Below are positions 1-64,000 of a stretch of DNA of 64,000 bases, in pieces (the first letter of the stretch is position 1; each line of letters begins with the position of its first letter). Position numbers and translations under genes: made by a program. Where the stretch lies: assembly GCA_013791885.1 (NCBI GenBank), contig VMSZ01000010.1:5869-69868 (forward strand), written 5' to 3'. This DNA is from Sulfurimonas sp. Lineage in GTDB: Bacteria; Campylobacterota; Campylobacteria; Campylobacterales; Sulfurimonadaceae. The notes below the pieces were generated by a model. It saw only the letters and a program-made list of their open reading frames with translations, made no database searches and was not told the DNA's origin.

Positions 1-180
1 TAATCCTGCATACGAACCTTCTAGAGCAGGTAAACAAGTCCATGTAGGAGCAAGAACATTTTCTTGCATACAGCGATAATCGTCGCTTGCAGCACCCGGT
101 ATGACTTCTTTGTCACTACATCCGGAAATTGACGCCGCAATCAAACCAGCAAGAGCGATTGATGATAAAGTTTTGAACAT
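1..180 (-). CDS. Lipoprotein, N-terminal part only (gene runs off the window start)
   Basis: Reverse-strand ATG at 180-178. Translation MFKTLSSIALAGLIAASISGCSDKEVIPGAASDDYRCMQE has a signal peptide ending in lipobox ISG|C. Absent from the ORF track because it is truncated. Confidence 0.55.
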   Translation of the reverse strand, partial: MFKTLSSIALAGLIAASISGCSDKEVIPGAASDDYRCMQENVLAPTWTCLPALEGSYAGL

Positions 181-318
181 TTTTGAATCCTTAATAATAT
201 ATTGAGTGCTATGGTAGCACATAATTAAATATAATTTATTAACTATGACGTATTATTTAGATGTTTAAGCAAAAAAATAAGTTTCCTAAGTTTAGCTACA
301 TTCGATATACTTGCGTTT

Positions 319-759
319 ATGAAATATTATGCTTATGAAGAATTTAAAAACGATACAAACACCTTGATTTCCAAGGTAAAAGGTTTCCAGGCTGAAGCGA
401 TTCTAGCTATTGCCAGAGGCGGATTGACGCTCTCTCACGCAATGGCTGAGGGTTTAGACATTAGAGAGGTTCAGTCTATCCGAACTGAACTCTATGACAA
501 AACATGTAAGCGCGATAGTATCACTGTTTTTGACAGTTGTGAGTTTAAGAGTGTAAAAAGAGTTTTAGTTGTTGATGATATTGCGGACAGCGGAGAAACG
601 CTTGAAGTCATCATGAAGCATCTGCAGGAGAAATACAGCGAGATAGAGTTTAAATCTTGTACGCTGTTTTATAAAACAACGTCCATCTATGAACCTCATT
701 TTTGGGTGAATGAAGCGAATGACTGGATAGATTTTTTTTGGGAAAGAGATTTTAAATAA
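319..759 (+). CDS. Purine phosphoribosyltransferase (xanthine-guanine PRT-like)
   Basis: 146 aa. PRPP-binding motif VLVVDDIADSGETL. Size and N-terminal region resemble Gpt-type PRTases. Confidence 0.7.
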   Translation: MKYYAYEEFKNDTNTLISKVKGFQAEAILAIARGGLTLSHAMAEGLDIREVQSIRTELYDKTCKRDSITVFDSCEFKSVKRVLVVDDIADSGETLEVIMKHLQEKYSEIEFKSCTLFYKTTSIYEPHFWVNEANDWIDFFWERDFK

Positions 760-762
760 TCT

Positions 763-1137
763 TTATTCTCTGTGCCCAGCATGCGTTTGGGTAAAATCTG
801 TTTCATAAATATAAGCAGAGATTGTCTCTAATGTCTCTTTGTCGTAGCCGAGTTCTGGCATGAGCTCATATTTATCTACCGCTTCTAGCATGATGGAACT
901 TTCTTTTTTTGGCTTAATCACCCAGTCTGACATATATTCCACAAAATTTTCTTTATTTGGAAAAGCTCTTAAATAGTTCTCTCTTACTTCCATGATGGAT
1001 GGCGCAGAGAGTGTTTTTGTTTCGGCGTGGCAGGTGATACAGTTGCCGTGAAAAAGCAGAGCACCCATTGAGTCTGCGTTTATGCTTGAGCTAAAGAGTA
1101 GAATAAAAGATGCCAGATAAAAATTATTTTTTAGCAT
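763..1137 (-). CDS. Periplasmic c-type cytochrome
   Basis: 124 aa. N-terminal signal peptide and a single heme-binding motif CITCH (CxxCH). Confidence 0.75.
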   Translation of the reverse strand: MLKNNFYLASFILLFSSSINADSMGALLFHGNCITCHAETKTLSAPSIMEVRENYLRAFPNKENFVEYMSDWVIKPKKESSIMLEAVDKYELMPELGYDKETLETISAYIYETDFTQTHAGHRE

Positions 1138-1900
1138 CTTTAATCATCTCATACGCCTGATTAATCTCTTGTGTTTTAGCTGTTGCTTCTTGCATATACG
1201 CTTCATCTTTGCCTTGAGACTTGATGATGTCAGGATGGTATTCGCGGATAAGTTTTCTGTAGGCTTTTTTAATCGTATCCATGTCATCACTTGCGTTTAC
1301 TCCTAAAAGTTTGTACGCATCGTTGATGTTTGCTTTTGGCTGTATGTTTTGCATCATCTTCTCAAATTTATCAAAGATTGCATGGTAAGTGTTTGGATCA
1401 AACTCAAGTGCCTGTGCGATTTTTTGAAGTATCTCTTCTTCACTTTTACTCACTTCTCCATCAACAAAGGCCAACTGGATTAAAAAGCCCATAAACTGCT
1501 GCGTTTTTGCTTTGTCGCGTTTGATGGAAGTAGCAAGCATATGTGCAATTTGTTCTGTGTTATGCAATACTTCTTTTTCTTCGTTAAAAATCTCTTTAAG
1601 TATCTCTTTGGTTTTGTGAGGTTCTGGAAAAACATTTGAAATGTCATCAAACATTATACCTATAAGCTGTGCTTCGAGCGCATCTACTCTGCCATCAGCT
1701 TTTGCAACCTTTGCAACAAGAGCCACAAAAAGGCCAAGTTCGCTTTTTTGCAGGGCTTCTTTAGTGACAGAAAAGTTTTTGAATGCTTCTTTGGAGTAGT
1801 CCGTGTAGCGAGAGTAGCTCTTAAAAATGTAATAAAAAACAGCAGCTAAAATAGCTAAAACGATGATATTTCCCATGATTATCCTTTGATTTGATGGCAA
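1124..1900 (-). CDS. djlA: DjlA-like membrane co-chaperone (TerB-like domain plus C-terminal J domain)
   Basis: 258 aa. N-terminal TM helix. C-terminal J domain with YRKLIREYHPD (HPD motif). Overlaps the downstream cytochrome gene by 14 nt. Confidence 0.7.
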   Translation of the reverse strand: MPSNQRIIMGNIIVLAILAAVFYYIFKSYSRYTDYSKEAFKNFSVTKEALQKSELGLFVALVAKVAKADGRVDALEAQLIGIMFDDISNVFPEPHKTKEILKEIFNEEKEVLHNTEQIAHMLATSIKRDKAKTQQFMGFLIQLAFVDGEVSKSEEEILQKIAQALEFDPNTYHAIFDKFEKMMQNIQPKANINDAYKLLGVNASDDMDTIKKAYRKLIREYHPDIIKSQGKDEAYMQEATAKTQEINQAYEMIKDAKK

Positions 1901-1931
1901 AATTATACATAGAAATGGCTACAATTCGCCC

Positions 1932-2819
1932 ATGAATAGAATTAAAAATTTAGATGCCGGCGTTAAATATATGCTTTTAGCCTCACTCACCTTTGCGTTT
2001 ATGGGAGCTTTTGCAAAACTCTCTTCTCTCTATATGCCCTCATTGGAAGTGGTTTTTTTTAGAAATATTGCGGGCGTAGTCCTCATAGGTTTGGCAGTTT
2101 TAAAAAAGCCGATGACGCACGTCGGCGGAAAGCCTTGGCTTCTTTTGTTTCGAGGTACCATGGGCTTTTTGGCTCTGCTTGCGTTTTTTTATAACATAGC
2201 GCATATTTCACTCGGGGACGCCATGACTTTTTCAAAAACCTCTACCATCTTTACGGCAATTTTTGCATGGATATTTTTAAAAGAAAAACTCACGTTTGCG
2301 GGTTGGCTGGCCATCGGGGTTGGTTTTGTGGGCATAGTGATGATAACGCAGCCAAGCGGCGTCGGTTTTTCCAAGTATGATCTGCTGGGAATTTTCAGCG
2401 GCATCGGTGCGGCACTTGCCTATACTTCCATACGAGAGTTAAAAAAATATTACGACACAAGAGCTATTGTTCTCTCTTTTATGGGCGTGGGAACAGCAGG
2501 GCCGATTCTGCTCTTTTTACTCTCGTCCTACATTACAATTCCAGAGCTAGATTTTATGCTCGGTGAGTTTGTGATGCCAAGCGGAGTTGTATGGTTTTAC
2601 GTGCTTGGTATGGGGCTTTTTGCAACACTCTCACAAGTACTTATGACAAAAGCTTACAGCCAAACGCAGGCCGGAATTGTGGCAACGGTGAGTTATATGA
2701 ACATTCCTTTTTCTATTGCCGTCGGAGTTATGCTTGGAGACTCGCTTCCAAGTATGGCGGTGACGTTTGGTATAGTGCTTATAATCCTTTCGGGCATTAT
2801 GGTTGCAAGGGCTAAGTAG
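1932..2819 (+). CDS. EamA/DMT-family transporter
   Basis: 295 aa, about 10 predicted TM helices in two similar halves, typical of DMT/EamA permeases. Confidence 0.7.
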   Translation: MNRIKNLDAGVKYMLLASLTFAFMGAFAKLSSLYMPSLEVVFFRNIAGVVLIGLAVLKKPMTHVGGKPWLLLFRGTMGFLALLAFFYNIAHISLGDAMTFSKTSTIFTAIFAWIFLKEKLTFAGWLAIGVGFVGIVMITQPSGVGFSKYDLLGIFSGIGAALAYTSIRELKKYYDTRAIVLSFMGVGTAGPILLFLLSSYITIPELDFMLGEFVMPSGVVWFYVLGMGLFATLSQVLMTKAYSQTQAGIVATVSYMNIPFSIAVGVMLGDSLPSMAVTFGIVLIILSGIMVARAK

Positions 2820-2871
2820 ATGTTAAACCCATTATGATATAATCTTTTTCTATTTTTTAAAAGGCAAAAAG

Positions 2872-3663
2872 ATGAAATTACTCGCCGGACCTTGTGTTAT
2901 TGAGAGCGAAGAAAATATATTTAAAATAGCCAAAGCTATGGAGGTTTATCATAATGATCCTTCAATAGATTTCTATTTTAAATCTAGTTTTGACAAAGCA
3001 AACAGAACCTCACTTGAGAGTTTTCGTGGACTCGGCATTGACGAAGGTCTTCGAATTTTGCAAAAAGTAAAAGATGATTTCGGCTATAAAATAGTGACAG
3101 ATGTGCATGAGTCATGTCAGGTGGCTCAGGTTGCTGAGGTTGTAGATATGCTTCAGATACCTGCGTTTTTATGCCGTCAGACAGACTTGCTTGTTGCATG
3201 TGCAAAAACGACAAAAGAGGTAAACATCAAAAAAGGGCAGTTTATTAACCCTCCTGATATGAAATACTCTGTTGCAAAAGTACTCCAAACGCGAGGATGC
3301 AGCGAAGTAACGTATGAAAACTCTCAAAAGCACGGCGTTTATTTATGCGAAAGAGGAAGCTCTTTTGGTTATGGAAACATTGTTGTAGATATGCGCTCTC
3401 TTGTTATCATGAGAGAGTTTGCTCCGACTATTTTTGATGCGACGCACTCTGTTCAAATGCCGGGTGCACTTGGTGGAAAAACAGGCGGAGACAGCTCGAT
3501 GGTTCCATATTTGGCATCTGCTGCTGCGGCTGTTGGTGTTGATGGTTTCTTTTTTGAAACGCACTTTGACCCAAGCTGTGCTTTGAGTGACGGACCAAAT
3601 ATGATCAAGTTTGACGACTTGGCAAAATTAATAGCAAAAATTAAAAAAATACAACAAATATAG
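2872..3663 (+). CDS. kdsA: 3-deoxy-8-phosphooctulonate (KDO-8-P) synthase
   Basis: 263 aa. N-terminus [14 protein letters not shown] plus the [12 protein letters not shown] and DATHSVQ motifs characteristic of KdsA. Confidence 0.9.
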
Positions 3664-3798
3664 TCTCTCTTTTGAAAAAAGAGTAGCTTCAGTGGCCTTA
3701 GCGGCCGTAGCGGAGCAAAAGGGACTTGTTCCTTTTGCGGACAAATAATAGGGAAAAGGTTCCCTTGAATTTTATGAAATAAAATATAAGGAAAAAAG

Positions 3799-4263
3799 AT
3801 GAAACTAGTTGAAGGTAAATTAAAAGTAGTTAACGGCAAGAGAATTGCAATCGTAAGCACAAGATGGAATCACTTTATTGTTGACAGACTTGTAGAAGGT
3901 GCAAAAGATGCATTCGCACGTCATGGCGGAAATGATGAAGATTTAACGCATGTTTTAGTTCCGGGTGCATTTGAGCTTCCAATGGTAATTGACCAAATAC
4001 TTGCAAGCGGCAAATATGACGCTGTATGTGCTTTGGGTGCTGTTATCCGTGGGGCAACTCCTCACTTTGATTATGTATCTGCCGAAGCTACAAAAGGGAT
4101 TGCAACTATCTCTTTAAAACACAGAAAACCTGTATCTTTTGGACTTTTGACAACAGACACTATTGAGCAGTCTATTGAGCGTGCGGGAACAAAAGCAGGA
4201 AACAAAGGTTTTGAAGCGATGACAGTTGTTATTGAACTTTTAGACCTTTATGAGGTACTGTAA
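3799..4263 (+). CDS. ribH: 6,7-dimethyl-8-ribityllumazine synthase
   Basis: 154 aa. [20 protein letters not shown] and [14 protein letters not shown] motifs. AAGGA Shine-Dalgarno upstream. Confidence 0.92.
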
Positions 4264-4664
4264 TGGCAACGAGACACCACGCCCGTATGGCTGTAGTGAG
4301 TCTTTTATATGCATATGATTTGGGGAATGGAAGCATTGCTGAACATACAGATGAGATTTTAGAAGAGAAAAAAATCCGTAACAAACAAAAAGATTTTGCT
4401 TTAGCGCTTTTTGACGGGGTTATGAAAAATTTGGAAGTATGTGACAAAGCAATTATAACGCACCTAAAAGAGTGGGATTTTGAGAGACTAGGCTCTATTG
4501 AGAGAGCAACACTCAGACTTGCAGCGTATGAGATACTTTTTGGCGAACTTGATTCGGCTGTTGTCATTAACGAAGCGGTTGAGATTACAAAAGCATTTGG
4601 AACAGAGCAGTCACCGAAGTTTATTAACGGTGTCTTAGATGCGATATCTAAAGACAAACAATAG
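4263..4664 (+). CDS. nusB: Transcription antitermination factor NusB
   Basis: 133 aa. RHHARMAVVSLLY N-terminus and classic ribH-nusB order with a TAATG 1-nt overlap. Confidence 0.9.
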   Translation: MATRHHARMAVVSLLYAYDLGNGSIAEHTDEILEEKKIRNKQKDFALALFDGVMKNLEVCDKAIITHLKEWDFERLGSIERATLRLAAYEILFGELDSAVVINEAVEITKAFGTEQSPKFINGVLDAISKDKQ

Positions 4665-4722
4665 TCATTAACTTTATATGATTTTGCTATAAATTTTTAA
4701 AATTAATATATAAAGTAGTTTT

Positions 4723-5772
4723 ATGAAAAGATTGACAAAAGAAGAAGCACTTGATTTAATTAAAAACGCAGATCTCAAAGAACTTGGCCGCATGGCAAGT
4801 GCAAGAAAAAAAGAGCTCCATCCTGAAGGTATTACGACTTTTGTAGTTGATAGAAATATCAATTACACAAACATCTGTTGGGTAGACTGCAAGTTTTGTG
4901 CATTTTACAGACATGAAAAAGATGCAGATGCTTATGTACTTACGTACGAAGAGATAGATGCCAAGATTGATGAGCTTTTGGAGATTGGCGGGACACAGAT
5001 ACTTTTTCAAGGCGGTGTGCATCCTAAACTCAAAATTGAGTGGTATGAGGATTTAGTTGAACACATTCATCTGAAATACCCGCAAATTACTATCCATGGA
5101 TTTTCTTCGATTGAAATAGATTTCATTGCCAAAGTTTCTCGCATTACTGTAGAAGAAGTGCTCGCACGTTTAAAAGCAAAAGGCTTGGCTTCTATTCCAG
5201 GAGCCGGAGCAGAAATTCTAAGCGACAAAGTTCGTGATATTATCGCACCTAAAAAGATAGATTCTGATGTTTGGGTAGATATCCACAGAAAAGCGCATAA
5301 ACTTGATATAAAATCAACTGCTACCATGATGTACGGGACAGTTGAAACAGATGAAGACATCATCGACCATTTCGACATGATACGTAATCTTCAAGATGAA
5401 ACGGGCGGTTTTCGCGCTTTCATTATGTGGAGTTTTCAAGGCAAGCATACAGAACTTTTAGCACAGATTCCGGATATGGAAAAACCATCCTCAAACCGAT
5501 ACCTGCGTTTACTCGCAGTGGCACGTTTGTATCTTGACAATGTTCCGAACATTCAAAGTTCATGGGTAACACAAGGGCCGTACATCGGTCAGATGGCGCT
5601 GCGTTTTGGTGCGAATGATTTGGGTTCGACCATGATGGAAGAAAATGTTGTTAGCTCTGCCGGTGCCGCATACACAATGGCAAAAAGTGAGATGGTGCAT
5701 CTTATTCAAGACATCGGAGAAAAAGCTGCGGTGAGAAATACGGCGTATGAAATTTTAGAGAAATTCGCATAG
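4723..5772 (+). CDS. Radical SAM menaquinone (futalosine pathway) enzyme, MqnC/MqnE family
   Basis: 349 aa. NYTNICWVDCKFCAF radical-SAM cluster motif and CofH/MqnC/MqnE-like length. I cannot separate MqnC from MqnE by eye. Confidence 0.75.
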   Translation: MKRLTKEEALDLIKNADLKELGRMASARKKELHPEGITTFVVDRNINYTNICWVDCKFCAFYRHEKDADAYVLTYEEIDAKIDELLEIGGTQILFQGGVHPKLKIEWYEDLVEHIHLKYPQITIHGFSSIEIDFIAKVSRITVEEVLARLKAKGLASIPGAGAEILSDKVRDIIAPKKIDSDVWVDIHRKAHKLDIKSTATMMYGTVETDEDIIDHFDMIRNLQDETGGFRAFIMWSFQGKHTELLAQIPDMEKPSSNRYLRLLAVARLYLDNVPNIQSSWVTQGPYIGQMALRFGANDLGSTMMEENVVSSAGAAYTMAKSEMVHLIQDIGEKAAVRNTAYEILEKFA

Positions 5773-7056
5773 ATGAAAAAAATATTTTATACATTTTTAA
5801 TTTTAGGACAAATACTTATGGCAGCAAAAATTGATTTTTTAGAGACAAGCGGTTTAAAAATACCAATTATTTATGAGCAGGACAAACGACTTCCTTTGGT
5901 GACACTGCAGTTTACTTTTACAAACAGCGGAAGCATAACAGACGTCTCAAAGGCAGGTCTGGCAAAATTTAGCGCAAAGATTATGAATGAAGGAACAAAA
6001 GAGTTAGGCAGTTCTGCGTTTGCAGAAGCTTTAGAAGCCAAAGCAATTCACATATCTGCTCATTCAGGTACTGAGACTTTTATTGTAGAACTTGGCTGTC
6101 TGAGTGAAAATTTTGATGAGGGACTTGAGCATTTTGATGCACTTTTAAAAAGTCCAAATGTAAGTCAAGAATCAGTAGACAAAGTAAAAACAATGACTCT
6201 CGGTGCCCTGAGCAGAAAAGAGAATGACTTTGATTACATCGCAGGAAATGAACTCAATGCACTTTTGTTTGAAGGAAGCGTTTTGGCTCAGCCCTCTTCA
6301 GGAACTATGGAAAGTGTAAAGTCAATTGAGCTTAAAGATGTAGAAAATTTTGTTCGTACAAATCTTGTAAGTTCAAAGCTTATCGTTGTTCTTGGCGGAG
6401 ATATTGACCTTGAAGTTGCAAAGAAAAAAATAGCAAAAGTTATTGATTCTATGAACAAAGGTTCATCGAGCGAAGTTATCAATGTTCAAGCAAGTAAAGA
6501 GCAAAAAGAGAAGATTTTAAAAAGAGATACGGAACAGGCTTATGTCTATTTCGGTTCTCCATACAATATGAGTGCAGATGATGAAGAGCAGTATAAAGCC
6601 AGAGTCGCTACTTTCATTTTAGGAACTGGCGGTTTTGGTTCTCGTTTAATGGAAGAAGTACGCGTTAAACGCGGTCTTGCATATTCGGCATATGCACGTA
6701 CAAATATTACAAAGTCAAGCAGTTCATTTAACGGTTATTTACAAACAAAACTTGATTCTTTAGAGGAAGCGAGAACAACTGTTAACTCTGTGATTGCAGA
6801 CTTTGTGAGGGATGGTGTGACGCAAGATGAACTCGAGCAAACACAGAAGTTTTTACTTGGAAGTGAACCGCTGAGAGTTGAGACTATGAGCCAAAGACTT
6901 AACCGTACTTTTTTAGAGTACTATAAAGGTCAAGAACTTGGTTTTGCGGCAATAGAGTTAGAAAAAATCAAGAACTTAAAACTTGAAGATTTAAATGCAT
7001 TTATAAAAAAACATACCGAGATAGTTAATCTTAGTTATTCGATTGTGACCAAATAA
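5773..7056 (+). CDS. M16 (pitrilysin) family protein, predicted non-catalytic
   Basis: 427 aa with signal peptide and M16 fold-like layout. The zinc-motif position reads AKFSAKIMNEGT instead of HxxEHxxFxGT. Confidence 0.7.
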   Translation: MKKIFYTFLILGQILMAAKIDFLETSGLKIPIIYEQDKRLPLVTLQFTFTNSGSITDVSKAGLAKFSAKIMNEGTKELGSSAFAEALEAKAIHISAHSGTETFIVELGCLSENFDEGLEHFDALLKSPNVSQESVDKVKTMTLGALSRKENDFDYIAGNELNALLFEGSVLAQPSSGTMESVKSIELKDVENFVRTNLVSSKLIVVLGGDIDLEVAKKKIAKVIDSMNKGSSSEVINVQASKEQKEKILKRDTEQAYVYFGSPYNMSADDEEQYKARVATFILGTGGFGSRLMEEVRVKRGLAYSAYARTNITKSSSSFNGYLQTKLDSLEEARTTVNSVIADFVRDGVTQDELEQTQKFLLGSEPLRVETMSQRLNRTFLEYYKGQELGFAAIELEKIKNLKLEDLNAFIKKHTEIVNLSYSIVTK

Positions 7057-7082
7057 ATATTTCAAAATGCAATATTTATTTT

Positions 7083-7118
7083 CTTAGGTTAAAAAAGTAG
7101 CTACTCTTTTAACCTAAG
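7083..7118 (+). terminator. 12-bp stem-loop between the M16 gene and recG. The 3' arm covers the recG Shine-Dalgarno.
   Basis: CTTAGGTTAAAA (7083-7094) pairs perfectly with TTTTAACCTAAG (7107-7118). The recG AAGGA SD starts inside the 3' arm. Confidence 0.5.
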
Positions 7119-7126
7119 GATGAAAA

Positions 7127-8923
7127 ATGAATCTTACAAAAGAGCAAGCAGTAAAATTTAAAAAATTGGGCATCAACAGCTTTAGCGAGCTTGCTCTTTG
7201 TATTCCCCACTCCTATGAAGATTATACACTTCGTGACAAACTTCAGATTCATAAAACTCAACTCATTGACGCGACCGTTGAGTCTGTTTACCGTTCTCCC
7301 AACTCTCTGCAAATTACATTTTACGCACATAATTTCGGACACCATGTAATGGGTGTTTTATTTCGTCCAAAACCCTATATGATGCATCAGTTTATTGTCG
7401 GTGAGAGAGATTACTATTATGGTCTTATAGAGTGTAAAGTAGGGCATTGCAGTATGAGTATGCCAAGAAAGGTAGGCAGTTCAGGAGGTATTGCTCCTAA
7501 GTACAAGTGTGGGTTGCGTAGTGACGTAATGTTGCGTTTAGTTCAAACCGCTTTAAACGCAGAGAATTTACGAGGTGAAGGTTTAAGTGAAAAGGTAATA
7601 AACGCAGTCTTGAAACTACATTTTCCTGATGAAACTATTTTCGAAAGCAAAGAGCTCTCAAAAGAGTCTTTGGACGCTCTCAAATATATAGAACTTTTCA
7701 CCTACATGAAACAGTTGTCCGCAAAAAGACGCTATTTTGAGGCGCTTAAAAGTCCAAAATCTAAGTACGACAAGTGGGCAAAAACACTTCCTTTTGAATT
7801 GACAGCAGAGCAGATAAACGCGATAGAAGAGATACAAAAAGATATTTCAAAAGATATCGCAGCAAAACGCATGGTTGTCGGCGATGTTGGAAGCGGAAAA
7901 ACAATGGTAATTTTAGCCTCTGCGTTTATGATGGCTCCACACCGTTCAATACTTATGGCTCCGACTACCATTTTGGCAAACCAGCTTTTTGAAGAGGCAC
8001 AGAAGTTTTTGCCAAATTTGAGAACTGTTTTAGTAACCAACAAAACGAAAAAAGTAGACTTAAGCGAATATGATTTCATCATAGGAACACATGCACTTTT
8101 ATATAGAGAGTTACCAGAAGCAGGGCTTGTCATGGTAGATGAACAACACCGTTTCGGGACACAGCAGAGAAATATGTTGGATAAACTTGTAAGCGAGGGA
8201 CCGAGAAAACCGCACTTTTTACAGTTCTCTGCAACACCCATACCAAGAACGCAGGCCATGATAGAGACGGCACACATAGATGTCTCTCTCATTACATCAA
8301 CTCCATTTACTAAAGACATTGACTCCAAGGTAATTCATAAGAGTGACTTCAAAGAGTTGCTTGTAAAAATTAAAGAAGAAATAGCAGAGGGGAATCAAGT
8401 TTTGCTTGTTTATCCGCTTGTTGAGCAGAGCGAGATGATAGAGTATCAAAGCATAGATGAAGCACGTGTATACTGGGAGAAAAACTTTGATGGCGTTTAT
8501 GTGACGCATGGCAAAGACAAAGAAAAAGAGCAGGTGCTTTTTGATTTTAGAGAAAACGGAAAAATCCTTATTGCCACTACGGTTGTAGAGGTTGGAATCT
8601 CACTTCCTAGACTTACAACCGTGGTGATAGTAGGCGCTGAGAGATTAGGGCTCTCTACGCTTCATCAGTTACGTGGACGTGTGAGCCGTGCAGGTTTAAA
8701 GGGCTATTGTTATCTTTATACAAACAAAAATAGTTCTGAAAGACTTGATGAGTTTGTCAACACGACAAGCGGATTTGACATAGCAAACCTTGATTTGAAG
8801 TTTAGAAAAAGCGGTGATTTACTTAAAGGCGCCAACCAGAGCGGTACACAATTTCGTTTTGTTGACTTGGTGGAAGACGAAGAGATAGTTAGAAGTGTCA
8901 AAAATGATTTAAAATTGAAATAA
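7127..8923 (+). CDS. recG: ATP-dependent DNA helicase RecG
   Basis: 598 aa. Walker A GDVGSGKT, DEQHRFG (DEAH-like box), QLRGRVSR motif VI. Confidence 0.9.
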   Translation: MNLTKEQAVKFKKLGINSFSELALCIPHSYEDYTLRDKLQIHKTQLIDATVESVYRSPNSLQITFYAHNFGHHVMGVLFRPKPYMMHQFIVGERDYYYGLIECKVGHCSMSMPRKVGSSGGIAPKYKCGLRSDVMLRLVQTALNAENLRGEGLSEKVINAVLKLHFPDETIFESKELSKESLDALKYIELFTYMKQLSAKRRYFEALKSPKSKYDKWAKTLPFELTAEQINAIEEIQKDISKDIAAKRMVVGDVGSGKTMVILASAFMMAPHRSILMAPTTILANQLFEEAQKFLPNLRTVLVTNKTKKVDLSEYDFIIGTHALLYRELPEAGLVMVDEQHRFGTQQRNMLDKLVSEGPRKPHFLQFSATPIPRTQAMIETAHIDVSLITSTPFTKDIDSKVIHKSDFKELLVKIKEEIAEGNQVLLVYPLVEQSEMIEYQSIDEARVYWEKNFDGVYVTHGKDKEKEQVLFDFRENGKILIATTVVEVGISLPRLTTVVIVGAERLGLSTLHQLRGRVSRAGLKGYCYLYTNKNSSERLDEFVNTTSGFDIANLDLKFRKSGDLLKGANQSGTQFRFVDLVEDEEIVRSVKNDLKLK

Positions 8924-8991
8924 CTTCACCTTAATACGACTAAAGTCGTATCTCCTAGATGATGTGGTTTGAACTTCATCAAGGCTTGGAG

Positions 8992-9012
8992 ATGAGGCTT
9001 TAGCCTCATTTT
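8992..9012 (+). terminator. Rho-independent terminator of recG
   Basis: ATGAGGC-TTTA-GCCTCAT 7-bp stem followed by TTT(T)G. Flanked by further hairpins at 8934-8951 and 9021-9050. Confidence 0.6.
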
Positions 9013-9059
9013 GTACGACTCAAGAGAGGGTTTCTAGAGATACTCTCTTGCTATAATGG

Positions 9060-9590
9060 CTAGTATAAACCGTACGAACCGTTACTTTTTTTGTATAAAA
9101 CGCGGCTTTTACCTTCGTTGTCTATAAAGATATCAAATACTTTTGTGCTCTCTTTAAGATCAGCCAAAACATCTTCAACTTCACGAGGCTCTAGAGAAAG
9201 AGTTACAGGAACGATTTCGTCTTCCATTGCTTCTGCAGCATCTTTAACGTCAACGGCCTCAGCCTTAACTTCATTCATGCCAACTTTGTGGTGAGTAACA
9301 TCACGGTCGTGCATACGACGCATAGCTTTTTGAGCTCTTGCTGTCGCTAAATCAATAGCAGCATACAAATCATCATCACTTTGTTTGATAATAATAGAGT
9401 TTTTGTGAGCCAAGTTAATAACATACTCAACACATAAGTGGTCTTTACCTTTTTTATTTTGAGCAGATGCGATAACGTTTACAGAGATAATATCCATGTG
9501 AAATTTGCTAAGTGTATCTATAGAAGTGTTCATGTGAGCTTTGATAGCATCAGTAAGCTCAACATGTCTTCCAGTTAATGAAATATTCAT
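9060..9590 (-). CDS. hpf: Ribosome hibernation promoting factor (long HPF)
   Basis: 176 aa. MNISLTGRHVELTDAIK N-terminus typical of HPF/YfiA, plus a C-terminal dimerisation extension. Confidence 0.88.
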   Translation of the reverse strand: MNISLTGRHVELTDAIKAHMNTSIDTLSKFHMDIISVNVIASAQNKKGKDHLCVEYVINLAHKNSIIIKQSDDDLYAAIDLATARAQKAMRRMHDRDVTHHKVGMNEVKAEAVDVKDAAEAMEDEIVPVTLSLEPREVEDVLADLKESTKVFDIFIDNEGKSRVLYKKSNGSYGLY

Positions 9591-9620
9591 TACTAGTCCT
9601 TGTTGTTTAAATGAAAAAAA

Positions 9621-9629
9621 ATTATAGCA
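9621..9629 (-). promoter_or_regulatory. Extended -10 promoter (TGCTATAAT) of hpf
   Basis: The reverse strand reads TGCTATAAT about 30 nt upstream of the hpf ATG, followed by an AAGGA SD. Confidence 0.5.
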
Positions 9630-9647
9630 TTAAAAGGTTTATAAGAC

Positions 9648-10109
9648 TTATAATTTTTGGATAGTTCTTCTAAAATATCTAATTGGCTCTGTTCCAGCAT
9701 TTGCAGTGATAGGAACTGTGACTGTAACATCCATCAAAACAGAGCCATTTTGCTCGGGAGTTGATACAGGGGTGTATAAAGTTCCTCCATTTGTTGCACA
9801 AGGCACATTTGAGTCATAAATATATTGCATGGAAATATCTACAGTATAGATAATATCTTGAGTAAAGCTTTGATTTAGATTGGTACATGGCGGATTTTGT
9901 GCAATAAGCAGTAAAGCATACTCTGTAGCACTTTTAGAAAGCAGCACACTTTGTTCATAAAGGTAAAGATCCGTTGTGCTTTTTGTAGTCTGTGCCGTCA
10001 TTGCAAGAGACAAAGCCATAATCGTAGCCATAATAACAATGACAGCAATAGCCATAATCATAGCCATACCACGACGAAAAGATTTTAAAATATTGTTTTT
10101 TCTTTGCAT
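9648..10109 (-). CDS. PilX/GspK/MshP-like minor pseudopilin-type protein
   Basis: 153 aa. Basic N-terminus then hydrophobic helix RRGMAMIMAIAVIVIMATIMALSLAM, with no FTLIE motif. Last gene of the pilin-like operon. Overlaps the upstream gene by 25 nt. Confidence 0.5.
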   Translation of the reverse strand: MQRKNNILKSFRRGMAMIMAIAVIVIMATIMALSLAMTAQTTKSTTDLYLYEQSVLLSKSATEYALLLIAQNPPCTNLNQSFTQDIIYTVDISMQYIYDSNVPCATNGGTLYTPVSTPEQNGSVLMDVTVTVPITANAGTEPIRYFRRTIQKL

Positions 10110-11002
10110 AATGAGTACGTCTCCTCTATCATAAGGTCACTTTTGGTACACAGTTGTATTTTCACAATAGAACCTATCGCCATTGCTTGGAAAGTGCTGA
10201 CATTTTCCATAATTGTAAATTTTTTTATATTTTGTCCGGCAGTGTAAAACATTTCCCCATTCCATGGCTGGTAATCATAGTAAAATACCAGGTCTCCCAT
10301 TTTTGTCCCTGCGTTATAGTTCTCCATAACAACTGCGTTTGCCGTCCAAGTGAGTTGGTAGTATTCGTAAACATTCACTCCCGTAAAGCTATTTGTTGCG
10401 TTTGTAGCACCATTTCTAGGAACAAATTCATTGGCATTAGTTCCTTGTTTTATAGGATGCATTACTGAACCGTTTTGGTCTGCTAAAGCTGTTCCATTCC
10501 ATCCATACCCATCTATATCCTGATTTGAACCGATAAAATAGAGAGCGGCATCGTTGACTCCACTATTCCCATGAGATAAAGCGAAAATTGTGGAATTAAT
10601 ATCAGTTGTGTTAGTTGCCGGTGAGACAAGCAAGTTTGCGTTTCCGGCATCTAAATCAATAATGCCGCTCCAGTTTGGAGTGGTTGTAGCTCTAAAATTG
10701 TCTATATCACTTGATACCCATTCAAGCACGACAAAAGTTTCTCCGCTTGCATCTGCCAAGGGTGTAAATGTAGTTGTTTCACCTGTTCTAGCAATAATAG
10801 AATCTTTTATACGGTATTGCAAACGCGAAGCGATAAATTCGACTGCGTTTGCACTGTTTGCTTGAAGGGTATTGTTTATCGTTGAAGAGATAAAATTTCT
10901 ATACGCCTGTGCTAAAAACTCCACACCAAATTTACCTATTATCCCCATAATAACAATAACAAATATGAGTTCAAGCATAGTAAACGCAGGACGAAGTCTC
11001 AT
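10085..11002 (-). CDS. Prepilin-type N-terminal cleavage/methylation domain protein (minor pilin/pseudopilin)
   Basis: 305 aa. MRLRPA|FTMLELIFVIVIMGII leader with conserved Glu5. TAATG overlap with the upstream gene. Confidence 0.75.
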   Translation of the reverse strand: MRLRPAFTMLELIFVIVIMGIIGKFGVEFLAQAYRNFISSTINNTLQANSANAVEFIASRLQYRIKDSIIARTGETTTFTPLADASGETFVVLEWVSSDIDNFRATTTPNWSGIIDLDAGNANLLVSPATNTTDINSTIFALSHGNSGVNDAALYFIGSNQDIDGYGWNGTALADQNGSVMHPIKQGTNANEFVPRNGATNATNSFTGVNVYEYYQLTWTANAVVMENYNAGTKMGDLVFYYDYQPWNGEMFYTAGQNIKKFTIMENVSTFQAMAIGSIVKIQLCTKSDLMIEETYSLCKEKTIF

Positions 11003-11625
11003 TAGTAGCTCCTTTTGTAGTAGTCAACTTCACCGATGTTCGCGCTGTATGTAACCAAAGAGGTAACAAGAGTAGCTACTCCTCCGATTGACTCAAAGAC
11101 TGATACGGTGATTTTTTTCATATTGGTATTTGCACCATTAAAATTTACATTTGCATCAACCGCTACTGAAACTGTATAGACTTTTTTATATCCGGCTGCG
11201 TCGGTGTTTGTGTCATCAAATATGTTTCCCACTTTTTCCATATCGTCAAGAGAAGTGACGGCTGCGTTTGTGCTTGCATTGGAAGCTGCAGTTGTATTAC
11301 TGTCTAAACAGCGTCTATGGTATGGCTGGACAATATGCCCGGGTTTGAGTCTGTATCTTGGAGAAGAAGGATTACTCGTACAATTTCCGTCATCAATGAC
11401 ACGCTCTAAAGAGTTGGGAAATCCAGGCTCTATGGAAGCTTCATCCCAATTTGCCGTGACGGCTTGATTGAGTTCTGCAGAAGCTGCAAAAATCGCCTCT
11501 TGAACCATGTTTGCTTCAATACCTTTTGATGTTGCTTGTGTCATCATAGGCAAAGAAATAACAGCAATGGCTATCACTACGATTGCAAAAATCAGTTCTA
11601 TGAGAGTGAAGGCTGATCTTACCAC
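11002..11625 (-). CDS. Prepilin-type N-terminal cleavage/methylation domain protein (minor pilin/pseudopilin)
   Basis: 207 aa. MVRSA|FTLIELIFAIVVIAIAV leader. GTG start in a GTGGTAA overlap with the stop of the giant gene. AGGAGA SD 9 nt upstream. Confidence 0.75.
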   Translation of the reverse strand: MVRSAFTLIELIFAIVVIAIAVISLPMMTQATSKGIEANMVQEAIFAASAELNQAVTANWDEASIEPGFPNSLERVIDDGNCTSNPSSPRYRLKPGHIVQPYHRRCLDSNTTAASNASTNAAVTSLDDMEKVGNIFDDTNTDAAGYKKVYTVSVAVDANVNFNGANTNMKKITVSVFESIGGVATLVTSLVTYSANIGEVDYYKRSY

Positions 11626-14600
11626 GTGGTTCTCCTGTTGGTTCTGTTAGAAGCATCAGGATTGGTTGTCGTATTTGTTTCATGCTTTCCTGCCCAGCCA
11701 CCGCCAGTTCCTAAAAACTCAACTTCAAATTCATTGTTTGTGTCATTGATGTTATATCTGTTATATATAAGCCAGCTTGAAGCGTTGTTTTCCATAGTTG
11801 TTTTGTATGGGTAGCCTTTAGTAGCTGCTGCATTGTAGGTTAAGGTACTTAGATACGGATTAGCGTTTGTAGATGCGGTCTCTGATACAGTACCTAAACT
11901 GTTCTTTTGTGAAATAGTTCCAACGACTCCAGAGGAAGAAGGCATATGAGAAGTATTGACAAACCATCTCGGGTCATCATTACTTACAGATGGAGTGCCA
12001 TCTGGTAAAAGATTTTTATCACATCCTGTACCATTACAAAAAACTTCATAATATATTGGAACTACTCCAGTATTGCCTATAAAAACTTGTCTTGGTGCGT
12101 TTGTACGACCATAGTAGTGTCTTATGGTTGCGTTTGTGCTTAAGTTTGCATCTGCTTCATGAGAGAAGGACACATTAGCCATAGAACTACAGTCTGAAGC
12201 TATTTGACATTTTACTTGAAGGTTTTCAAGTCCGATTTCTATGGGATTTACAGCAAGCGACTGGTTTCTATCAAAGTTAATCGAAAGATTCATATCCAAT
12301 GAGCCATTTTGTTCTTTAATAAAGCTCGTTTGTGCAAGAGTAAGTAAATTAAATGATGCATTTGTTGCTGGAGCAGGAATAATAGCATTGTTATCATTCC
12401 AAATCGCTGCACTTGTATTTATTTCTTGTAGTCTATAACGCCAGTTTGGGAGACCTGCTATGGTTGGAAAGGTGAGATTTACATCAAGATGTAAAGGTTC
12501 TGCATAACAATTATTTACAAAATTATTGACCGTTGCTCCATCAGCACCTTTCGCAGATATTTGACCGGAATATCTTATACTCATATTCTCATCGGTAGTA
12601 ATATTATTCATATAAATCCAATCAGTCTGATTGATAAGAGTTGTATTGAAATCTGTTCCTTTTGTAAAAGCAAGAGAAAAATCAAAATGGTGTGGTCTAA
12701 AAGTGAGGTTGTAATCAGAATATGATATACCAGTATAAAGATTGCTGTGAGTGGATGAAATTTCACATCCGACTAAGTTGTTATTGTAGGAATTTACATT
12801 GCTGTAAAGAGGTACACCACTTCCGCTGATGCAATCATAACCTGAAATCCAGTTGTTTCCTATGACATGATGCACAGGTGATTTATCTATGAAGGTCCAG
12901 GCAGAATCTATCATTTTTAATTCGTATCTGCCAATATTAGGATTGCTACGATTTTGGTCTTCTGTACTTCCATTGCTAAGATAGAAGTCTAAGTTTGTGT
13001 TATTTGTATCATTGCATCCAGAACTTATGTGACCGTTTGGTTCCCAATAAAATGTGGCATTACGATCTAAACCGGAAGAGGCATTATAAATAGCTGTATA
13101 CCCAGGTGTTGGATTTGAACTAATGTGATTAGTAGCATCAATATCGAATTCATAGTTGTATCCTGCAGCTAAGTTTGCTTCATGGGGAATAACATTGCTA
13201 AATCCTCCAACTGTATCTTTTATTTGAATGTTAAAAGCTTCCGGTCTAATTGAAAAGTTGTCTCGAGAACATAAGCTGACAGATTTGAGTCCGTAAATAC
13301 ACTTCATGCATGTGGATAAATCAGAAGCAGTCATACCTGACCCATTACCCCCGCCATTGTTTCCACACCACTGTGGTACTGTATCTGTACCGTTAGCTAT
13401 ATCAGCAGCGCAAACTTGACCAGCATATGTTGTAAAATTTTTCAATTTATATCTGCCTGTTGTTACTTCTTCAATTTGCACAGAGCCATTATTGTCATCG
13501 AGGTTATAGCTGATTCGAAAAGCGGTATTTTCTCTTGCCGTAGCATAAAATTCATTTGTTGTTACTGTTAGATTTAAGCCGGTTTCAAGTAGTGATGCAT
13601 CGAAATTTGCAAAAGTTACATTTTCATCTATGGTATTACCAAGCACTACCCATGCTTGTTTTGTTATGGCACTTCTTGGATCAGCACAAGAAGCATTTAT
13701 ATCATAATACCCGGCAACATCTATCATTTCAACAGCAACAACTCCGCTTGATGCCTTTACTGTATCGGGATTTAGCGGGTCAAAAGAGACTATTTTCATT
13801 TCGGTAGGGCGACTTGCTACCTGCGTTGGGAGATTGTATTTAATATTGCTGGCTCCATCTAAAACATTAGGATTTAGAGTAGAATCTACCATGTTGTAAA
13901 TACCGACAGCAGGAATATATGGCGAAGGGCTGGCGGTACATCTTGGAATTGTATTTGCAAAAGGTAAGTTCGTTAGACTATAGGTAGTTCCGTTTAAGGT
14001 ATAATCAAAATCAATATAGAGATTCAGGGGTACATCTATTGAACCGGATGATGAGGGGTTTATATTAAAGTTCGTAAAAATACTTTGAGTATAACCCAAT
14101 ACATTTGGAGATTTTAAAAAATTAAATTTTAAATCTGATTTTGAAAGAGTGGAAATATCAGCAGATGCTACACCATAATAAGCTGTTGCATCTGGATTAG
14201 TGATGGTTAAATCCAGTGCATTCAAGTCTGTAAAGAATTCTAGCTCATTAGTACTGTTGAGGTCATCGATAAAAAGTTTAATATTTTCTGCTTCGGTACC
14301 AGATTCCATATTTCTGAGCATGATGCTTGTCGATATGGGAGAAGTGTTATACAGCACCCCATGTATATGTGGAGTGAGAGAAGTATCATGTTGAAAAAAT
14401 CTTCCAAGCTGTGAAAAAGAGTAGTCATAGCAGAGTTGAGGGATGTACAAATCAGTTGAGAAACCAACAACTCCCAAAATAACCCTATCGCTGGTAATAG
14501 CCATTTTGATAGTTGTCGCTGTTTGCTCATTGCTGAGTTGCGCTTGAAAGTTACGAATGTCTATCGCCATAACAGGTGTTAGATTAGGACTCCTATTTAG

Positions 14601-16628
14601 ATTGTCTGTTCCATCTTTATTAGTAATTGCACCATTCCAGCCAGGTCCATTGTCAACCTCAATATATGTTCCTCCATTTGATTCACTATCTCCCTGTGTT
14701 ATATGTAAAGTTTCCGCTGCTGTAGCGCTTCCTTCTCCATCGCCAATAAACATTGTCAGAGTGGAGTTAACTGTAGCTGGAGCTTTAGGTGTATAAAACC
14801 CGCTAACATCAAACTGCATTGTTCGGTGATATATGCCTAGAGAAGCGGCTTTTTCTGCATCGGTTGAGCCACTCATAGCTGAGCCGTTGAGTGTTGCATA
14901 TGTTATGGCGTCATCATTTTTTCCATCATATAAGGCAATAAAGCCATCGTTGACGCTTACATTTCTAAATGTTCCAGCGGGATCTTCATAGACAATTACC
15001 AAATTCCAAGCGCCCAAAACACCAATGGGAATGAGATAACCAGTGTCGGCGACAATGTTTGAAACAGTGTACTCACCACTTGCATTTCCTCCATTAGCAG
15101 CTTCGACGGCTTTGAGATCATTTGTGACATTGTAAAAGCCTTGATATAAAAAAGCATCTTTATGATTCCAAGAGCGGAGATTTACTGACTTTGTTGTTCC
15201 TCCGCTATATTGACTTACATATGTAGCTTGTGAATCATTTTCCGTATTGCCGACATCTTGTTCAGTAGGGTCAAAGCTTGCATGTGTATAGAGCCATCTG
15301 AAGTCACTTACTGCAGTAGAACTTGTATTGTATAAGCCAGAATTAATGGCAGCAGTTTTTGTTGATGCAGCTCCTGTAGGTGTTTTAAATACTACACTTC
15401 TTGCAGCAGAACGTCTTTGGTCTAGTGCTCCTCCGGCATCTTTTGAAGTATTTGAAGAGTCTTCAATATGTCCTTCCCAAAAGAGTCCTGCCCATTTAAT
15501 TTTTGCACCAGTAGGTATACTTAATGTTGCTTTAGATTGGTTATTATACGAGGAACTAGAATCTAATGCACTTGGGAGATTCGCAGCAATGGATGTCGTG
15601 GTTTCCGCAATAATTGGGATAACATTTCCTGCTTGATTTCCCTGTGTTAAACTTGCCGTTCCTTGCACGTCACATTGGCCATCTCTGTCAAAGTCTGTAC
15701 AATAGTTGCTGTTACCAATAGAGACCAAGTCACCGACTACATTTGTTTGAACTAAAGGAACGCTAAAATCTTTAGGATGTGGATGCTTGAAAGTTGCAGA
15801 GCGGTTTATTGGATCATAAAAAGAGAGTTGAAGCTGGTAGTCCGTAGTGCTTGTGGTATCTGCTCTAAACTGAACATAGTACGTACTATTGGGTGCTAAA
15901 AGCGAGGAGTAAATATTTTGAGAAACGTTCTTCCCGTCTTTTTTTCCTTTTCGCTGCGCTTGTGACAGTGTAGTCTGAGAACCGCATACTCCCTCATTTA
16001 AAAACATTGTAACATTTTCGGCTTGATTGTCTATGTTGAGATAATTGACTTTTACACCAACATAATTTCCACCGTTGGGATTTGCAGGGGCAGTAAATTT
16101 ATACCAGCCATTTTGCGTACCGTTACTTTTTATACTGCCAGTAGCTGTGTAAGGAGAAACAAGTGTATTTGCTCCAGCACATGTTGTCCCGTCAGCTTTT
16201 TGAAAATTGATAGATATTGTATAGTTTATCGTTTTATTTCTGCTTATGTGAATATAAATCCAATCTCCAGAAACTACGGTAAAGGATGGTACAGAATGAG
16301 AAAGTGCTTGGCCTCCACTATAGATAGAGTTATCCCCACAGCTACTTTTCGATACATCAAAATAAAAATTTTGCGCTGTGGTTTGAGAAACAGAAATGTT
16401 GAGTGTTCCTGCAGCACTCATCTGAAATTTGAAGTAATCGTCACTATCGCTGGATGATAAAGTCCCAGATGACGTTGCTGTACCGGATACAGACCAGTTC
16501 GTCAAAGCGCTGATAGTCTCTCCTGGACATACATTGTTACTAGGTTCACTGTCTGCATACACACTACTTTGTATTAACAGTAATAAAAGTAAAAATCTAT
16601 ATACAGTTTTTATAAATATATTATCCAT
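11619..16628 (-). CDS. Giant secreted protein (1669 aa), pilus-associated adhesin-like, possibly MshQ-like
   Basis: Uninterrupted ORF. I place the start at the ATG at 16628 (GAGGAG SD 7 nt upstream), not the track start at 16673. Signal peptide MDNIFIKTVYRFLLLLLLIQSSVYA|DS. Two tandem PPC-like modules, then a long N/T/S-rich beta-type sequence with no TM helix or known sorting tail. Confidence 0.8.
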   Translation of the reverse strand: MDNIFIKTVYRFLLLLLLIQSSVYADSEPSNNVCPGETISALTNWSVSGTATSSGTLSSSDSDDYFKFQMSAAGTLNISVSQTTAQNFYFDVSKSSCGDNSIYSGGQALSHSVPSFTVVSGDWIYIHISRNKTINYTISINFQKADGTTCAGANTLVSPYTATGSIKSNGTQNGWYKFTAPANPNGGNYVGVKVNYLNIDNQAENVTMFLNEGVCGSQTTLSQAQRKGKKDGKNVSQNIYSSLLAPNSTYYVQFRADTTSTTDYQLQLSFYDPINRSATFKHPHPKDFSVPLVQTNVVGDLVSIGNSNYCTDFDRDGQCDVQGTASLTQGNQAGNVIPIIAETTTSIAANLPSALDSSSSYNNQSKATLSIPTGAKIKWAGLFWEGHIEDSSNTSKDAGGALDQRRSAARSVVFKTPTGAASTKTAAINSGLYNTSSTAVSDFRWLYTHASFDPTEQDVGNTENDSQATYVSQYSGGTTKSVNLRSWNHKDAFLYQGFYNVTNDLKAVEAANGGNASGEYTVSNIVADTGYLIPIGVLGAWNLVIVYEDPAGTFRNVSVNDGFIALYDGKNDDAITYATLNGSAMSGSTDAEKAASLGIYHRTMQFDVSGFYTPKAPATVNSTLTMFIGDGEGSATAAETLHITQGDSESNGGTYIEVDNGPGWNGAITNKDGTDNLNRSPNLTPVMAIDIRNFQAQLSNEQTATTIKMAITSDRVILGVVGFSTDLYIPQLCYDYSFSQLGRFFQHDTSLTPHIHGVLYNTSPISTSIMLRNMESGTEAENIKLFIDDLNSTNELEFFTDLNALDLTITNPDATAYYGVASADISTLSKSDLKFNFLKSPNVLGYTQSIFTNFNINPSSSGSIDVPLNLYIDFDYTLNGTTYSLTNLPFANTIPRCTASPSPYIPAVGIYNMVDSTLNPNVLDGASNIKYNLPTQVASRPTEMKIVSFDPLNPDTVKASSGVVAVEMIDVAGYYDINASCADPRSAITKQAWVVLGNTIDENVTFANFDASLLETGLNLTVTTNEFYATARENTAFRISYNLDDNNGSVQIEEVTTGRYKLKNFTTYAGQVCAADIANGTDTVPQWCGNNGGGNGSGMTASDLSTCMKCIYGLKSVSLCSRDNFSIRPEAFNIQIKDTVGGFSNVIPHEANLAAGYNYEFDIDATNHISSNPTPGYTAIYNASSGLDRNATFYWEPNGHISSGCNDTNNTNLDFYLSNGSTEDQNRSNPNIGRYELKMIDSAWTFIDKSPVHHVIGNNWISGYDCISGSGVPLYSNVNSYNNNLVGCEISSTHSNLYTGISYSDYNLTFRPHHFDFSLAFTKGTDFNTTLINQTDWIYMNNITTDENMSIRYSGQISAKGADGATVNNFVNNCYAEPLHLDVNLTFPTIAGLPNWRYRLQEINTSAAIWNDNNAIIPAPATNASFNLLTLAQTSFIKEQNGSLDMNLSINFDRNQSLAVNPIEIGLENLQVKCQIASDCSSMANVSFSHEADANLSTNATIRHYYGRTNAPRQVFIGNTGVVPIYYEVFCNGTGCDKNLLPDGTPSVSNDDPRWFVNTSHMPSSSGVVGTISQKNSLGTVSETASTNANPYLSTLTYNAAATKGYPYKTTMENNASSWLIYNRYNINDTNNEFEVEFLGTGGGWAGKHETNTTTNPDASNRTNRRTTW

Positions 16629-16698
16629 CTTTAACTCCTCACAAAAAATGCCGCACCCAAAAATAGGGCTCAAGAATACTCAAACTTGCGTTTACTTT

Positions 16699-16706
16699 AT
16701 TATACA
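16699..16706 (-). promoter_or_regulatory. Extended -10 promoter (TGTATAAT) of the giant-protein/pilin operon
   Basis: The reverse strand reads TGTATAAT about 70 nt upstream of the 16628 ATG, in a 169-nt intergenic region. Confidence 0.45.
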
Positions 16707-16797
16707 ACTTTTTTTAAGTGTCTATTCTGAAATAATGTAGAATTATAAAAAGTGATTAATGTTTTTAAAAGAATGAAGATAAAAAAGTGCTTAGAAA

Positions 16798-17958
16798 TTA
16801 ATTTTTTTCGAGAGAAAAAGTCTTGAGTAGATTTTCAAGTAATTTAGCTTTGACTTCATTGTTTTCTCTCTGAATTCTCACATCTATTTCATTTTTTACT
16901 ATCTCTAAGGCGTGTAGGCACTCTTCATACAAAGCAAGCACATCACTTTTGGAAAGTTCACAAAACTCAACTCCAAAACGCAGCAGATATTTTTTATCCC
17001 ACCATTTTTTGCTTCCTAAAAGAGTGAGTGCAGGTATGTCATTTTTTATGTACACAGTTGTTGAAACTATGTCATACGCCGGAGCGAGTTTGATGTCTGT
17101 AATATTTTTGTAAATGAGCCCAAAGTTTTTAAGGTGGGCATCGCCGTTTTGTACTAAATTGTTTATGATGATGATTTTAAAAAATGCTTGTAAAGATGCT
17201 CTTTTATGCTCTGGAGATACAAATATTTTTATGCTTTTTGCAATCTGCTCGTAACTTCCTTCGTATTTGTCCTCTCTTTGTTTGGCTTGAAGAACGCACA
17301 TATCTTCAAAGCCTAAAGTTGTGCCATCCTCTTGTATGTCAAACCTTTTCATAATAAACAACTTGTCATCATCTGAGATGTAAAAGTCTGCAACATCTAT
17401 GCCTGCATATTTTGCTATGCTCATGCAATAATATTCATTGAGTGCCAACTGAGGATAATCATCGCCCCATGATTTGACAATATAGTCATCGAGTTTGAGT
17501 GTGGCTTTGTCTTGAACTCTTGCTAAAACTTTGGGTTGGACTCCACTGAGAGGCGAATTTAGTGCAAATCTGGAGACAAGTTCATTAAATAAATTTATTG
17601 ATTTTGGTTGTAAAAGTTCTTCAAGAGTTAAGAATTGTTCTTGAATTTCATCTGTATGAACATATGTTAATCTTCCATGTATGCTCTTTGACATGAGTTG
17701 GAGTAAGCCAAAATCATCTGTTTTTACTATTTTAGAAAAGTGTTTTTTTATGATAGAAAGAAGATAGCCTTCGGGTAAATGCATTTCAAAAATGGGGTGT
17801 AAATGTTTGTTTGCATAACTCTTTGCGCGTACTTGCATGGTGAGAGAAATAAAAGCATTTTTATTTTCACTGGTATAAGAAAAGAGAAATTCATCATTTT
17901 CTTTTGTCAGCTGACCGACTAGTTTTTTTTCTACTTCAACATAAAGTTTATTTTCCAT
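16798..17958 (-). CDS. hipA: HipA-family serine/threonine kinase toxin
   Basis: LSGVQPKVL and NGDAHLKNFG (catalytic loop) motifs. I prefer the ATG at 17958 (AGGAG SD 7 nt upstream) over the TTG at 17973. Overlaps the hipB stop by 11 nt. Confidence 0.8.
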   Translation of the reverse strand: MENKLYVEVEKKLVGQLTKENDEFLFSYTSENKNAFISLTMQVRAKSYANKHLHPIFEMHLPEGYLLSIIKKHFSKIVKTDDFGLLQLMSKSIHGRLTYVHTDEIQEQFLTLEELLQPKSINLFNELVSRFALNSPLSGVQPKVLARVQDKATLKLDDYIVKSWGDDYPQLALNEYYCMSIAKYAGIDVADFYISDDDKLFIMKRFDIQEDGTTLGFEDMCVLQAKQREDKYEGSYEQIAKSIKIFVSPEHKRASLQAFFKIIIINNLVQNGDAHLKNFGLIYKNITDIKLAPAYDIVSTTVYIKNDIPALTLLGSKKWWDKKYLLRFGVEFCELSKSDVLALYEECLHALEIVKNEIDVRIQRENNEVKAKLLENLLKTFSLEKN

Positions 17959-18190
17959 CTCTAAGCTCCTCAAATGATGGAAACATTCCTTTTTCTTTTA
18001 ACTCTATTTCGTACCCCAAGTAGTCAAGGATTTGTAAAACTTTTTTAAATCCAACATCGGCTTCACCATTGTTTTCAAGGGAGCTGATGGTTGCTCTTGA
18101 AATCCCAATGTCAGATGCAAGTTGCGTTTGTGAGATTTTTTTCTTTTTTCGCAGAAAAGATAATGCTTTGCCAAATTCTAAATAATCCAT
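17948..18190 (-). CDS. hipB: XRE-family HTH antitoxin (HipB-like)
   Basis: 80 aa. HTH motif ISQTQLASDIGISRATISSLENN. Sits immediately upstream of and overlapping hipA. Confidence 0.8.
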   Translation of the reverse strand: MDYLEFGKALSFLRKKKKISQTQLASDIGISRATISSLENNGEADVGFKKVLQILDYLGYEIELKEKGMFPSFEELRDGK

Positions 18191-18220
18191 ACAATTCCAA
18201 TAGTGTAAAATATACTAGTC

Positions 18221-18272
18221 ATTATATGTTTATTTTCTCTTAATGTCAAATATAATTGACATTAAGAGAAAA
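18221..18272 (-). promoter_or_regulatory. hipBA promoter (TTGACA-17 nt-TATAAT) embedded in a perfect 17-bp inverted repeat (putative HipB operator and fliW terminator)
   Basis: Reverse strand: -35 TTGACA (18249-18244), 17-nt spacer, -10 TATAAT (18226-18221). Inverted repeat TTTTCTCTTAATGTCAA (18233-18249) / TTGACATTAAGAGAAAA (18256-18272) with a 6-nt spacer. Confidence 0.65.
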
Positions 18273-18274
18273 AG

Positions 18275-18655
18275 CTATTTATTTAAAAAGCTAGAAATTT
18301 TCTCAGCAACGCTGTATTTTGTTGCTTCTTGGAGGATGATTTGTGCGGCTTTTTTTGTGTCTGTGTTGAAGACCAAAGGTCCTATGAAGTTGACCATAGA
18401 GTCTTCTATGGGTGTTTGGATCAGAACGATGTTGAAAACAAGCAAATTAGAGATGTCTGTAATCTCAAGCAAGTCTTGGGTTTTTTGAGGAACTTCAAAG
18501 TCGTACTCTATAAGGACAAAAGGATTGATGAGAGTAAAAGAGATGTGTGAATCTTCAACGGCTTGCATTTTCATAAAGATATCGTCAATCTTTTGAAGCT
18601 CCACTTGTTTGATATGGTCAAAGCCTAAAATAGGTACTTGTAAGTCAAATGTCAT
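18275..18655 (-). CDS. fliW: Flagellar assembly factor FliW (CsrA antagonist)
   Basis: MTFDLQVPILGFDHIKQVEL start typical of FliW. The track start at 18691 is probably an upstream extension. Confidence 0.85.
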   Translation of the reverse strand: MTFDLQVPILGFDHIKQVELQKIDDIFMKMQAVEDSHISFTLINPFVLIEYDFEVPQKTQDLLEITDISNLLVFNIVLIQTPIEDSMVNFIGPLVFNTDTKKAAQIILQEATKYSVAEKISSFLNK

Positions 18656-18778
18656 TAAAAAACCTTTTGTAAATTTCGTAAAGTATAACACTTTAAAGCA
18701 TAAAACATACCTAGTTTAATGAGTGTTATATAAGTTTTGGATAGAATAACACTCCATTTAAAACTAGGAATCAACTTT

Positions 18779-19525
18779 ATGAAATTAAAAACAAATATTT
18801 TACTGCTTTTGCTCTGTGGCCTTATCTTCTTTAGCGGCTGTTCTAAAGATGTTGAAGAGTATAACAAACCCGCTGTGTACTGGTACTCCAAGATTATTGA
18901 ATCTATTTCCAATGGCAATATAGAAAAAGCGGACAATTACTATAGTTCCCTGCAGGGTGAACACATAGGTTCTCCGCTTTTACCTGAAGCTACGATGATT
19001 TTAGCAATAGCGCATATGAACGAGGAAGAGTATCTTTTAAGTGAGCACTTTTTTAATGAGTATATTAAACGTTATGCAAACCCGAATGAAAAAGAGTTTG
19101 CGGAGTTTATGAAGATTAAAGCAAAGTACCTGGCTCTTCCAAATCCTTGGCGTGATCAGGTGTTGATTCAGGAGGCTATAGTTGAAGGTGAAAACTTCAA
19201 AAAACTTTACCCGCATTCTGCGTACTATGCTATTGTAGAGAGTATATTGACGAATCTTTACATGGCAGATGCAGCACTGAATGAAAACATAGCTGATTTG
19301 TATACAAGACTTGATAAGCCTAGAAGTGCGGATTTTTATAAAAATATTAAACCGCAGCCTTGGATAGATTGGAATGAGATAGAACGAGCTAATACAGCCT
19401 GGTACCGTGCATGGTTTGAAGGTGATGGAACCGAAAGTTGGTACGGATTTATGGTTCCAGATACAAAAAGTGTTGTGTCTAGAAACTCTGCTCCACAAGA
19501 AAATAAAAATAATATTGAACAATAG
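18779..19525 (+). CDS. bamD: Outer membrane protein assembly factor BamD (ComL-like lipoprotein)
   Basis: Start moved to the ATG at 18779 (AGGAA SD). MKLKTNILLLLLCGLIFFSG|CS lipobox. TPR-like BamD sequence. Confidence 0.8.
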   Translation: MKLKTNILLLLLCGLIFFSGCSKDVEEYNKPAVYWYSKIIESISNGNIEKADNYYSSLQGEHIGSPLLPEATMILAIAHMNEEEYLLSEHFFNEYIKRYANPNEKEFAEFMKIKAKYLALPNPWRDQVLIQEAIVEGENFKKLYPHSAYYAIVESILTNLYMADAALNENIADLYTRLDKPRSADFYKNIKPQPWIDWNEIERANTAWYRAWFEGDGTESWYGFMVPDTKSVVSRNSAPQENKNNIEQ

Positions 19526-19533
19526 GATAATTT

Positions 19534-21951
19534 ATGAAATTAAGTAATTATGGTGATTTTCCTGCTGATATTCCAGTTATAGCAGAAGATGAACTTTTTT
19601 TATACCCTTTTATGATTTCACCGCTTTTTTTAAGTGATGAAACCAACATTAGTGCGGCCGCAAAGGCCATTGAAGAAAATACTTTAGTTATTGTGTGCTC
19701 TACAAAACCTTCTCACGAGGGACAAAGAGATTATGACTCTTTATATGACGTAGGTGTTGTAGGCTCCATTATGAGAAAAGTAGCTTTGCCAGATGGAAGA
19801 ATAAAAGTTCTTTTTCAAGGTTTGGCACGAGCAAAAATGTTTCACAAAGTTTCAGACAAACCGCTTGTAGCACGTGTGGATGTTATAGAACCTATAAACG
19901 CAAGCTCTTTACGTATTGATGCAATTTTAGAAGTTGTGAGAGAGAAAGTAAGAGTGCTCTCAACTGTAAGTAACTATTTTCCTCCTGATCTGCTTAGAAC
20001 AATAGAAGAAAATCATGACAACAATCGTATTATTGATTTAATCTGCAGCACCGTAAAACTCAAAAAAGAGCAGGCGTATAAACTCTTTGTTGAGGTAGAT
20101 ACGGAAAAAAGATTTTTAGACCTCGTAGATTTTTTGATGGATGAGATAGAAGCGCATAAACTTCAAAAAGAGATACGCTCCAAAGTTCACTCACACATAG
20201 AAAAAGTGAATAAAGAGTATTTCTTAAAAGAGCAGCTTAAACAGATTCAAAAAGAATTAGGAACAGATACTTCAAAAGATGAAGAGATAGAAGAGTATAG
20301 AAAAAAACTTGAAGCAAAAAAATCGAAAATGAGTGAAGAGGCACATAAAGAGATTGCTAAACAAATAGAGCGTTTTTCCCGTATGCATCCAGATTCTTCG
20401 GATGCTTCTATGACACAGACTTATCTTGACTGGGTTTTAGAGATTCCCTTTGGAGATGAATCTAAAAAACCTTTGAAAATAGATGACGTAGAAACGCAGC
20501 TTGACAAAGACCATTTTTCTTTAGAAAAACCTAAGAAACGCATTGTTGAGTACTTTGCTGTAAAAGAGCTTTTAGAACTTCGCGGTATCAGCCAGAAAAA
20601 GAGCGCAGGGGCAATTCTTTGTTTTTCAGGACCTCCGGGTGTTGGTAAAACTTCTCTTGCAAATTCTATAGCAACTGCGCTTAAGCGTCCTCTTGTGCGT
20701 ATTGCTTTGGGCGGACTTGAAGATGTTAACGAGCTTAGAGGGCACAGAAGAACTTATGTAGGTGCAATGCCGGGACGTATTGTTCAAGGTTTGATTGATG
20801 CGAAAAAAATGAATGCTGTCATTGTTTTAGATGAGATAGACAAAGTTTCGCGTTCACAAAGAGGTGATCCGACTGCGGCACTTTTAGAGATTCTTGATCC
20901 TGAGCAAAATAGCGAATTTAGAGATTATTATTTGAACTTTAACATTGATCTTAGTAATGTCATCTTTATCGCAACAGCAAATGAAGTCGGCAAAATTCCT
21001 GCTCCGCTTCGTGACAGAATGGAGTTTATTACTGTTAGTTCTTACACGCCTCAAGAGAAGTATGAGATTGCAAAACGCTATCTTATTCCTCAAGAGTTGA
21101 AAAAACATGGGCTTAAACCATCTGAAGTAAGTATCTCTACTACGGCACTTAAAGAACTTATTCATAGTTTTACTCGTGAAGCAGGTGTACGTAATCTTCG
21201 CCGCCGGATTGCTGACATGAGCAGAAAAGCTGCTAAAGAGATACTTCAGCATCCTGAGTCTGGAAAAATTTCTGTAACACTCAAAAATCTTAAAAACTAT
21301 TTTGATAAAAGTGTTTTTGAAATTGAAAAAACAACAAAAGTACCGGTTGTTGGAGTTGTGAATGGTCTGGCTTGGACAGCGGTTGGCGGGGATGTGCTTA
21401 AAATAGAAAGTATTCGCATCAAAGGCAAAGGTAATTTACAACTAACAGGAAGCCTTGGCGATGTTATGAAAGAATCGGCAAGAATTGCTATGAGTGTTGT
21501 TAAGACGCTCATTGATACGAAAAAGCTCAAAATTGATGATAAAAATGTGCCGCTTACTTTTAAAGAAATAGAAGACAAGATGCCCATAGATCCGAGCGAA
21601 GTTTATAAACGCTATGACTTACATATTCACGTTCCAGATGGTGCAACGCCAAAAGACGGTCCAAGTGCAGGTATTGCTATGGTGAGTGTTATCTCTTCTA
21701 TTTTAAGCGGCAAAAAAATACGTTCAGAAATTGCTATGACTGGTGAGGTTTCTTTGAGTGGGGATGTGCTCCCTATTGGCGGTTTAAAAGAGAAACTTAT
21801 TGCTGCGCATAAAGCTGGTATGACTAAAGTACTTATTCCTGCTAAAAATTATGAGAGAGATTTGGATGATATTCCTAAAGAGGTACAAGATTCCGTTGAG
21901 ATAATAGGTGTTACAAGAGTAGAAGAAGTACTAAAACAAATTCTTATTTAG
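19534..21951 (+). CDS. lon: ATP-dependent Lon protease
   Basis: 805 aa. Walker A GPPGVGKTS. Protease site PKDGPSAGIAM (catalytic Ser). Confidence 0.95.
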   Translation: MKLSNYGDFPADIPVIAEDELFLYPFMISPLFLSDETNISAAAKAIEENTLVIVCSTKPSHEGQRDYDSLYDVGVVGSIMRKVALPDGRIKVLFQGLARAKMFHKVSDKPLVARVDVIEPINASSLRIDAILEVVREKVRVLSTVSNYFPPDLLRTIEENHDNNRIIDLICSTVKLKKEQAYKLFVEVDTEKRFLDLVDFLMDEIEAHKLQKEIRSKVHSHIEKVNKEYFLKEQLKQIQKELGTDTSKDEEIEEYRKKLEAKKSKMSEEAHKEIAKQIERFSRMHPDSSDASMTQTYLDWVLEIPFGDESKKPLKIDDVETQLDKDHFSLEKPKKRIVEYFAVKELLELRGISQKKSAGAILCFSGPPGVGKTSLANSIATALKRPLVRIALGGLEDVNELRGHRRTYVGAMPGRIVQGLIDAKKMNAVIVLDEIDKVSRSQRGDPTAALLEILDPEQNSEFRDYYLNFNIDLSNVIFIATANEVGKIPAPLRDRMEFITVSSYTPQEKYEIAKRYLIPQELKKHGLKPSEVSISTTALKELIHSFTREAGVRNLRRRIADMSRKAAKEILQHPESGKISVTLKNLKNYFDKSVFEIEKTTKVPVVGVVNGLAWTAVGGDVLKIESIRIKGKGNLQLTGSLGDVMKESARIAMSVVKTLIDTKKLKIDDKNVPLTFKEIEDKMPIDPSEVYKRYDLHIHVPDGATPKDGPSAGIAMVSVISSILSGKKIRSEIAMTGEVSLSGDVLPIGGLKEKLIAAHKAGMTKVLIPAKNYERDLDDIPKEVQDSVEIIGVTRVEEVLKQILI

Positions 21952-21971
21952 TAAATATGTAATCATTTTCG

Positions 21972-21999
21972 AGGTCTTTCGCATAAATGCGAAAGACCT
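21972..21999. terminator. 11-bp perfect stem-loop just after lon, first of several hairpins in a convergent intergenic region
   Basis: AGGTCTTTCGC-ATAAAT-GCGAAAGACCT. No U-tract follows. More hairpins at 22011-22029 and 22049-22073. Confidence 0.45.
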
Positions 22000-22099
22000 T
22001 AGGGGAGCGTAAAGGACAAATTTGTCTTTGCCGCTAAAACGGGCTTTATTCTATGTCCTGAAATGGCATAGAACACACAAGCGCTTGTTTTAGGGTATC

Positions 22100-22477
22100 T
22101 TATAGTATAACCGTAGCTATTTTTTTCATTAAATCATCATTTCTTATAGGCTTCATTAAAAACCCGTTTGCACCAAACTCTAAAGCATCACCTTTCTTTG
22201 TTTCATCAGTTGTAAGTACAATGATAGGAAGCTGGCGAAGATTGTCATCTGCGCGTACTACTTTAAGCATATCTATCCCGCCCATAATAGGCATAATGAT
22301 ATCAAGTAGAATGAGATCAATATCATCTCTTTTTTTCAGCTCTCCTATGGCATCAGAACCATTTTTAGCTTCAATAACCTCTTTTACATTACCACTTTTC
22401 ATCAACATCGATCTTAAAAGTTTCAAATTAATTAAATCATCATCAACTGCTAAAACCACTAGGTCTTTTTTTATCAT
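22100..22477 (-). CDS. Single-domain response regulator (CheY-like receiver)
   Basis: 125 aa. VLAVDDD...LILLDIIMPIMGG...K receiver signature. No output domain. Confidence 0.88.
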   Translation of the reverse strand: MIKKDLVVLAVDDDLINLKLLRSMLMKSGNVKEVIEAKNGSDAIGELKKRDDIDLILLDIIMPIMGGIDMLKVVRADDNLRQLPIIVLTTDETKKGDALEFGANGFLMKPIRNDDLMKKIATVIL

Positions 22478-22486
22478 TTTTTAGCC

Positions 22487-25400
22487 TTAAATAAATTTTT
22501 CAAACACGAGTCTTAACAGATCTTTGTTTACAATATTTTTGATGCTCTCGTGTACATAAAGAGCGTCATCAGAATTTTCGATTGACGAAGAGTCATTAAT
22601 AAGTACTAAATAACTGTCTAGATTTCTACTTTGATTAGCTTCTTTTACTCTATTAGAAAAAGCTTCTAAATCTAAACCATCACACTCTTTATCAAATAAA
22701 ATCAACTTGTAGCTGTCATCTTCTATCATTTTTTGCATTTCATCGACAGAATTTGCAATCTCAAAAGTATAACCAAGAGAAAGCAATACTTTAGTGTAAA
22801 GTTTTGCCTCAAAAGGTGTTTTTTTGGCGAGAAGAATGTCTGCTTTATAACTTGCAGGTTCTACAAGATTCTCTTCTGTTAATTCCAGTGGCTCATCTGT
22901 GAAAGCGTCTTCCATAGGAATTTCTTCTTCTGCAAGCACTTCTTCTGTGATTGTTTCAGGCTCAGCAGATATTATCTCTTTTTCTTTCGTTTGTTCTTCT
23001 GCCCGAGCAGTTTCAATAGCTTCTTGTGCGCTTTTTGGAATCTTTTTCTCTTGGATAATATAATCAAATAAGAAATGATTCAATAAAGTTACTATTTCTG
23101 CACGAACGAGAGGTTTAGTCGTATATTCATCAAGCCCAGCTTCTAGGAATCTCTCTCTATCGCCTTTAAGTGCATTTGCTGTAAGCGCTACTATCGGAAC
23201 ATGTGGCTGATTATATTCTGCTTCATACTCAAGTATTTCTTTTGTCGCTTCAACCCCATCAAGGAATGGCATTTGAATATCCATGAAAATCATGTCGAAG
23301 TTCCCATCTTTTCTTTTTTGAAAGGCTTCAAGACCATTCGAGGCAATAGAAACAGTAAGGCCTAAATCTTCAAGAGTTCTTTGAATCAATTTTTGATTGA
23401 TTATATTGTCTTCCGCAACTAAAACATTAGCATCGAATTTTGATGTTAAGGCATCAAAAGTTTTTTTAGAAGGTTTGTTGGCTCTTTTTTCGTTGAAATT
23501 ACCTTTGCTGTAATTTTCTAAAACAAGTTTAACTTTGGTAGAATTGAGAGGCTCATACAATGTTTTAAAGATATTTGCATGCAGAGATTCAATTTTTTTC
23601 ATAAAGTAAGATTTTGTTAGTAGGATAAGCTCTTGAGGCAATGCTCCATAGGCGACCAGGCTCTCTTCAGAAACATAATCGAAATCAACAAATACTAAGT
23701 CGTAACTGACTTGTCTCTGCAATGTTTCAATTTCACTAATATCTCTAAATGTTGTGTAGCTCACTCCAAAGAAATCTAAGTACTCACGAAGATATGTTTC
23801 TTGACGTTTTGTTTTATGTGAAGATTCCTGAACAAGAGCATTAATACTTGAATAAGAGCCTTTAATGCTTTCATTGAGTGTTTCTACCTCTTCAAAATCT
23901 ATTGTAAAGAAGAAAGTTGTTCCATCGCCAGGCTCACTATGAAGGTCTAAGTGACCACCCATAAGTTCTATAAATCTGCTTGAAATAGTAAGACCAAGAC
24001 CAGTTCCACCATACTTACGTGTAATTGACGTATCGGCTTGAGAGAAGGCTTCAAAAATTCTTGATTTTTGTTCACTGGTTACACCAATACCACTATCTTG
24101 AACTTCAAATCTTATTCTTGTTATTCCATCTTCCTCAGATGGAATTTTTCTTATATCTACATTGATTGAACCTGCGCTGCTTGTGAACTTGACAGCGTTT
24201 GAGAGAAGATTAATGATAACTTCTTTAATTTTTGTAGGGTCACCTTTAAGCGGCTGTTCAAGTGCAGGATCAACAAAACATCCAAGATCAATATGCTTTT
24301 CGCTTGCGCGAACAGCATATACTTCAACAGCACTGTTAAACTCTTCTACCGGGTTAAACGCAATGTTCTCAATTTCAATTTTGTTGCTTTCGATTTTTGA
24401 AAGGTCAAGAATATTATTGATAATTTCAAGAAGATTTTCTGAACTTTTTTCAATGATTTCAACAAACTCAGATTGCTCTTCTTTGAGCCCTGTATCTTTA
24501 AGAAGCTCGGTAAAACCAACAATCCCGTTTAGAGGTGTTCGAATCTCATGAGACATATTTGCAAGGAACATAGATTTTGCTTCACTTGCTTCTTGCGCAG
24601 AAATTTTATCCTCTCTGGTTTGTTTAATAATTCTCTCAAGGAGTGCATAGGCTTCAGCTGTTCCTTCAGATGTATGAAGGTTGATGTTTGATTTGTTTTC
24701 ATCATCATCAGTATCCTGTGCAACTTTTTGAAGTACGTTCTCAAGGTTTTTAATATTTCTTGCAATATCATTTGAGAGTAAAAAACCAAGTATGGCAAGA
24801 ATAACAGAAACAAGCCAGATAGTTAAAGTGATGGTCAAAAATTGAAGAGCATCAGTCTGGACTTTTATGGCTCTATTATCCATAGCGGAAAGAATTAAAT
24901 CTTCAGCTTTTGATAAAATATTTGTTTTCTCAGAGAGCATTGTAAACCAAATGCCCGAACTTGTTTCATATTCTCCTTCTTGCGAATCGGAAATAATCTG
25001 TGTTCTCTCAGTGTTGATGTCATCTAAAAGTTCAAGCGTGTCTTCACTTTTTATAATGGCATTAATTTCAGCAATCAAAGCTTTGTTTTGAAGTGTGTCA
25101 TAGTTTACTGTGTCGGCTTTGGCAATAAGTGAAATCCATGTATTGAATTCCCCTTCTTCAAGTGGTGTAGCCCGAGCGATAGTAAAAGAGACAAAGTCCC
25201 GCTCTGCAGCAGTAAATTCTTTGGCACGAACCATAGAAATATATGAAGAAGAAAGTTCATTAATTTCAGCATCCATTTGCTTACTAGTAATCTCTTCTAG
25301 TTGTTTAATTCCTTTTAACTGCGCTTTACCGTAAACTTTTTCGTAAACATCTGTAAAGTTTGTTTGCTGTGTGTCAACAAGTTGTCTTATTTTTTCAATC

Positions 25401-25786
25401 TCTTCAATCGATTGTGAAATTGATTTAATATTTGTACAGCTTAGACAATTGGAAACACCATTGGAATGGTCATGCAGAGCACTGTTTTCTTTTGTATGTG
25501 TTATATATTTTTTTTGTATCTCATCAACTATCTTTCTCTGTTTCATAAGTGACTTGAGAGTGTTCTCGGAAGAGTTTCCAAGATAGATAACTGTCATACC
25601 TCTTTCACGTGAGATATTCCCAACAAGTTCATTAAGGAGTCTGTTTTCAGAGAGTTTGTCTTTTAGAAGTTGTGCTGCCTTGTAATTTGCATATGAGTCG
25701 TATAAAAAATAACTCGTAATAGAAAATAAAAGTAAGATAGGGAAGAGACTGATAAGTCTTAGTCTGTTTTTTAGTCCTAATTGCAT
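22487..25786 (-). CDS. Hybrid sensor histidine kinase with periplasmic NIT-like (nitrate/nitrite-sensing) domain
   Basis: 1099 aa. Two TM helices flank a domain with NISRERGMTVIYLGNSSE and AAERDF motifs (NIT-like). H-box SHEIRTPLNG, HATPase, receiver VLVAEDNIINQ...MDIQMP, plus degenerate receiver-like regions. Confidence 0.8.
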   Translation of the reverse strand: MQLGLKNRLRLISLFPILLLFSITSYFLYDSYANYKAAQLLKDKLSENRLLNELVGNISRERGMTVIYLGNSSENTLKSLMKQRKIVDEIQKKYITHTKENSALHDHSNGVSNCLSCTNIKSISQSIEEIEKIRQLVDTQQTNFTDVYEKVYGKAQLKGIKQLEEITSKQMDAEINELSSSYISMVRAKEFTAAERDFVSFTIARATPLEEGEFNTWISLIAKADTVNYDTLQNKALIAEINAIIKSEDTLELLDDINTERTQIISDSQEGEYETSSGIWFTMLSEKTNILSKAEDLILSAMDNRAIKVQTDALQFLTITLTIWLVSVILAILGFLLSNDIARNIKNLENVLQKVAQDTDDDENKSNINLHTSEGTAEAYALLERIIKQTREDKISAQEASEAKSMFLANMSHEIRTPLNGIVGFTELLKDTGLKEEQSEFVEIIEKSSENLLEIINNILDLSKIESNKIEIENIAFNPVEEFNSAVEVYAVRASEKHIDLGCFVDPALEQPLKGDPTKIKEVIINLLSNAVKFTSSAGSINVDIRKIPSEEDGITRIRFEVQDSGIGVTSEQKSRIFEAFSQADTSITRKYGGTGLGLTISSRFIELMGGHLDLHSEPGDGTTFFFTIDFEEVETLNESIKGSYSSINALVQESSHKTKRQETYLREYLDFFGVSYTTFRDISEIETLQRQVSYDLVFVDFDYVSEESLVAYGALPQELILLTKSYFMKKIESLHANIFKTLYEPLNSTKVKLVLENYSKGNFNEKRANKPSKKTFDALTSKFDANVLVAEDNIINQKLIQRTLEDLGLTVSIASNGLEAFQKRKDGNFDMIFMDIQMPFLDGVEATKEILEYEAEYNQPHVPIVALTANALKGDRERFLEAGLDEYTTKPLVRAEIVTLLNHFLFDYIIQEKKIPKSAQEAIETARAEEQTKEKEIISAEPETITEEVLAEEEIPMEDAFTDEPLELTEENLVEPASYKADILLAKKTPFEAKLYTKVLLSLGYTFEIANSVDEMQKMIEDDSYKLILFDKECDGLDLEAFSNRVKEANQSRNLDSYLVLINDSSSIENSDDALYVHESIKNIVNKDLLRLVFEKFI

Positions 25787-25789
25787 CTT

Positions 25790-27475
25790 TTAAGCCTCTT
25801 TATTTGAAATTTGCGACATTATCGCATCAATTTTATCTATAGAATCTAAAGCCACGTTTGAATCTGAACTTTTAATAATTGTGTCGAGCTCATGTGAGAG
25901 CTCCATAATCCTCATATTTTCACTCATACCTTTAAGTTTCATTGCTTTCACCTTCCATAAGTCTGAATTTTCATTGTTGATTGCATCCCTTATTTGTTTA
26001 CATTTAACTTGACTCTCATCTATGAAATCATCAAAAAGTTCATTAAATGATTCTATATCAATACCTATTTCATTTGCGATGATTTCTCGTTTATAGTTGA
26101 TTGTTACTTTTTCTTTCTCCTGCGTTTGAAGAAGTGCTACAGGCTGAATTTCTTTATCTTCATCTGTGTTGAGAAGTTCAAGTTTTTCTTCGTCATCAAA
26201 CGTATCTAGCATATCCGGCAGTTCATTAATCTCTGAAACTTCCAAAGATAAATCGTCAGCATCAACTGTATCAAAATCTATGTCTAATAAATTAGGAGAG
26301 AACTCTTCTATATTGTTTGGCTTAAAATCATCATCAGCAAGTTCAGGCATTTTAATAGTGTTTGGAACTTCATTGTCATCGACATTGATTTCTATAGGAA
26401 CATCGAAGTCATCATCTTTAAAGTCTACAACAAATTCATCTTCTTCGCTGCGTGCATTATTTACAGCTATGGTGTCAGCAGGTGTCTCACCTGAAAGTTT
26501 AGAGATAATTCTATAGAATTTATCGAGATTAGAGTGTATGATGGGAAAATCAGTCGCTGTATTAACTACAGTTAAAGCTTCAAGTGCATCTACAACCCTA
26601 AGATTTGCAGCAACACCTTTGAGTTTATGTGAAAGTATTTTTACATTAGAAATATCTAGTTCATGCAATGATGCATATAACTCATCTTTAAACTCTTGAG
26701 CCTGCGCAATAAAATCTTGTATAAACTCTTCAATTAAGTCAACTGGAAGTCCGAGCTCTTTTGACGCTACATTAGGATCAAAGACATAGTCATCGTGATG
26801 ATTTTTTTGATGTGTTTCTGTAGTGGTTTTAGGAACTTCTATGTGATGAGCTTTAGGTACTTCAACAGATTTAAGGGGCTCATGTTGCGGTTTTGGTGCA
26901 GGTATGTCTTCTTCAATTTCTATTTCTAGAGGAAAATCATCATAAAGATCTTCGATTACACTGTTGTATGTCTGTATCTCTTCAATCTCTGGTTCTATTT
27001 CCGTGAGTTCTTCTTTGATTGGTTCTTTGATTGGTTCTGCGTGGAGCGTTTCAAAATGGTTGAATGGAGCTGCAGGGGGAGTGTATGCAGGAGTCTGAGC
27101 CTGCTTATGTGCAATATCGATTGCAACGCTGCTGCTCTCACTATCGCTGAGTCTTCTAAGATTTTGAAGATTTACAATAAAAGCTTTCTCTGTCGGATTA
27201 TCGCTCAAATATATAGGAGTAATTTTTAGATTACATTTATAATTTATTGAATGCGCATGAATTATAACTTTTGGTGGTTCTGTTGAGTCTGCACAAGTAA
27301 TAAAATCTATCCAATGGACATGTTTGAAGTTATGAATATAACCCGGTGTTTTAACAAATAAATCTGAGAAATCTGAAACTTCAGCCTGCAAACTTATTAA
27401 GTCTTTAAAGCCTAAAGCTTGTAGATCAACTTCGTCAATACCTAAAAACTCTTTTTTATAGTTGTAAATTAACAT
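25790..27475 (-). CDS. Hpt-domain phosphorelay protein with two Hpt-like modules and acidic linkers
   Basis: 561 aa. Canonical Hpt SHKLKGVAANL (His283). Second Hpt-like module KAMKLKGMSENM with Met512 at the His position. D/E-rich low-complexity linkers. TAATG overlap with the upstream PAS gene. Confidence 0.75.
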   Translation of the reverse strand: MLIYNYKKEFLGIDEVDLQALGFKDLISLQAEVSDFSDLFVKTPGYIHNFKHVHWIDFITCADSTEPPKVIIHAHSINYKCNLKITPIYLSDNPTEKAFIVNLQNLRRLSDSESSSVAIDIAHKQAQTPAYTPPAAPFNHFETLHAEPIKEPIKEELTEIEPEIEEIQTYNSVIEDLYDDFPLEIEIEEDIPAPKPQHEPLKSVEVPKAHHIEVPKTTTETHQKNHHDDYVFDPNVASKELGLPVDLIEEFIQDFIAQAQEFKDELYASLHELDISNVKILSHKLKGVAANLRVVDALEALTVVNTATDFPIIHSNLDKFYRIISKLSGETPADTIAVNNARSEEDEFVVDFKDDDFDVPIEINVDDNEVPNTIKMPELADDDFKPNNIEEFSPNLLDIDFDTVDADDLSLEVSEINELPDMLDTFDDEEKLELLNTDEDKEIQPVALLQTQEKEKVTINYKREIIANEIGIDIESFNELFDDFIDESQVKCKQIRDAINNENSDLWKVKAMKLKGMSENMRIMELSHELDTIIKSSDSNVALDSIDKIDAIMSQISNKEA

Positions 27476-27897
27476 TAATTAGCCTCATTTTCAGAGTTGA
27501 GCATTTTTGTATACAATTCATCACTCTCTTGAATATTTTTTCTTGAAGCAGGTTTTCTTGCAGCTATGTAACCAATAAGCTTTCCCTCTTCATCTTTTAT
27601 GGGTAAAATTTCAGTTTCTACCCAGTAGTATAAGCCGTCTTTCCTAAGGTTCTTTACAAGCCCGTTCCAAGCCTGCCCGCCTTGGATTGTAGACCACATC
27701 TTTTCAAAAGCAGCTTTTGGCATGTCTGGATGCCTGATAATATTATGTGGTTTACCGAGAAGTTCTTGCGCACTATAGCCAGAAATTTGACAAAACATTT
27801 TATTTGCATAAGTAATAACACCATGCAAATCCGTCTGGCTAATAATGACATTGCCATCAAACATATACTCTTCATTAATAGGTACTACTTTATCCAT
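27475..27897 (-). CDS. Stand-alone PAS domain protein
   Basis: 140 aa. TDLHGVITYANKMFCQISGYSAQELLGKPHNIIRHPDMP... PAS_3-type sequence, similar in kind to CetB/Aer-type energy sensors. Confidence 0.8.
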   Translation of the reverse strand: MDKVVPINEEYMFDGNVIISQTDLHGVITYANKMFCQISGYSAQELLGKPHNIIRHPDMPKAAFEKMWSTIQGGQAWNGLVKNLRKDGLYYWVETEILPIKDEEGKLIGYIAARKPASRKNIQESDELYTKMLNSENEAN

Positions 27898-27967
27898 AAA
27901 AAACCCTTATACTTTACTACTAAACTAGAATTCTCACAAATATAACATAAAGCTTTAAAAATAAAAC

Positions 27968-29770
27968 TTATTTGTAAAATTTTTTAATCACATTTGCATC
28001 TTTTGCATTTAAAACAGAACTTAAATCATCTAGAGTTGCTTTTTTTACGCATTCAAAAGTTCCAAAATGGCTGAGAAGTTTTTTTATTTTTGCCATTGAA
28101 ATACCATGCAAGGATAAAAGTTGACTCTCCTGATCAAGTTTGAGTTTCGTTTTTTTATGAAACGCAATGGCACTTCTGTGTGCTTCATCTCGGAGTTTTT
28201 GAACCCATTGAAGTCGTTTGTCGCTGTTTTTTAATTTAAACAGATTCTCTCTTGTATGTAAGATGTCGTTTGCCTTTCCTTTAGCCCGATGTGCTTTAGC
28301 ATCTACTTTTTCTTTGGCAATACCGATAAGATCTACAAAAACTCCATAAGAGCTTAAAATATCGTCTGCTAGCTTCAGAAGAGTTGCGCCTCCGTCAACT
28401 ATCCATAAGTCAGGCGGCGGATTTTTTGAAAAACTTTCAACTCTTCTGGTAAGCATTTCTCGCATCTGCCCATATTCATCTTTGGCTTGGAGGTGATATA
28501 TTCGGTAGCTTTTTTTGTCAAACGCAGCGTTTTCATAAACAACCATTGCCCCGACTGTAGCAACTCCCGACATATGGGAATTATCAAAAACTTCAACTCT
28601 AGATGGTGTGCGTTGCAGGGAAAAAAGTTCTTTAATTTCTTCAAGATTATCTTCATTTTTTTTATTTTTATCTTGCTTGAGAAGTTCTTTTGCGTTTAGA
28701 AGAGCCAAATCTATTAACTGTTTTTTTTCACCGCGTAGAGGTACTTTTATACTTGCGTTTTTTTCGAAAAGCGTACTTAAATGTTCTTGAATGAGTTGCA
28801 AATCTTCAAATTTTTTACTCACAAGTATAGGCGCAACAATAGGCGGGCGTTCATGTGCATAAAAATCAAGCAGTGCTCTTTGGTAAAGTTCATCTTCGTC
28901 AAAGCCGTCGTTTATTTGAATGAAGTTGTGAGTAGATGAGATAATCTTTCCATGTCTCATAAACATTCTTACTACAACAGCTCTTTTGTCACTCATTTCA
29001 ATGGCAAAAATATCATAATTTTCAAGCGTTGCAAAGTCAATATCGCTGTTGATTTCACTTTTTTGGATTCTTTGGATTCTGTCACGAAGCTCTGCTGCTT
29101 CTTCAAAACGCATCTCCTCAGCATAGAAGTTCATTTTTTCACTGAGCAATTTGGTGAGCATTGTTTTATTTTCTATCAGTTCGCCGGCGAGCTTTAATTC
29201 TTTGTTATATCTTTCTCTGCTTATTGAAAGTTCACACGGGCCAAGACATTTATTGATTTGATAGTAAAGACAGAGTTTTTTCGAGGAGAGGCAACTTTTT
29301 TTTTGGACGAGTTTGCATACTTCATAAATGGAATCCAAAATATCCCTTGCACCGATGGAATATGGGCCATAGTAGCTAATATCATGAGCTTTGATGATTT
29401 TTCTTGTAATCTCAAATCGTGGAAATTTTTGTGAATTGTCTAAAAATATATAAGGATATGTTTTATCATCACGAAGTAAAATGTTGTATTTTGGGTTGAG
29501 TTGTTTAATAAGTGAATTTTCTAAAATAAGAGCATCGTGTTCACTGTTTACGACAATATAGTTTAAAGAGTGTGCTTGTGAGATCATTTTATGGATTCGG
29601 ACTCCAAGTTTAGAGCTTGGCTGAAGCGAAGGAGTAAAGCTGAAGTAACTTCTGACTCTTTTTGAAAGATTTTTTGCTTTTCCTATATAGAGGAGATTGT
29701 TGTTCTCGTCAAAATATTGGTAAACGCCGGCAGACTGGGGAAGTTGCTGGATGCTATTGAGGAGTTTCAT
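27968..29770 (-). CDS. uvrC: Excinuclease ABC subunit C
   Basis: 600 aa. GIY-YIG N-terminus ([21 protein letters not shown]) and C-terminal HhH region. Confidence 0.93.
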
Positions 29771-30203
29771 TTTTCTCTTTTATAATCTGCTGAATAGTTC
29801 TAACGAGGGAATTTAAGCGGCTGTCCTTTATTTCTATTGAAAAGTTCCCGCTTGATCGTTCCTGATACTTTTGAACCTTCTGCGGAGGCGCTTGGACATC
29901 CTGAGTGGGTGTATGTGTAACAAATGCCTTTATATCTTTAATTGCAAGCTCTTCACACTCTTTTGGCGCATATAAATTTAAAGCCTTTTTAATATTTTGT
30001 ATACTATTATCGAATTCTTGTTTACCGGCATTGTGGTTTAAAACAAAAAATAGGGTGTCATTTTTTATATAAGAGAATTTTACAAATCTTTGAAATGTCG
30101 GCATAAACATTGATTCTATTTTTTTTATACATTTATATTTATTTAGTTTTGAGAATTGAGGTTTATTTTGAATAGAGTTAAGTATTTGCGCAGCATTTTT
30201 CAT
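29754..30203 (-). CDS. Hypothetical protein (possibly DUF721/DciA-like)
   Basis: 149 aa. Overlaps the uvrC start by 17 nt. The pattern [22 protein letters not shown] loosely resembles DUF721. The function call is weak. Confidence 0.45.
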
Positions 30204-30368
30204 TTGGCAATTATAGCAATCTTTTTATTTGGTTTAAGCGGATGCGGTTATAAAGACGCTCCATTTTATACAAAAGAGTTACCGCAAAGTGATGAAAATA
30301 TAAATTTTATCATTCAAGAAAAACCTGAATTAAAGCCTGTGAACTGTGAGCAAAAAGATGCAATATGA
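30156..30368 (+). CDS. Small putative lipoprotein
   Basis: 70 aa. Lipobox FGLSG|CG. Start is either TTG 30156 or the in-frame TTG 30204. Overlaps the nadB start. Confidence 0.35.
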   Translation: MRFILNRVKYLRSIFHLAIIAIFLFGLSGCGYKDAPFYTKELPQSDENINFIIQEKPELKPVNCEQKDAI

Positions 30369-31806
30369 TGTAATTATAATAGGTGCAGGTGTCGCTGGTT
30401 TGTATGCAGCAAGTAAGTTGCCAAAAGATAAAAAAGTTCTTATTATTAATAAACGAGAGACTTTTAAATGCAACAGTTTTTATGCTCAGGGCGGTGTCGC
30501 GCTTGCGAGGGACACAGCAGATATTCCTTACCATATTAAAGACACTTTGGATGCAGGAGCAGGTCTTTGCAATAAAGAAGCGGTAGATATTTTAAGCAAA
30601 AGATCCAGAGAAGTAATAGACGATCTTATAAACAGCGGTTTTGAATTTGATAAAGATAAAGATGGGAATTTGCTTTATACAAAAGAAGCAGCACACTCCA
30701 CTGAAAGAATTCTTCATGCCGGAGGTGATGCAACCGGCCGCTATATGCATTTCTTTTTACTTGAGCAAAACAGACACGCTCTGCTCGCAGATGCACGGGT
30801 CGTAGATTTACTCATTAAAGATGGCGTTTGTTATGGTGTAACTGTTTTGGATCATAGAAAGTTAACGAACATTTATGCCAAAGATATTATTATCGCCAGC
30901 GGGGGAGTCGGTTCTTTGTATGAATACCATACAAATGCTCCATGTATCAGTGCAGATATGCAAGGTTTAAGTCTTATGAAAGGTATTGAACTTGAAAATA
31001 TGGAAATGATGCAATTTCATCCTACCGTATTTGTTAAAAGCGACGGTGCTCAAAAATTACTTTTAACCGAAGCTCTCAGAGGCGAAGGCGCCCACCTTGA
31101 AGATGAAGAGGGCAGAAGATTTTTGTTTGATTATGACCCAAGAGGGGAGCTTGCTTCTCGCGATATTGTGAGTAAATCTATTTATGATTATGTCAAAAAA
31201 ACAGGAACAAAAGTTTATCTCTCTTTTGATAATTTTGAGTTTGAATATTTTACGCAAAGATTTCCAAACATTTATAAAAATCTCAAAGCACTCGGCTATG
31301 ATGTTCCCTATCAAAGAGTTCCTATATCACCCGCATTTCATTATGCTATAGGCGGCATAAAAACAGATACCAAAGGAAGAGTCCCAAGTGTAAAAAATCT
31401 TTATGCTATCGGTGAAGTGGCTTCTACCGGAGTGCATGGAGCAAACAGACTTGCTTCAAACTCTCTTCTTGAAAACCTTGTTTTTGCACAAAATGCCGTA
31501 GAAGATATCTTAAGTAAAAATGATTCCAAAAAATTTGTGGAGTTTGATATTACGAATGAACTTATGAGTCATAAAGATGATAAAGAAATAAAAAACAGAT
31601 TACGTAAACTTATGTGGGAAAAAGTCTCAATTGTAAGAACCAAAAAAGGTTTAAACGAAGCATTGGAAGAAATTAATGCTCTTTTAAAAGAAAATATTGG
31701 TAAACTACTTCGATTCCGTTTATTGACAGCAAGAGAGATAGTTACTTCGGCTTTAGCCCGTGATACCTCTCTTGGTGTCCATACAATTTTAGAGGAGAAA
31801 GAATGA
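30358..31806 (+). CDS. nadB: L-aspartate oxidase
   Basis: FAD motif YDVIIIGAGVAGLYAA and HPTV / GGI..D motifs. The ATG at 30358 is preferred over the track GTG at 30346. Confidence 0.88.
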   Translation: MQYDVIIIGAGVAGLYAASKLPKDKKVLIINKRETFKCNSFYAQGGVALARDTADIPYHIKDTLDAGAGLCNKEAVDILSKRSREVIDDLINSGFEFDKDKDGNLLYTKEAAHSTERILHAGGDATGRYMHFFLLEQNRHALLADARVVDLLIKDGVCYGVTVLDHRKLTNIYAKDIIIASGGVGSLYEYHTNAPCISADMQGLSLMKGIELENMEMMQFHPTVFVKSDGAQKLLLTEALRGEGAHLEDEEGRRFLFDYDPRGELASRDIVSKSIYDYVKKTGTKVYLSFDNFEFEYFTQRFPNIYKNLKALGYDVPYQRVPISPAFHYAIGGIKTDTKGRVPSVKNLYAIGEVASTGVHGANRLASNSLLENLVFAQNAVEDILSKNDSKKFVEFDITNELMSHKDDKEIKNRLRKLMWEKVSIVRTKKGLNEALEEINALLKENIGKLLRFRLLTAREIVTSALARDTSLGVHTILEEKE

Positions 31807-33134
31807 CAGAAGCACAGGGGCTCGGAGCTCATGCAGTAGATTTGGCAGTAGAGCCATTTGGTTGGTTTTTATTTATAGTATTCGTAATCGGTTACTATTT
31901 TATTGCAGCAGAGGAAAAGTATCATATTAACAAAGCAAAACCGGCACTTTTTACCGGTACGTTTATGTTTATGCTTCTTGGTGGATACTATGCGTTTAAC
32001 GGATTGGATTTTAGTGCGTTTGACAATGAAATAGCACATCTTATTTTGGAGATTGCAGAAATTTTCTTCTTCTTATTTGTCGCCATGACGTTTATCGAGG
32101 CACTTATTGAAAGAAATGTTTTTGATGCCTTAAAAGAGAAGCTTTTAGGTGCCGGGTATGATTACAAAAAACTTTTTTGGGTTACCGGTCTCTTGGCCTT
32201 CTTCATCTCTCCGGTAGCGGACAACTTAACAACCGCGCTTATTCTGTCTACTGTTTTAGTAACGATTGAGAAAAATAATAAGGCTTTCTTGGTTCCTGCG
32301 GCACTGAGTATTGTTGTTGCGGCTAATGCAGGTGGTGCTTGGTCTCCATTTGGTGATATTACAACTTTGATGGCATGGTCTGCTGGAAAAGGTAACTTTA
32401 CAGACTTCTTATTTCTCTTCCCTGCATCTATTTTGGGCTGGATGGTGACAGCGTTCTTGCTAAGCCGTTTTGTACCTGAAGGAAAACCTGCAAAAGTTGA
32501 AAACGTAGAACCCGTACATATTCATAAAGGTGGTAAAGTCATCATCGCTCTTGGTGTATTTACAATTCTTGCGGCTGTTTTAGGGAAACAAATAATGCAT
32601 TTACCTCCAATGTGGGGAATGCTTTTTGGTCTTTCACTCTTGAAGCTGTATGCATACACACTCAAAAAGCAACATGATCACGATATTCAGATATATAAAT
32701 CTGTATCAAAAATAGAAAATGATACGCTTCTTTTCTTCTTTGGTATCTTGGCAGCTGTTGGTGCATTGCATTTTGCAGGGTTTTTAACTCATGCGGTAAA
32801 ACTTTATGAGATGTTTGATCCTACTTATGTTAATATCGGAGTCGGTTTCCTATCAGCTGTAGTAGATAACGTTCCGGTTATGTCGGCTGTTTTAAAATCT
32901 AATCCCAATATAGAGCTTTCTCAGTGGATGCTTGTTACTCTTACAGCTGGTGTAGGCGGTTCACTTATCGCTTTTGGTTCAGCAGCAGGTGTCGGTGTTA
33001 TGGGTAAACTTAAAGGTATTTATACCTTTGCTGCCCACATGAAACTTGCTTGGACTGTTCTTATAGGTTACTTTGTTTCCGTTGCAGTCTGGTATGTTCA
33101 GTTTGAAATGCTTGGTCTTTATATAAAACATTAA
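31803..33134 (+). CDS. NhaD/ArsB-superfamily Na+/H+ antiporter
   Basis: 443 aa polytopic membrane protein. ATGA overlap with nadB. The sequence pattern (VADNLTTALI, VVDNVPVM) resembles NhaD-type antiporters. Confidence 0.65.
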   Translation: MTEAQGLGAHAVDLAVEPFGWFLFIVFVIGYYFIAAEEKYHINKAKPALFTGTFMFMLLGGYYAFNGLDFSAFDNEIAHLILEIAEIFFFLFVAMTFIEALIERNVFDALKEKLLGAGYDYKKLFWVTGLLAFFISPVADNLTTALILSTVLVTIEKNNKAFLVPAALSIVVAANAGGAWSPFGDITTLMAWSAGKGNFTDFLFLFPASILGWMVTAFLLSRFVPEGKPAKVENVEPVHIHKGGKVIIALGVFTILAAVLGKQIMHLPPMWGMLFGLSLLKLYAYTLKKQHDHDIQIYKSVSKIENDTLLFFFGILAAVGALHFAGFLTHAVKLYEMFDPTYVNIGVGFLSAVVDNVPVMSAVLKSNPNIELSQWMLVTLTAGVGGSLIAFGSAAGVGVMGKLKGIYTFAAHMKLAWTVLIGYFVSVAVWYVQFEMLGLYIKH

Positions 33135-33230
33135 TCTAACTTATTGTATCCTTTCATATCTTGAAAGGGTGCAAACCCCTCAAAAAGCCTCTTTAGGCAC
33201 TTCAAATCACTTTTTATTAAAGGCATTTTT

Positions 33231-34781
33231 ATGACAAATGTTAGCATTATTGTTCTAGACTTTGGTTCTCAGTATACGCAACTTATTGCCCGCAGACTTC
33301 GCGAAGATAAAATCTATTGTGAAATTCTTCCTTATCACACACCAGTTGCAGATATACAAGCAAAAAATCCTAAAGGTGTTATCCTTAGCGGCGGACCATC
33401 TTCTGTTTATAACAAAGATGCTTATGAGGTAGACCAAGGTGTTTACACTATGGGAATTCCTGTTCTTGGTATTTGTTACGGTATGCAAAGAATTGCTGTG
33501 GATTTTGGCGGAAGTGTTGTGCGTTCAGACCATCATGAGTACGGAAAAGCAGAACTTACAGTTCTAAACGCAGGAGAGAATTGTTCTCCGCTTTTAAAGG
33601 ATTGTGATGATGGGCGTGTTGTATGGATGAGCCATAGTGACAGAGTTGATACTCTTCCAGAAGGCTTCACTCCAATAGCTGTCTCAGACAATTCTCCCTA
33701 TGCAGCAATTGCAAATGAAGAAAAGCGTGTTTATGCAATGCAATACCATCCAGAAGTTCAGCACTCAGAAGAGGGTTATTTGATGCTTAGAAACTTTGCA
33801 AAAAATATTTGTGGAGTAACTGAGAAGTGGAAAATGGAACACTTTTTAAAAGAGCAAATTAAAATGATTCGTGAAAAAGTAGGTACGGGAAAAGTTCTCT
33901 GTGGTCTAAGCGGAGGAGTAGACAGCTCTGTAGTTGCAGCTCTGCTTTATGAAGCAATCGGTGATCAGCTTATTCCTGTTTTTGTAGATAACGGTCTTTT
34001 AAGAAAAGGAGAGAGAGAACAGGTTGAAGAAGTTTTCAAAATCAACCTTAAAGTGCCTTTGGTAACAGTTGATGCAGTTGAAAACTTTTTAGGAAAACTT
34101 GCCGGCGTTTCTGATCCTGAAACGAAAAGAAAAATTATTGGGCATACATTTATAGAAGAGTTTGAAAAAGAAGCTAAAAAACATGACGGAATTAAGTTCT
34201 TGGCTCAGGGGACTCTTTATCCTGACGTTATAGAATCTATCTCAGTGAACGGTCCTTCTGAAGTTATTAAATCCCACCACAATGTTGGAGGATTGCCAGA
34301 CTGGATGGATTTTGAGTTAATTGAGCCGCTTCGTGAGCTTTTCAAAGATGAAGTGCGTAAAATTGGTTTAGAGCTCGGTCTTCCGGCATCAATGATTAAT
34401 CGTCATCCATTCCCTGGACCGGGTCTAGCAATTCGTATTATGGGCGATGTTAATAAGCCTGATTTAGCTATTTTACGTGAAGCAGATGTTATTTTACTCG
34501 ATGAGTTAAAAGCAAGCGGTTACTATGCTAAAACTTGGCAAGCATTTGCTGTTTTACTCAATGTAAAATCAGTGGGTGTTATGGGTGACAACCGTACATA
34601 CGACAACACTGTATGTGTAAGAGTTGTAGAAGCTGTTGATGGTATGACAGCGACGTTTGCACACTTGCCGCATACTCTTTTAGAAAGAATTTCTAGAAGA
34701 ATTATCAACGAAGTTGATGGAATTAACCGCGTTGTTTATGACATCAGTTCTAAGCCGCCGGCAACCATTGAATGGGAGTAG
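33231..34781 (+). CDS. guaA: GMP synthase (glutamine-hydrolysing)
   Basis: 516 aa. GATase ICYGMQ, ATP-PPase SGGVDSSV, C-terminal ATIEWE. Confidence 0.95.
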
Positions 34782-34962
34782 AGATTTTTCTCTACACTCA
34801 AACACAGCCCCTCTATTCTTCTTTTTCATACAATCATAAATTTTATAACCAGGTCCTGAGTTTTGCAGCGATTGTATTCTAATGAATTTAACTCCGTATT
34901 AATAAATGTTTCATTACTATGTTAAATAAATACAAATATATTTTAATAATTTTAGGAAATAA

Positions 34963-37635
34963 ATGAAAAAAATTCACATATTGTTGCTGCTGTTTTTTAT
35001 TATAGGCAGTCTCGATGCATCGTATCTGCGGACAATTAGGGTAGGTTCTTTTTTGAGTGAGGGTGAGGCGAAGGAAGCTCTAGTTTCACTTGAAGAGTTT
35101 ATGGTTGCGCAGGAAAATGTAGTTAAATTACAAAAAGAACATAGATTTGAATATAGATATAGAAAATCCGGAGACTATTATATTACCCTTGTAGAACCGC
35201 TTACACAAAGAGAAGTTCTTCAAGAAGTTTTGGATACTTTAAGAAAAAACTATCCTGATGTTTATGTTACCAAGTTATCTTTAGACGAAGAAAAAAAATA
35301 TTTGGCGGAAACTGCAAAAAGTATTAAAACAGAAAAAACAGTTAAAAATGAAAAACCAGTAGTTGTTCAAAATGAAACTCTCAAAACGCAAGAGCAATTA
35401 GAAAATATTATAGAAAAGAAAAAAGTTGAGCATATGCCAGCAGATGCTGTAGAAGAGAATATATCTGAGGATACTAAGAATGTCTCTGCTAAAGAAGTTC
35501 TTTTTGAGCACTCAGATGCAGCTCAAGAGGATTTGAATCCAAGCTTTTGGACATCCGAATATATATTGGAAATACTTTTTATAGTTTCATTTTTAATTAA
35601 TATTTTGTTTTTTAGATTTTTATTTGTCTATAAAAGGGAACTTGAGTCTTTCACAACCCAAGAGATGATATATGAGGCAAAGATAGATAAACATAAACTT
35701 GAAATTCAAAATAAAGAAAAGCTTATTTATCAGGTTTCTCATGAACTCAGAACACCTATGACAGCAATAATGGGACTTTCTCACATTATTTTAAATACAG
35801 AGTTAAATAAATCTCAAAGAGATAATTTGAAAAGAATCGAGAGTTCAGCTGAGTATCTTCTTAGTATTTTAAATGATATTTTGGATATGTCAAAAATTCA
35901 AGCAGGTGAACTTAGGTTAGAAAATTTAGAGTTTAATATCAATGGTGTATTGGATAATGCGTTTAATACGATTGCCCTAGATGCAAAAAATAAAAAAATA
36001 GATATATCTATGAATATCGATAAAAATGTACCTTCACATATTATCGGTGATTCGCTGCGTTTAAGACAAATTTTAATAAATCTACTGGGTAATGGTGTTA
36101 AATTTACAAAAAAAGGAGGCGTCAGCCTCAAGATTAAAAAGGTATCAGAGAGTTTCAACAGTGTAAAACTTGAGTTTATTGTTGCTGATACTGGAATTGG
36201 TATGACTTCTTCTCAAATCGAGAATTTATTTAAATCATTTACACAAGCGGATATTTCGATAAGTCGAGAGTACGGCGGCACCGGCTTGGGACTTGCAATT
36301 TCAAAACAGCTTATTGACATGATGCACGGAGATATCAGGGTAGAGAGTAAAAAAGACAGCGGAACAAGTTTTATCTTTACTCTTGCCTTTAGTATAAAAG
36401 ATCCCAATAACAAACGTCAATACAGACTGCCATCAGCTAATTTAATGAAGAAAAGAGTTCTCTTGATTGAACCAGAAAATGAGAGAGCGATTACCATCAA
36501 AAACATGCTTGCTTATTTTCAATACAATACACATATTATTCCTTCTTTTGAAAAATCAGTAATGGACACAAGCATTGTTTTTGACATTGTTATTATTAAC
36601 GAGCTAAGTCTCAACAGATATGCAGTGGACAAAATTGAAGAATTGAGAAAGAAACATAATGTTAAAACAGTGCTTTTAACCGAACTTCATAGTGAAATGA
36701 ATAACAGTCTTATTAAAGATATTGAAATAGATAGCTATCTTCAAAGGCCTTTCAATCAGCAATCTATACTTAATATGATTGTTGATTTATATGGTATAAA
36801 AAATTTAGATGCTTTAAGCAAGAAAGCAATGGACAAAAATATTTTAAAAGTTGTCTCAGGTAAAAAAATATTAGTCGCTGAAGATAATAAAATAAATCAG
36901 AAAGTTATTGCCGGTTTACTCTTAGACACAGGGATAGAACTCTTTTTTGTTGATAACGGACAAGAAGCAGTAGAATTTTTAAAGCAGGATGCTTTGATAG
37001 ATTTGATTCTGATGGACATTAATATGCCGATTATGAATGGACATGAAGCAAGTAAAGAGATTAGAAAAAATATACAATATAATACGATTCCTATAATTGC
37101 GCTAACGGCAGATGTGATGGAAAAAGCTATTCAAGATGCGATGCTTTCTGGTATGCAAGGACACATATCCAAACCAATCATTGTAGATATTTTTTATAAA
37201 AAACTTCTTGACGTTTTAAACCAAGATCTCAAAAAAAACAAAGCTGTAGATGCAAAAAGTGTGAGTTTTATGCCAGAGAGCAAAAATGAATTTGAAGAGC
37301 TTTCGATATCTATTGGACTGGAGAGATGCAATAATGATAAAGATTTTTATAAATCATTGTTGGAAGAGTTTAAAAAGATGTATAAAAACTCTCCGGAACT
37401 TTTAAATTTGATGTACGTCGATGGTAATTTTCAAGAAGCCAGACGTATTGCAATGGACATCAAAGATGTTGCCTTAAATATAGGAGCATATAATCTTTGT
37501 GAAAGTGCTGCAGCTTTGGAATATGAGTTTGAAAAGGGTGCGCGAGGCAATGGGGATAAGCTTATTGACTTTTATGCAGATAATCTTGCAAAGCTATTTA
37601 AAGATATTGATAAATATATAGAAAAGTTTTGTTGA
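34963..37635 (+). CDS. Hybrid sensor histidine kinase with SPOR-like extracytoplasmic domain and His-less Hpt-like C-terminus
   Basis: 890 aa. Signal/TM1, SPOR-like region (IRVGSFLSEGEAKEAL...YYITLVEP), TM2, H-box SHELRTPMTAIMG, HATPase (GGTGLGLAIS), pseudo-receiver (DIVIINE), receiver (LILMDINMPIMNG), and a tail with AMDIKDVALNIGA. Confidence 0.8.
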   Translation: MKKIHILLLLFFIIGSLDASYLRTIRVGSFLSEGEAKEALVSLEEFMVAQENVVKLQKEHRFEYRYRKSGDYYITLVEPLTQREVLQEVLDTLRKNYPDVYVTKLSLDEEKKYLAETAKSIKTEKTVKNEKPVVVQNETLKTQEQLENIIEKKKVEHMPADAVEENISEDTKNVSAKEVLFEHSDAAQEDLNPSFWTSEYILEILFIVSFLINILFFRFLFVYKRELESFTTQEMIYEAKIDKHKLEIQNKEKLIYQVSHELRTPMTAIMGLSHIILNTELNKSQRDNLKRIESSAEYLLSILNDILDMSKIQAGELRLENLEFNINGVLDNAFNTIALDAKNKKIDISMNIDKNVPSHIIGDSLRLRQILINLLGNGVKFTKKGGVSLKIKKVSESFNSVKLEFIVADTGIGMTSSQIENLFKSFTQADISISREYGGTGLGLAISKQLIDMMHGDIRVESKKDSGTSFIFTLAFSIKDPNNKRQYRLPSANLMKKRVLLIEPENERAITIKNMLAYFQYNTHIIPSFEKSVMDTSIVFDIVIINELSLNRYAVDKIEELRKKHNVKTVLLTELHSEMNNSLIKDIEIDSYLQRPFNQQSILNMIVDLYGIKNLDALSKKAMDKNILKVVSGKKILVAEDNKINQKVIAGLLLDTGIELFFVDNGQEAVEFLKQDALIDLILMDINMPIMNGHEASKEIRKNIQYNTIPIIALTADVMEKAIQDAMLSGMQGHISKPIIVDIFYKKLLDVLNQDLKKNKAVDAKSVSFMPESKNEFEELSISIGLERCNNDKDFYKSLLEEFKKMYKNSPELLNLMYVDGNFQEARRIAMDIKDVALNIGAYNLCESAAALEYEFEKGARGNGDKLIDFYADNLAKLFKDIDKYIEKFC

Positions 37636-37699
37636 TGCTTTTTGCTTAAAGAATAGTCTCATATAAACACCAAGCTAAAATTAAATCAAGTATCTATTT

Positions 37700-37707
37700 T
37701 GTATAAT
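37700..37707 (+). promoter_or_regulatory. Extended -10 promoter (TGTATAAT) of the candidate ncRNA
   Basis: Perfect TGnTATAAT 6-7 nt upstream of the first base of the 14-bp closing helix. Confidence 0.55.
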
Positions 37708-37713
37708 AACATC

Positions 37714-37917
37714 AGCAATCTAGGTAGTTCGAGACATCGTATATATGAGGGTTCTACATATACAAACAGCGAACAAGTAGAACTTTTTGTGTGCCGGTAC
37801 TTTCGTTTGAGATACGTTTACTCTGTCGAGAAAATGCCGCCGTTAAAAAGTCTCGCTTCGCCCAATTACGGCTTTTAGAACCAAGCCAATTATGAGACGG
37901 CTATCTGGATTGCTTGA
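37714..37917 (+). ncRNA. ssrS: Candidate structured RNA, 6S RNA (ssrS)-like, upstream of purD
   Basis: 345-nt gap with no ORF. 14-bp closing helix 37714-37727/37901-37914. Inner helices 37750-56/37876-82, 37769-73/37857-61 and 37779-88/37845-53. About 12/14-nt central bubble. Own promoter and a downstream terminator. Confidence 0.5.
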
Positions 37918-37963
37918 AGCATTTAGTTGTTGTATTGTAAATACTGCAATTAAGTGCTTTTTT
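37917..37963 (+). terminator. Rho-independent terminator-like hairpin between the candidate ncRNA and purD
   Basis: AAGCATTTA (37917-25) pairs with TAAGTGCTT (37951-59). An imperfect inner stem extends it. TTTT follows at 37960-63. The purD SD GGAG lies 9 nt further on. Confidence 0.55.
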
Positions 37964-37980
37964 AATTTTATGGAGAAAAA

Positions 37981-39249
37981 ATGAAAATATTAATTTTAGG
38001 CAACGGTGGAAGAGAATTTTCTATTGCCCGTGCAATTTTAAACGAACAAGAGAATCATGAACTATTTTTTCAACCGGGAAATGGAGCAACACATACTTTA
38101 GGTACTAATCTCAATATTAAAGATTACAACGAATTAGCTGCGTTTGCCAAAGAAAACGCGATAGAGCTTACAATCGTAGGTCCAGAAGCTCCTCTTGTAG
38201 ATGGTGTTGTAGATATCTTTAAATCTCATGGGCTTACAATTTTTGGTCCGAGTAAAGAGGCCGCTCAGCTTGAGGGTTCAAAAGTTTATATGAAAAACTT
38301 TTTGGCAAAATATAATATTCCTACAGCACGTTATATAGAAACTGCTTCAATAGAAGATGCATTTAAATTCACAAATACACTGACAGCTCCGATAGTAGTC
38401 AAAGCAGATGGCCTATGTGGAGGCAAAGGTGTGATTATCGCACAAAGTCATGATGAGGCCAAGGTGGCCATATCTGAAATGCTAAGCGGTAAAAGTTTCG
38501 GTGATGCGGGACTTAAAGTAATTGTGGAAGAATTTTTGGACGGTTATGAGCTTTCTATGTTCGCTGTTTGTGATGGAAAAGACTACATCCTGCTTCCAGC
38601 AGCACAAGATCATAAACGCCTTCTTGATAATGATCAAGGGCCAAACACTGGCGGTATGGGTGCGTATGCTCCGACACCACTTGTAGATGAAGTACTGTAT
38701 CAAAAAGTAAGAGACAGGGTAATTCGTCCAACTTTAGACGGTATGCAAAAAGAGGGTGCTCCTTTTGAAGGTGTTCTTTTTATCGGGATTATGGTCGTAA
38801 ATGGCGAGCCGATTACACTCGAATTTAATGTGCGTTTTGGAGACCCTGAATGTGAAATACTCATGCCGCTGATGACTTCGTCCGTAAGCGATATGTTTTA
38901 TAAAGCAGCAACAAATAGACTTGCTGAAATTAAAGTAGAATTTTCATCACAATATGCTGTTGGTGTTGTAATGGCGAGTGGGAATTATCCATACGGGAAT
39001 TCAACTCCTGCTGAAATCATAGTTGATGACGTACACCATGAAGAGATTGAGAAATATACTCATATCTCTTATGCCGGTGTGAGCATGGAAGACGGTGTCT
39101 TATATGCAGACGGCGGACGCGTTTTAGTTTGTGTCGGCTTAGGAGATACAATAAAACAAGCAAGAGACAGAGCATATTTGCGTTGCGGACAAGTACACTT
39201 CGCAGGTAAAAAACTTCGTACAGACATTGCTTACCAGGCTCTTGCATAG
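37981..39249 (+). CDS. purD: Phosphoribosylamine-glycine ligase
   Basis: 422 aa. [17 protein letters not shown]-terminus, ATP-grasp motifs, [11 protein letters not shown]. Confidence 0.95.
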
Positions 39250-39250
39250 A

Positions 39251-39700
39251 ATGAACGAAGAAATAGAAGATATTCTTTTTAGAGAAGACTTAAAATTAGC
39301 AGATATTAAGAAAAGAGCTATGGCATTTTTTATTGATGAGATGCTGCTTTCATTTTTGCTGATAATTGCTTTATGGGATACCTTCTCCACTGCTACAAAT
39401 GTAGAAGAGATGATTAACGTAACCAATATGTTTTTTTTGGAATACATGTTTATGAAAATAGCTTATCAGGGATTTTTTATTATGCATTACGGTGCATCCC
39501 TTGGAAAAATGGCTATGAAAATACGGGTTATTGAAATAAAAACACTGGATAATCCAAGTGTTGTAAGTTCACTCAACCGTGCGATATTCCGGGTGATTAG
39601 TGAGATGATTTTTTATCTTGGTTTTTTATGGGGAATACTCGACCCGGCACGCCAAACATGGCATGACAAAACTGCCAGAACTTTGGTTGTAAATGTATAA
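39251..39700 (+). CDS. RDD family membrane protein
   Basis: ATG at 39251, 1 nt after the purD stop. TM helices, RAIFRVISE and WHDKTARTLVV motifs typical of the RDD family. Confidence 0.7.
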   Translation: MNEEIEDILFREDLKLADIKKRAMAFFIDEMLLSFLLIIALWDTFSTATNVEEMINVTNMFFLEYMFMKIAYQGFFIMHYGASLGKMAMKIRVIEIKTLDNPSVVSSLNRAIFRVISEMIFYLGFLWGILDPARQTWHDKTARTLVVNV

Positions 39701-41858
39701 ACTTCTCTTTTTATCTTTTCTCTTTGTTTTGATGCTTCACGCAGAAGATAAGGTTGAGATATATGCTTCCTCAATAGATTCAAAAGATAATATAGTAAAC
39801 GCAAGCGGTGATGTTACGGTCATCTATAAGGATTACTTTTTAAACGCCAAAAGTGCAACGTACAATAAAGCAACGGGCGATTTGGAACTTTTTGACAATA
39901 TTCGCGCAACTTATGATGGCGAGTATAGAGTTTTAGGGAGTTATGCAAAATTAAATATAGAAAAAAAAGAGAAAACCTTTAAACCGTTTTTTATGCTTGA
40001 TAACTCTTCTGAAGTTTGGATAAGCGCGAATGAAGGGGTGAACAAAGATAAAGATGTCGACATAGATGCGGGTGTTTTAAGTGGCTGTGAACCTGAAAAC
40101 CCTCTTTGGAAAATGGAGTTCAGTTCCTCTGACTACAACACAGATTCGCAGTGGATGAATCTTTACAATGCAAGACTCTACATTTATGATATTCCTATTT
40201 TATATACCCCTTATTTTGGTTATTCGCTTGACACAAGAAGAAGAACAGGTCTGCTGATACCCTCTATGGGTTTGTCGCAAAGTGAAGGTTTTTTTTATGA
40301 GCAGCCTCTTTATGTTGCCGAGCAGGATTGGTGGGATTTAGAACTAAGACCACAGGTCAGAACGCAACGCGGAAGCGGCGTGTACTCAAAGTTTCGATTC
40401 GTTGACAGTGAAATCTCTGCGGGTGAATTTAGGTTCGGTTATTTTAAAGAAAAAGATGCCTACGTTGAAAAAGAGAACCTGGCCAATAGCAGCCACTATG
40501 GGTATAACTTTAAATATGAAAATAAAGATGTCCTGAATCAGTGGTTTGGAACGCAGTTTCAGGGACAGTCAGGACTCTACACCGACATTAACAAGATGAA
40601 TGACGTTGATTATATTAATCTTTCATCAAATGATACATTTAACACAGCCACATCAACGCAGGTTCTTTCCAGAATCAATCTTTTTTATAATACAAGTAAT
40701 GATTATTTCGGGGCTTATTTTAAATATTATGAAGATTTAACAAAAGCAAGTAACGAAGATACGCTCCAACAGCTTCCGGTGACACATTACCACCATTATT
40801 TGGAGACACTTTTACAAGATCATCTTCTATACAGCGTTGATGCTAGGGCCACAAATATTGAAAGAGAAATAAATAAAACAGCACTACAGACAGATGTTAA
40901 TGTCCCTATTACTCTTTATACCTCTCTTTTTGACGAATATTTGGATGTTTCATATAAAGCAAATCTTTATGGACAACACACAAAATTTAGCTCCAATGAA
41001 GAAGTCTTACTTCCTGGTGTTGATTATAATGACGGTTACTTTGCCAGATACTATCATGTTCTCTCTGCGTCAACAGATTTAACGCGCGCATTTGATGACT
41101 ACACGCATGTAATCTCTTTTTCATCAAAATATACTCTAGGTGGAAATGAGTCAAAAACCGGCTATTATTTAGATCAAAGAGAGTTCTGCTCAGACCCTGA
41201 AAATCTGGATAGTGCCGAGTGTGAGTTTTATAATATTAAAGATATTGATGAGGCCGTTGAGTTTAATATGGCGCAATATTTGTATGATTCTCTAGGCAAA
41301 GAGATTCTTTACCATCGTGTAGCGCAGAAATTTGTTTACGGAACAGAGGAGACAAAAGCAGGTGAGTTTGAGAATGAACTTGATTATCATATAACTGATT
41401 CTCTAAGTATATATAACAACATGTTTTATAATTTTGATCAACACCTTTTTTCAAAAATATTCAATAAGGCTTCCTATGAGGGCTATGGCTTCAACCTCTC
41501 ATTAGGGCATATGTACAGAGATACATTTTTAGCTGACAACGCGAGAACTTTAAGACGTACAAGTTATTTAACATCAATGGCAAGGTATACTTACAATCGA
41601 CATTATTCCTACCATACCAGATATGATTATGATTTGGAATCTTCCCAGAGAAAGAGTTTGGAATTTGGATTTTTATATAAAAAAAGATGCTGGGATTTTG
41701 GCGTGCGTTATGCTGAAAACAACAGACCGGTCTTAACAAATGATGGACAATCCTCCATCTATGACAGATATGTATATTTTACAATTGTGCTCAAGCCGTT
41801 TATGACTTCTACAAAAGATTTCGGAGAGTCAAATATAGCTATGAGGCTCAATGAATAA
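39693..41858 (+). CDS. lptD: LPS assembly outer membrane protein LptD (OstA)
   Basis: 721 aa. Signal peptide, OstA-like N-terminal domain, large beta-barrel-type sequence. ATGTATAA overlap with the RDD gene. Confidence 0.85.
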   Translation: MYKLLFLSFLFVLMLHAEDKVEIYASSIDSKDNIVNASGDVTVIYKDYFLNAKSATYNKATGDLELFDNIRATYDGEYRVLGSYAKLNIEKKEKTFKPFFMLDNSSEVWISANEGVNKDKDVDIDAGVLSGCEPENPLWKMEFSSSDYNTDSQWMNLYNARLYIYDIPILYTPYFGYSLDTRRRTGLLIPSMGLSQSEGFFYEQPLYVAEQDWWDLELRPQVRTQRGSGVYSKFRFVDSEISAGEFRFGYFKEKDAYVEKENLANSSHYGYNFKYENKDVLNQWFGTQFQGQSGLYTDINKMNDVDYINLSSNDTFNTATSTQVLSRINLFYNTSNDYFGAYFKYYEDLTKASNEDTLQQLPVTHYHHYLETLLQDHLLYSVDARATNIEREINKTALQTDVNVPITLYTSLFDEYLDVSYKANLYGQHTKFSSNEEVLLPGVDYNDGYFARYYHVLSASTDLTRAFDDYTHVISFSSKYTLGGNESKTGYYLDQREFCSDPENLDSAECEFYNIKDIDEAVEFNMAQYLYDSLGKEILYHRVAQKFVYGTEETKAGEFENELDYHITDSLSIYNNMFYNFDQHLFSKIFNKASYEGYGFNLSLGHMYRDTFLADNARTLRRTSYLTSMARYTYNRHYSYHTRYDYDLESSQRKSLEFGFLYKKRCWDFGVRYAENNRPVLTNDGQSSIYDRYVYFTIVLKPFMTSTKDFGESNIAMRLNE

Positions 41859-41877
41859 GCAAAAGTGATGGAGTCAA

Positions 41878-42534
41878 ATGAAAGAATATAAAAATATTTT
41901 GCATGATCGTCAAGATGCTGCTAAAAAACTTATAGATCTTATTCCGATGCAAAAGTTTAAAGAAGAAGCGTGGAAGATAATTGCTGTTTCTTCCGGGGGT
42001 TTGCTCCTTGGTTCATATCTCCGAGGAAGATATTCAAATAAATTAGATTTTCTTTTTTCGGAAGCTATTATGGCTCCGAATAATCATGAGTGTGAAATAG
42101 CGCGCGTAAGTGAAAATGAAGAGATAGTTATTAATGAAGAGTTGGTTGCATCTTTTGATATAAAATATGATTATATTTATGGAGAAGCAAGACGCAAGCA
42201 TGAAGAAGAGATACTCAGCTGCGTTTATCAGTACAGAAAAGGACGTCATTTTTCATCCATTGAAGGAGAAGTTATTTTACTTGTTGATGAAGGAAGTGAG
42301 ACAGGCTCAAAGCTCATGTCTGCTTTAAAAACGATACTTTCTCAAAAACCAAAGGCAGTGCATATAGCCGTACCGGTTATTCCAAGTGATGTTTTAGAGT
42401 CCTTGGAAGCATTCGCAGATAATGTCTATTTTCTTTATGACATAGACGATTATGTAGAAACGCGACTTTATTATAAAGAGTTTGAAAAAGTAGACGAAGA
42501 AACAATAGAAAAATTATTAGAGGAACATAAATGA
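41878..42534 (+). CDS. Phosphoribosyltransferase-family protein
   Basis: 218 aa. PRT motif VILLVDEGSETGSKL. Confidence 0.7.
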   Translation: MKEYKNILHDRQDAAKKLIDLIPMQKFKEEAWKIIAVSSGGLLLGSYLRGRYSNKLDFLFSEAIMAPNNHECEIARVSENEEIVINEELVASFDIKYDYIYGEARRKHEEEILSCVYQYRKGRHFSSIEGEVILLVDEGSETGSKLMSALKTILSQKPKAVHIAVPVIPSDVLESLEAFADNVYFLYDIDDYVETRLYYKEFEKVDEETIEKLLEEHK

Positions 42535-44711
42535 AATACGATGTAAAAGTAGAGTTAGAAAATAGAGTAGAAGAGTACTCATTTGGATATGTGGCAAAAC
42601 AGACAAACGGCTCAGCATGGTTGAAATCCGGAAATACAGTTATTTTGGCTACAGTAGTTATTGATGAAACAGAAATAGTAAAAGATGACTTTTTGCCTTT
42701 AACTGTGCAATACATAGAGAAAAGTTATGCGGCAGGAAAAATACCGGGCGGTTTCTTTAAGCGTGAAACAAAACCAAGTGACTTTGAAACATTGACTTCA
42801 CGTATTGTAGACCGTTCATTGCGTCCTCTTTTTCCAAAAGGTTTTGGCTATCCAACACAGATTACTATTATGGTTTTTAGTGCCGACAAAGAGTCAGATT
42901 TACAAATTTTAGCACTAAACGCAGCTTCAGCAGCACTTTACACTTCCGACATAGATATTAATCGTTCTGTCTCTGCTGTAAGAGCTGCAAAGATTGATGG
43001 GGAGTTGGTTTTAAATCCTGCACTTTCACAATTAAATGACTCTACGCTAGATTTATATCTTTCAGGGACAAACAGTGAACTCTTAATGATTGAGATGAGA
43101 AGTATCGGTGGAGCGGAAGTAGATGTAGTTGATGCCTATATTGATCCAATGTTTGATCCTACAATCGGTGGAAATATAATTTCTAAACATGTATCAAACG
43201 CAATCAATGAAGATGAACTTATAGAAGTGTTTGCAAAAACTGAAAAACTTCTTTTTGCAAGTAATGCACAGTATGAACAAGCCTTTGCTATGTTTAAGAA
43301 AGAGACAGTTGCTATAGAGTATAAAGCGCATGTTATTAATGATGAAATGGTTACTTACATAAAAGAGAACCATATGGAGCAGATTCATGCTGCTATGAAT
43401 CATATGGCGAAATCTGAGCGTTCAACGGCTCTAAGACAACTCAGAAAAAGTATCGTAGCGACTAAAACTGAGTGGGCAACTGTAGAAGAAGAAGTTGCTC
43501 TTAAAGATGCAATTGAAAAAGTTAAAAAAGAGCAGGTAAGAGGACAAATTCTTAATGAAAGAGTTCGTGCAGACGGAAGAGCGTTAAATGAGATTAGACC
43601 AATAACGATTGACACAAATGTTCTTCCAAGCGCACATGCATCATGTCTCTTTACCCGCGGTCAAACGCAAGCTCTTGTAGTCCTGACAATGGGCGGGCCA
43701 AAAGATGCTCAAATGTTTGAAGGTCTAACGGATGATTCTACACAAAATGAGAACTTTATGGTTCACTACAACTTTCCTGGTTTTTCTGTAGGGGAAGCTT
43801 CTCCGGTCACTGGGACAAAAAGACGCGAACTTGGACATGGAAATCTTGCGAAACGTGCTTTAGAACCTATTGTAAACTTAGATGGTCAGACAGTGCGCTT
43901 GGTGTCTGAGATTTTAGAATCAAATGGCTCATCATCTATGGCAACAGTATGCGGCGGTTATATGGCTCTTCGTGCAGCAGATATTGAAACAAGCGACACT
44001 GTAGCCGGTATTGCTATGGGAATGGTAAGTGAAAATGGCAAGTACGCAATTCTTTCAGATATCATGGGTCTTGAAGACCATGATGGAGATATGGACTTTA
44101 AAGTAACAGGTTCAAAAGAGGGCATTACTGCAATGCAGATGGATATTAAGCTTGGCGGAATCTCTCTGGATGTTTTAAAAGAGGCACTTTACCAAGCGAA
44201 AGAGGGAAGAGCGCATATTATTGACATCATGCTTGAAGCGGAAAAAGATATTGAATTTAATGACGGCGTTTTACCAAGTGTAGACTTTTTTCATATTGAT
44301 CCGGGCTTTATTGGTGAGATTATTGGCCAGGCAGGTAAAACTATTCGTGAAATCATAGAGAAATTTGAAGTAGCGATAGATATTGACAAAAAAGACGGAA
44401 AAGTTAAAATTACGGGTAAAAATAAAGCAGGTGTAGCCGGTGCTAGAGACCACATTGAAACAATTGTGAGTGTTCCAAAACAGGCCAAAATTAAGTATGA
44501 AGTCGGTGATAAATATGAAGGTACCGTCAAAAAGATTGTTGACTTTGGTGCGTTTATAGAACTCCCAGATGGAACTGACGGACTCATTCATATTTCTAAG
44601 ATTTCAGATGACAGAGTTGAGAAGGTTTCAGACGTACTAAAAGAGGGTGAAAAAATAGCAGTTGAAATTTTAGAATTCAAAGGCAATAAGATTTCTTTAG
44701 GCCGTGCCTAG
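42531..44711 (+). CDS. pnp: Polyribonucleotide nucleotidyltransferase (PNPase)
   Basis: 726 aa. Two RNase PH domains, KH (IGQAGKTIREI), S1 (GTVKKIVDFGAFIEL). Confidence 0.95.
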   Translation: MKYDVKVELENRVEEYSFGYVAKQTNGSAWLKSGNTVILATVVIDETEIVKDDFLPLTVQYIEKSYAAGKIPGGFFKRETKPSDFETLTSRIVDRSLRPLFPKGFGYPTQITIMVFSADKESDLQILALNAASAALYTSDIDINRSVSAVRAAKIDGELVLNPALSQLNDSTLDLYLSGTNSELLMIEMRSIGGAEVDVVDAYIDPMFDPTIGGNIISKHVSNAINEDELIEVFAKTEKLLFASNAQYEQAFAMFKKETVAIEYKAHVINDEMVTYIKENHMEQIHAAMNHMAKSERSTALRQLRKSIVATKTEWATVEEEVALKDAIEKVKKEQVRGQILNERVRADGRALNEIRPITIDTNVLPSAHASCLFTRGQTQALVVLTMGGPKDAQMFEGLTDDSTQNENFMVHYNFPGFSVGEASPVTGTKRRELGHGNLAKRALEPIVNLDGQTVRLVSEILESNGSSSMATVCGGYMALRAADIETSDTVAGIAMGMVSENGKYAILSDIMGLEDHDGDMDFKVTGSKEGITAMQMDIKLGGISLDVLKEALYQAKEGRAHIIDIMLEAEKDIEFNDGVLPSVDFFHIDPGFIGEIIGQAGKTIREIIEKFEVAIDIDKKDGKVKITGKNKAGVAGARDHIETIVSVPKQAKIKYEVGDKYEGTVKKIVDFGAFIELPDGTDGLIHISKISDDRVEKVSDVLKEGEKIAVEILEFKGNKISLGRA

Positions 44712-44854
44712 TTTAAACTAAAATTTAGTAGTTATTGAATATACTTCGCCATCAATTTCTAGTAGGGAAATCTGAGCATTTATGTTTGGGTTGCTTCATT
44801 GCAAGATGGGGTTACGCTATCCGAAAGTTTTTGTAATAATTTCAGGAGATATAC

Positions 44855-45169
44855 ATGAAAAAAATTCTTTTCTTAATGCTTGCATTAACAGTTGCTGCAT
44901 TCGCTAATGATGGTGATGTTGCAAACCAAACTCTTAAAGCATACTCAATGATCGCTGCTGGTCTTGGTCTTGGTTTAGCTGCTTTAGGTGGAGCAATCGG
45001 TATGGGTCATACTGCTGCTGCAACTATCGCTGGTACTGCTCGTAACCCAGGTTTAGGTGCTAAACTTATGACTACAATGTTCATCGCTCTTGCAATGATT
45101 GAAGCTCAAGTTATCTATGCACTAGTAATTGCGTTAATCGCACTTTACGCAAACCCTTACTTAGGTTAA
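44855..45169 (+). CDS. atpE: F0F1 ATP synthase subunit c
   Basis: 104 aa. Two TM hairpin helices, ARNPG loop, carboxylate in AMIEAQVIYA. Confidence 0.9.
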   Translation: MKKILFLMLALTVAAFANDGDVANQTLKAYSMIAAGLGLGLAALGGAIGMGHTAAATIAGTARNPGLGAKLMTTMFIALAMIEAQVIYALVIALIALYANPYLG

Positions 45170-45186
45170 TCACCAAAGTAAATCCC

Positions 45187-45206
45187 GTCAACCTCTTTAG
45201 GTTGAC
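45187..45206 (+). terminator. Stem-loop after atpE
   Basis: GTCAACC-TCTTTA-GGTTGAC 7-bp stem. No tight U-tract follows. Confidence 0.35.
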
Positions 45207-45231
45207 ACCCTTTACACCTTTTCTAATACAT

Positions 45232-45316
45232 GCGACCGTGGTGGAACGGTAGACACGCTACCTTGAGGTGGTAGTGCCTTACGGGTGTGGGAGTTCAAAT
45301 CTCCCCGGTCGCACCA
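45232..45316 (+). tRNA. tRNA-Leu (anticodon GAG)
   Basis: Manual cloverleaf. Acceptor GCGACCG/CGGTCGC, anticodon stem CTACC/GGTAG with loop TTGAGGT, long variable arm, T-arm GGGAG-TTCAAAT-CTCCC, encoded CCA. Confidence 0.9.
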
Positions 45317-45484
45317 TCTTCTTCAACTTTATAATCACATTTGTCACTCATGATACAAAAAATCACATTTTTATCTCTTAATCATACTATATTTGAAAAA
45401 TAGTACTATAATAAATCTTTCTTATTTTAAAATGAAATTCTATTATAAATTGTATTTGTTTATTTTAAATCAGCAGGGGTTTTT

Positions 45485-47320
45485 GTGAGTAGTTTTAGTG
45501 TTAAAAATCAAACACTTTTATTTATCTCTTTCATATTCATAGTTTTTTCCGGAATACTTTTAAGTATTGTTTATGTGCAAAAAGAGAATCGATTAGTTCA
45601 ACTTGAAGATGAGCATTATGATGATATAAAATTTATGCATGATAAATTACTGCATAAGGAAATAGATTTTTACACAAATAGAATCAAGGCAAATATAAAT
45701 TCTGCAGGGGTAAAAGAAGCACTTCTCCATAAAGACAGAGAAAAACTTTATAAACTTTCTTTAGGAAGATTCAATACACTTAAAAATGAAAATTTAAATT
45801 TTACAAGTATGAATTTTTACACAAAAGAGGGATACTCACTTCTAAAAATGAATGACAAAGATTTTTATGGAGAAAACGCAGTAAAAAATTTCAGGATGCT
45901 GCAAGAACTGCAAACTACAAAAAAAGCACTGAGTGGATTTGAATTTTATAATGAAAGTTTGGCATTTAGAATTATGCTGCCTGTTTTTTACAATGAAGAA
46001 TACATTGGTGCATTAGAGTTTACTATTGAGCCTCAGTATATTTTAAATGAGATGGATGAGTACTACAACGTAGAAGGTGTTTTATTGGTTAAACGCAAGC
46101 TAGGTGTACAGGAAAATAAAGATGAAAACAAATTTAATAAGTATAAACTCGCCTATAATATCCTTGACAGTGCAAGACTCTTAAGTGAAATTAGCAGTGA
46201 ACATGACATTGAAACGATAAAAAAAATACGAGTTAATATAGATGAGGTTTATAGTATCTATGCCTTTGACATCATAGACATAGATTCCAAACTATTAGCA
46301 AAAATAGTTTTTGTACAAAATATTACAAAAGAGATAGAAAATTTTCAAAATGAAATGAAACATATTAGTCTTTTGTTACTGTTGGCTTTGATTGTAACAC
46401 TTATATTCGTCAATTTTGGATTTAATAGAAGTATTAAAAATCTAGAAAATAATTATGTTGATATCAGCCAATATAAAAATCTTATTGATGAAAATCTGAT
46501 GACACTCTCTACTAATTTACACGGGCTTATTACAGAAGTGAGTGATGCCTTTTGTTTTATTAGTAAGTTTAATAAAAATGAACTTGTCGGAATAAATATT
46601 AGATTGTTATTACATCAGGATGTTTTGCGAAACGAATACAGTCAGATTCTAAAAGAATTAAAAAAAACAGGCTCATGGCATGGAGAAATACAACAACTAA
46701 AACAAGATGGACATACTTTTTGGGTTTATGCAAATATCCAGCTTAAATTTAAAAATAATACCATCATTGGATACGACACTGTTATGCATGATATCACAGA
46801 AAAAAAGATGAATGAAGAGTTGATGATAACAGATGGACTAACACACATTTACAATAGAAGGTACTTTAATGAGATTCTTCCAAGAGCAATAAACAGCGTA
46901 AAGAGGGATGGAGGATATTTGAGTCTTGTTGTGTTGGATATAGATCACTTTAAAGAGTATAACGACATGTATGGTCATATTCAGGGAGACTATGCTTTGG
47001 TTGAAGTTGCAAAAGCGTTACGCTCCTCTTTGCACCGTCCAGATGATTACTGTTTTAGATTAGGCGGAGAGGAATTTGCTATTATATTTAAAAGTGCAGA
47101 TAAAAATGATGCAGAATATTTTGTTAAAACAATCAGAGAAAATATTTTACAATTAGACTTAAAGCATGAAAAAAATTCCACATTTAAAATCGTTACAGCC
47201 TCTTTTGGAGTTGTCACATTAAATAGTAAAACACTGGGTAATTGGGAAGATATGTACAAGCAAGCAGATGATAAAATGTATATGGCTAAAAATAACGGCA
47301 GAAATACTATAGAGTTTTAA
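45485..47320 (+). CDS. Diguanylate cyclase with extracytoplasmic sensor, PAS and GGDEF domains
   Basis: 611 aa. GTG start with AGGGG SD. Two TM helices around a sensor domain, then PAS, then GGEEF active site with an RPDD I-site 5 residues upstream. Confidence 0.85.
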   Translation: MSSFSVKNQTLLFISFIFIVFSGILLSIVYVQKENRLVQLEDEHYDDIKFMHDKLLHKEIDFYTNRIKANINSAGVKEALLHKDREKLYKLSLGRFNTLKNENLNFTSMNFYTKEGYSLLKMNDKDFYGENAVKNFRMLQELQTTKKALSGFEFYNESLAFRIMLPVFYNEEYIGALEFTIEPQYILNEMDEYYNVEGVLLVKRKLGVQENKDENKFNKYKLAYNILDSARLLSEISSEHDIETIKKIRVNIDEVYSIYAFDIIDIDSKLLAKIVFVQNITKEIENFQNEMKHISLLLLLALIVTLIFVNFGFNRSIKNLENNYVDISQYKNLIDENLMTLSTNLHGLITEVSDAFCFISKFNKNELVGINIRLLLHQDVLRNEYSQILKELKKTGSWHGEIQQLKQDGHTFWVYANIQLKFKNNTIIGYDTVMHDITEKKMNEELMITDGLTHIYNRRYFNEILPRAINSVKRDGGYLSLVVLDIDHFKEYNDMYGHIQGDYALVEVAKALRSSLHRPDDYCFRLGGEEFAIIFKSADKNDAEYFVKTIRENILQLDLKHEKNSTFKIVTASFGVVTLNSKTLGNWEDMYKQADDKMYMAKNNGRNTIEF

Positions 47321-47325
47321 AGCGA

Positions 47326-47784
47326 ATGAAGTCGGTTCTTTTTGTATGTCTTGGAAATATTTGCCGTTCACCGCTTGCGGAAGGTTACGCAAGAAAAGTA
47401 GTTTTAGAAAATAAGCTCGATATAGTCATAGACTCGGCTGGAACGGGTAATTGGCACGTAGGAGAAGCACCATGTGAGAATTCTATTCGTGTTGGTTTGG
47501 CTCATGGCATAGATATTGCATATTTAAAAGCAAGACAGGTAAAAAAAGAAGATTTCAATCATTTTGATTTAATTGTTGCACTAGATGAAAATAACTACAG
47601 GGATTTAAAAAAAAGCGGAGCTAAAAATCTTGTAAAACTTGGAGATTACGGGTATAAGGGTAAAGACGTCCCTGACCCCTATTTTTTTGATGGGTTTGAA
47701 GGTTTTGAAGAAGTATATAAAATGATAGAGATTTGCGTCAACAAGCTTTTTAGTGTAAACTCTCAAATAAAGGATAAAGTATGA
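47326..47784 (+). CDS. Low-molecular-weight protein-tyrosine/arsenate-type phosphatase
   Basis: 152 aa. P-loop CLGNICRSP and the DP motif DVPDPYF. Confidence 0.85.
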   Translation: MKSVLFVCLGNICRSPLAEGYARKVVLENKLDIVIDSAGTGNWHVGEAPCENSIRVGLAHGIDIAYLKARQVKKEDFNHFDLIVALDENNYRDLKKSGAKNLVKLGDYGYKGKDVPDPYFFDGFEGFEEVYKMIEICVNKLFSVNSQIKDKV

Positions 47785-48707
47785 AAATAGCGAATAATAT
47801 TACAGAACTTATAGGAAATACTCCACTTGTTAGACTTAACACTCCTTCGGAACTTACCGGTGCGACCATTTTGGGTAAGTGTGAGTTTATGAATCCAACG
47901 AGTTCCGTCAAAGACAGAATAGGGTTTAATATGATTAGACGAGCACAAGAGGCTGGAAAAATAACGCAGGAAACTACAATTATAGAACCGACAAGTGGTA
48001 ATACAGGGATAGCACTTGCAGCTAACTGCGCAGCACAAAATTTAAAACTTATATTAACTATGCCTGAATCTATGAGTGTAGAAAGACGCAATTTACTCAA
48101 AGCTTTAGGGGCAACGCTTGTTTTGACACCTGCAGCGCAAGGGATGAGCGGAGCAATAGCAAAAGCACAACAGCTTCAGCTCGAAACACCAAACAGTATT
48201 ATTCTACAACAATTTCAAAATAGCTCAAATCCTGAAATTCATACCTTAACAACTGCAAGAGAAATTTTGAATGACACAGACAAAAATGTAGATGCGTTTG
48301 TAGCAGCCGTAGGAACAGGAGGCACTTTAACTGGAACTTCCCGCGTTTTAAGAGAAGAAATAGCTCATATAGCTATTTTTGCAGTTGAACCTGAATCATC
48401 GGCTGTTTTATCCGGAGCAAACGCAGGTCCTCACATGATTCAGGGAATCGGAGCAGGATTTATACCAGACATTTTAGATACTTCTATTTATGGCGAAGTT
48501 ATTAAAGTAAGTAATGAGGATGCAATAAATACTGCAAAAATGTTAGCGAAGAAAGAGGGCTTGCTTGTAGGGATTTCTGCAGGTGCAAATGTTTGGGCAA
48601 CTATGCAGGTAGCTTCAAGACCGGAATTTCAAGGAAAAACTTTAGTGACTATCTTGTGTGATACCGGTGAGCGATATTTAAGCACAGCACTTTTTAGTGA
48701 AGCATAA
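47781..48707 (+). CDS. cysK: Cysteine synthase A (O-acetylserine sulfhydrylase)
   Basis: 308 aa. PLP lysine motif NPTSSVKDR and the GTGGT loop. Confidence 0.9.
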   Translation: MKIANNITELIGNTPLVRLNTPSELTGATILGKCEFMNPTSSVKDRIGFNMIRRAQEAGKITQETTIIEPTSGNTGIALAANCAAQNLKLILTMPESMSVERRNLLKALGATLVLTPAAQGMSGAIAKAQQLQLETPNSIILQQFQNSSNPEIHTLTTAREILNDTDKNVDAFVAAVGTGGTLTGTSRVLREEIAHIAIFAVEPESSAVLSGANAGPHMIQGIGAGFIPDILDTSIYGEVIKVSNEDAINTAKMLAKKEGLLVGISAGANVWATMQVASRPEFQGKTLVTILCDTGERYLSTALFSEA

Positions 48708-49287
48708 GTTTTTTGAGACTATCAAAGCACTTGATGGTCAAATTTTTCACTTGCGATACCATCAAGAACGCTACGAAAGTGTTTTAAAATCATTAGGTAT
48801 GACCGAGTTTAAAACACTCTTAGAATACCTACACCCTCCTCACAAAGGATTGTATAAATGCCGTGTAGTATATGATGAAAATTCTCTTGAAGTTAGCTAC
48901 TCTGAGTATGTAAAAAGAGATGTCAAAAAAGTTAAGCTTGTCTATGATGATTCCATAGAATATGCACAAAAAGCCATTAATAGAGAGAATATTGATGCTT
49001 TATTTGGACTAAGAGAGGGTTGTGATGATGTGCTTATTGTCAAAAATTCTTTCATTACAGATACCTCTATTGCTAATGTTGCATTTTACAAAGAAGGAAT
49101 TTGGTATACACCAAGAACACCTCTTTTGAACGGGACTACGAGAGCGAGACTTTTAGAGATGAAAAAAATAGTTGAAGCGGATATACGAGAAGCAGATTTA
49201 AAAAAATATACCGGGGTGGCTCTTTTGAATGCAATGATAGAATTCGATATAATTACGCAAGAAAACGCAGGGGAAATCATTTGTTAG
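48697..49287 (+). CDS. Class IV aminotransferase-fold protein (aminodeoxychorismate lyase-like)
   Basis: 196 aa. GTG start overlapping the cysK stop. HLRYHQERY and GTTRARLLE patterns resemble short PabC-like proteins. Confidence 0.55.
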   Translation: MKHKFFETIKALDGQIFHLRYHQERYESVLKSLGMTEFKTLLEYLHPPHKGLYKCRVVYDENSLEVSYSEYVKRDVKKVKLVYDDSIEYAQKAINRENIDALFGLREGCDDVLIVKNSFITDTSIANVAFYKEGIWYTPRTPLLNGTTRARLLEMKKIVEADIREADLKKYTGVALLNAMIEFDIITQENAGEIIC

Positions 49288-49739
49288 AAAATGTAATAGA
49301 GAATAAAAATTTTGCTTTAATGATGAAGAGACACATCGGGGAGTTGGTGGTTCATTTTTTTGAGCAGGAACAAAACTTTGGTATTTTGTGCAAGGTGGAT
49401 GATGTACAGTTTGAACCTGCTCTGCCTGAGAGTATAAAATCTGAATTTCGTTCTTTAACACTCTTCTTTTTAGCCGGTTATACTTTTGAAACAGCTCGTA
49501 TTGACGATGACTTTATTATCTTTGAAGCGGGCTTTGGTGCTGATAATTTTGGAAGTCTTGTGAGTGTGCCACTTCTTAGCATCATGCAGGTAATAGTAGA
49601 CGAAACACCGGTATTGATTAATTTGGCAAGATATATACATGAGCCGGTCGTGGAAAAAGAAGTTGATGAAAACGGAGTGAAAAACTCTATGGATGTATTT
49701 TTATCAAATCCGGAAAATTCCAAATTTTTAAAAAAGTAG
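49281..49739 (+). CDS. Hypothetical protein (possibly SspB-like adaptor fold)
   Basis: 152 aa. TTG start with AGGGGA SD. IIFEAGFGADNFGSLVSVPLLSIMQV resembles the SspB core. The function call is weak. Confidence 0.4.
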   Translation: MLENVIENKNFALMMKRHIGELVVHFFEQEQNFGILCKVDDVQFEPALPESIKSEFRSLTLFFLAGYTFETARIDDDFIIFEAGFGADNFGSLVSVPLLSIMQVIVDETPVLINLARYIHEPVVEKEVDENGVKNSMDVFLSNPENSKFLKK

Positions 49740-49747
49740 ACTTATCA

Positions 49748-49768
49748 TTGTCTCTCTGAGAGAGACAA
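49748..49768. terminator. Bidirectional stem-loop between convergent genes
   Basis: TTGTCTCTC-TGA-GAGAGACAA, a 9-bp perfect stem in the 31-nt gap between 49739 (+) and 49771 (-). Confidence 0.55.
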
Positions 49769-49770
49769 GA

Positions 49771-50673
49771 TTACACTTTGCTGAGTGAAAGCAGATAGTT
49801 AACTACATTGTCGACAAAAGCATCGTGCTTTTTCTCTTTGCTGTATGCGATATAGAGTTTTCTTTCAATTTTATAGTTTTTAAGTCTTGCTTCAAAAAGT
49901 TTTCCAGAGTTTACTTCCGACTCAATAACGTGGCGTGACATAATTGAAACAAGAGGTCTCGATGCATTTTTATCTGCATGGGTGATGGTCTCTTTGATTG
50001 AAGTAGGACTGCTTAAAACACCAATAACATTGAAATTACTGCATTGAACACCCATCTCCTCAAAAACTTCGGAAGTTAATTTTCTTGTATGTGAGTTTTC
50101 ATCACGACAGATCCAGTCAAACTCGAATAAGTCATCTGCGTTTAGGTGTTTTTTAAGTGGTTGATTTGAAAAAACAACAAGTTCATCTTCAACCCATTCT
50201 CTGTAAATAATACCTTCTCTGAAGACGGGTGATTCTATAAGAGCAATATCTACTTTCTTATCTTCAAGAGCATCTATCATGTCATTAGATAAACCTACAA
50301 GCATATACACTTCGTTATCAATGCGTTTTTTGATTTCACTAAGATAATTTGGAAGGATATAATTTCCGATTGAAAAAGATGCACCCATAACAAAAGTAAA
50401 CTCTTTGTTGATAATTTTTAAAAGTTCTTTTTCGCTGCTTGCAATAGCTTTGTCAAGTCTATTTGCTATTCTAAAGAGATCTTCGCCTTCTTTTGTAAGT
50501 AAAATCCCATTCTTCTTTCTTTCTACAATTCTGGTGTCAAGATAGTCTTCAATATATTTTATCTGTTGTGTGACTGCCGGTTGTGATATACCGAGCTTTG
50601 CTGAAGCCTTAGAAAAACTCTTCTCTTTGACGACCATTAAAAATGTTTGCAATTTTGCAAAATCTCTTAACAT
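49771..50673 (-). CDS. LysR-family transcriptional regulator
   Basis: 300 aa. N-terminal HTH FSKASAKLGISQPAVTQQIKYIE and a LysR substrate-binding region. Confidence 0.88.
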   Translation of the reverse strand: MLRDFAKLQTFLMVVKEKSFSKASAKLGISQPAVTQQIKYIEDYLDTRIVERKKNGILLTKEGEDLFRIANRLDKAIASSEKELLKIINKEFTFVMGASFSIGNYILPNYLSEIKKRIDNEVYMLVGLSNDMIDALEDKKVDIALIESPVFREGIIYREWVEDELVVFSNQPLKKHLNADDLFEFDWICRDENSHTRKLTSEVFEEMGVQCSNFNVIGVLSSPTSIKETITHADKNASRPLVSIMSRHVIESEVNSGKLFEARLKNYKIERKLYIAYSKEKKHDAFVDNVVNYLLSLSKV

Positions 50674-50810
50674 AATAATTCCTATAAGTAATTTTGATAA
50701 TAAAAGTATAACTCATAATTATAATTAATGCAATAGTTTTGTAATAATTTACCCCTTTTAGGTTATAATAAAAATACATTAGAAAAATATGAATGAAAAT
50801 AGTGGTTGCA

Positions 50811-52859
50811 ATGAAAAAAATATTTGATAAATTGAATGAATCTCAGGCTAAAGCAGTGCGCCAGACAGAGGGTCCTGTGCTCATCCTTGCAGGTGCCGGG
50901 AGCGGTAAAACGACTACGATAGTCTCACGACTTGCCTATCTCATAGAAGAGGTAGGAATCCCCGCTTCAAATACGCTGACATTGACATTTACGAATAAAG
51001 CAGCCAAAGAGATGCGAGAGCGTTCTCTTGCTATGATAGAAAAAAGTGCATATCCGCCGCTTCTATGTACTTTTCATAAATTCGGACTTTTGTTTTTAAA
51101 GTTTAACATTCATCTTTTAGGCCGTGAAAATAACTTTGTGGTTATAGACAGCGATGATAAGAAAAAAATTATAAAAAAAATAAACGCAGAACTTCCGACT
51201 CCTCTTGTTGCGAGTGAGATATCCAGATACAAAAACTCACTTCTTTCTCCTGATGATGCTTATAAGCAGGCAGAGCTTTATAATTACCAGCAAATAGCAA
51301 AAGTATATGAAGAGTATGAAGCTTATTTGAATGAAAATAATCTGGTAGATTTTGATGACCTGATTGCGCTTACTTACAAACTTCTCAAAGAAAATCCGGC
51401 TCTTGCAGAACAAACTTCACTAAAATATCAGTACATCATGGTAGATGAATATCAAGATACAAATGAGTTGCAGCTCAAACTTGTGCAAATGCTTTGTTTA
51501 AAACATAATAATCTTTGTGTCGTCGGGGATGACGACCAGAGCATTTATGGATGGCGTGGTGCTCACATCAGAAATATTATGGAGTTTGACAAAGACTTTG
51601 CAGGGACGTCTGTTTTTAAACTTGAAGAAAATTATCGTTCACGGGAACCTATTTTAAAAGTTGCAAACGCACTGATAGAACATAACCGCTCGCGTTTAGG
51701 TAAAACTCTTATTGCAACGCGCGGAAACGGCGATGATGTTGCCATTCTTAATTCAAGTGATGAAAACGAAGAGGCAAGAAAAATAGCTTCAAATATCAAC
51801 AGACTTTTAAGCAGCGGCATAAGCGCAAATGATATTGCGATACTTTACCGTGTTAACGTTTTAAGCCGCTCAATAGAAGAGGGGCTGAACCGTGCGGGCA
51901 TTGCCTATAAGCTAGTGGGTGGATTGCGTTTCTATGACCGTTCTGAAGTAAAAGATTTGATTTCTTATCTGAGAGTCATAACTAATCATCATGACGATTT
52001 TTCTTTTAAACGCATAGTCAACAAGCCAAAACGCGGACTTGGAAAAGCAAGTGTCGATAAACTTGAACTTGCTGCTCATGCAAATGGTACTTCAATGTAT
52101 GAGTTTATAAAACATGCTTCATTGGAAGAACTGGAGAATGTAGTCAGAAAGAAAAATGCACAAACGCTCAAAGAGTTTTTACAAAATATTGAGGATGCCG
52201 CACGTGTGGCTTCTGAGTCAACATATGATTTTATTGATATGCTTGAAGAGACTTTTGAGTTGAAAAAGATTTATGCAGGTTTACAGGATGAAGCAGAGAG
52301 AATTCTCAATATGGATGAGTTTTATGGGCTTCTTCGTGATTTTGTGAAAAATGCACCAGAGGCAGGTATAGACGAATTTTTAAATGAACTGACACTCCAA
52401 AGTGAACAAGATCAGGTTGAAGGCGAGAGCATCTATATGATGAGTATCCATGCTTCAAAGGGCTTAGAGTTTAACCATGTCTTTATTATTGGACTTGAAG
52501 AAGGGTTCTTACCTTTAGTCGGTGATGGAAGTGATTTGGAAGAGGAACGCCGTTTGGGGTATGTCTCTTTTACGAGAGCCAAAGATACATTGACTCTCTC
52601 TCATGTTGATAGCAGATTTTACAAGGGCCGGAGAAGCGAATTGCAAAAAAGCCGCTTTTTCAATGAAGCAGGTCTTTGTGCAGGCTCACTTATAGTAGAG
52701 AAAAATACTGCGTTTAAAAAAGGTGATTTAGTACGTCACAAAATTTTTGGAACAGGCAGAGTTACAGGAATAGGTAAATCTGGACGTGAGTTCAAACTCA
52801 AAATAAACTTCGCGGGGACTACGCGGGACATATTGGCATCTTTTGTAGAGAGACTATGA
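50811..52859 (+). CDS. UvrD/PcrA/Rep-family DNA helicase
   Basis: LNESQAKAV, Walker A AGAGSGKTT, DEYQDT box. The start could instead be the upstream ATG at 50793. Confidence 0.88.
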   Translation: MKKIFDKLNESQAKAVRQTEGPVLILAGAGSGKTTTIVSRLAYLIEEVGIPASNTLTLTFTNKAAKEMRERSLAMIEKSAYPPLLCTFHKFGLLFLKFNIHLLGRENNFVVIDSDDKKKIIKKINAELPTPLVASEISRYKNSLLSPDDAYKQAELYNYQQIAKVYEEYEAYLNENNLVDFDDLIALTYKLLKENPALAEQTSLKYQYIMVDEYQDTNELQLKLVQMLCLKHNNLCVVGDDDQSIYGWRGAHIRNIMEFDKDFAGTSVFKLEENYRSREPILKVANALIEHNRSRLGKTLIATRGNGDDVAILNSSDENEEARKIASNINRLLSSGISANDIAILYRVNVLSRSIEEGLNRAGIAYKLVGGLRFYDRSEVKDLISYLRVITNHHDDFSFKRIVNKPKRGLGKASVDKLELAAHANGTSMYEFIKHASLEELENVVRKKNAQTLKEFLQNIEDAARVASESTYDFIDMLEETFELKKIYAGLQDEAERILNMDEFYGLLRDFVKNAPEAGIDEFLNELTLQSEQDQVEGESIYMMSIHASKGLEFNHVFIIGLEEGFLPLVGDGSDLEEERRLGYVSFTRAKDTLTLSHVDSRFYKGRRSELQKSRFFNEAGLCAGSLIVEKNTAFKKGDLVRHKIFGTGRVTGIGKSGREFKLKINFAGTTRDILASFVERL

Positions 52860-53686
52860 ATCGTCTGTTCGTCGCATACAAGCCTTCTGGCATAGGTTCC
52901 AACCTTTTTTTAAGTCGTCTTAAACGCAAGTACAACAATAAAAAGGCTGGTTTTTCGGGGACACTTGATCCTTTTGCTAAAGGTGTCCTAATCATCGGTA
53001 TGGGTTCGCATACAAAACTCTTTCGTTTTTTAAATAAAACGCCAAAGAAATACAGAGCAACTCTCTGGTTGGGTGCTAAAAGCGACTCGCTGGATATAGA
53101 AATGATAGAGCAAGTTGAGATACTTGCTGAGTTGTCGTATGATGAGGTTTCGAGAGCTGTCAAATCGCTTGAAGGTGAACTTGAATATGAACCGCCGATT
53201 TTTTCTGCAAAACAGATTAACGGGCAACGCGCGTATGATTTGGCCCGTGCAGGCAAAGAAGTTGTGCTAAATAAAATACAATCAACTATCTATGAAACGC
53301 AGCTCCTTCACTATTGTCATCCTTTTGTAACCTTTGAAGCAACTGTCTCTGAGGGCACTTACATACGTTCGTTGGGCAAGATGATAGCAACAAAGCTTGG
53401 GGTAGACAATGGAAGTTTAAGCGCCTTAGAGAGACTTAATGAAGGGCAGTTTTATTATGATGGTGAAAAAGTTTTAGATATTAAAAAGTCTCTCAATATT
53501 CCGCTTAATAAATATCTTGGCGACGTAGAAAATCTCAAATATGGAAGAGTTCTTGCTTTGGAAGATTTAGAGAATCAGAGTGATGGCTATTATTGGCTGG
53601 ACAATGGTGACAATATTTCTATTATTAAAATAGAAAATGAAACTGTTACATATGAACTAGGTAGGATTTATGTTAGTACTTGCTAG
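52856..53686 (+). CDS. truB: tRNA pseudouridine(55) synthase
   Basis: 276 aa. GFSGTLDPFAKGVL catalytic Asp motif. ATGA overlap with the helicase gene. Confidence 0.9.
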   Translation: MNRLFVAYKPSGIGSNLFLSRLKRKYNNKKAGFSGTLDPFAKGVLIIGMGSHTKLFRFLNKTPKKYRATLWLGAKSDSLDIEMIEQVEILAELSYDEVSRAVKSLEGELEYEPPIFSAKQINGQRAYDLARAGKEVVLNKIQSTIYETQLLHYCHPFVTFEATVSEGTYIRSLGKMIATKLGVDNGSLSALERLNEGQFYYDGEKVLDIKKSLNIPLNKYLGDVENLKYGRVLALEDLENQSDGYYWLDNGDNISIIKIENETVTYELGRIYVSTC

Positions 53687-53900
53687 AAAATTGGATGAAT
53701 CCATAGTTGTTGGAGAGGATATAATCATTAAAGTTATATCGATTGACAAAGGCGTAGTTAAACTTGGTATTGAAGCACCATCAAGTATCTCAATCATGAG
53801 AAGTGAGCTTTTACAAGATGTAAAAGATGCGAATATAGCAGCTTCAAAAGAAGTTAGCACTGAAAACTTAACTCTGTTGAGTAAAATATTAAAAAAATAA
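53670..53900 (+). CDS. csrA: Carbon storage regulator CsrA
   Basis: 76 aa. MLVLARKLDESIVVGEDI...GIEAPSSISIMRSEL. Confidence 0.92.
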   Translation: MLVLARKLDESIVVGEDIIIKVISIDKGVVKLGIEAPSSISIMRSELLQDVKDANIAASKEVSTENLTLLSKILKK

Positions 53901-53910
53901 GAGAAAGTAA

Positions 53911-54687
53911 ATGAAGATTTACAAGGCATATGCAAAAGTAAATATTTTTTTAAAGATAACAGGCATGAGAGGTGAGTATCATGAGATACTTTCAAGGTTC
54001 ATGCGTGTGCAAAATCTGTATGATGAACTTTGTTTTGTGCCAAAGAGAAGTGAGAAGTTTGAAATTATCGGTGACTTCTCGTGTACTACAGAGCAAAATA
54101 CAATTTATAAAGCATACGAAGCGCTTCAGTCTGCAGTGAAATCAGAGTCCCTTGAAAAACTGATGCGTACACACGGGGTTGATGTTAAAAAAAGTATTCC
54201 TGCCTTTGCCGGGCTCGGCGGTGGCAGCAGTGATGCTGCGACGTATCTCAAAATGTGTAACGAAGTACTTCATTTAGGTTTGAGTTTAAATGAATTGGCT
54301 CGTATCGGTCTCAAAGTTGGCGCGGATGTTCCGTTTTTTATTTACGGGTATGATAGTGCCAATGTGAGCGGAATTGGGGAAATAGTAGAAGAGTTCAAGG
54401 AAGATTTGCTTGAACTTGAAACCTTTACTCCAAAAATCGAAATAAGTACTCCTAAGGTTTATAAATCTTATAGAGAAAATTTTTATGCACCACTTGGCGC
54501 AGATAAAATCAGAGAGTTTAAAAACGCAAAGTCAGCAGATATTTTGAAAAATCTCTCTGCATCTGAGGCAAATGATTTGTTTGCTCCTGCGTTGCAAGAG
54601 TATAAAGAACTCAAAGAGCACTATCAATATGAGTGGCATTTTAGTGGAAGCGGAAGCAGTTTTTTTAAAGTGAAGGAAGAGAAATAA
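53911..54687 (+). CDS. ispE: 4-diphosphocytidyl-2-C-methyl-D-erythritol kinase
   Basis: 258 aa. KVNIFLKI N-terminus and GHMP motif [10 protein letters not shown]. Confidence 0.88.
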
Positions 54688-55139
54688 TGGGTGAAACAAT
54701 TGCAAAAAATAAAAAAGCCTATTTTGATTATTTTTTAGAAGAAAAGTTTGAAGCCGGTTTGGTTTTAAAGGGAAGTGAAGTCAAGGCTATTCGTGCGCAT
54801 AAAGTAAACCTCAAAGACAGCTTTATCCGTTTTGTGGGAAATGAAGCCTTTTTATTTAACGCGCATATAGGACGATTGGAAACTACACACCATTTTTATA
54901 CACATGAAGAGCGAGGAAGCAGAAAGCTTTTACTGCATAAAAAACAGATAGAAAAGATGCTTAAAGCCGTCAACAGAGACGGCTACACAGTTGTGCCTCT
55001 GCAACTCTATTTTAACGATAGAAATATCATTAAAATCCAGATTGCCATAGCAAAAGGAAAACAACTTCATGATAAGCGCCAAGACCTTAAAGAAAAAGAT
55101 ATGAAACGTGATATCGAGCGTTCGATGAAAGGGGAATAA
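54687..55139 (+). CDS. smpB: SsrA-binding protein
   Basis: 150 aa. [31 protein letters not shown] overlap with ispE. Confidence 0.93.
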
Positions 55140-56005
55140 TGAAATTTTTTGTCTTATTTGTCTTTCTGGTGCAGGGACTATTGGCTTTAGAATATGATGT
55201 GGCAGATGTATCTGTAGCGAATGGAAAAACGACAGTTATCACCTTTGCAAAAGAAAAAGGTGTAAGTTATGATAAGGTGACTCACGGAGAGGGAAGTTAC
55301 AAAATATTTGAACATCCTTTGGATAAAACAAAGATGTATGCGTTACTGCCGATGAGCTATTATCAAACACCATCAAATGAGAAACTTCAGATTCATTATA
55401 AACAAAATGGCATGAATGAAACGCAGGAGGTAACACTTAAAGTTAAAGACGGCAACTATGCCAAAGAACAGATACAAGTTTCTAATGAGAAAGTGAACCC
55501 TACAAGCAAAGCAGTCAAAGACCGCATTTCAAAAGAGTATAATGCAGCTATGAAAGTTTATGGAACTGTGCATAATGAGAGCTATATCAGTTCCGCGTTT
55601 ATTGCTCCGCTTGAGAGTAAGATTACCAGTGATTTTGGTAAGGCAAGAGTCTATAATGATTCACTCAAAGGATATCACAGCGGAACAGACTATCGTGCAG
55701 ATGTCGGCACTCCGATTATTGCAAGCAATGATGGAGTTGTTGCTCTTGTCGAGAAACGTTTTTATTCGGGAGGAACGGTACTCGTTGACCACGGACAAGG
55801 TATTTATACCTGCTATTTTCATATGAGTAAATTCAATGTTAAAAAAGGTCAAAAGGTTAAAAAGGCGCAGCTTTTAGGACTCTCTGGTGCAAGCGGAAGA
55901 GTGACTGGTCCACACCTTCATTTTGCTGTGAGAATAAACAAAGTGCAAGTGGATCCGCTACAATTTATAGAACTCATGAACAACAAATTACTTAAGGAAA
56001 TTTAA
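55139..56005 (+). CDS. M23-family peptidoglycan metalloendopeptidase
   Basis: 288 aa. Signal peptide plus HSGTDY and GPHLHF zinc motifs. Confidence 0.88.
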   Translation: MKFFVLFVFLVQGLLALEYDVADVSVANGKTTVITFAKEKGVSYDKVTHGEGSYKIFEHPLDKTKMYALLPMSYYQTPSNEKLQIHYKQNGMNETQEVTLKVKDGNYAKEQIQVSNEKVNPTSKAVKDRISKEYNAAMKVYGTVHNESYISSAFIAPLESKITSDFGKARVYNDSLKGYHSGTDYRADVGTPIIASNDGVVALVEKRFYSGGTVLVDHGQGIYTCYFHMSKFNVKKGQKVKKAQLLGLSGASGRVTGPHLHFAVRINKVQVDPLQFIELMNNKLLKEI

Positions 56006-56604
56006 TGACACTTTTTCAAATTATCATGCTAGCTGCTTCGGGATATTTCGCGTTTAAAATTTATGAACATATTCAAACACTGAAGGATGTTAATTCAGAC
56101 GAGGAAGCATCGATGGAAGATGCGCCAAGAACAGCAGAAGCATTTTCTACTTTTTCTCCGGAATCTCTCATTCAAAGAGCAGATGAAGCCTTTGAAAACG
56201 ACGACAAAGAAAAAGCCTTGGCACTTCTGATAGAAGCAAACGCAAAGGATGCGAACAATGAAGATACACTCTTTAAAATAGCCTATATTTTAGGAGAGCA
56301 GGGCAATTTTGATGAGGCATTGGAATATTATAATGAAGCCTTGGAAATTGATGAACAAAATGAGTTTGTACATAATGCAATGGCTTCTATTTACAGACAA
56401 AAAGAAGAGTATGCTTCTGCAAAGATGCACTTAAACGCATCTTTAGAAATTGATAATACAAACCCTGTGACATATTACAATTTTGGAAATCTTTTAGTAG
56501 ATATGCATAAAAAAGAAGAAGCCATTAAAATGTATGAAAAAGCTCTTGAACTGCAGCCTGATTTTATCGAAGTGACACAAGAGTTGGAAAAATTGAGGGA
56601 CTAA
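56005..56604 (+). CDS. TPR-repeat membrane-anchored protein
   Basis: 199 aa. N-terminal TM helix and 3-4 TPR repeats (ALEYYNEALEID, AIKMYEKALELQP). Confidence 0.75.
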   Translation: MTLFQIIMLAASGYFAFKIYEHIQTLKDVNSDEEASMEDAPRTAEAFSTFSPESLIQRADEAFENDDKEKALALLIEANAKDANNEDTLFKIAYILGEQGNFDEALEYYNEALEIDEQNEFVHNAMASIYRQKEEYASAKMHLNASLEIDNTNPVTYYNFGNLLVDMHKKEEAIKMYEKALELQPDFIEVTQELEKLRD

Positions 56605-56607
56605 AAG

Positions 56608-57330
56608 ATGAAAATTTCTGAGATTTATAAACAGCTTAATGAACTTTCGCCTTTCGAACTTCAAGAGTCATGGGACAATTCAGGTCTTTTACTCGGTGAT
56701 TTTTCGCAAGAGGTTAAAAGAGTTGTGTTAAGTATTGATGTTGATGAAGTCTTAATTGAATCAATTGAAAATGATACGCTTTTGATTACTCACCATCCGA
56801 TTATTTTTGGAGGACTGAAGCAGTTGGAATTTAGCAAATATCCTGCAAATCTTATTCAAAAAATGATTAAAAAAAATATCTCTAATATTGCAATGCATAC
56901 GAATTTTGATCAAACACATCTGAATGAATATGTGGCAAATGAAATTTTAGGGTATAAAATAATTAAAAAAGACGGTTTTGTAGCAACCTTGGAAATAAAT
57001 GAAGATTTTATCACCTTTGCCAAGAAAGTATCTGCTGCGTTTGGGCTGGCACATGCAAGGTGTGTCAAATGCAACGATTATGTAAAAACGGCAGCGCTTA
57101 CAACCGGTTCAGGATGTTCTCTTATGCGTTCCATTGAAGCAGATTGTTTTTTAACAGGTGATGTCAAATACCATGACGCAATGGAAGCAAAAAGTATCAA
57201 TTTGTCATTAATAGACATAGGTCATTATGAAAGTGAACGCTTTTTTTCACAAATTTTAGCAAAGCATTTGAAAAATTTAGGTTTAGAAGTTATAATTTCA
57301 TCATCAGAAAATCCATTTACTTATATTTAG
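56608..57330 (+). CDS. Nif3-like dinuclear metal centre protein
   Basis: 240 aa. SWDNSGLLLG, ITHHP and HYESE motifs of the NIF3/YbgI family. Confidence 0.85.
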   Translation: MKISEIYKQLNELSPFELQESWDNSGLLLGDFSQEVKRVVLSIDVDEVLIESIENDTLLITHHPIIFGGLKQLEFSKYPANLIQKMIKKNISNIAMHTNFDQTHLNEYVANEILGYKIIKKDGFVATLEINEDFITFAKKVSAAFGLAHARCVKCNDYVKTAALTTGSGCSLMRSIEADCFLTGDVKYHDAMEAKSINLSLIDIGHYESERFFSQILAKHLKNLGLEVIISSSENPFTYI

Positions 57331-57378
57331 TCACTTTATAGTAAAAACGGTAAACTCGAGAAACCCCAAAGGAGTCCA

Positions 57379-58092
57379 ATGAACAAGCACCTTAAACAAC
57401 TAATAGACCTTTCAATAGTAGATAAAGAAATTGATGCTTTTGAACCTCAGATTGAAGAGGCTAACTATAGTTACGAAGCAGCACTAGCAAAAACTCAGAG
57501 CATAAACTCAGATATTGAGAACTTAACGCAAGAGATTAAAATAGAAGAAGTTAAAAAAGCAAAAAATGAGCTTCATCTTAAAGAATTGTCACAAAAACTT
57601 GAAGAAAACGCAAAAAAAAGTTCTGAAATAAAAACTGAACGTGAAATGAAATCTCTTCAACTTGAAGAAGAGATAGCGAAAGAGCAGGTTACTTTCGCGA
57701 ACGAAGAAATTGAGAGACTTGAGAAAATTATAGAGTCTAAAAAATCACAAGTGCAAACTGCAAAAGTCACACTTGATGAACTCAATACAAAATTAGAATC
57801 TGTAAAAGCGGATGTTGATGCAAAATTAGAAGTTATTAATGAAGCAAGACAAAAGGTGTTTGTTGAAAAAGAAAAACTTCTTGGTGAAGTAAATCAAAAA
57901 GGTTTAGCGTTTTACCAAAAAATTCGTCGCTGGGCAAAAAATTCGACAGTTGTTGAAGTTGAAGATCAAGCATGTATGGGCTGTCATATGCTGATCAGCG
58001 ATAAAGTGTATGCTGATGTTATCAAAGGTGATGAAATCAACACGTGCCCACACTGTGGCCGTATCCTCTATATGAAAGCTAGCGAAGAATAG
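57379..58092 (+). CDS. Coiled-coil protein with C-terminal C4 zinc ribbon (COG1579-like)
   Basis: 237 aa. Long coiled coil and CMGCH...CPHCGRILY. Confidence 0.75.
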   Translation: MNKHLKQLIDLSIVDKEIDAFEPQIEEANYSYEAALAKTQSINSDIENLTQEIKIEEVKKAKNELHLKELSQKLEENAKKSSEIKTEREMKSLQLEEEIAKEQVTFANEEIERLEKIIESKKSQVQTAKVTLDELNTKLESVKADVDAKLEVINEARQKVFVEKEKLLGEVNQKGLAFYQKIRRWAKNSTVVEVEDQACMGCHMLISDKVYADVIKGDEINTCPHCGRILYMKASEE

Positions 58093-58096
58093 GGCC

Positions 58097-59302
58097 TTGT
58101 CGCCATTTACGGTACTCTATTACTTTTTAAGTGTAACGCTCTATCTTGTAGCGTTACCTCTTTTAATCTATCTCTCTTTTAAACCAAAGTATAAACAATC
58201 CATACCCGCGCGTTTTTTTCTTTTAGGTAATCCTAGATTTAGCAACAAAGAGAGTATTTGGTTTCATGTCTGCTCTTTGGGTGAAGCAAGAGCGCTGAAG
58301 CCGCTTTTAGAGCTTCTTGGCAAGCAAGATATTAAAATAACTACCATAACGCAAACAGGCCACGAAGAAGCTAAAAAATATAATGCAGAGCTTCGTTATT
58401 TGCCGTATGAGATGTTTTTGCCTTTTTGGATGAGAAAAGAGAAACTGATCGTGGTTTTAGAAGCTGAGTTTTGGTACTTGCTTTTTAGGATTGCGTTTGC
58501 TCGGGGTACAAAGATTATACTTTTAAACGCACGTATTTCTGAAAAAAGTGCAAAAAAGTATTTGCAATTTGCCTGGTTTTATGAAAAGATTTTATCAAGA
58601 GTAGAGATTATTTTTGCCCAAAGTGAAGCAGATAAAAACAGGTTTTTAGCATTAGGCGCTAGAAATATAGAAGTAGTCGGTAATATTAAACTTGCTGCAA
58701 AAATAGAAAAAAATAAAGAGTACGCAAAGCCGCAAGAAGAATGTATTGTTGCGGGAAGTACCCATGAAGGTGAAGAGGAAAGTATCCTCAAAGCTTATAT
58801 TGAGTACAGAAAAATGAAAGATGCCAAACTGATTGTAGTTCCAAGACATCCGGAAAGATTTGAGAGTGTTTACAGCCTTTTGCAAAAATATGCGACTAAC
58901 AACAGTTTAACTCTTTCTCGTTTTTCACAAACGCAAGCTTTAGAAACTGATATAATTTTAGTCGACACAATGGGTGAACTCAATAACATATACGCAATCA
59001 GCGATATAGCAATTCTTGGCGGTGCGTTTAATGAAAATGTTGGCGGACATAATCCGCTTGAACCTGCTCATTTTGGATGTAAAATTATTACAGGCAAGCA
59101 CTTTTTTCATCAAAAAGAGCTTTTTAAGTACGTACATCATGTGCAATATGTAGAGCCTAATGAAATAGTCAAGGCACTTGCAGAGTGTAAAAATCTACCC
59201 TCTTCAATGGTTGAAGAGAAGATAGATTTAAACAGAGTAGTAGAGATGATACTCGAATCCAGTAAAGGAAAGAAAAAAAATGGAACAAGAAAAAGCATAT
59301 AA
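58097..59302 (+). CDS. waaA: 3-deoxy-D-manno-octulosonic acid transferase
   Basis: 401 aa. TTG start. N-terminal anchor, WFHVCSLGE and VPRHPERF motifs of KdtA/WaaA. Confidence 0.85.
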   Translation: MSPFTVLYYFLSVTLYLVALPLLIYLSFKPKYKQSIPARFFLLGNPRFSNKESIWFHVCSLGEARALKPLLELLGKQDIKITTITQTGHEEAKKYNAELRYLPYEMFLPFWMRKEKLIVVLEAEFWYLLFRIAFARGTKIILLNARISEKSAKKYLQFAWFYEKILSRVEIIFAQSEADKNRFLALGARNIEVVGNIKLAAKIEKNKEYAKPQEECIVAGSTHEGEEESILKAYIEYRKMKDAKLIVVPRHPERFESVYSLLQKYATNNSLTLSRFSQTQALETDIILVDTMGELNNIYAISDIAILGGAFNENVGGHNPLEPAHFGCKIITGKHFFHQKELFKYVHHVQYVEPNEIVKALAECKNLPSSMVEEKIDLNRVVEMILESSKGKKKNGTRKSI

Positions 59303-60014
59303 ACTTTTAGCAATACAAGAAGGTATTTCCAACAATGAAGCAAAGTCTATGATAGACCGAGGCTTGGTTTATGTAGGGAATAAGAAAGTTCTCATAGCTC
59401 GCGGAGATATAGATAACAGAACGACTTTTAGAGTAGAAAAAGTAGAAAAAATACGACCTATTTTTGAAAATGATGATTTAATAGTTGTGGATAAACCTGC
59501 ATTTGTTAACTCAGATGAAGTCGAGAGACAATTTAAACCGGCAGTACTCTTACATAGACTGGACCGTGAGACAAGTGGTGTTTTAATGCTTGTTAAAAAT
59601 GAAGAATTTCGTGAAAAAGCAATTAAAGAGTTTAAACAAGACAAGGTTTACAAAGAGTATATTGCCTGGGTTGAAGGTATCTTGAGTGAGCCGGTTGAAG
59701 TTGACAGACCTATCTTAACACAAAAGAAAAACAACAAAGCTTACTCTAATGTATCTTCAAAAGGAAAACCTGCAAGAAGTGAGTTTTTCCCAGATATTGT
59801 AAGCGCAAATAAAACAAAAATAAAATGTATTATTCATCACGGAAGAACACACCAGATTCGTACGCACTTACGTTATATTGACCATCCGATTGTAGGAGAC
59901 GAACAATACGGCGGTCGTCGTGCAAAACGCGTCATGCTTCACGCATACAAAGTAAGACTCCTTGGTATGGAGTTTGTAGCACAAGAGCCAAAAGCATTCG
60001 TGAACTTCGAGTAG
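59280..60014 (+). CDS. RluA-family pseudouridine synthase with S4-like N-terminus
   Basis: 244 aa. HRLDRETSGVL catalytic motif and HQIRTHL. Confidence 0.85.
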   Translation: MEQEKAYKLLAIQEGISNNEAKSMIDRGLVYVGNKKVLIARGDIDNRTTFRVEKVEKIRPIFENDDLIVVDKPAFVNSDEVERQFKPAVLLHRLDRETSGVLMLVKNEEFREKAIKEFKQDKVYKEYIAWVEGILSEPVEVDRPILTQKKNNKAYSNVSSKGKPARSEFFPDIVSANKTKIKCIIHHGRTHQIRTHLRYIDHPIVGDEQYGGRRAKRVMLHAYKVRLLGMEFVAQEPKAFVNFE

Positions 60015-60093
60015 GCTTAAAGAAAAATAAAAGCAAGTTTTAGATAAAATTCGCAACTTTTTACATCTAAAAAAATAATAAGGAGAGAGTCTC

Positions 60094-61440
60094 ATGTTTG
60101 ATACGTTAACAGAGTCATTTACAAGTGCTATTAAAAAAATTCGTTTTCATGATGACGACAAAGCGCTTTCAAAAGCACTGACTGAGCTCAAAAAAAACTT
60201 ATTAAAAGCAGATGTAAACCACAAAGTTGTCAAAGAACTTATAGATAAAGTTCAAATTGAGACGAAACTCAAAGGCATCGGCAAAGATCAATTTCTGTCG
60301 GCTTTAAAATCTTCCTTGTATGAGCTTTTAGAAATTGGCGGAAGCAGAGGTTTTGTGTTTGCTCCAAATCCTCCGACTGTTATTTTAATGACGGGACTTC
60401 AGGGCTCTGGTAAAACAACGACAACTGGTAAATTAGCTAATTATTTAAAAAACAAACAAAAGAAAGTTTTGGTTGTAGCGGCCGACTTACAGCGTTTAGC
60501 GGCGGTTGAGCAGTTACGCCAGATTACTGCGCAGATTGGCGTAGAGCTTTTTGAAGACGAAAGTACAAAAAATCCTGTAGAAGTAGTAAACGCAGCGCTT
60601 AAAAAAGCTAAAAGCGGAATTTATGATGTTGTACTTATAGATACTGCAGGACGTTTAGCAATTGACGATGAACTCATGAATGAGCTCTCAGATGTCAAAA
60701 AAGCAGCGCAGCCAAATGAAATTTTTTATGTAGCTGATTCACTAACTGGTCAAGATGCTATTAAAACTGCTGAGACTTTTAAAGAAAAAATTGGAATTCA
60801 TGGTGTTATATTAAGTAAATATGACGGTGATTCTAAGGGTGGAGTTGCTTTAGGTCTTTCTTCTCAAGTTCAAGTTCCATTGCGTTTCATCGGTAGCGGT
60901 GAAAAAATGGAAGACTTGGAAGTTTTCCTGCCTGATCGCGTTGTTAACCGTCTTATGGGTTTTGGAGATATTGAAGGTCTTGCTGAAAAGACGGCTTCAA
61001 TTATAGATGAAAAACAAGCAAAGAAGCTGACAAAAAAGATTCAAAAAGGTCAGTTTAACTATAATGACTTTTTAGAGCAGATGGAAAGCATGAAAAAAAT
61101 GGGAAGCATGAGCTCAATTATGGGAATGATTCCTGGTATGGGTAATATGTCTAAAGCCATTAAAGATTTTGATTTTGAAAATTCGAGTGAACTTAAAAAC
61201 ATAAGAGCTATGGTTTCTTCCATGACACTCAAAGAAAGAGAAGATCCAGATCTTTTAAACAACTCTCGTAAACAAAGAATAGCTGCAGGGTGTGGTTTGA
61301 CACAGGTTGAAATCAACAGAATGATTAAGCAGTTCAAAAACGCTGGAAAAATGGCTAAAAAATTCTCAGGACCAAAAGGCATGAAAGACCTTCAGGCTAT
61401 GATGGGGCAAATGGGCGGTGCGGGAGCACTTCGAAGATAG
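60094..61440 (+). CDS. ffh: Signal recognition particle protein Ffh
   Basis: 448 aa. GLQGSGKTTT, DTAGR, and a Met-rich M domain. Confidence 0.95.
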   Translation: MFDTLTESFTSAIKKIRFHDDDKALSKALTELKKNLLKADVNHKVVKELIDKVQIETKLKGIGKDQFLSALKSSLYELLEIGGSRGFVFAPNPPTVILMTGLQGSGKTTTTGKLANYLKNKQKKVLVVAADLQRLAAVEQLRQITAQIGVELFEDESTKNPVEVVNAALKKAKSGIYDVVLIDTAGRLAIDDELMNELSDVKKAAQPNEIFYVADSLTGQDAIKTAETFKEKIGIHGVILSKYDGDSKGGVALGLSSQVQVPLRFIGSGEKMEDLEVFLPDRVVNRLMGFGDIEGLAEKTASIIDEKQAKKLTKKIQKGQFNYNDFLEQMESMKKMGSMSSIMGMIPGMGNMSKAIKDFDFENSSELKNIRAMVSSMTLKEREDPDLLNNSRKQRIAAGCGLTQVEINRMIKQFKNAGKMAKKFSGPKGMKDLQAMMGQMGGAGALRR

Positions 61441-61556
61441 CTTCACTTTACGAATGTAAAGTTATGAACTCCTTAGAGTTTATAACTTTGCATTTAGGTG
61501 CAAAATTTAACATATACAGCTAGTTGAAATATGACTAGCGCAGAGAAGGACACAAC

Positions 61557-61787
61557 ATGGCAACAGTAATTCGCCTCACTAGAATGGGAAGAAAAAAACA
61601 ACCTTTTTACCGTATTGCGGTAACAGATTCACGTAAACGCAGAGATGGCGGTTGGATAGAACTCATTGGTCACTATAACCCAATGAATGATGAGAAAACT
61701 ATGGTAGTTGACACTGAGAGACTAGATTACTGGTTAAGCGTTGGCGCTAAAATGAGTGATCGCGTTAAAAAGATTACTGGTCGTTAA
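61557..61787 (+). CDS. rpsP: 30S ribosomal protein S16
   Basis: 76 aa. [20 protein letters not shown]. Confidence 0.95.
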
Positions 61788-61789
61788 TT

Positions 61790-62026
61790 ATGATATCTGA
61801 TTTTGTCGCTAATTTTGCAAGACTGATTGCTTCTTATCCGGAAGACGTTAGAGTAGAAGTAAAGCAAGGCGATGAAATATCTGAAATTGTTCTCTATGCC
61901 AACCAAGCCGATATCGGTAAACTGATTGGTAAAGAGGGCAAAATGATTGGTGCAATCAAAACAGTTATTTCTGGCTGTAAAGCAAAAGATGGTATGAGTT
62001 ACCGTATAAATGTCGAAGCAGTTTAA
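61790..62026 (+). CDS. KH-domain RNA-binding protein (UPF0109)
   Basis: 78 aa. GKLIGKEGKMIGAIKTV KH motif and the canonical rpsP-KH-rimM position. Confidence 0.85.
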   Translation: MISDFVANFARLIASYPEDVRVEVKQGDEISEIVLYANQADIGKLIGKEGKMIGAIKTVISGCKAKDGMSYRINVEAV

Positions 62027-62555
62027 AGATAATGAACTTCTCCATATAGCTACAATAGGTAAAACTGTTGGGCTTAAGGGTGATTTGAAATTTCATATAC
62101 ATTGTGATTTTCCTGAGCAATTTAAAAGCGGGGCCTCATTTTTTTTACAAAATAAAGAGAAAATAACTCTTGAAAGTGTAAATCATGAAAGAGGTCTTAT
62201 TAGAATTTCCGGAATCTCAAATCCTGAAGATGCGAAAAAGTTTACGAACGCGCATCTTTTTACAACACACGAAGATACTAAAAAGTCTTGTCATCTTGAA
62301 GATGGGCAATTCTTTTGGTTTGACATTGTAGGTTGTAGTGTTTATGAAAATGAACTCTTACTCGGAGTGGTTGAAGAAGTTGAGCGTATAGCGATAAGTG
62401 ATTATTTAAACATTCAAACAAGTGAGGATTTAGTTAAAAAAAATCTTCCTAAAAGTTTTTTAATCCCTTATCATAAACCATTCATTTTGAACACGGATAT
62501 AGATAAAAAAATTATATTGGTTAGTGGCGGCTTTGATATTTTAGAAGCTTCATAA
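62010..62555 (+). CDS. rimM: Ribosome maturation factor RimM
   Basis: 181 aa. IGKTVGLKGDLKF motif, PRC-barrel C-terminus, conserved operon position. Confidence 0.88.
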   Translation: MSKQFKDNELLHIATIGKTVGLKGDLKFHIHCDFPEQFKSGASFFLQNKEKITLESVNHERGLIRISGISNPEDAKKFTNAHLFTTHEDTKKSCHLEDGQFFWFDIVGCSVYENELLLGVVEEVERIAISDYLNIQTSEDLVKKNLPKSFLIPYHKPFILNTDIDKKIILVSGGFDILEAS

Positions 62556-63259
62556 TGAAATTTACTTTTGTAACACTTTTTCCAAACCTTATAGAAGGTT
62601 ATTTTCAAGACTCGATTTTAAAACGAGCCATAGATAAAGATCTTTTGGAGATTCCTTATGTGAATCCAAGAGACTTTAGTGAAAATAAACACTCAAAAGT
62701 TGATGATACTGCAGTTGGCGGTGGAGCAGGGATGGTTATGAACCCTCAGCCTTTGTTTGACTCATTAAAAGAGTTGAAAAAAGAAGATGAGGGTGTTCAT
62801 ATAATATTTTTGACTCCGGTTGCAAAACCTTTTAGACAAAATGATGCTAAAAGGTTGGCCAATAAAAGCCATATAGCGTATGTCAGCGGAAGATATGAAG
62901 GCATTGATGAAAGGGTTATAGAAGAATTCGCAGATGAAGTTTTTAGTATTGGTGATTATATCCTGACTGGCGGGGAACTGGCTTCTTTGGTTATTTGTGA
63001 TGCAGTTTCTCGAAACATTGAAGGTGTTCTGGGAAACAGTGACTCTCTAGATATAGAGAGTTTTGAGACTCCTCTCTTGGAAGCTCCGTCATTTTCAAAA
63101 CCTAAAGAATATGAAAATAACAGTGTCCCATCAGAATACTTAAAGGGAAATCATAGTAATATTCGCTCACTAAAATTAGCCCTGTCTGAATGTAAGACTA
63201 AATTTTTCAGACCAGAGCAGCTATTAAAGCATAGAACAAGGAAATCTTATGAGAAATAA
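62555..63259 (+). CDS. trmD: tRNA (guanine37-N1)-methyltransferase
   Basis: 234 aa. [30 protein letters not shown]. Confidence 0.93.
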
Positions 63260-63608
63260 GTATATAGAAAACTTTGAAAAAGCACAATTGGCAGAGAAAA
63301 CTCTACCAGACTTTCGTGCGGGCGATACTGTTCGTTTAGCAGTAAAAATTAAAGAAGGTGACAAAACTCGTATCCAAGCATACGAAGGTGTTTGTATATC
63401 AAAACGCGGTCAAGGAACTGGTAAAACTATTACTGTTCGTAAAATTGGCGCTAACAGCATAGGAATTGAAAGAATATTCCCAATATACAGTGATTCAATT
63501 GATGAAATTACAGTTATTCGTCGCGGTCGTGTTCGTCGTGCGAAACTATTTTATCTTCGTGAACTTGCTGGTAAAAAAGCTCGTATTAAAGAACTTAGAA
63601 GAAAATAA
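63249..63608 (+). CDS. rplS: 50S ribosomal protein L19
   Basis: 119 aa. [11 protein letters not shown] and RRAKLFYLR. Confidence 0.95.
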
Positions 63609-63727
63609 TTCTTCTAGGCTCTTGCCTCTCTTTGTAAACTACCTCTTCTTTATCAATCAATCTCTCAAAAATTATTCAATTTTAATCTTAACTATTTAGC
63701 CTATTTAAAGCGTTTGTGAGAAAAAAT

Positions 63728-63736
63728 TGTTATAAT
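63728..63736 (+). promoter_or_regulatory. Extended -10 promoter (TGTTATAAT) of the downstream amidotransferase gene
   Basis: TGnTATAAT 29 nt upstream of the ATG at 63765. AAGGA SD in between. Confidence 0.45.
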
Positions 63737-63764
63737 TCTCCACACAATAAAAGGAATAACCTTT

Positions 63765-64000
63765 ATGATATTAATGATAGACAATTATGACAGTTTTACT
63801 TATAATATAGTTCAGTATTGCAGGGAGCTCGGTGCTGATTTAAAAATAATCAGAAATGATGAAATGAGTGTTGAAGAGATTGAAAAACTGGGACCAGAAA
63901 AGATTATTATCTCACCTGGCCCTGCAACACCCGATGATGCCGGTGTCACACTTGCTGTAATTAATCATTTTAAAGATAAGTTGCCAATACTTGGAATTTG
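63765..64000 (+). CDS. Anthranilate/aminodeoxychorismate synthase glutamine amidotransferase component, 5' part only
   Basis: Translation MILMIDNYDSFTYNIVQYCRELGADLKIIRNDE...IIISPGPATPDDAG is typical TrpG/PabA. It runs off the window end and is not in the ORF track. Confidence 0.8.
   Translation, partial: MILMIDNYDSFTYNIVQYCRELGADLKIIRNDEMSVEEIEKLGPEKIIISPGPATPDDAGVTLAVINHFKDKLPILGI

Follow-up and report, generated by a model that had tools for sequence, protein, structure and literature searches.

Four overlapping genes on the minus strand occupy positions 9648-16628 of the window, the whole 64-kb stretch of Sulfurimonas DNA analysed here. The first encodes a secreted protein of 1669 aa (the giant) and is followed by two genes for prepilin-type proteins, A and B, and one for a GspK/PilX-type protein, C. 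The open reading frames confirm the unit of a giant and three pilin-like genes described in the first-pass annotation. The features are as follows.

9648..10109, minus strand: protein C, 153 aa
10085..11002, minus strand: pilin-like protein B, 305 aa
11002..11625, minus strand: pilin-like protein A, 207 aa, GTG start
11619..16628, minus strand: giant ORF, 1669 aa, from the ATG at 16628
11622..11702, minus strand: disordered T/N-rich linker and C-terminal peptide of the giant, ending ...TNRRTTW-COOH
11703..14423, minus strand: conserved stalk of the giant, aa 736-1642, with invariant Cys residues
14424..15773, minus strand: 'head' region of the giant, aa 286-735, ~25% identical across the family
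15774..16520, minus strand: variable N-terminal modules of the giant, aa 37-285
16554..16628, minus strand: Sec-type signal peptide of the giant, aa 1-25, MDNIFIKTVYRFLLLLLLIQSSVYA followed by DSE, from the translation, with a predicted cleavage site
16635..16639, minus strand: Shine-Dalgarno sequence AGGAG, 7 nt upstream of the ATG at 16628
16699..16707, minus strand: promoter-like extended -10 element TTGTATAAT, ~70 nt upstream of the giant ATG, a consensus match only

The longest ORF of the giant begins at a TTG at 16673, which was judged to be an unlikely start; the ATG at 16628 is favoured because of the AGGAG 7 nt upstream of it. The promoter-like sequence noted in the first pass, TGTATAAT, can be read on the minus strand at 16706-16699 as a consensus match only, and promoter-like sites are not enriched in the region (40 observed versus 32 by chance in shuffled sequences). 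The gene junctions are exactly as they were first read. At 11619-11625 the sequence GTGGTAA merges the final Trp codon and the stop codon of the giant gene with the GTG start of A, A and B overlap by TAATG at 11000-11004, and B and C overlap by 25 nt. The proposed translational coupling of the four genes is in keeping with the wider family, in which the 7 nt giant/A overlap is kept in 48 of 59 loci, an A/B overlap of 1 or 4 nt in 50 of 59 and the 25 nt B/C overlap in 37 of 59. Chance adjacency was rejected because the overlaps are conserved, the same genes and overlaps recurring in dozens of species.

The position of the cassette is also conserved. Among 85 related loci, drawn from Sulfurimonas, Sulfuricurvum, Sulfurovum, Sulfurospirillum and Arcobacter, about 72 have the giant, A, B and C in one chromosomal slot with the order Lon-BamD-FliW, cassette, HPF-RecG. 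The order at locus L002 is FliW-ProC-giant, two loci (L033 and L048) have tandem giants ahead of a single A-B-C set, and L060, a snail endosymbiont MAG, carries the cassette. The giant lacks adjoining pilins in L010 and L011.

A and B carry the class III signal peptide of the type IV pilin superfamily and are the only proteins in the 64-kb window with this motif. The N-termini are MVRSA/FTLIELIF for A and MRLRPA/FTMLELIF for B (the slash marks the predicted cleavage site), each with Glu5 and with Ala at residue -1. Both proteins had been called prepilin-type, and both score above the TIGR02532 cut-off of 16.3 bits (20.3 bits for A and 16.8 bits for B). The motif of A is conserved across 60 loci, an N_methyl domain is found in 56 of 60 B-family members, and in both family profiles the post-cleavage residue aligns with residue 1 of mature PDB pilins (the best N-terminal match of B to a PDB pilin has an E-value of 3.9e-7). 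B also has an invariant C-terminal Cys pair, C285 and C299.

Protein C has the leader MQRKNNILKSFRRG/MAMIMAIAV (...RRG/MAMIMAIAV), which lacks Glu5 and is conserved as a motif in 60 loci. Its description as PilX/GspK/MshP-like is upheld by a match of the N-terminal ~80 residues to the GspK model (E 2e-5), although at 24 bits this is far under the cut-off of 130. Matches of the N-terminal part to this model occur in 41 of 60 C-family members (best 1.1e-8), all under the cut-off. A pilin-like helix without Glu5, encoded by the last gene of the triplet, is characteristic of a K-type apical pilin.

Beyond the N-terminal helices the similarities are slight. A has weak matches to ComGE, ComGF, GspI and PilV (18 bits against gspI, with a cut-off of 44), B has no GspJ match in NCBIfam, and none of the three proteins reaches a whole-protein NCBIfam cut-off for GspI, GspJ or GspK. 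Alignment with hhalign against E. coli GspG-K and PpdA/B/YgdB/PpdC was confined to N-terminal residues in A and B, and no credible alignment was obtained with C. Neither hhalign nor searches of the PDB with family profiles linked the globular part of any of the three proteins to a known minor pilin, so the I, J and K labels rest on the N-terminal motif, size and gene order. We propose that A is a PilI/GspI/MshD-type minor pilin, from gene order and the weak ComGE/GspI/PilV matches, that B is of the PilJ/GspJ/MshO type, from position and size only, and that C is a PilK/PilX/GspK/MshP-type apical minor pilin.

The giant was first described as an N/T/S-rich protein with a signal peptide and no transmembrane helix. 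This agrees with its composition: Ser, Asn and Thr account for 30.5% of the residues, there are 22 Cys, and the signal peptide is the sole hydrophobic stretch. The signal peptide has neither a lipobox Cys nor a prepilin motif, and an N-terminal hydrophobic run is present in 171 of 222 family members. The protein is probably disulphide-rich and exported through Sec. Of its two N-terminal modules, both originally likened to PPC domains, the first is marginally like a PPC or collagen-binding domain, judging from its similarity to a chain of a clostridial collagenase (5iku, E 0.0034 in a PDB sequence search), whereas the resemblance of the second to PPC is not significant; no significant internal repeat links the two. 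According to precomputed Pfam annotations, homologues swap this region for Ig (He_PIG), cadherin, Calx-beta, VCBS, DUF11 or choice-of-anchor L domains. The stalk carries an invariant motif, CSRDNF.IRPE, at aa 1120-1130.

Word-indexed searches with the full-length, low-complexity giant returned just 6-7 proteins, and the family surfaced only when the query was built from 62 aligned sequences covering the C-terminal 950 aa. It then comprised 921, 793 and 475 cluster representatives at E<=1e-3, 1e-10 and 1e-30, respectively. Relatives occur in 231 genome stretches of a species-level collection, and 79 of the 80 listed are labelled Campylobacterota. The members are annotated as 'hypothetical' or after their variable Ig, cadherin or Calx-beta N-terminal modules. 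Searches of Pfam, NCBIfam and PDB sequences, the last with phmmer and with the family profile, left the giant without a match other than the marginal collagenase chain, in line with the earlier failure to place it in a named family. On sequence evidence, it is a member of a large unnamed Campylobacterota family.

The AF2 model of the stalk (mfe2efb3df956, C-terminal 950 aa; pLDDT 86.5, pTM 0.77) is an all-β chain of β-sandwiches. That of the head (mc90694d524cb; pLDDT 78.7, pTM 0.85) is a jelly-roll-type β-sandwich with α/β insertions, and the last 27 residues of the giant have pLDDT values below 50, i.e. are disordered. The giant is therefore predicted to be an all-β modular protein with a jelly-roll head, a β-sandwich stalk and a disordered tail. 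Foldseek comparison of the stalk (950 aa) with the PDB gave only generic multi-Ig/MG arrays (TM ~0.1); the head gave no match at E<=1e-3, its weak matches being lectin/CBM-like. The first pass had suggested MshQ-like, LamG and PilY1 folds as candidates. LamG, Laminin_G_3 and DUF6701 have no Pfam match in the giant (E<=1) or in five homologues (E<=0.1) and no NCBIfam match, and the PDB holds no MshQ structure. Likewise, there is no Pfam Neisseria_PilC/PilY1 match at E<=1 and no C-terminal β-propeller in the AF2 model. Homology of the giant to PilY1 was rejected, given the β-sandwich chain and the lack of PilY1 among the listed Foldseek PDB results.

The tail is disordered yet ends in a conserved peptide; PilC/PilY1 is reported, and MshQ predicted, to be built in the same way. 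The C-terminal peptide of the family is TNRRxMW-COOH; 207 of 232 proteins end in Trp and 191 of those 207 have the pattern N-R-R-x-x-W. In the Sulfuricurvum clade all four C-termini change together, the giant being without its terminal Trp and position -4 of C becoming Trp. The C-terminal peptide of PilC/PilY1 is donated as a β-strand, and MshQ is predicted to donate its C-terminus to MshP (Ellison et al., 2026; PMC13533445). By analogy, and with this one clade-level covariation, we propose that the C-terminal peptide of the giant acts as a β-strand given in trans to C. C itself has a highly conserved C-terminus, EPIRYFRRTIQKL, and if this provides the last strand in cis, as happens in GspK, a strand in trans would not be needed.

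The earlier statement that no assembly machinery lies in the 64 kb holds: phmmer searches with E. coli GspC, GspD, GspE, GspF, GspL, GspM and GspO found none in the window, and none of its ten unclear ORFs is filament machinery, all being other things. The same is true of the 85 loci, none of which has msh, gsp or pil machinery within 10 kb of the cassette. In this phylum the genes for filaments are commonly dispersed, as judged from A. butzleri, in which homologues of ctsD/E/F/G are spread over the genome, and from Thiovulum, the genomes of which contain T4P assembly genes with closest relatives in different pilus types and in which filaments have been seen by EM. Computational searches have found putative MSH-type systems in Epsilonproteobacteria. 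Literature searches found no description of pili in Sulfurimonas, and the words pilus, pili and pilin are absent from a review of the genus (PMC4584964).

These observations suggest that the four genes probably encode the tip (initiation/licensing) complex of a type IV filament, the machine for which is encoded elsewhere in the genome. The best reading by analogy is a PilI-PilJ-PilK set together with a PilC/PilY1/MshQ-type licensing partner, with the giant representing a new adhesin family. The first-pass proposal of an adhesin-plus-minor-pilin cassette with a distant machine is thus supported by the pilin motifs, the coupling, the all-β giant and the lack of nearby machinery. The A-B-C order matches the I-J-K order, which is near-universal (Ellison et al., 2026; PMC13533445). 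The Sec signal, the lack of a transmembrane helix, the Cys content, the all-β stalk and the swapped N-terminal modules together give the giant the look of a tip adhesin.

In such a complex, the four proteins would be made together from a single mRNA in which stop and start codons overlap. The giant would be exported via Sec, while the N-terminal helices of A, B and C would insert into the inner membrane, and a prepilin peptidase would cleave A and B just before Phe1 and C just after Gly. Carried on the disordered linker, the final ~10 residues of the giant would complete the small β-sheet of the short K-type pilin C, and the A-B pair (I-J type) would recognize the giant-C heterodimer. The four-protein complex could then prime polymerization of the major pilin and end up at the filament tip, where the giant would serve as an adhesin, its stalk presenting the jelly-roll head and the exchangeable N-terminal modules for binding. 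Genes for the ATPase, platform protein, secretin, prepilin peptidase and major pilin would lie elsewhere in the Sulfurimonas genome, and the machine served may be MSH-like, T4aP-like or Cts-like.

The type IVa pili of Neisseria, Pseudomonas, Acinetobacter and Myxococcus likewise have a large Sec-exported non-pilin, PilC/PilY1, encoded with three core minor pilins, PilI-PilJ-PilK (PilV-W-X). At about 72 of the present loci a predicted Sec-exported non-pilin is encoded with putative I-, J- and K-type minor pilins. The K-type pilin of the PilC/PilY1 systems lacks Glu5, as does C, and the extreme C-terminal peptide of PilC/PilY1 is short, conserved and essential, to which the conserved tail of the giant is similar. 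The tandem giants of L033 and L048 can be compared with the PilC1/PilC2 duplication in Neisseria. In contrast to PilC/PilY1, the giant has a β-sandwich stalk and jelly-roll head in place of the C-terminal β-propeller and vWA domain, and its gene comes first in the cassette rather than last as in the pil order. The cassette usually has no FimU/PilH-type fourth pilin and never adjoins other pil genes.

A giant protein (~1200 aa or more in both) is also part of the MshD-MshO-MshP-MshQ set of the Vibrio cholerae MSHA pilus, and the sizes of MshD, MshO and MshP (~200, ~300 and ~150 aa) resemble those of A, B and C. MshQ-type proteins have LamG/Laminin_G_3 and DUF6701 domains (InterPro architecture), which were not found in the giant by Pfam. 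The gene order is cyclically permuted (Q-D-O-P), with the giant upstream of the pilins and MshQ downstream, and the cassette stands alone whereas MshQ ends a 16-gene msh locus. Several features sit uneasily with a tip complex, namely the lack of a propeller and of any sequence link between the giant and PilY1 or MshQ, an adhesin-first order unlike pilVWXY1 and mshDOPQ, and the two giants without adjoining pilins.

The resemblance to the GspI-GspJ-GspK tip of T2SSs, which shares the I-J-K order with overlapping genes and the K N-terminus without Glu5, could be taken more literally. A, B and C would then cap a pseudopilus, and the giant would be a substrate that is pushed through the secretin and is released or loosely surface-associated. 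GspK is the only family-level match of C, A, B and C are annotated in databases as 'type II secretion system protein', a strand from the C-terminus of C in cis would suit such a cap, and cargo is not strand-locked to the tip in T2SSs. We nevertheless consider this arrangement unlikely. T2SS substrates are not normally encoded in genes that overlap or are coupled with those of minor pseudopilins, as the giant partner is here, gspC-M do not adjoin the cassette, and the surroundings of all 85 loci are free of GspC/L/M-type genes. With 153 aa, C has about half the size of E. coli GspK (327 aa) and scores far under the NCBIfam cut-offs, while the tethered, conserved C-terminal peptide and the covariation of the four C-termini point to a stable complex.

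A tip complex could also belong to a Cts-type DNA-uptake pseudopilus, in which the giant would help to capture DNA or to gate the secretin instead of mediating adhesion. C. jejuni, of the same phylum, has ctsT (cj1077) directly after fliW (Cj1075) and proC (cj1076), which is the slot of the cassette (FliW-(ProC)-cassette, compare L002), a likeness that is positional. Filament genes are scattered in both cases, the cts homologues of A. butzleri among them, and A has its weak matches to the competence minor pilins ComGE and ComGF. Against this, CtsT has just 100 aa, a giant gene has not been reported at its locus, and BLAST found no CtsT homologue in A. butzleri. The competence filaments of V. 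cholerae and B. subtilis have no large tip protein, and the exchange of Ig, cadherin and Calx-beta modules between species is more in keeping with binding to varied surfaces than to DNA. A role in DNA uptake therefore seems improbable.

'Verru_Chthon cassettes' are cassettes defined by TIGRFAMs. That A, B and C remain in the inner membrane as a filament-independent anchor or chaperone for a periplasmic or surface giant, in an orphan cassette of this kind, would fit the absence of machinery genes within 10 kb in every locus and the weak matches of A to Verru_Chthon proteins C and D (17.6 bits versus a cut-off of 256.5, and 12.2 versus 70), but is very unlikely given that these matches are confined to the N-terminal helix of A and fall far under the cut-offs, that the giant matches none of the models (TIGR02596-TIGR02600), that filament genes are commonly scattered in the phylum, and that Glu5 class III signal peptides are kept in A and B phylum-wide, and therefore presumably their processing and filament-type packing.

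Returning to the tip complex of a type IV filament, the cassette is most likely a variant of a known tip-complex theme, with a giant from an unnamed family. A bolder proposal, to which we give somewhat less than even credence, is that the giants form a third class of type IV tip adhesins that is structurally unrelated to PilC/PilY1 and MshQ, with no propeller, a β-sandwich stalk, exchangeable modules and a Trp-terminated docking peptide strand-locked onto a minimal K-type pilin. Sulfur-oxidizing Campylobacterota, both free-living and as the snail endosymbiont, might then build an adhesive, surface-exposed pilus from scattered genes, and the C. jejuni ctsT locus might be a reduced remnant of the cassette.

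Type IV filaments of Campylobacterota are almost unstudied apart from the DNA-uptake system of C. jejuni. The cassette is conserved and keeps its chromosomal position in Sulfurimonas, Sulfuricurvum, Sulfurovum and Sulfurospirillum, dominant sulfur oxidizers at vents, redoxclines, caves and aquifers. It would offer a natural test of the generality of the 2026 'beta-strand addition' licensing model, because the putative adhesin differs from PilY1 in both fold and sequence and there are two co-varying versions of its proposed docking peptide. Several hundred 'hypothetical' proteins of the giant family gain a proposed function, and the cassette may provide a handle on how these sulfur oxidizers attach to sulfur, minerals, hosts or each other.

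The region of the window from 9648 to 16628 is filled by four minus-strand ORFs, which form a cassette encoding a 1669-residue secreted protein (the giant) and three pilin-like proteins (A, B and C).

About 70 nt upstream of the giant ATG, minus strand: TTGTATAAT, extended -10-like element, pattern match only
11619-16628, minus strand: giant
11002-11625, minus strand: A
10085-11002, minus strand: B
9648-10109, minus strand: C

The best start of the giant gene is the ATG at 16628, with AGGAG seven nucleotides 5' of it. The element TTGTATAAT is treated as a pattern only, because the region holds 40 promoter-like matches where 32 are expected by chance. The four overlapping genes described in the first-pass annotation are all present with their junctions: in GTGGTAA (11619-11625) the last Trp codon and the stop of the giant lie over the GTG start of A, in TAATG the stop of A lies over the ATG of B, and B and C overlap by 25 nt. 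This last overlap (10085-10109, with its equivalents in 37 loci) is dual-coding, specifying the B C-terminus CKEKTIF-stop and the C leader MQRKNNIL, so that the conservation of each may partly reflect the other. Because the 57 nt spacer between C and hpf (9591-9647) contains TGCTATAAT and no terminator-like site was found in it, hpf may be transcribed from a promoter of its own, together with the cassette, or in both ways.

NCBI lists the A, B and C proteins of the window under a Sulfurimonas sp. metagenome-assembled genome, with only unspecific names ('prepilin-type N-terminal cleavage/methylation domain-containing protein', 'type II secretion system protein' and 'hypothetical protein'). When one genome per species was scanned, 231 stretches were found to code for relatives of the giant. 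Those listed, 80 in number, are labelled Sulfurimonas, Sulfuricurvum, Sulfurovum, Sulfurospirillum, Arcobacter or Hydrogenimonas or carry broader Campylobacterota labels, with one exception, a 5 kb contig in a Thermoproteota archaeon MAG (L074; JAADCY010000223.1), which is probably a binning error or contaminant. In the listed loci, as in S. autotrophica and S. gotlandica GD1, the giant gene occupies an identical chromosomal slot and is followed by genes for proteins of about 210, 300 and 160 residues and then by hpf. Of the 85 loci, about 72 have the complete set once frameshifts and contig ends are allowed for; six are truncated after A, another five lack downstream DNA and two contain a lone giant (L010 and L011). 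The overlaps also recur, at 7 nt for giant/A (48 of 59 loci), 1 or 4 nt for A/B (50 of 59) and 25 nt for B/C (37 of 59). Chance adjacency of the four genes is excluded, and the cassette is a conserved unit rather than an accident.

Two loci (L033, 9314-19959; L048, 3115-13245) contain two tandem giants, each ending in NTNRRIxW, ahead of one A-B-C set and hpf, which suggests that different tip proteins can be exchanged on the same set of minor pilins. The lone giants of L010 (7763-15266) and L011 (140-4048) have no downstream pilin genes, end in YDYAPAMQ and YDYAPAVQ, respectively, and adjoin a NIT-sensor kinase cluster; in L010 the next gene encodes a predicted AAA-ATPase/PD-(D/E)XK protein.

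A (207 residues) and B (305 residues) begin MVRSA/FTLIELIF and MRLRPA/FTMLELIF (the slash marks the predicted cleavage site) and pass the cut-off of the TIGR02532 prepilin-motif model. C (153 residues) begins MQRKNNILKSFRRG/MAMIMAIAV, lacks Glu5 and at the family level is matched by GspK alone, over positions 1-80 of that model (E = 2e-5, which is far under the cut-off). In the 60 loci compared, A retains [AG]/F[TS][ML]IELIFAIV, B has the same motif class together with an invariant C-terminal Cys pair (N_methyl in 56 of the 60 proteins), and C keeps G/[FIM]AMIMAI without Glu5 (41 of the 60 matched by the GspK model). Aligned with the PDB, the family profiles of A and B place the residue after the cleavage site on residue 1 of mature pilins (best E for B 3.9e-7), and A has weak matches to ComGF, ComGE, GspI and PilV. 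The globular parts of all three proteins gave no match in hhalign comparisons with E. coli GspG-K and the Ppd proteins or in PDB profile searches, which aligned N-terminal residues only for A and B and nothing credible for C. The proposed assignment of A, B and C as I-, J- and K-type minor pilins is for this reason based on the Glu5 pattern, the sizes and the I-J-K gene order, which is near-invariant in type IV pili and the T2SS (PMC13533445). Scored against the GspI, GspJ and GspK models, the three proteins fall far under the cut-offs. An extra 143-residue classical pilin (FTMIELIFVIVIIGIL...IPKF) lies between B and C in two loci (L017, 15011-15442; L049, 6663-7097), and a pilin-like gene for about 200-225 residues follows C in L024 (16329-16988), L078, L079 and L081 (labelled three Sulfurovum and one Campylobacterales) and in L046; the extra gene may encode a major pilin or a fourth minor pilin of GspH/FimU type.

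The giant has a Sec-type signal peptide without a lipobox and no other hydrophobic segment; Ser, Asn and Thr make up 30.5% of its residues and it contains 22 Cys. No sequence match was found in Pfam, NCBIfam or the PDB, and of the two N-terminal modules (residues 37-285) first annotated as PPC-like, module 1 retains one marginal PDB match whereas module 2 gave nothing significant. An exhaustive phmmer search of 1.84 billion cluster representatives returned 921, 793 and 475 matches at E ≤ 1e-3, 1e-10 and 1e-30, respectively; full-length matches extend to the C-terminus in proteins of up to 2037 residues. Homologues, where named, are 'hypothetical' or take their names from the modules at the N-terminus (He_PIG Ig, cadherin-like, Calx-beta, VCBS, DUF11 and choice-of-anchor L), and the N-terminus is evidently exchangeable. 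The C-terminal 950 residues are the most conserved part (30-60% identity across the family), with many invariant Cys and an invariant CSRDNF.IRPE motif. An AlphaFold2 model of this part (49-sequence alignment; pLDDT 86.5, pTM 0.77) predicts an all-β chain of sandwich domains, the stalk (residues 736-1642), followed by 27 disordered residues; Foldseek related the stalk to generic multi-Ig/MG arrays only (complement C3/C5, integrin legs and cadherin; TM ~0.1). The head (modelled as residues 280-760; pLDDT 78.7, pTM 0.85) is predicted to be a jelly-roll-type sandwich with insertions, with no Foldseek match at E ≤ 1e-3 and only weak lectin/CBM-like resemblances. Neither a PilY1 propeller nor a vWA domain was found by sequence searches or in the predicted models, and Pfam scans of the giant gave no family that could correspond to LamG or DUF6701, the domains typical of MshQ.

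The disordered linker of the giant ends in a conserved peptide. A terminal Trp is present in 207 of 232 family proteins, 191 of them with N-R-R-x-x-W, and 19 of the 232 end in [DE]-Y-x-P-x-x-R. The latter tails belong to the Sulfuricurvum group, in which the giant, A, B and C all change jointly at their C-termini.

C-termini of the cassette proteins (protein; main class; Sulfuricurvum group)
Giant; TNRRxMW; YDYTPATR
A; NIGEvDYYKRxF; FKSNVGKFSE
B; YSlCKEKTIF; CRERMVHVRY
C; EPIRYFRRTIQKL; RVxKRSWQKL

Position -4 of C is I, L, V or M in all 52 loci with a W-terminal giant, and W in 6 of the 7 loci in which the giant ends in R. Direct contact of the giant terminus with the last strand of C would produce such co-variation, which is weak evidence because it represents one evolutionary event. 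A nucleotide-level constraint also contributes to conservation of the terminal Trp, since TGG-TAA forms part of the GTG start of A.

PilC/PilY1 is reported to complete the β-sheet of a K-type minor pilin with its last ~10 residues (Ellison et al., PNAS 2026; PMC13533445). In the working model of that study a PilI-PilJ dimer then recognizes this K-pilin/PilC pair, giving a quaternary complex that licenses the assembly of the fibre; in T2SS GspK the strand is supplied in cis. MshQ (~1200 residues), which adjoins mshD-O-P, is predicted to act like PilY1, and the authors expect further tip subunits, not yet identified. In the cassette, A and B are pilins with Glu5, C is a short pilin of K type that lacks it, and the giant is a Sec-type protein whose conserved C-terminal peptide is tethered; start/stop overlaps couple the four genes translationally. 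Because this parts list matches the published one, our preferred reading, with moderate confidence, is that the four proteins form a tip licensing complex whose adhesin is of a new kind. A T2SS-type pseudopilus with the giant as cargo would suit the GspK-like N-terminus of C and its own conserved C-terminus, but the gene coupling, the tethered peptide of the giant and the absence of GspC, GspL and GspM near the cassette make it unlikely. We are equally doubtful that the cassette forms the tip of a Cts-type DNA-uptake filament: C. jejuni ctsT (cj1077) follows fliW (Cj1075) and proC (cj1076) in the same slot, and one related locus (L002) has the order FliW-ProC-giant, but CtsT has only 100 residues and the correspondence is positional. 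This alternative partly overlaps the licensing complex, because it concerns which filament the cassette serves. A filament-independent anchor is very improbable.

For a tip licensing complex, the assembly machine would be encoded elsewhere in the genome. The earlier observation that the 64 kb hold no filament machinery held up in a Pfam scan (which assigned ten unclear ORFs to other things), in phmmer searches with E. coli GspC/D/E/F/L/M/O and in a search for the class III motif, not found in any third ORF besides A and B; no GspD/E/F/O-type gene lies within 10 kb of the cassette in any of the 85 loci. A machine outside the neighbourhood is plausible because putative MSH-type systems were detected in Epsilonproteobacteria by computational means, Thiovulum genomes contain T4P assembly genes with closest relatives in different pilus types (T4aP, T4bP and MSH) and A. 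butzleri has scattered ctsD/E/F/G homologues. Short filaments are visible by EM in Thiovulum.

The cassette is flanked by HPF and RecG on one side and by a HipA/HTH pair, FliW, a BamD-like lipoprotein and Lon on the other. A HipA-like kinase (386-391 residues; HipA_C and Couple_hipA) overlaps an 80-residue HTH_3 protein (16798-18272), and the pair looks like an inserted toxin-antitoxin module because fliW directly adjoins the giant gene in two relatives (L001 and L089). Upstream of the pair is a perfect TTGACA-17-TATAAT (minus strand, 18249-18221), which overlaps the 5' arm of a 17 bp inverted repeat (18233-18272), possibly an operator. Adjoining Lon (22100-27897) are a response regulator, a 1099-residue NIT-domain hybrid histidine kinase, an Hpt-like protein and a PAS protein, a cluster syntenic in L001, L002, L088 and L089.

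No description of the cassette was found in the literature, and a Sulfurimonas review (PMC4584964) does not mention pili. Functionally, the cassette would be like PilY1 with PilVWX and MshQ with MshDOP; it differs in its permuted gene order and stand-alone genomic position, and the giant fails, as far as testable, the defining features of both families. As A, B and C also score far under the GspI/J/K cut-offs, the cassette appears to be a new variation on these tip sets, and the giant represents a large family of candidate tip adhesins that has no name, is restricted to the phylum and comes with a dedicated I-J-K set. The principle itself would not surprise a pilus specialist. The cassette would nevertheless extend a just-published mechanism (PMC13533445) to an unrelated adhesin fold, and would open up an unstudied organelle on the surface of sulfur oxidisers that are ecologically dominant.
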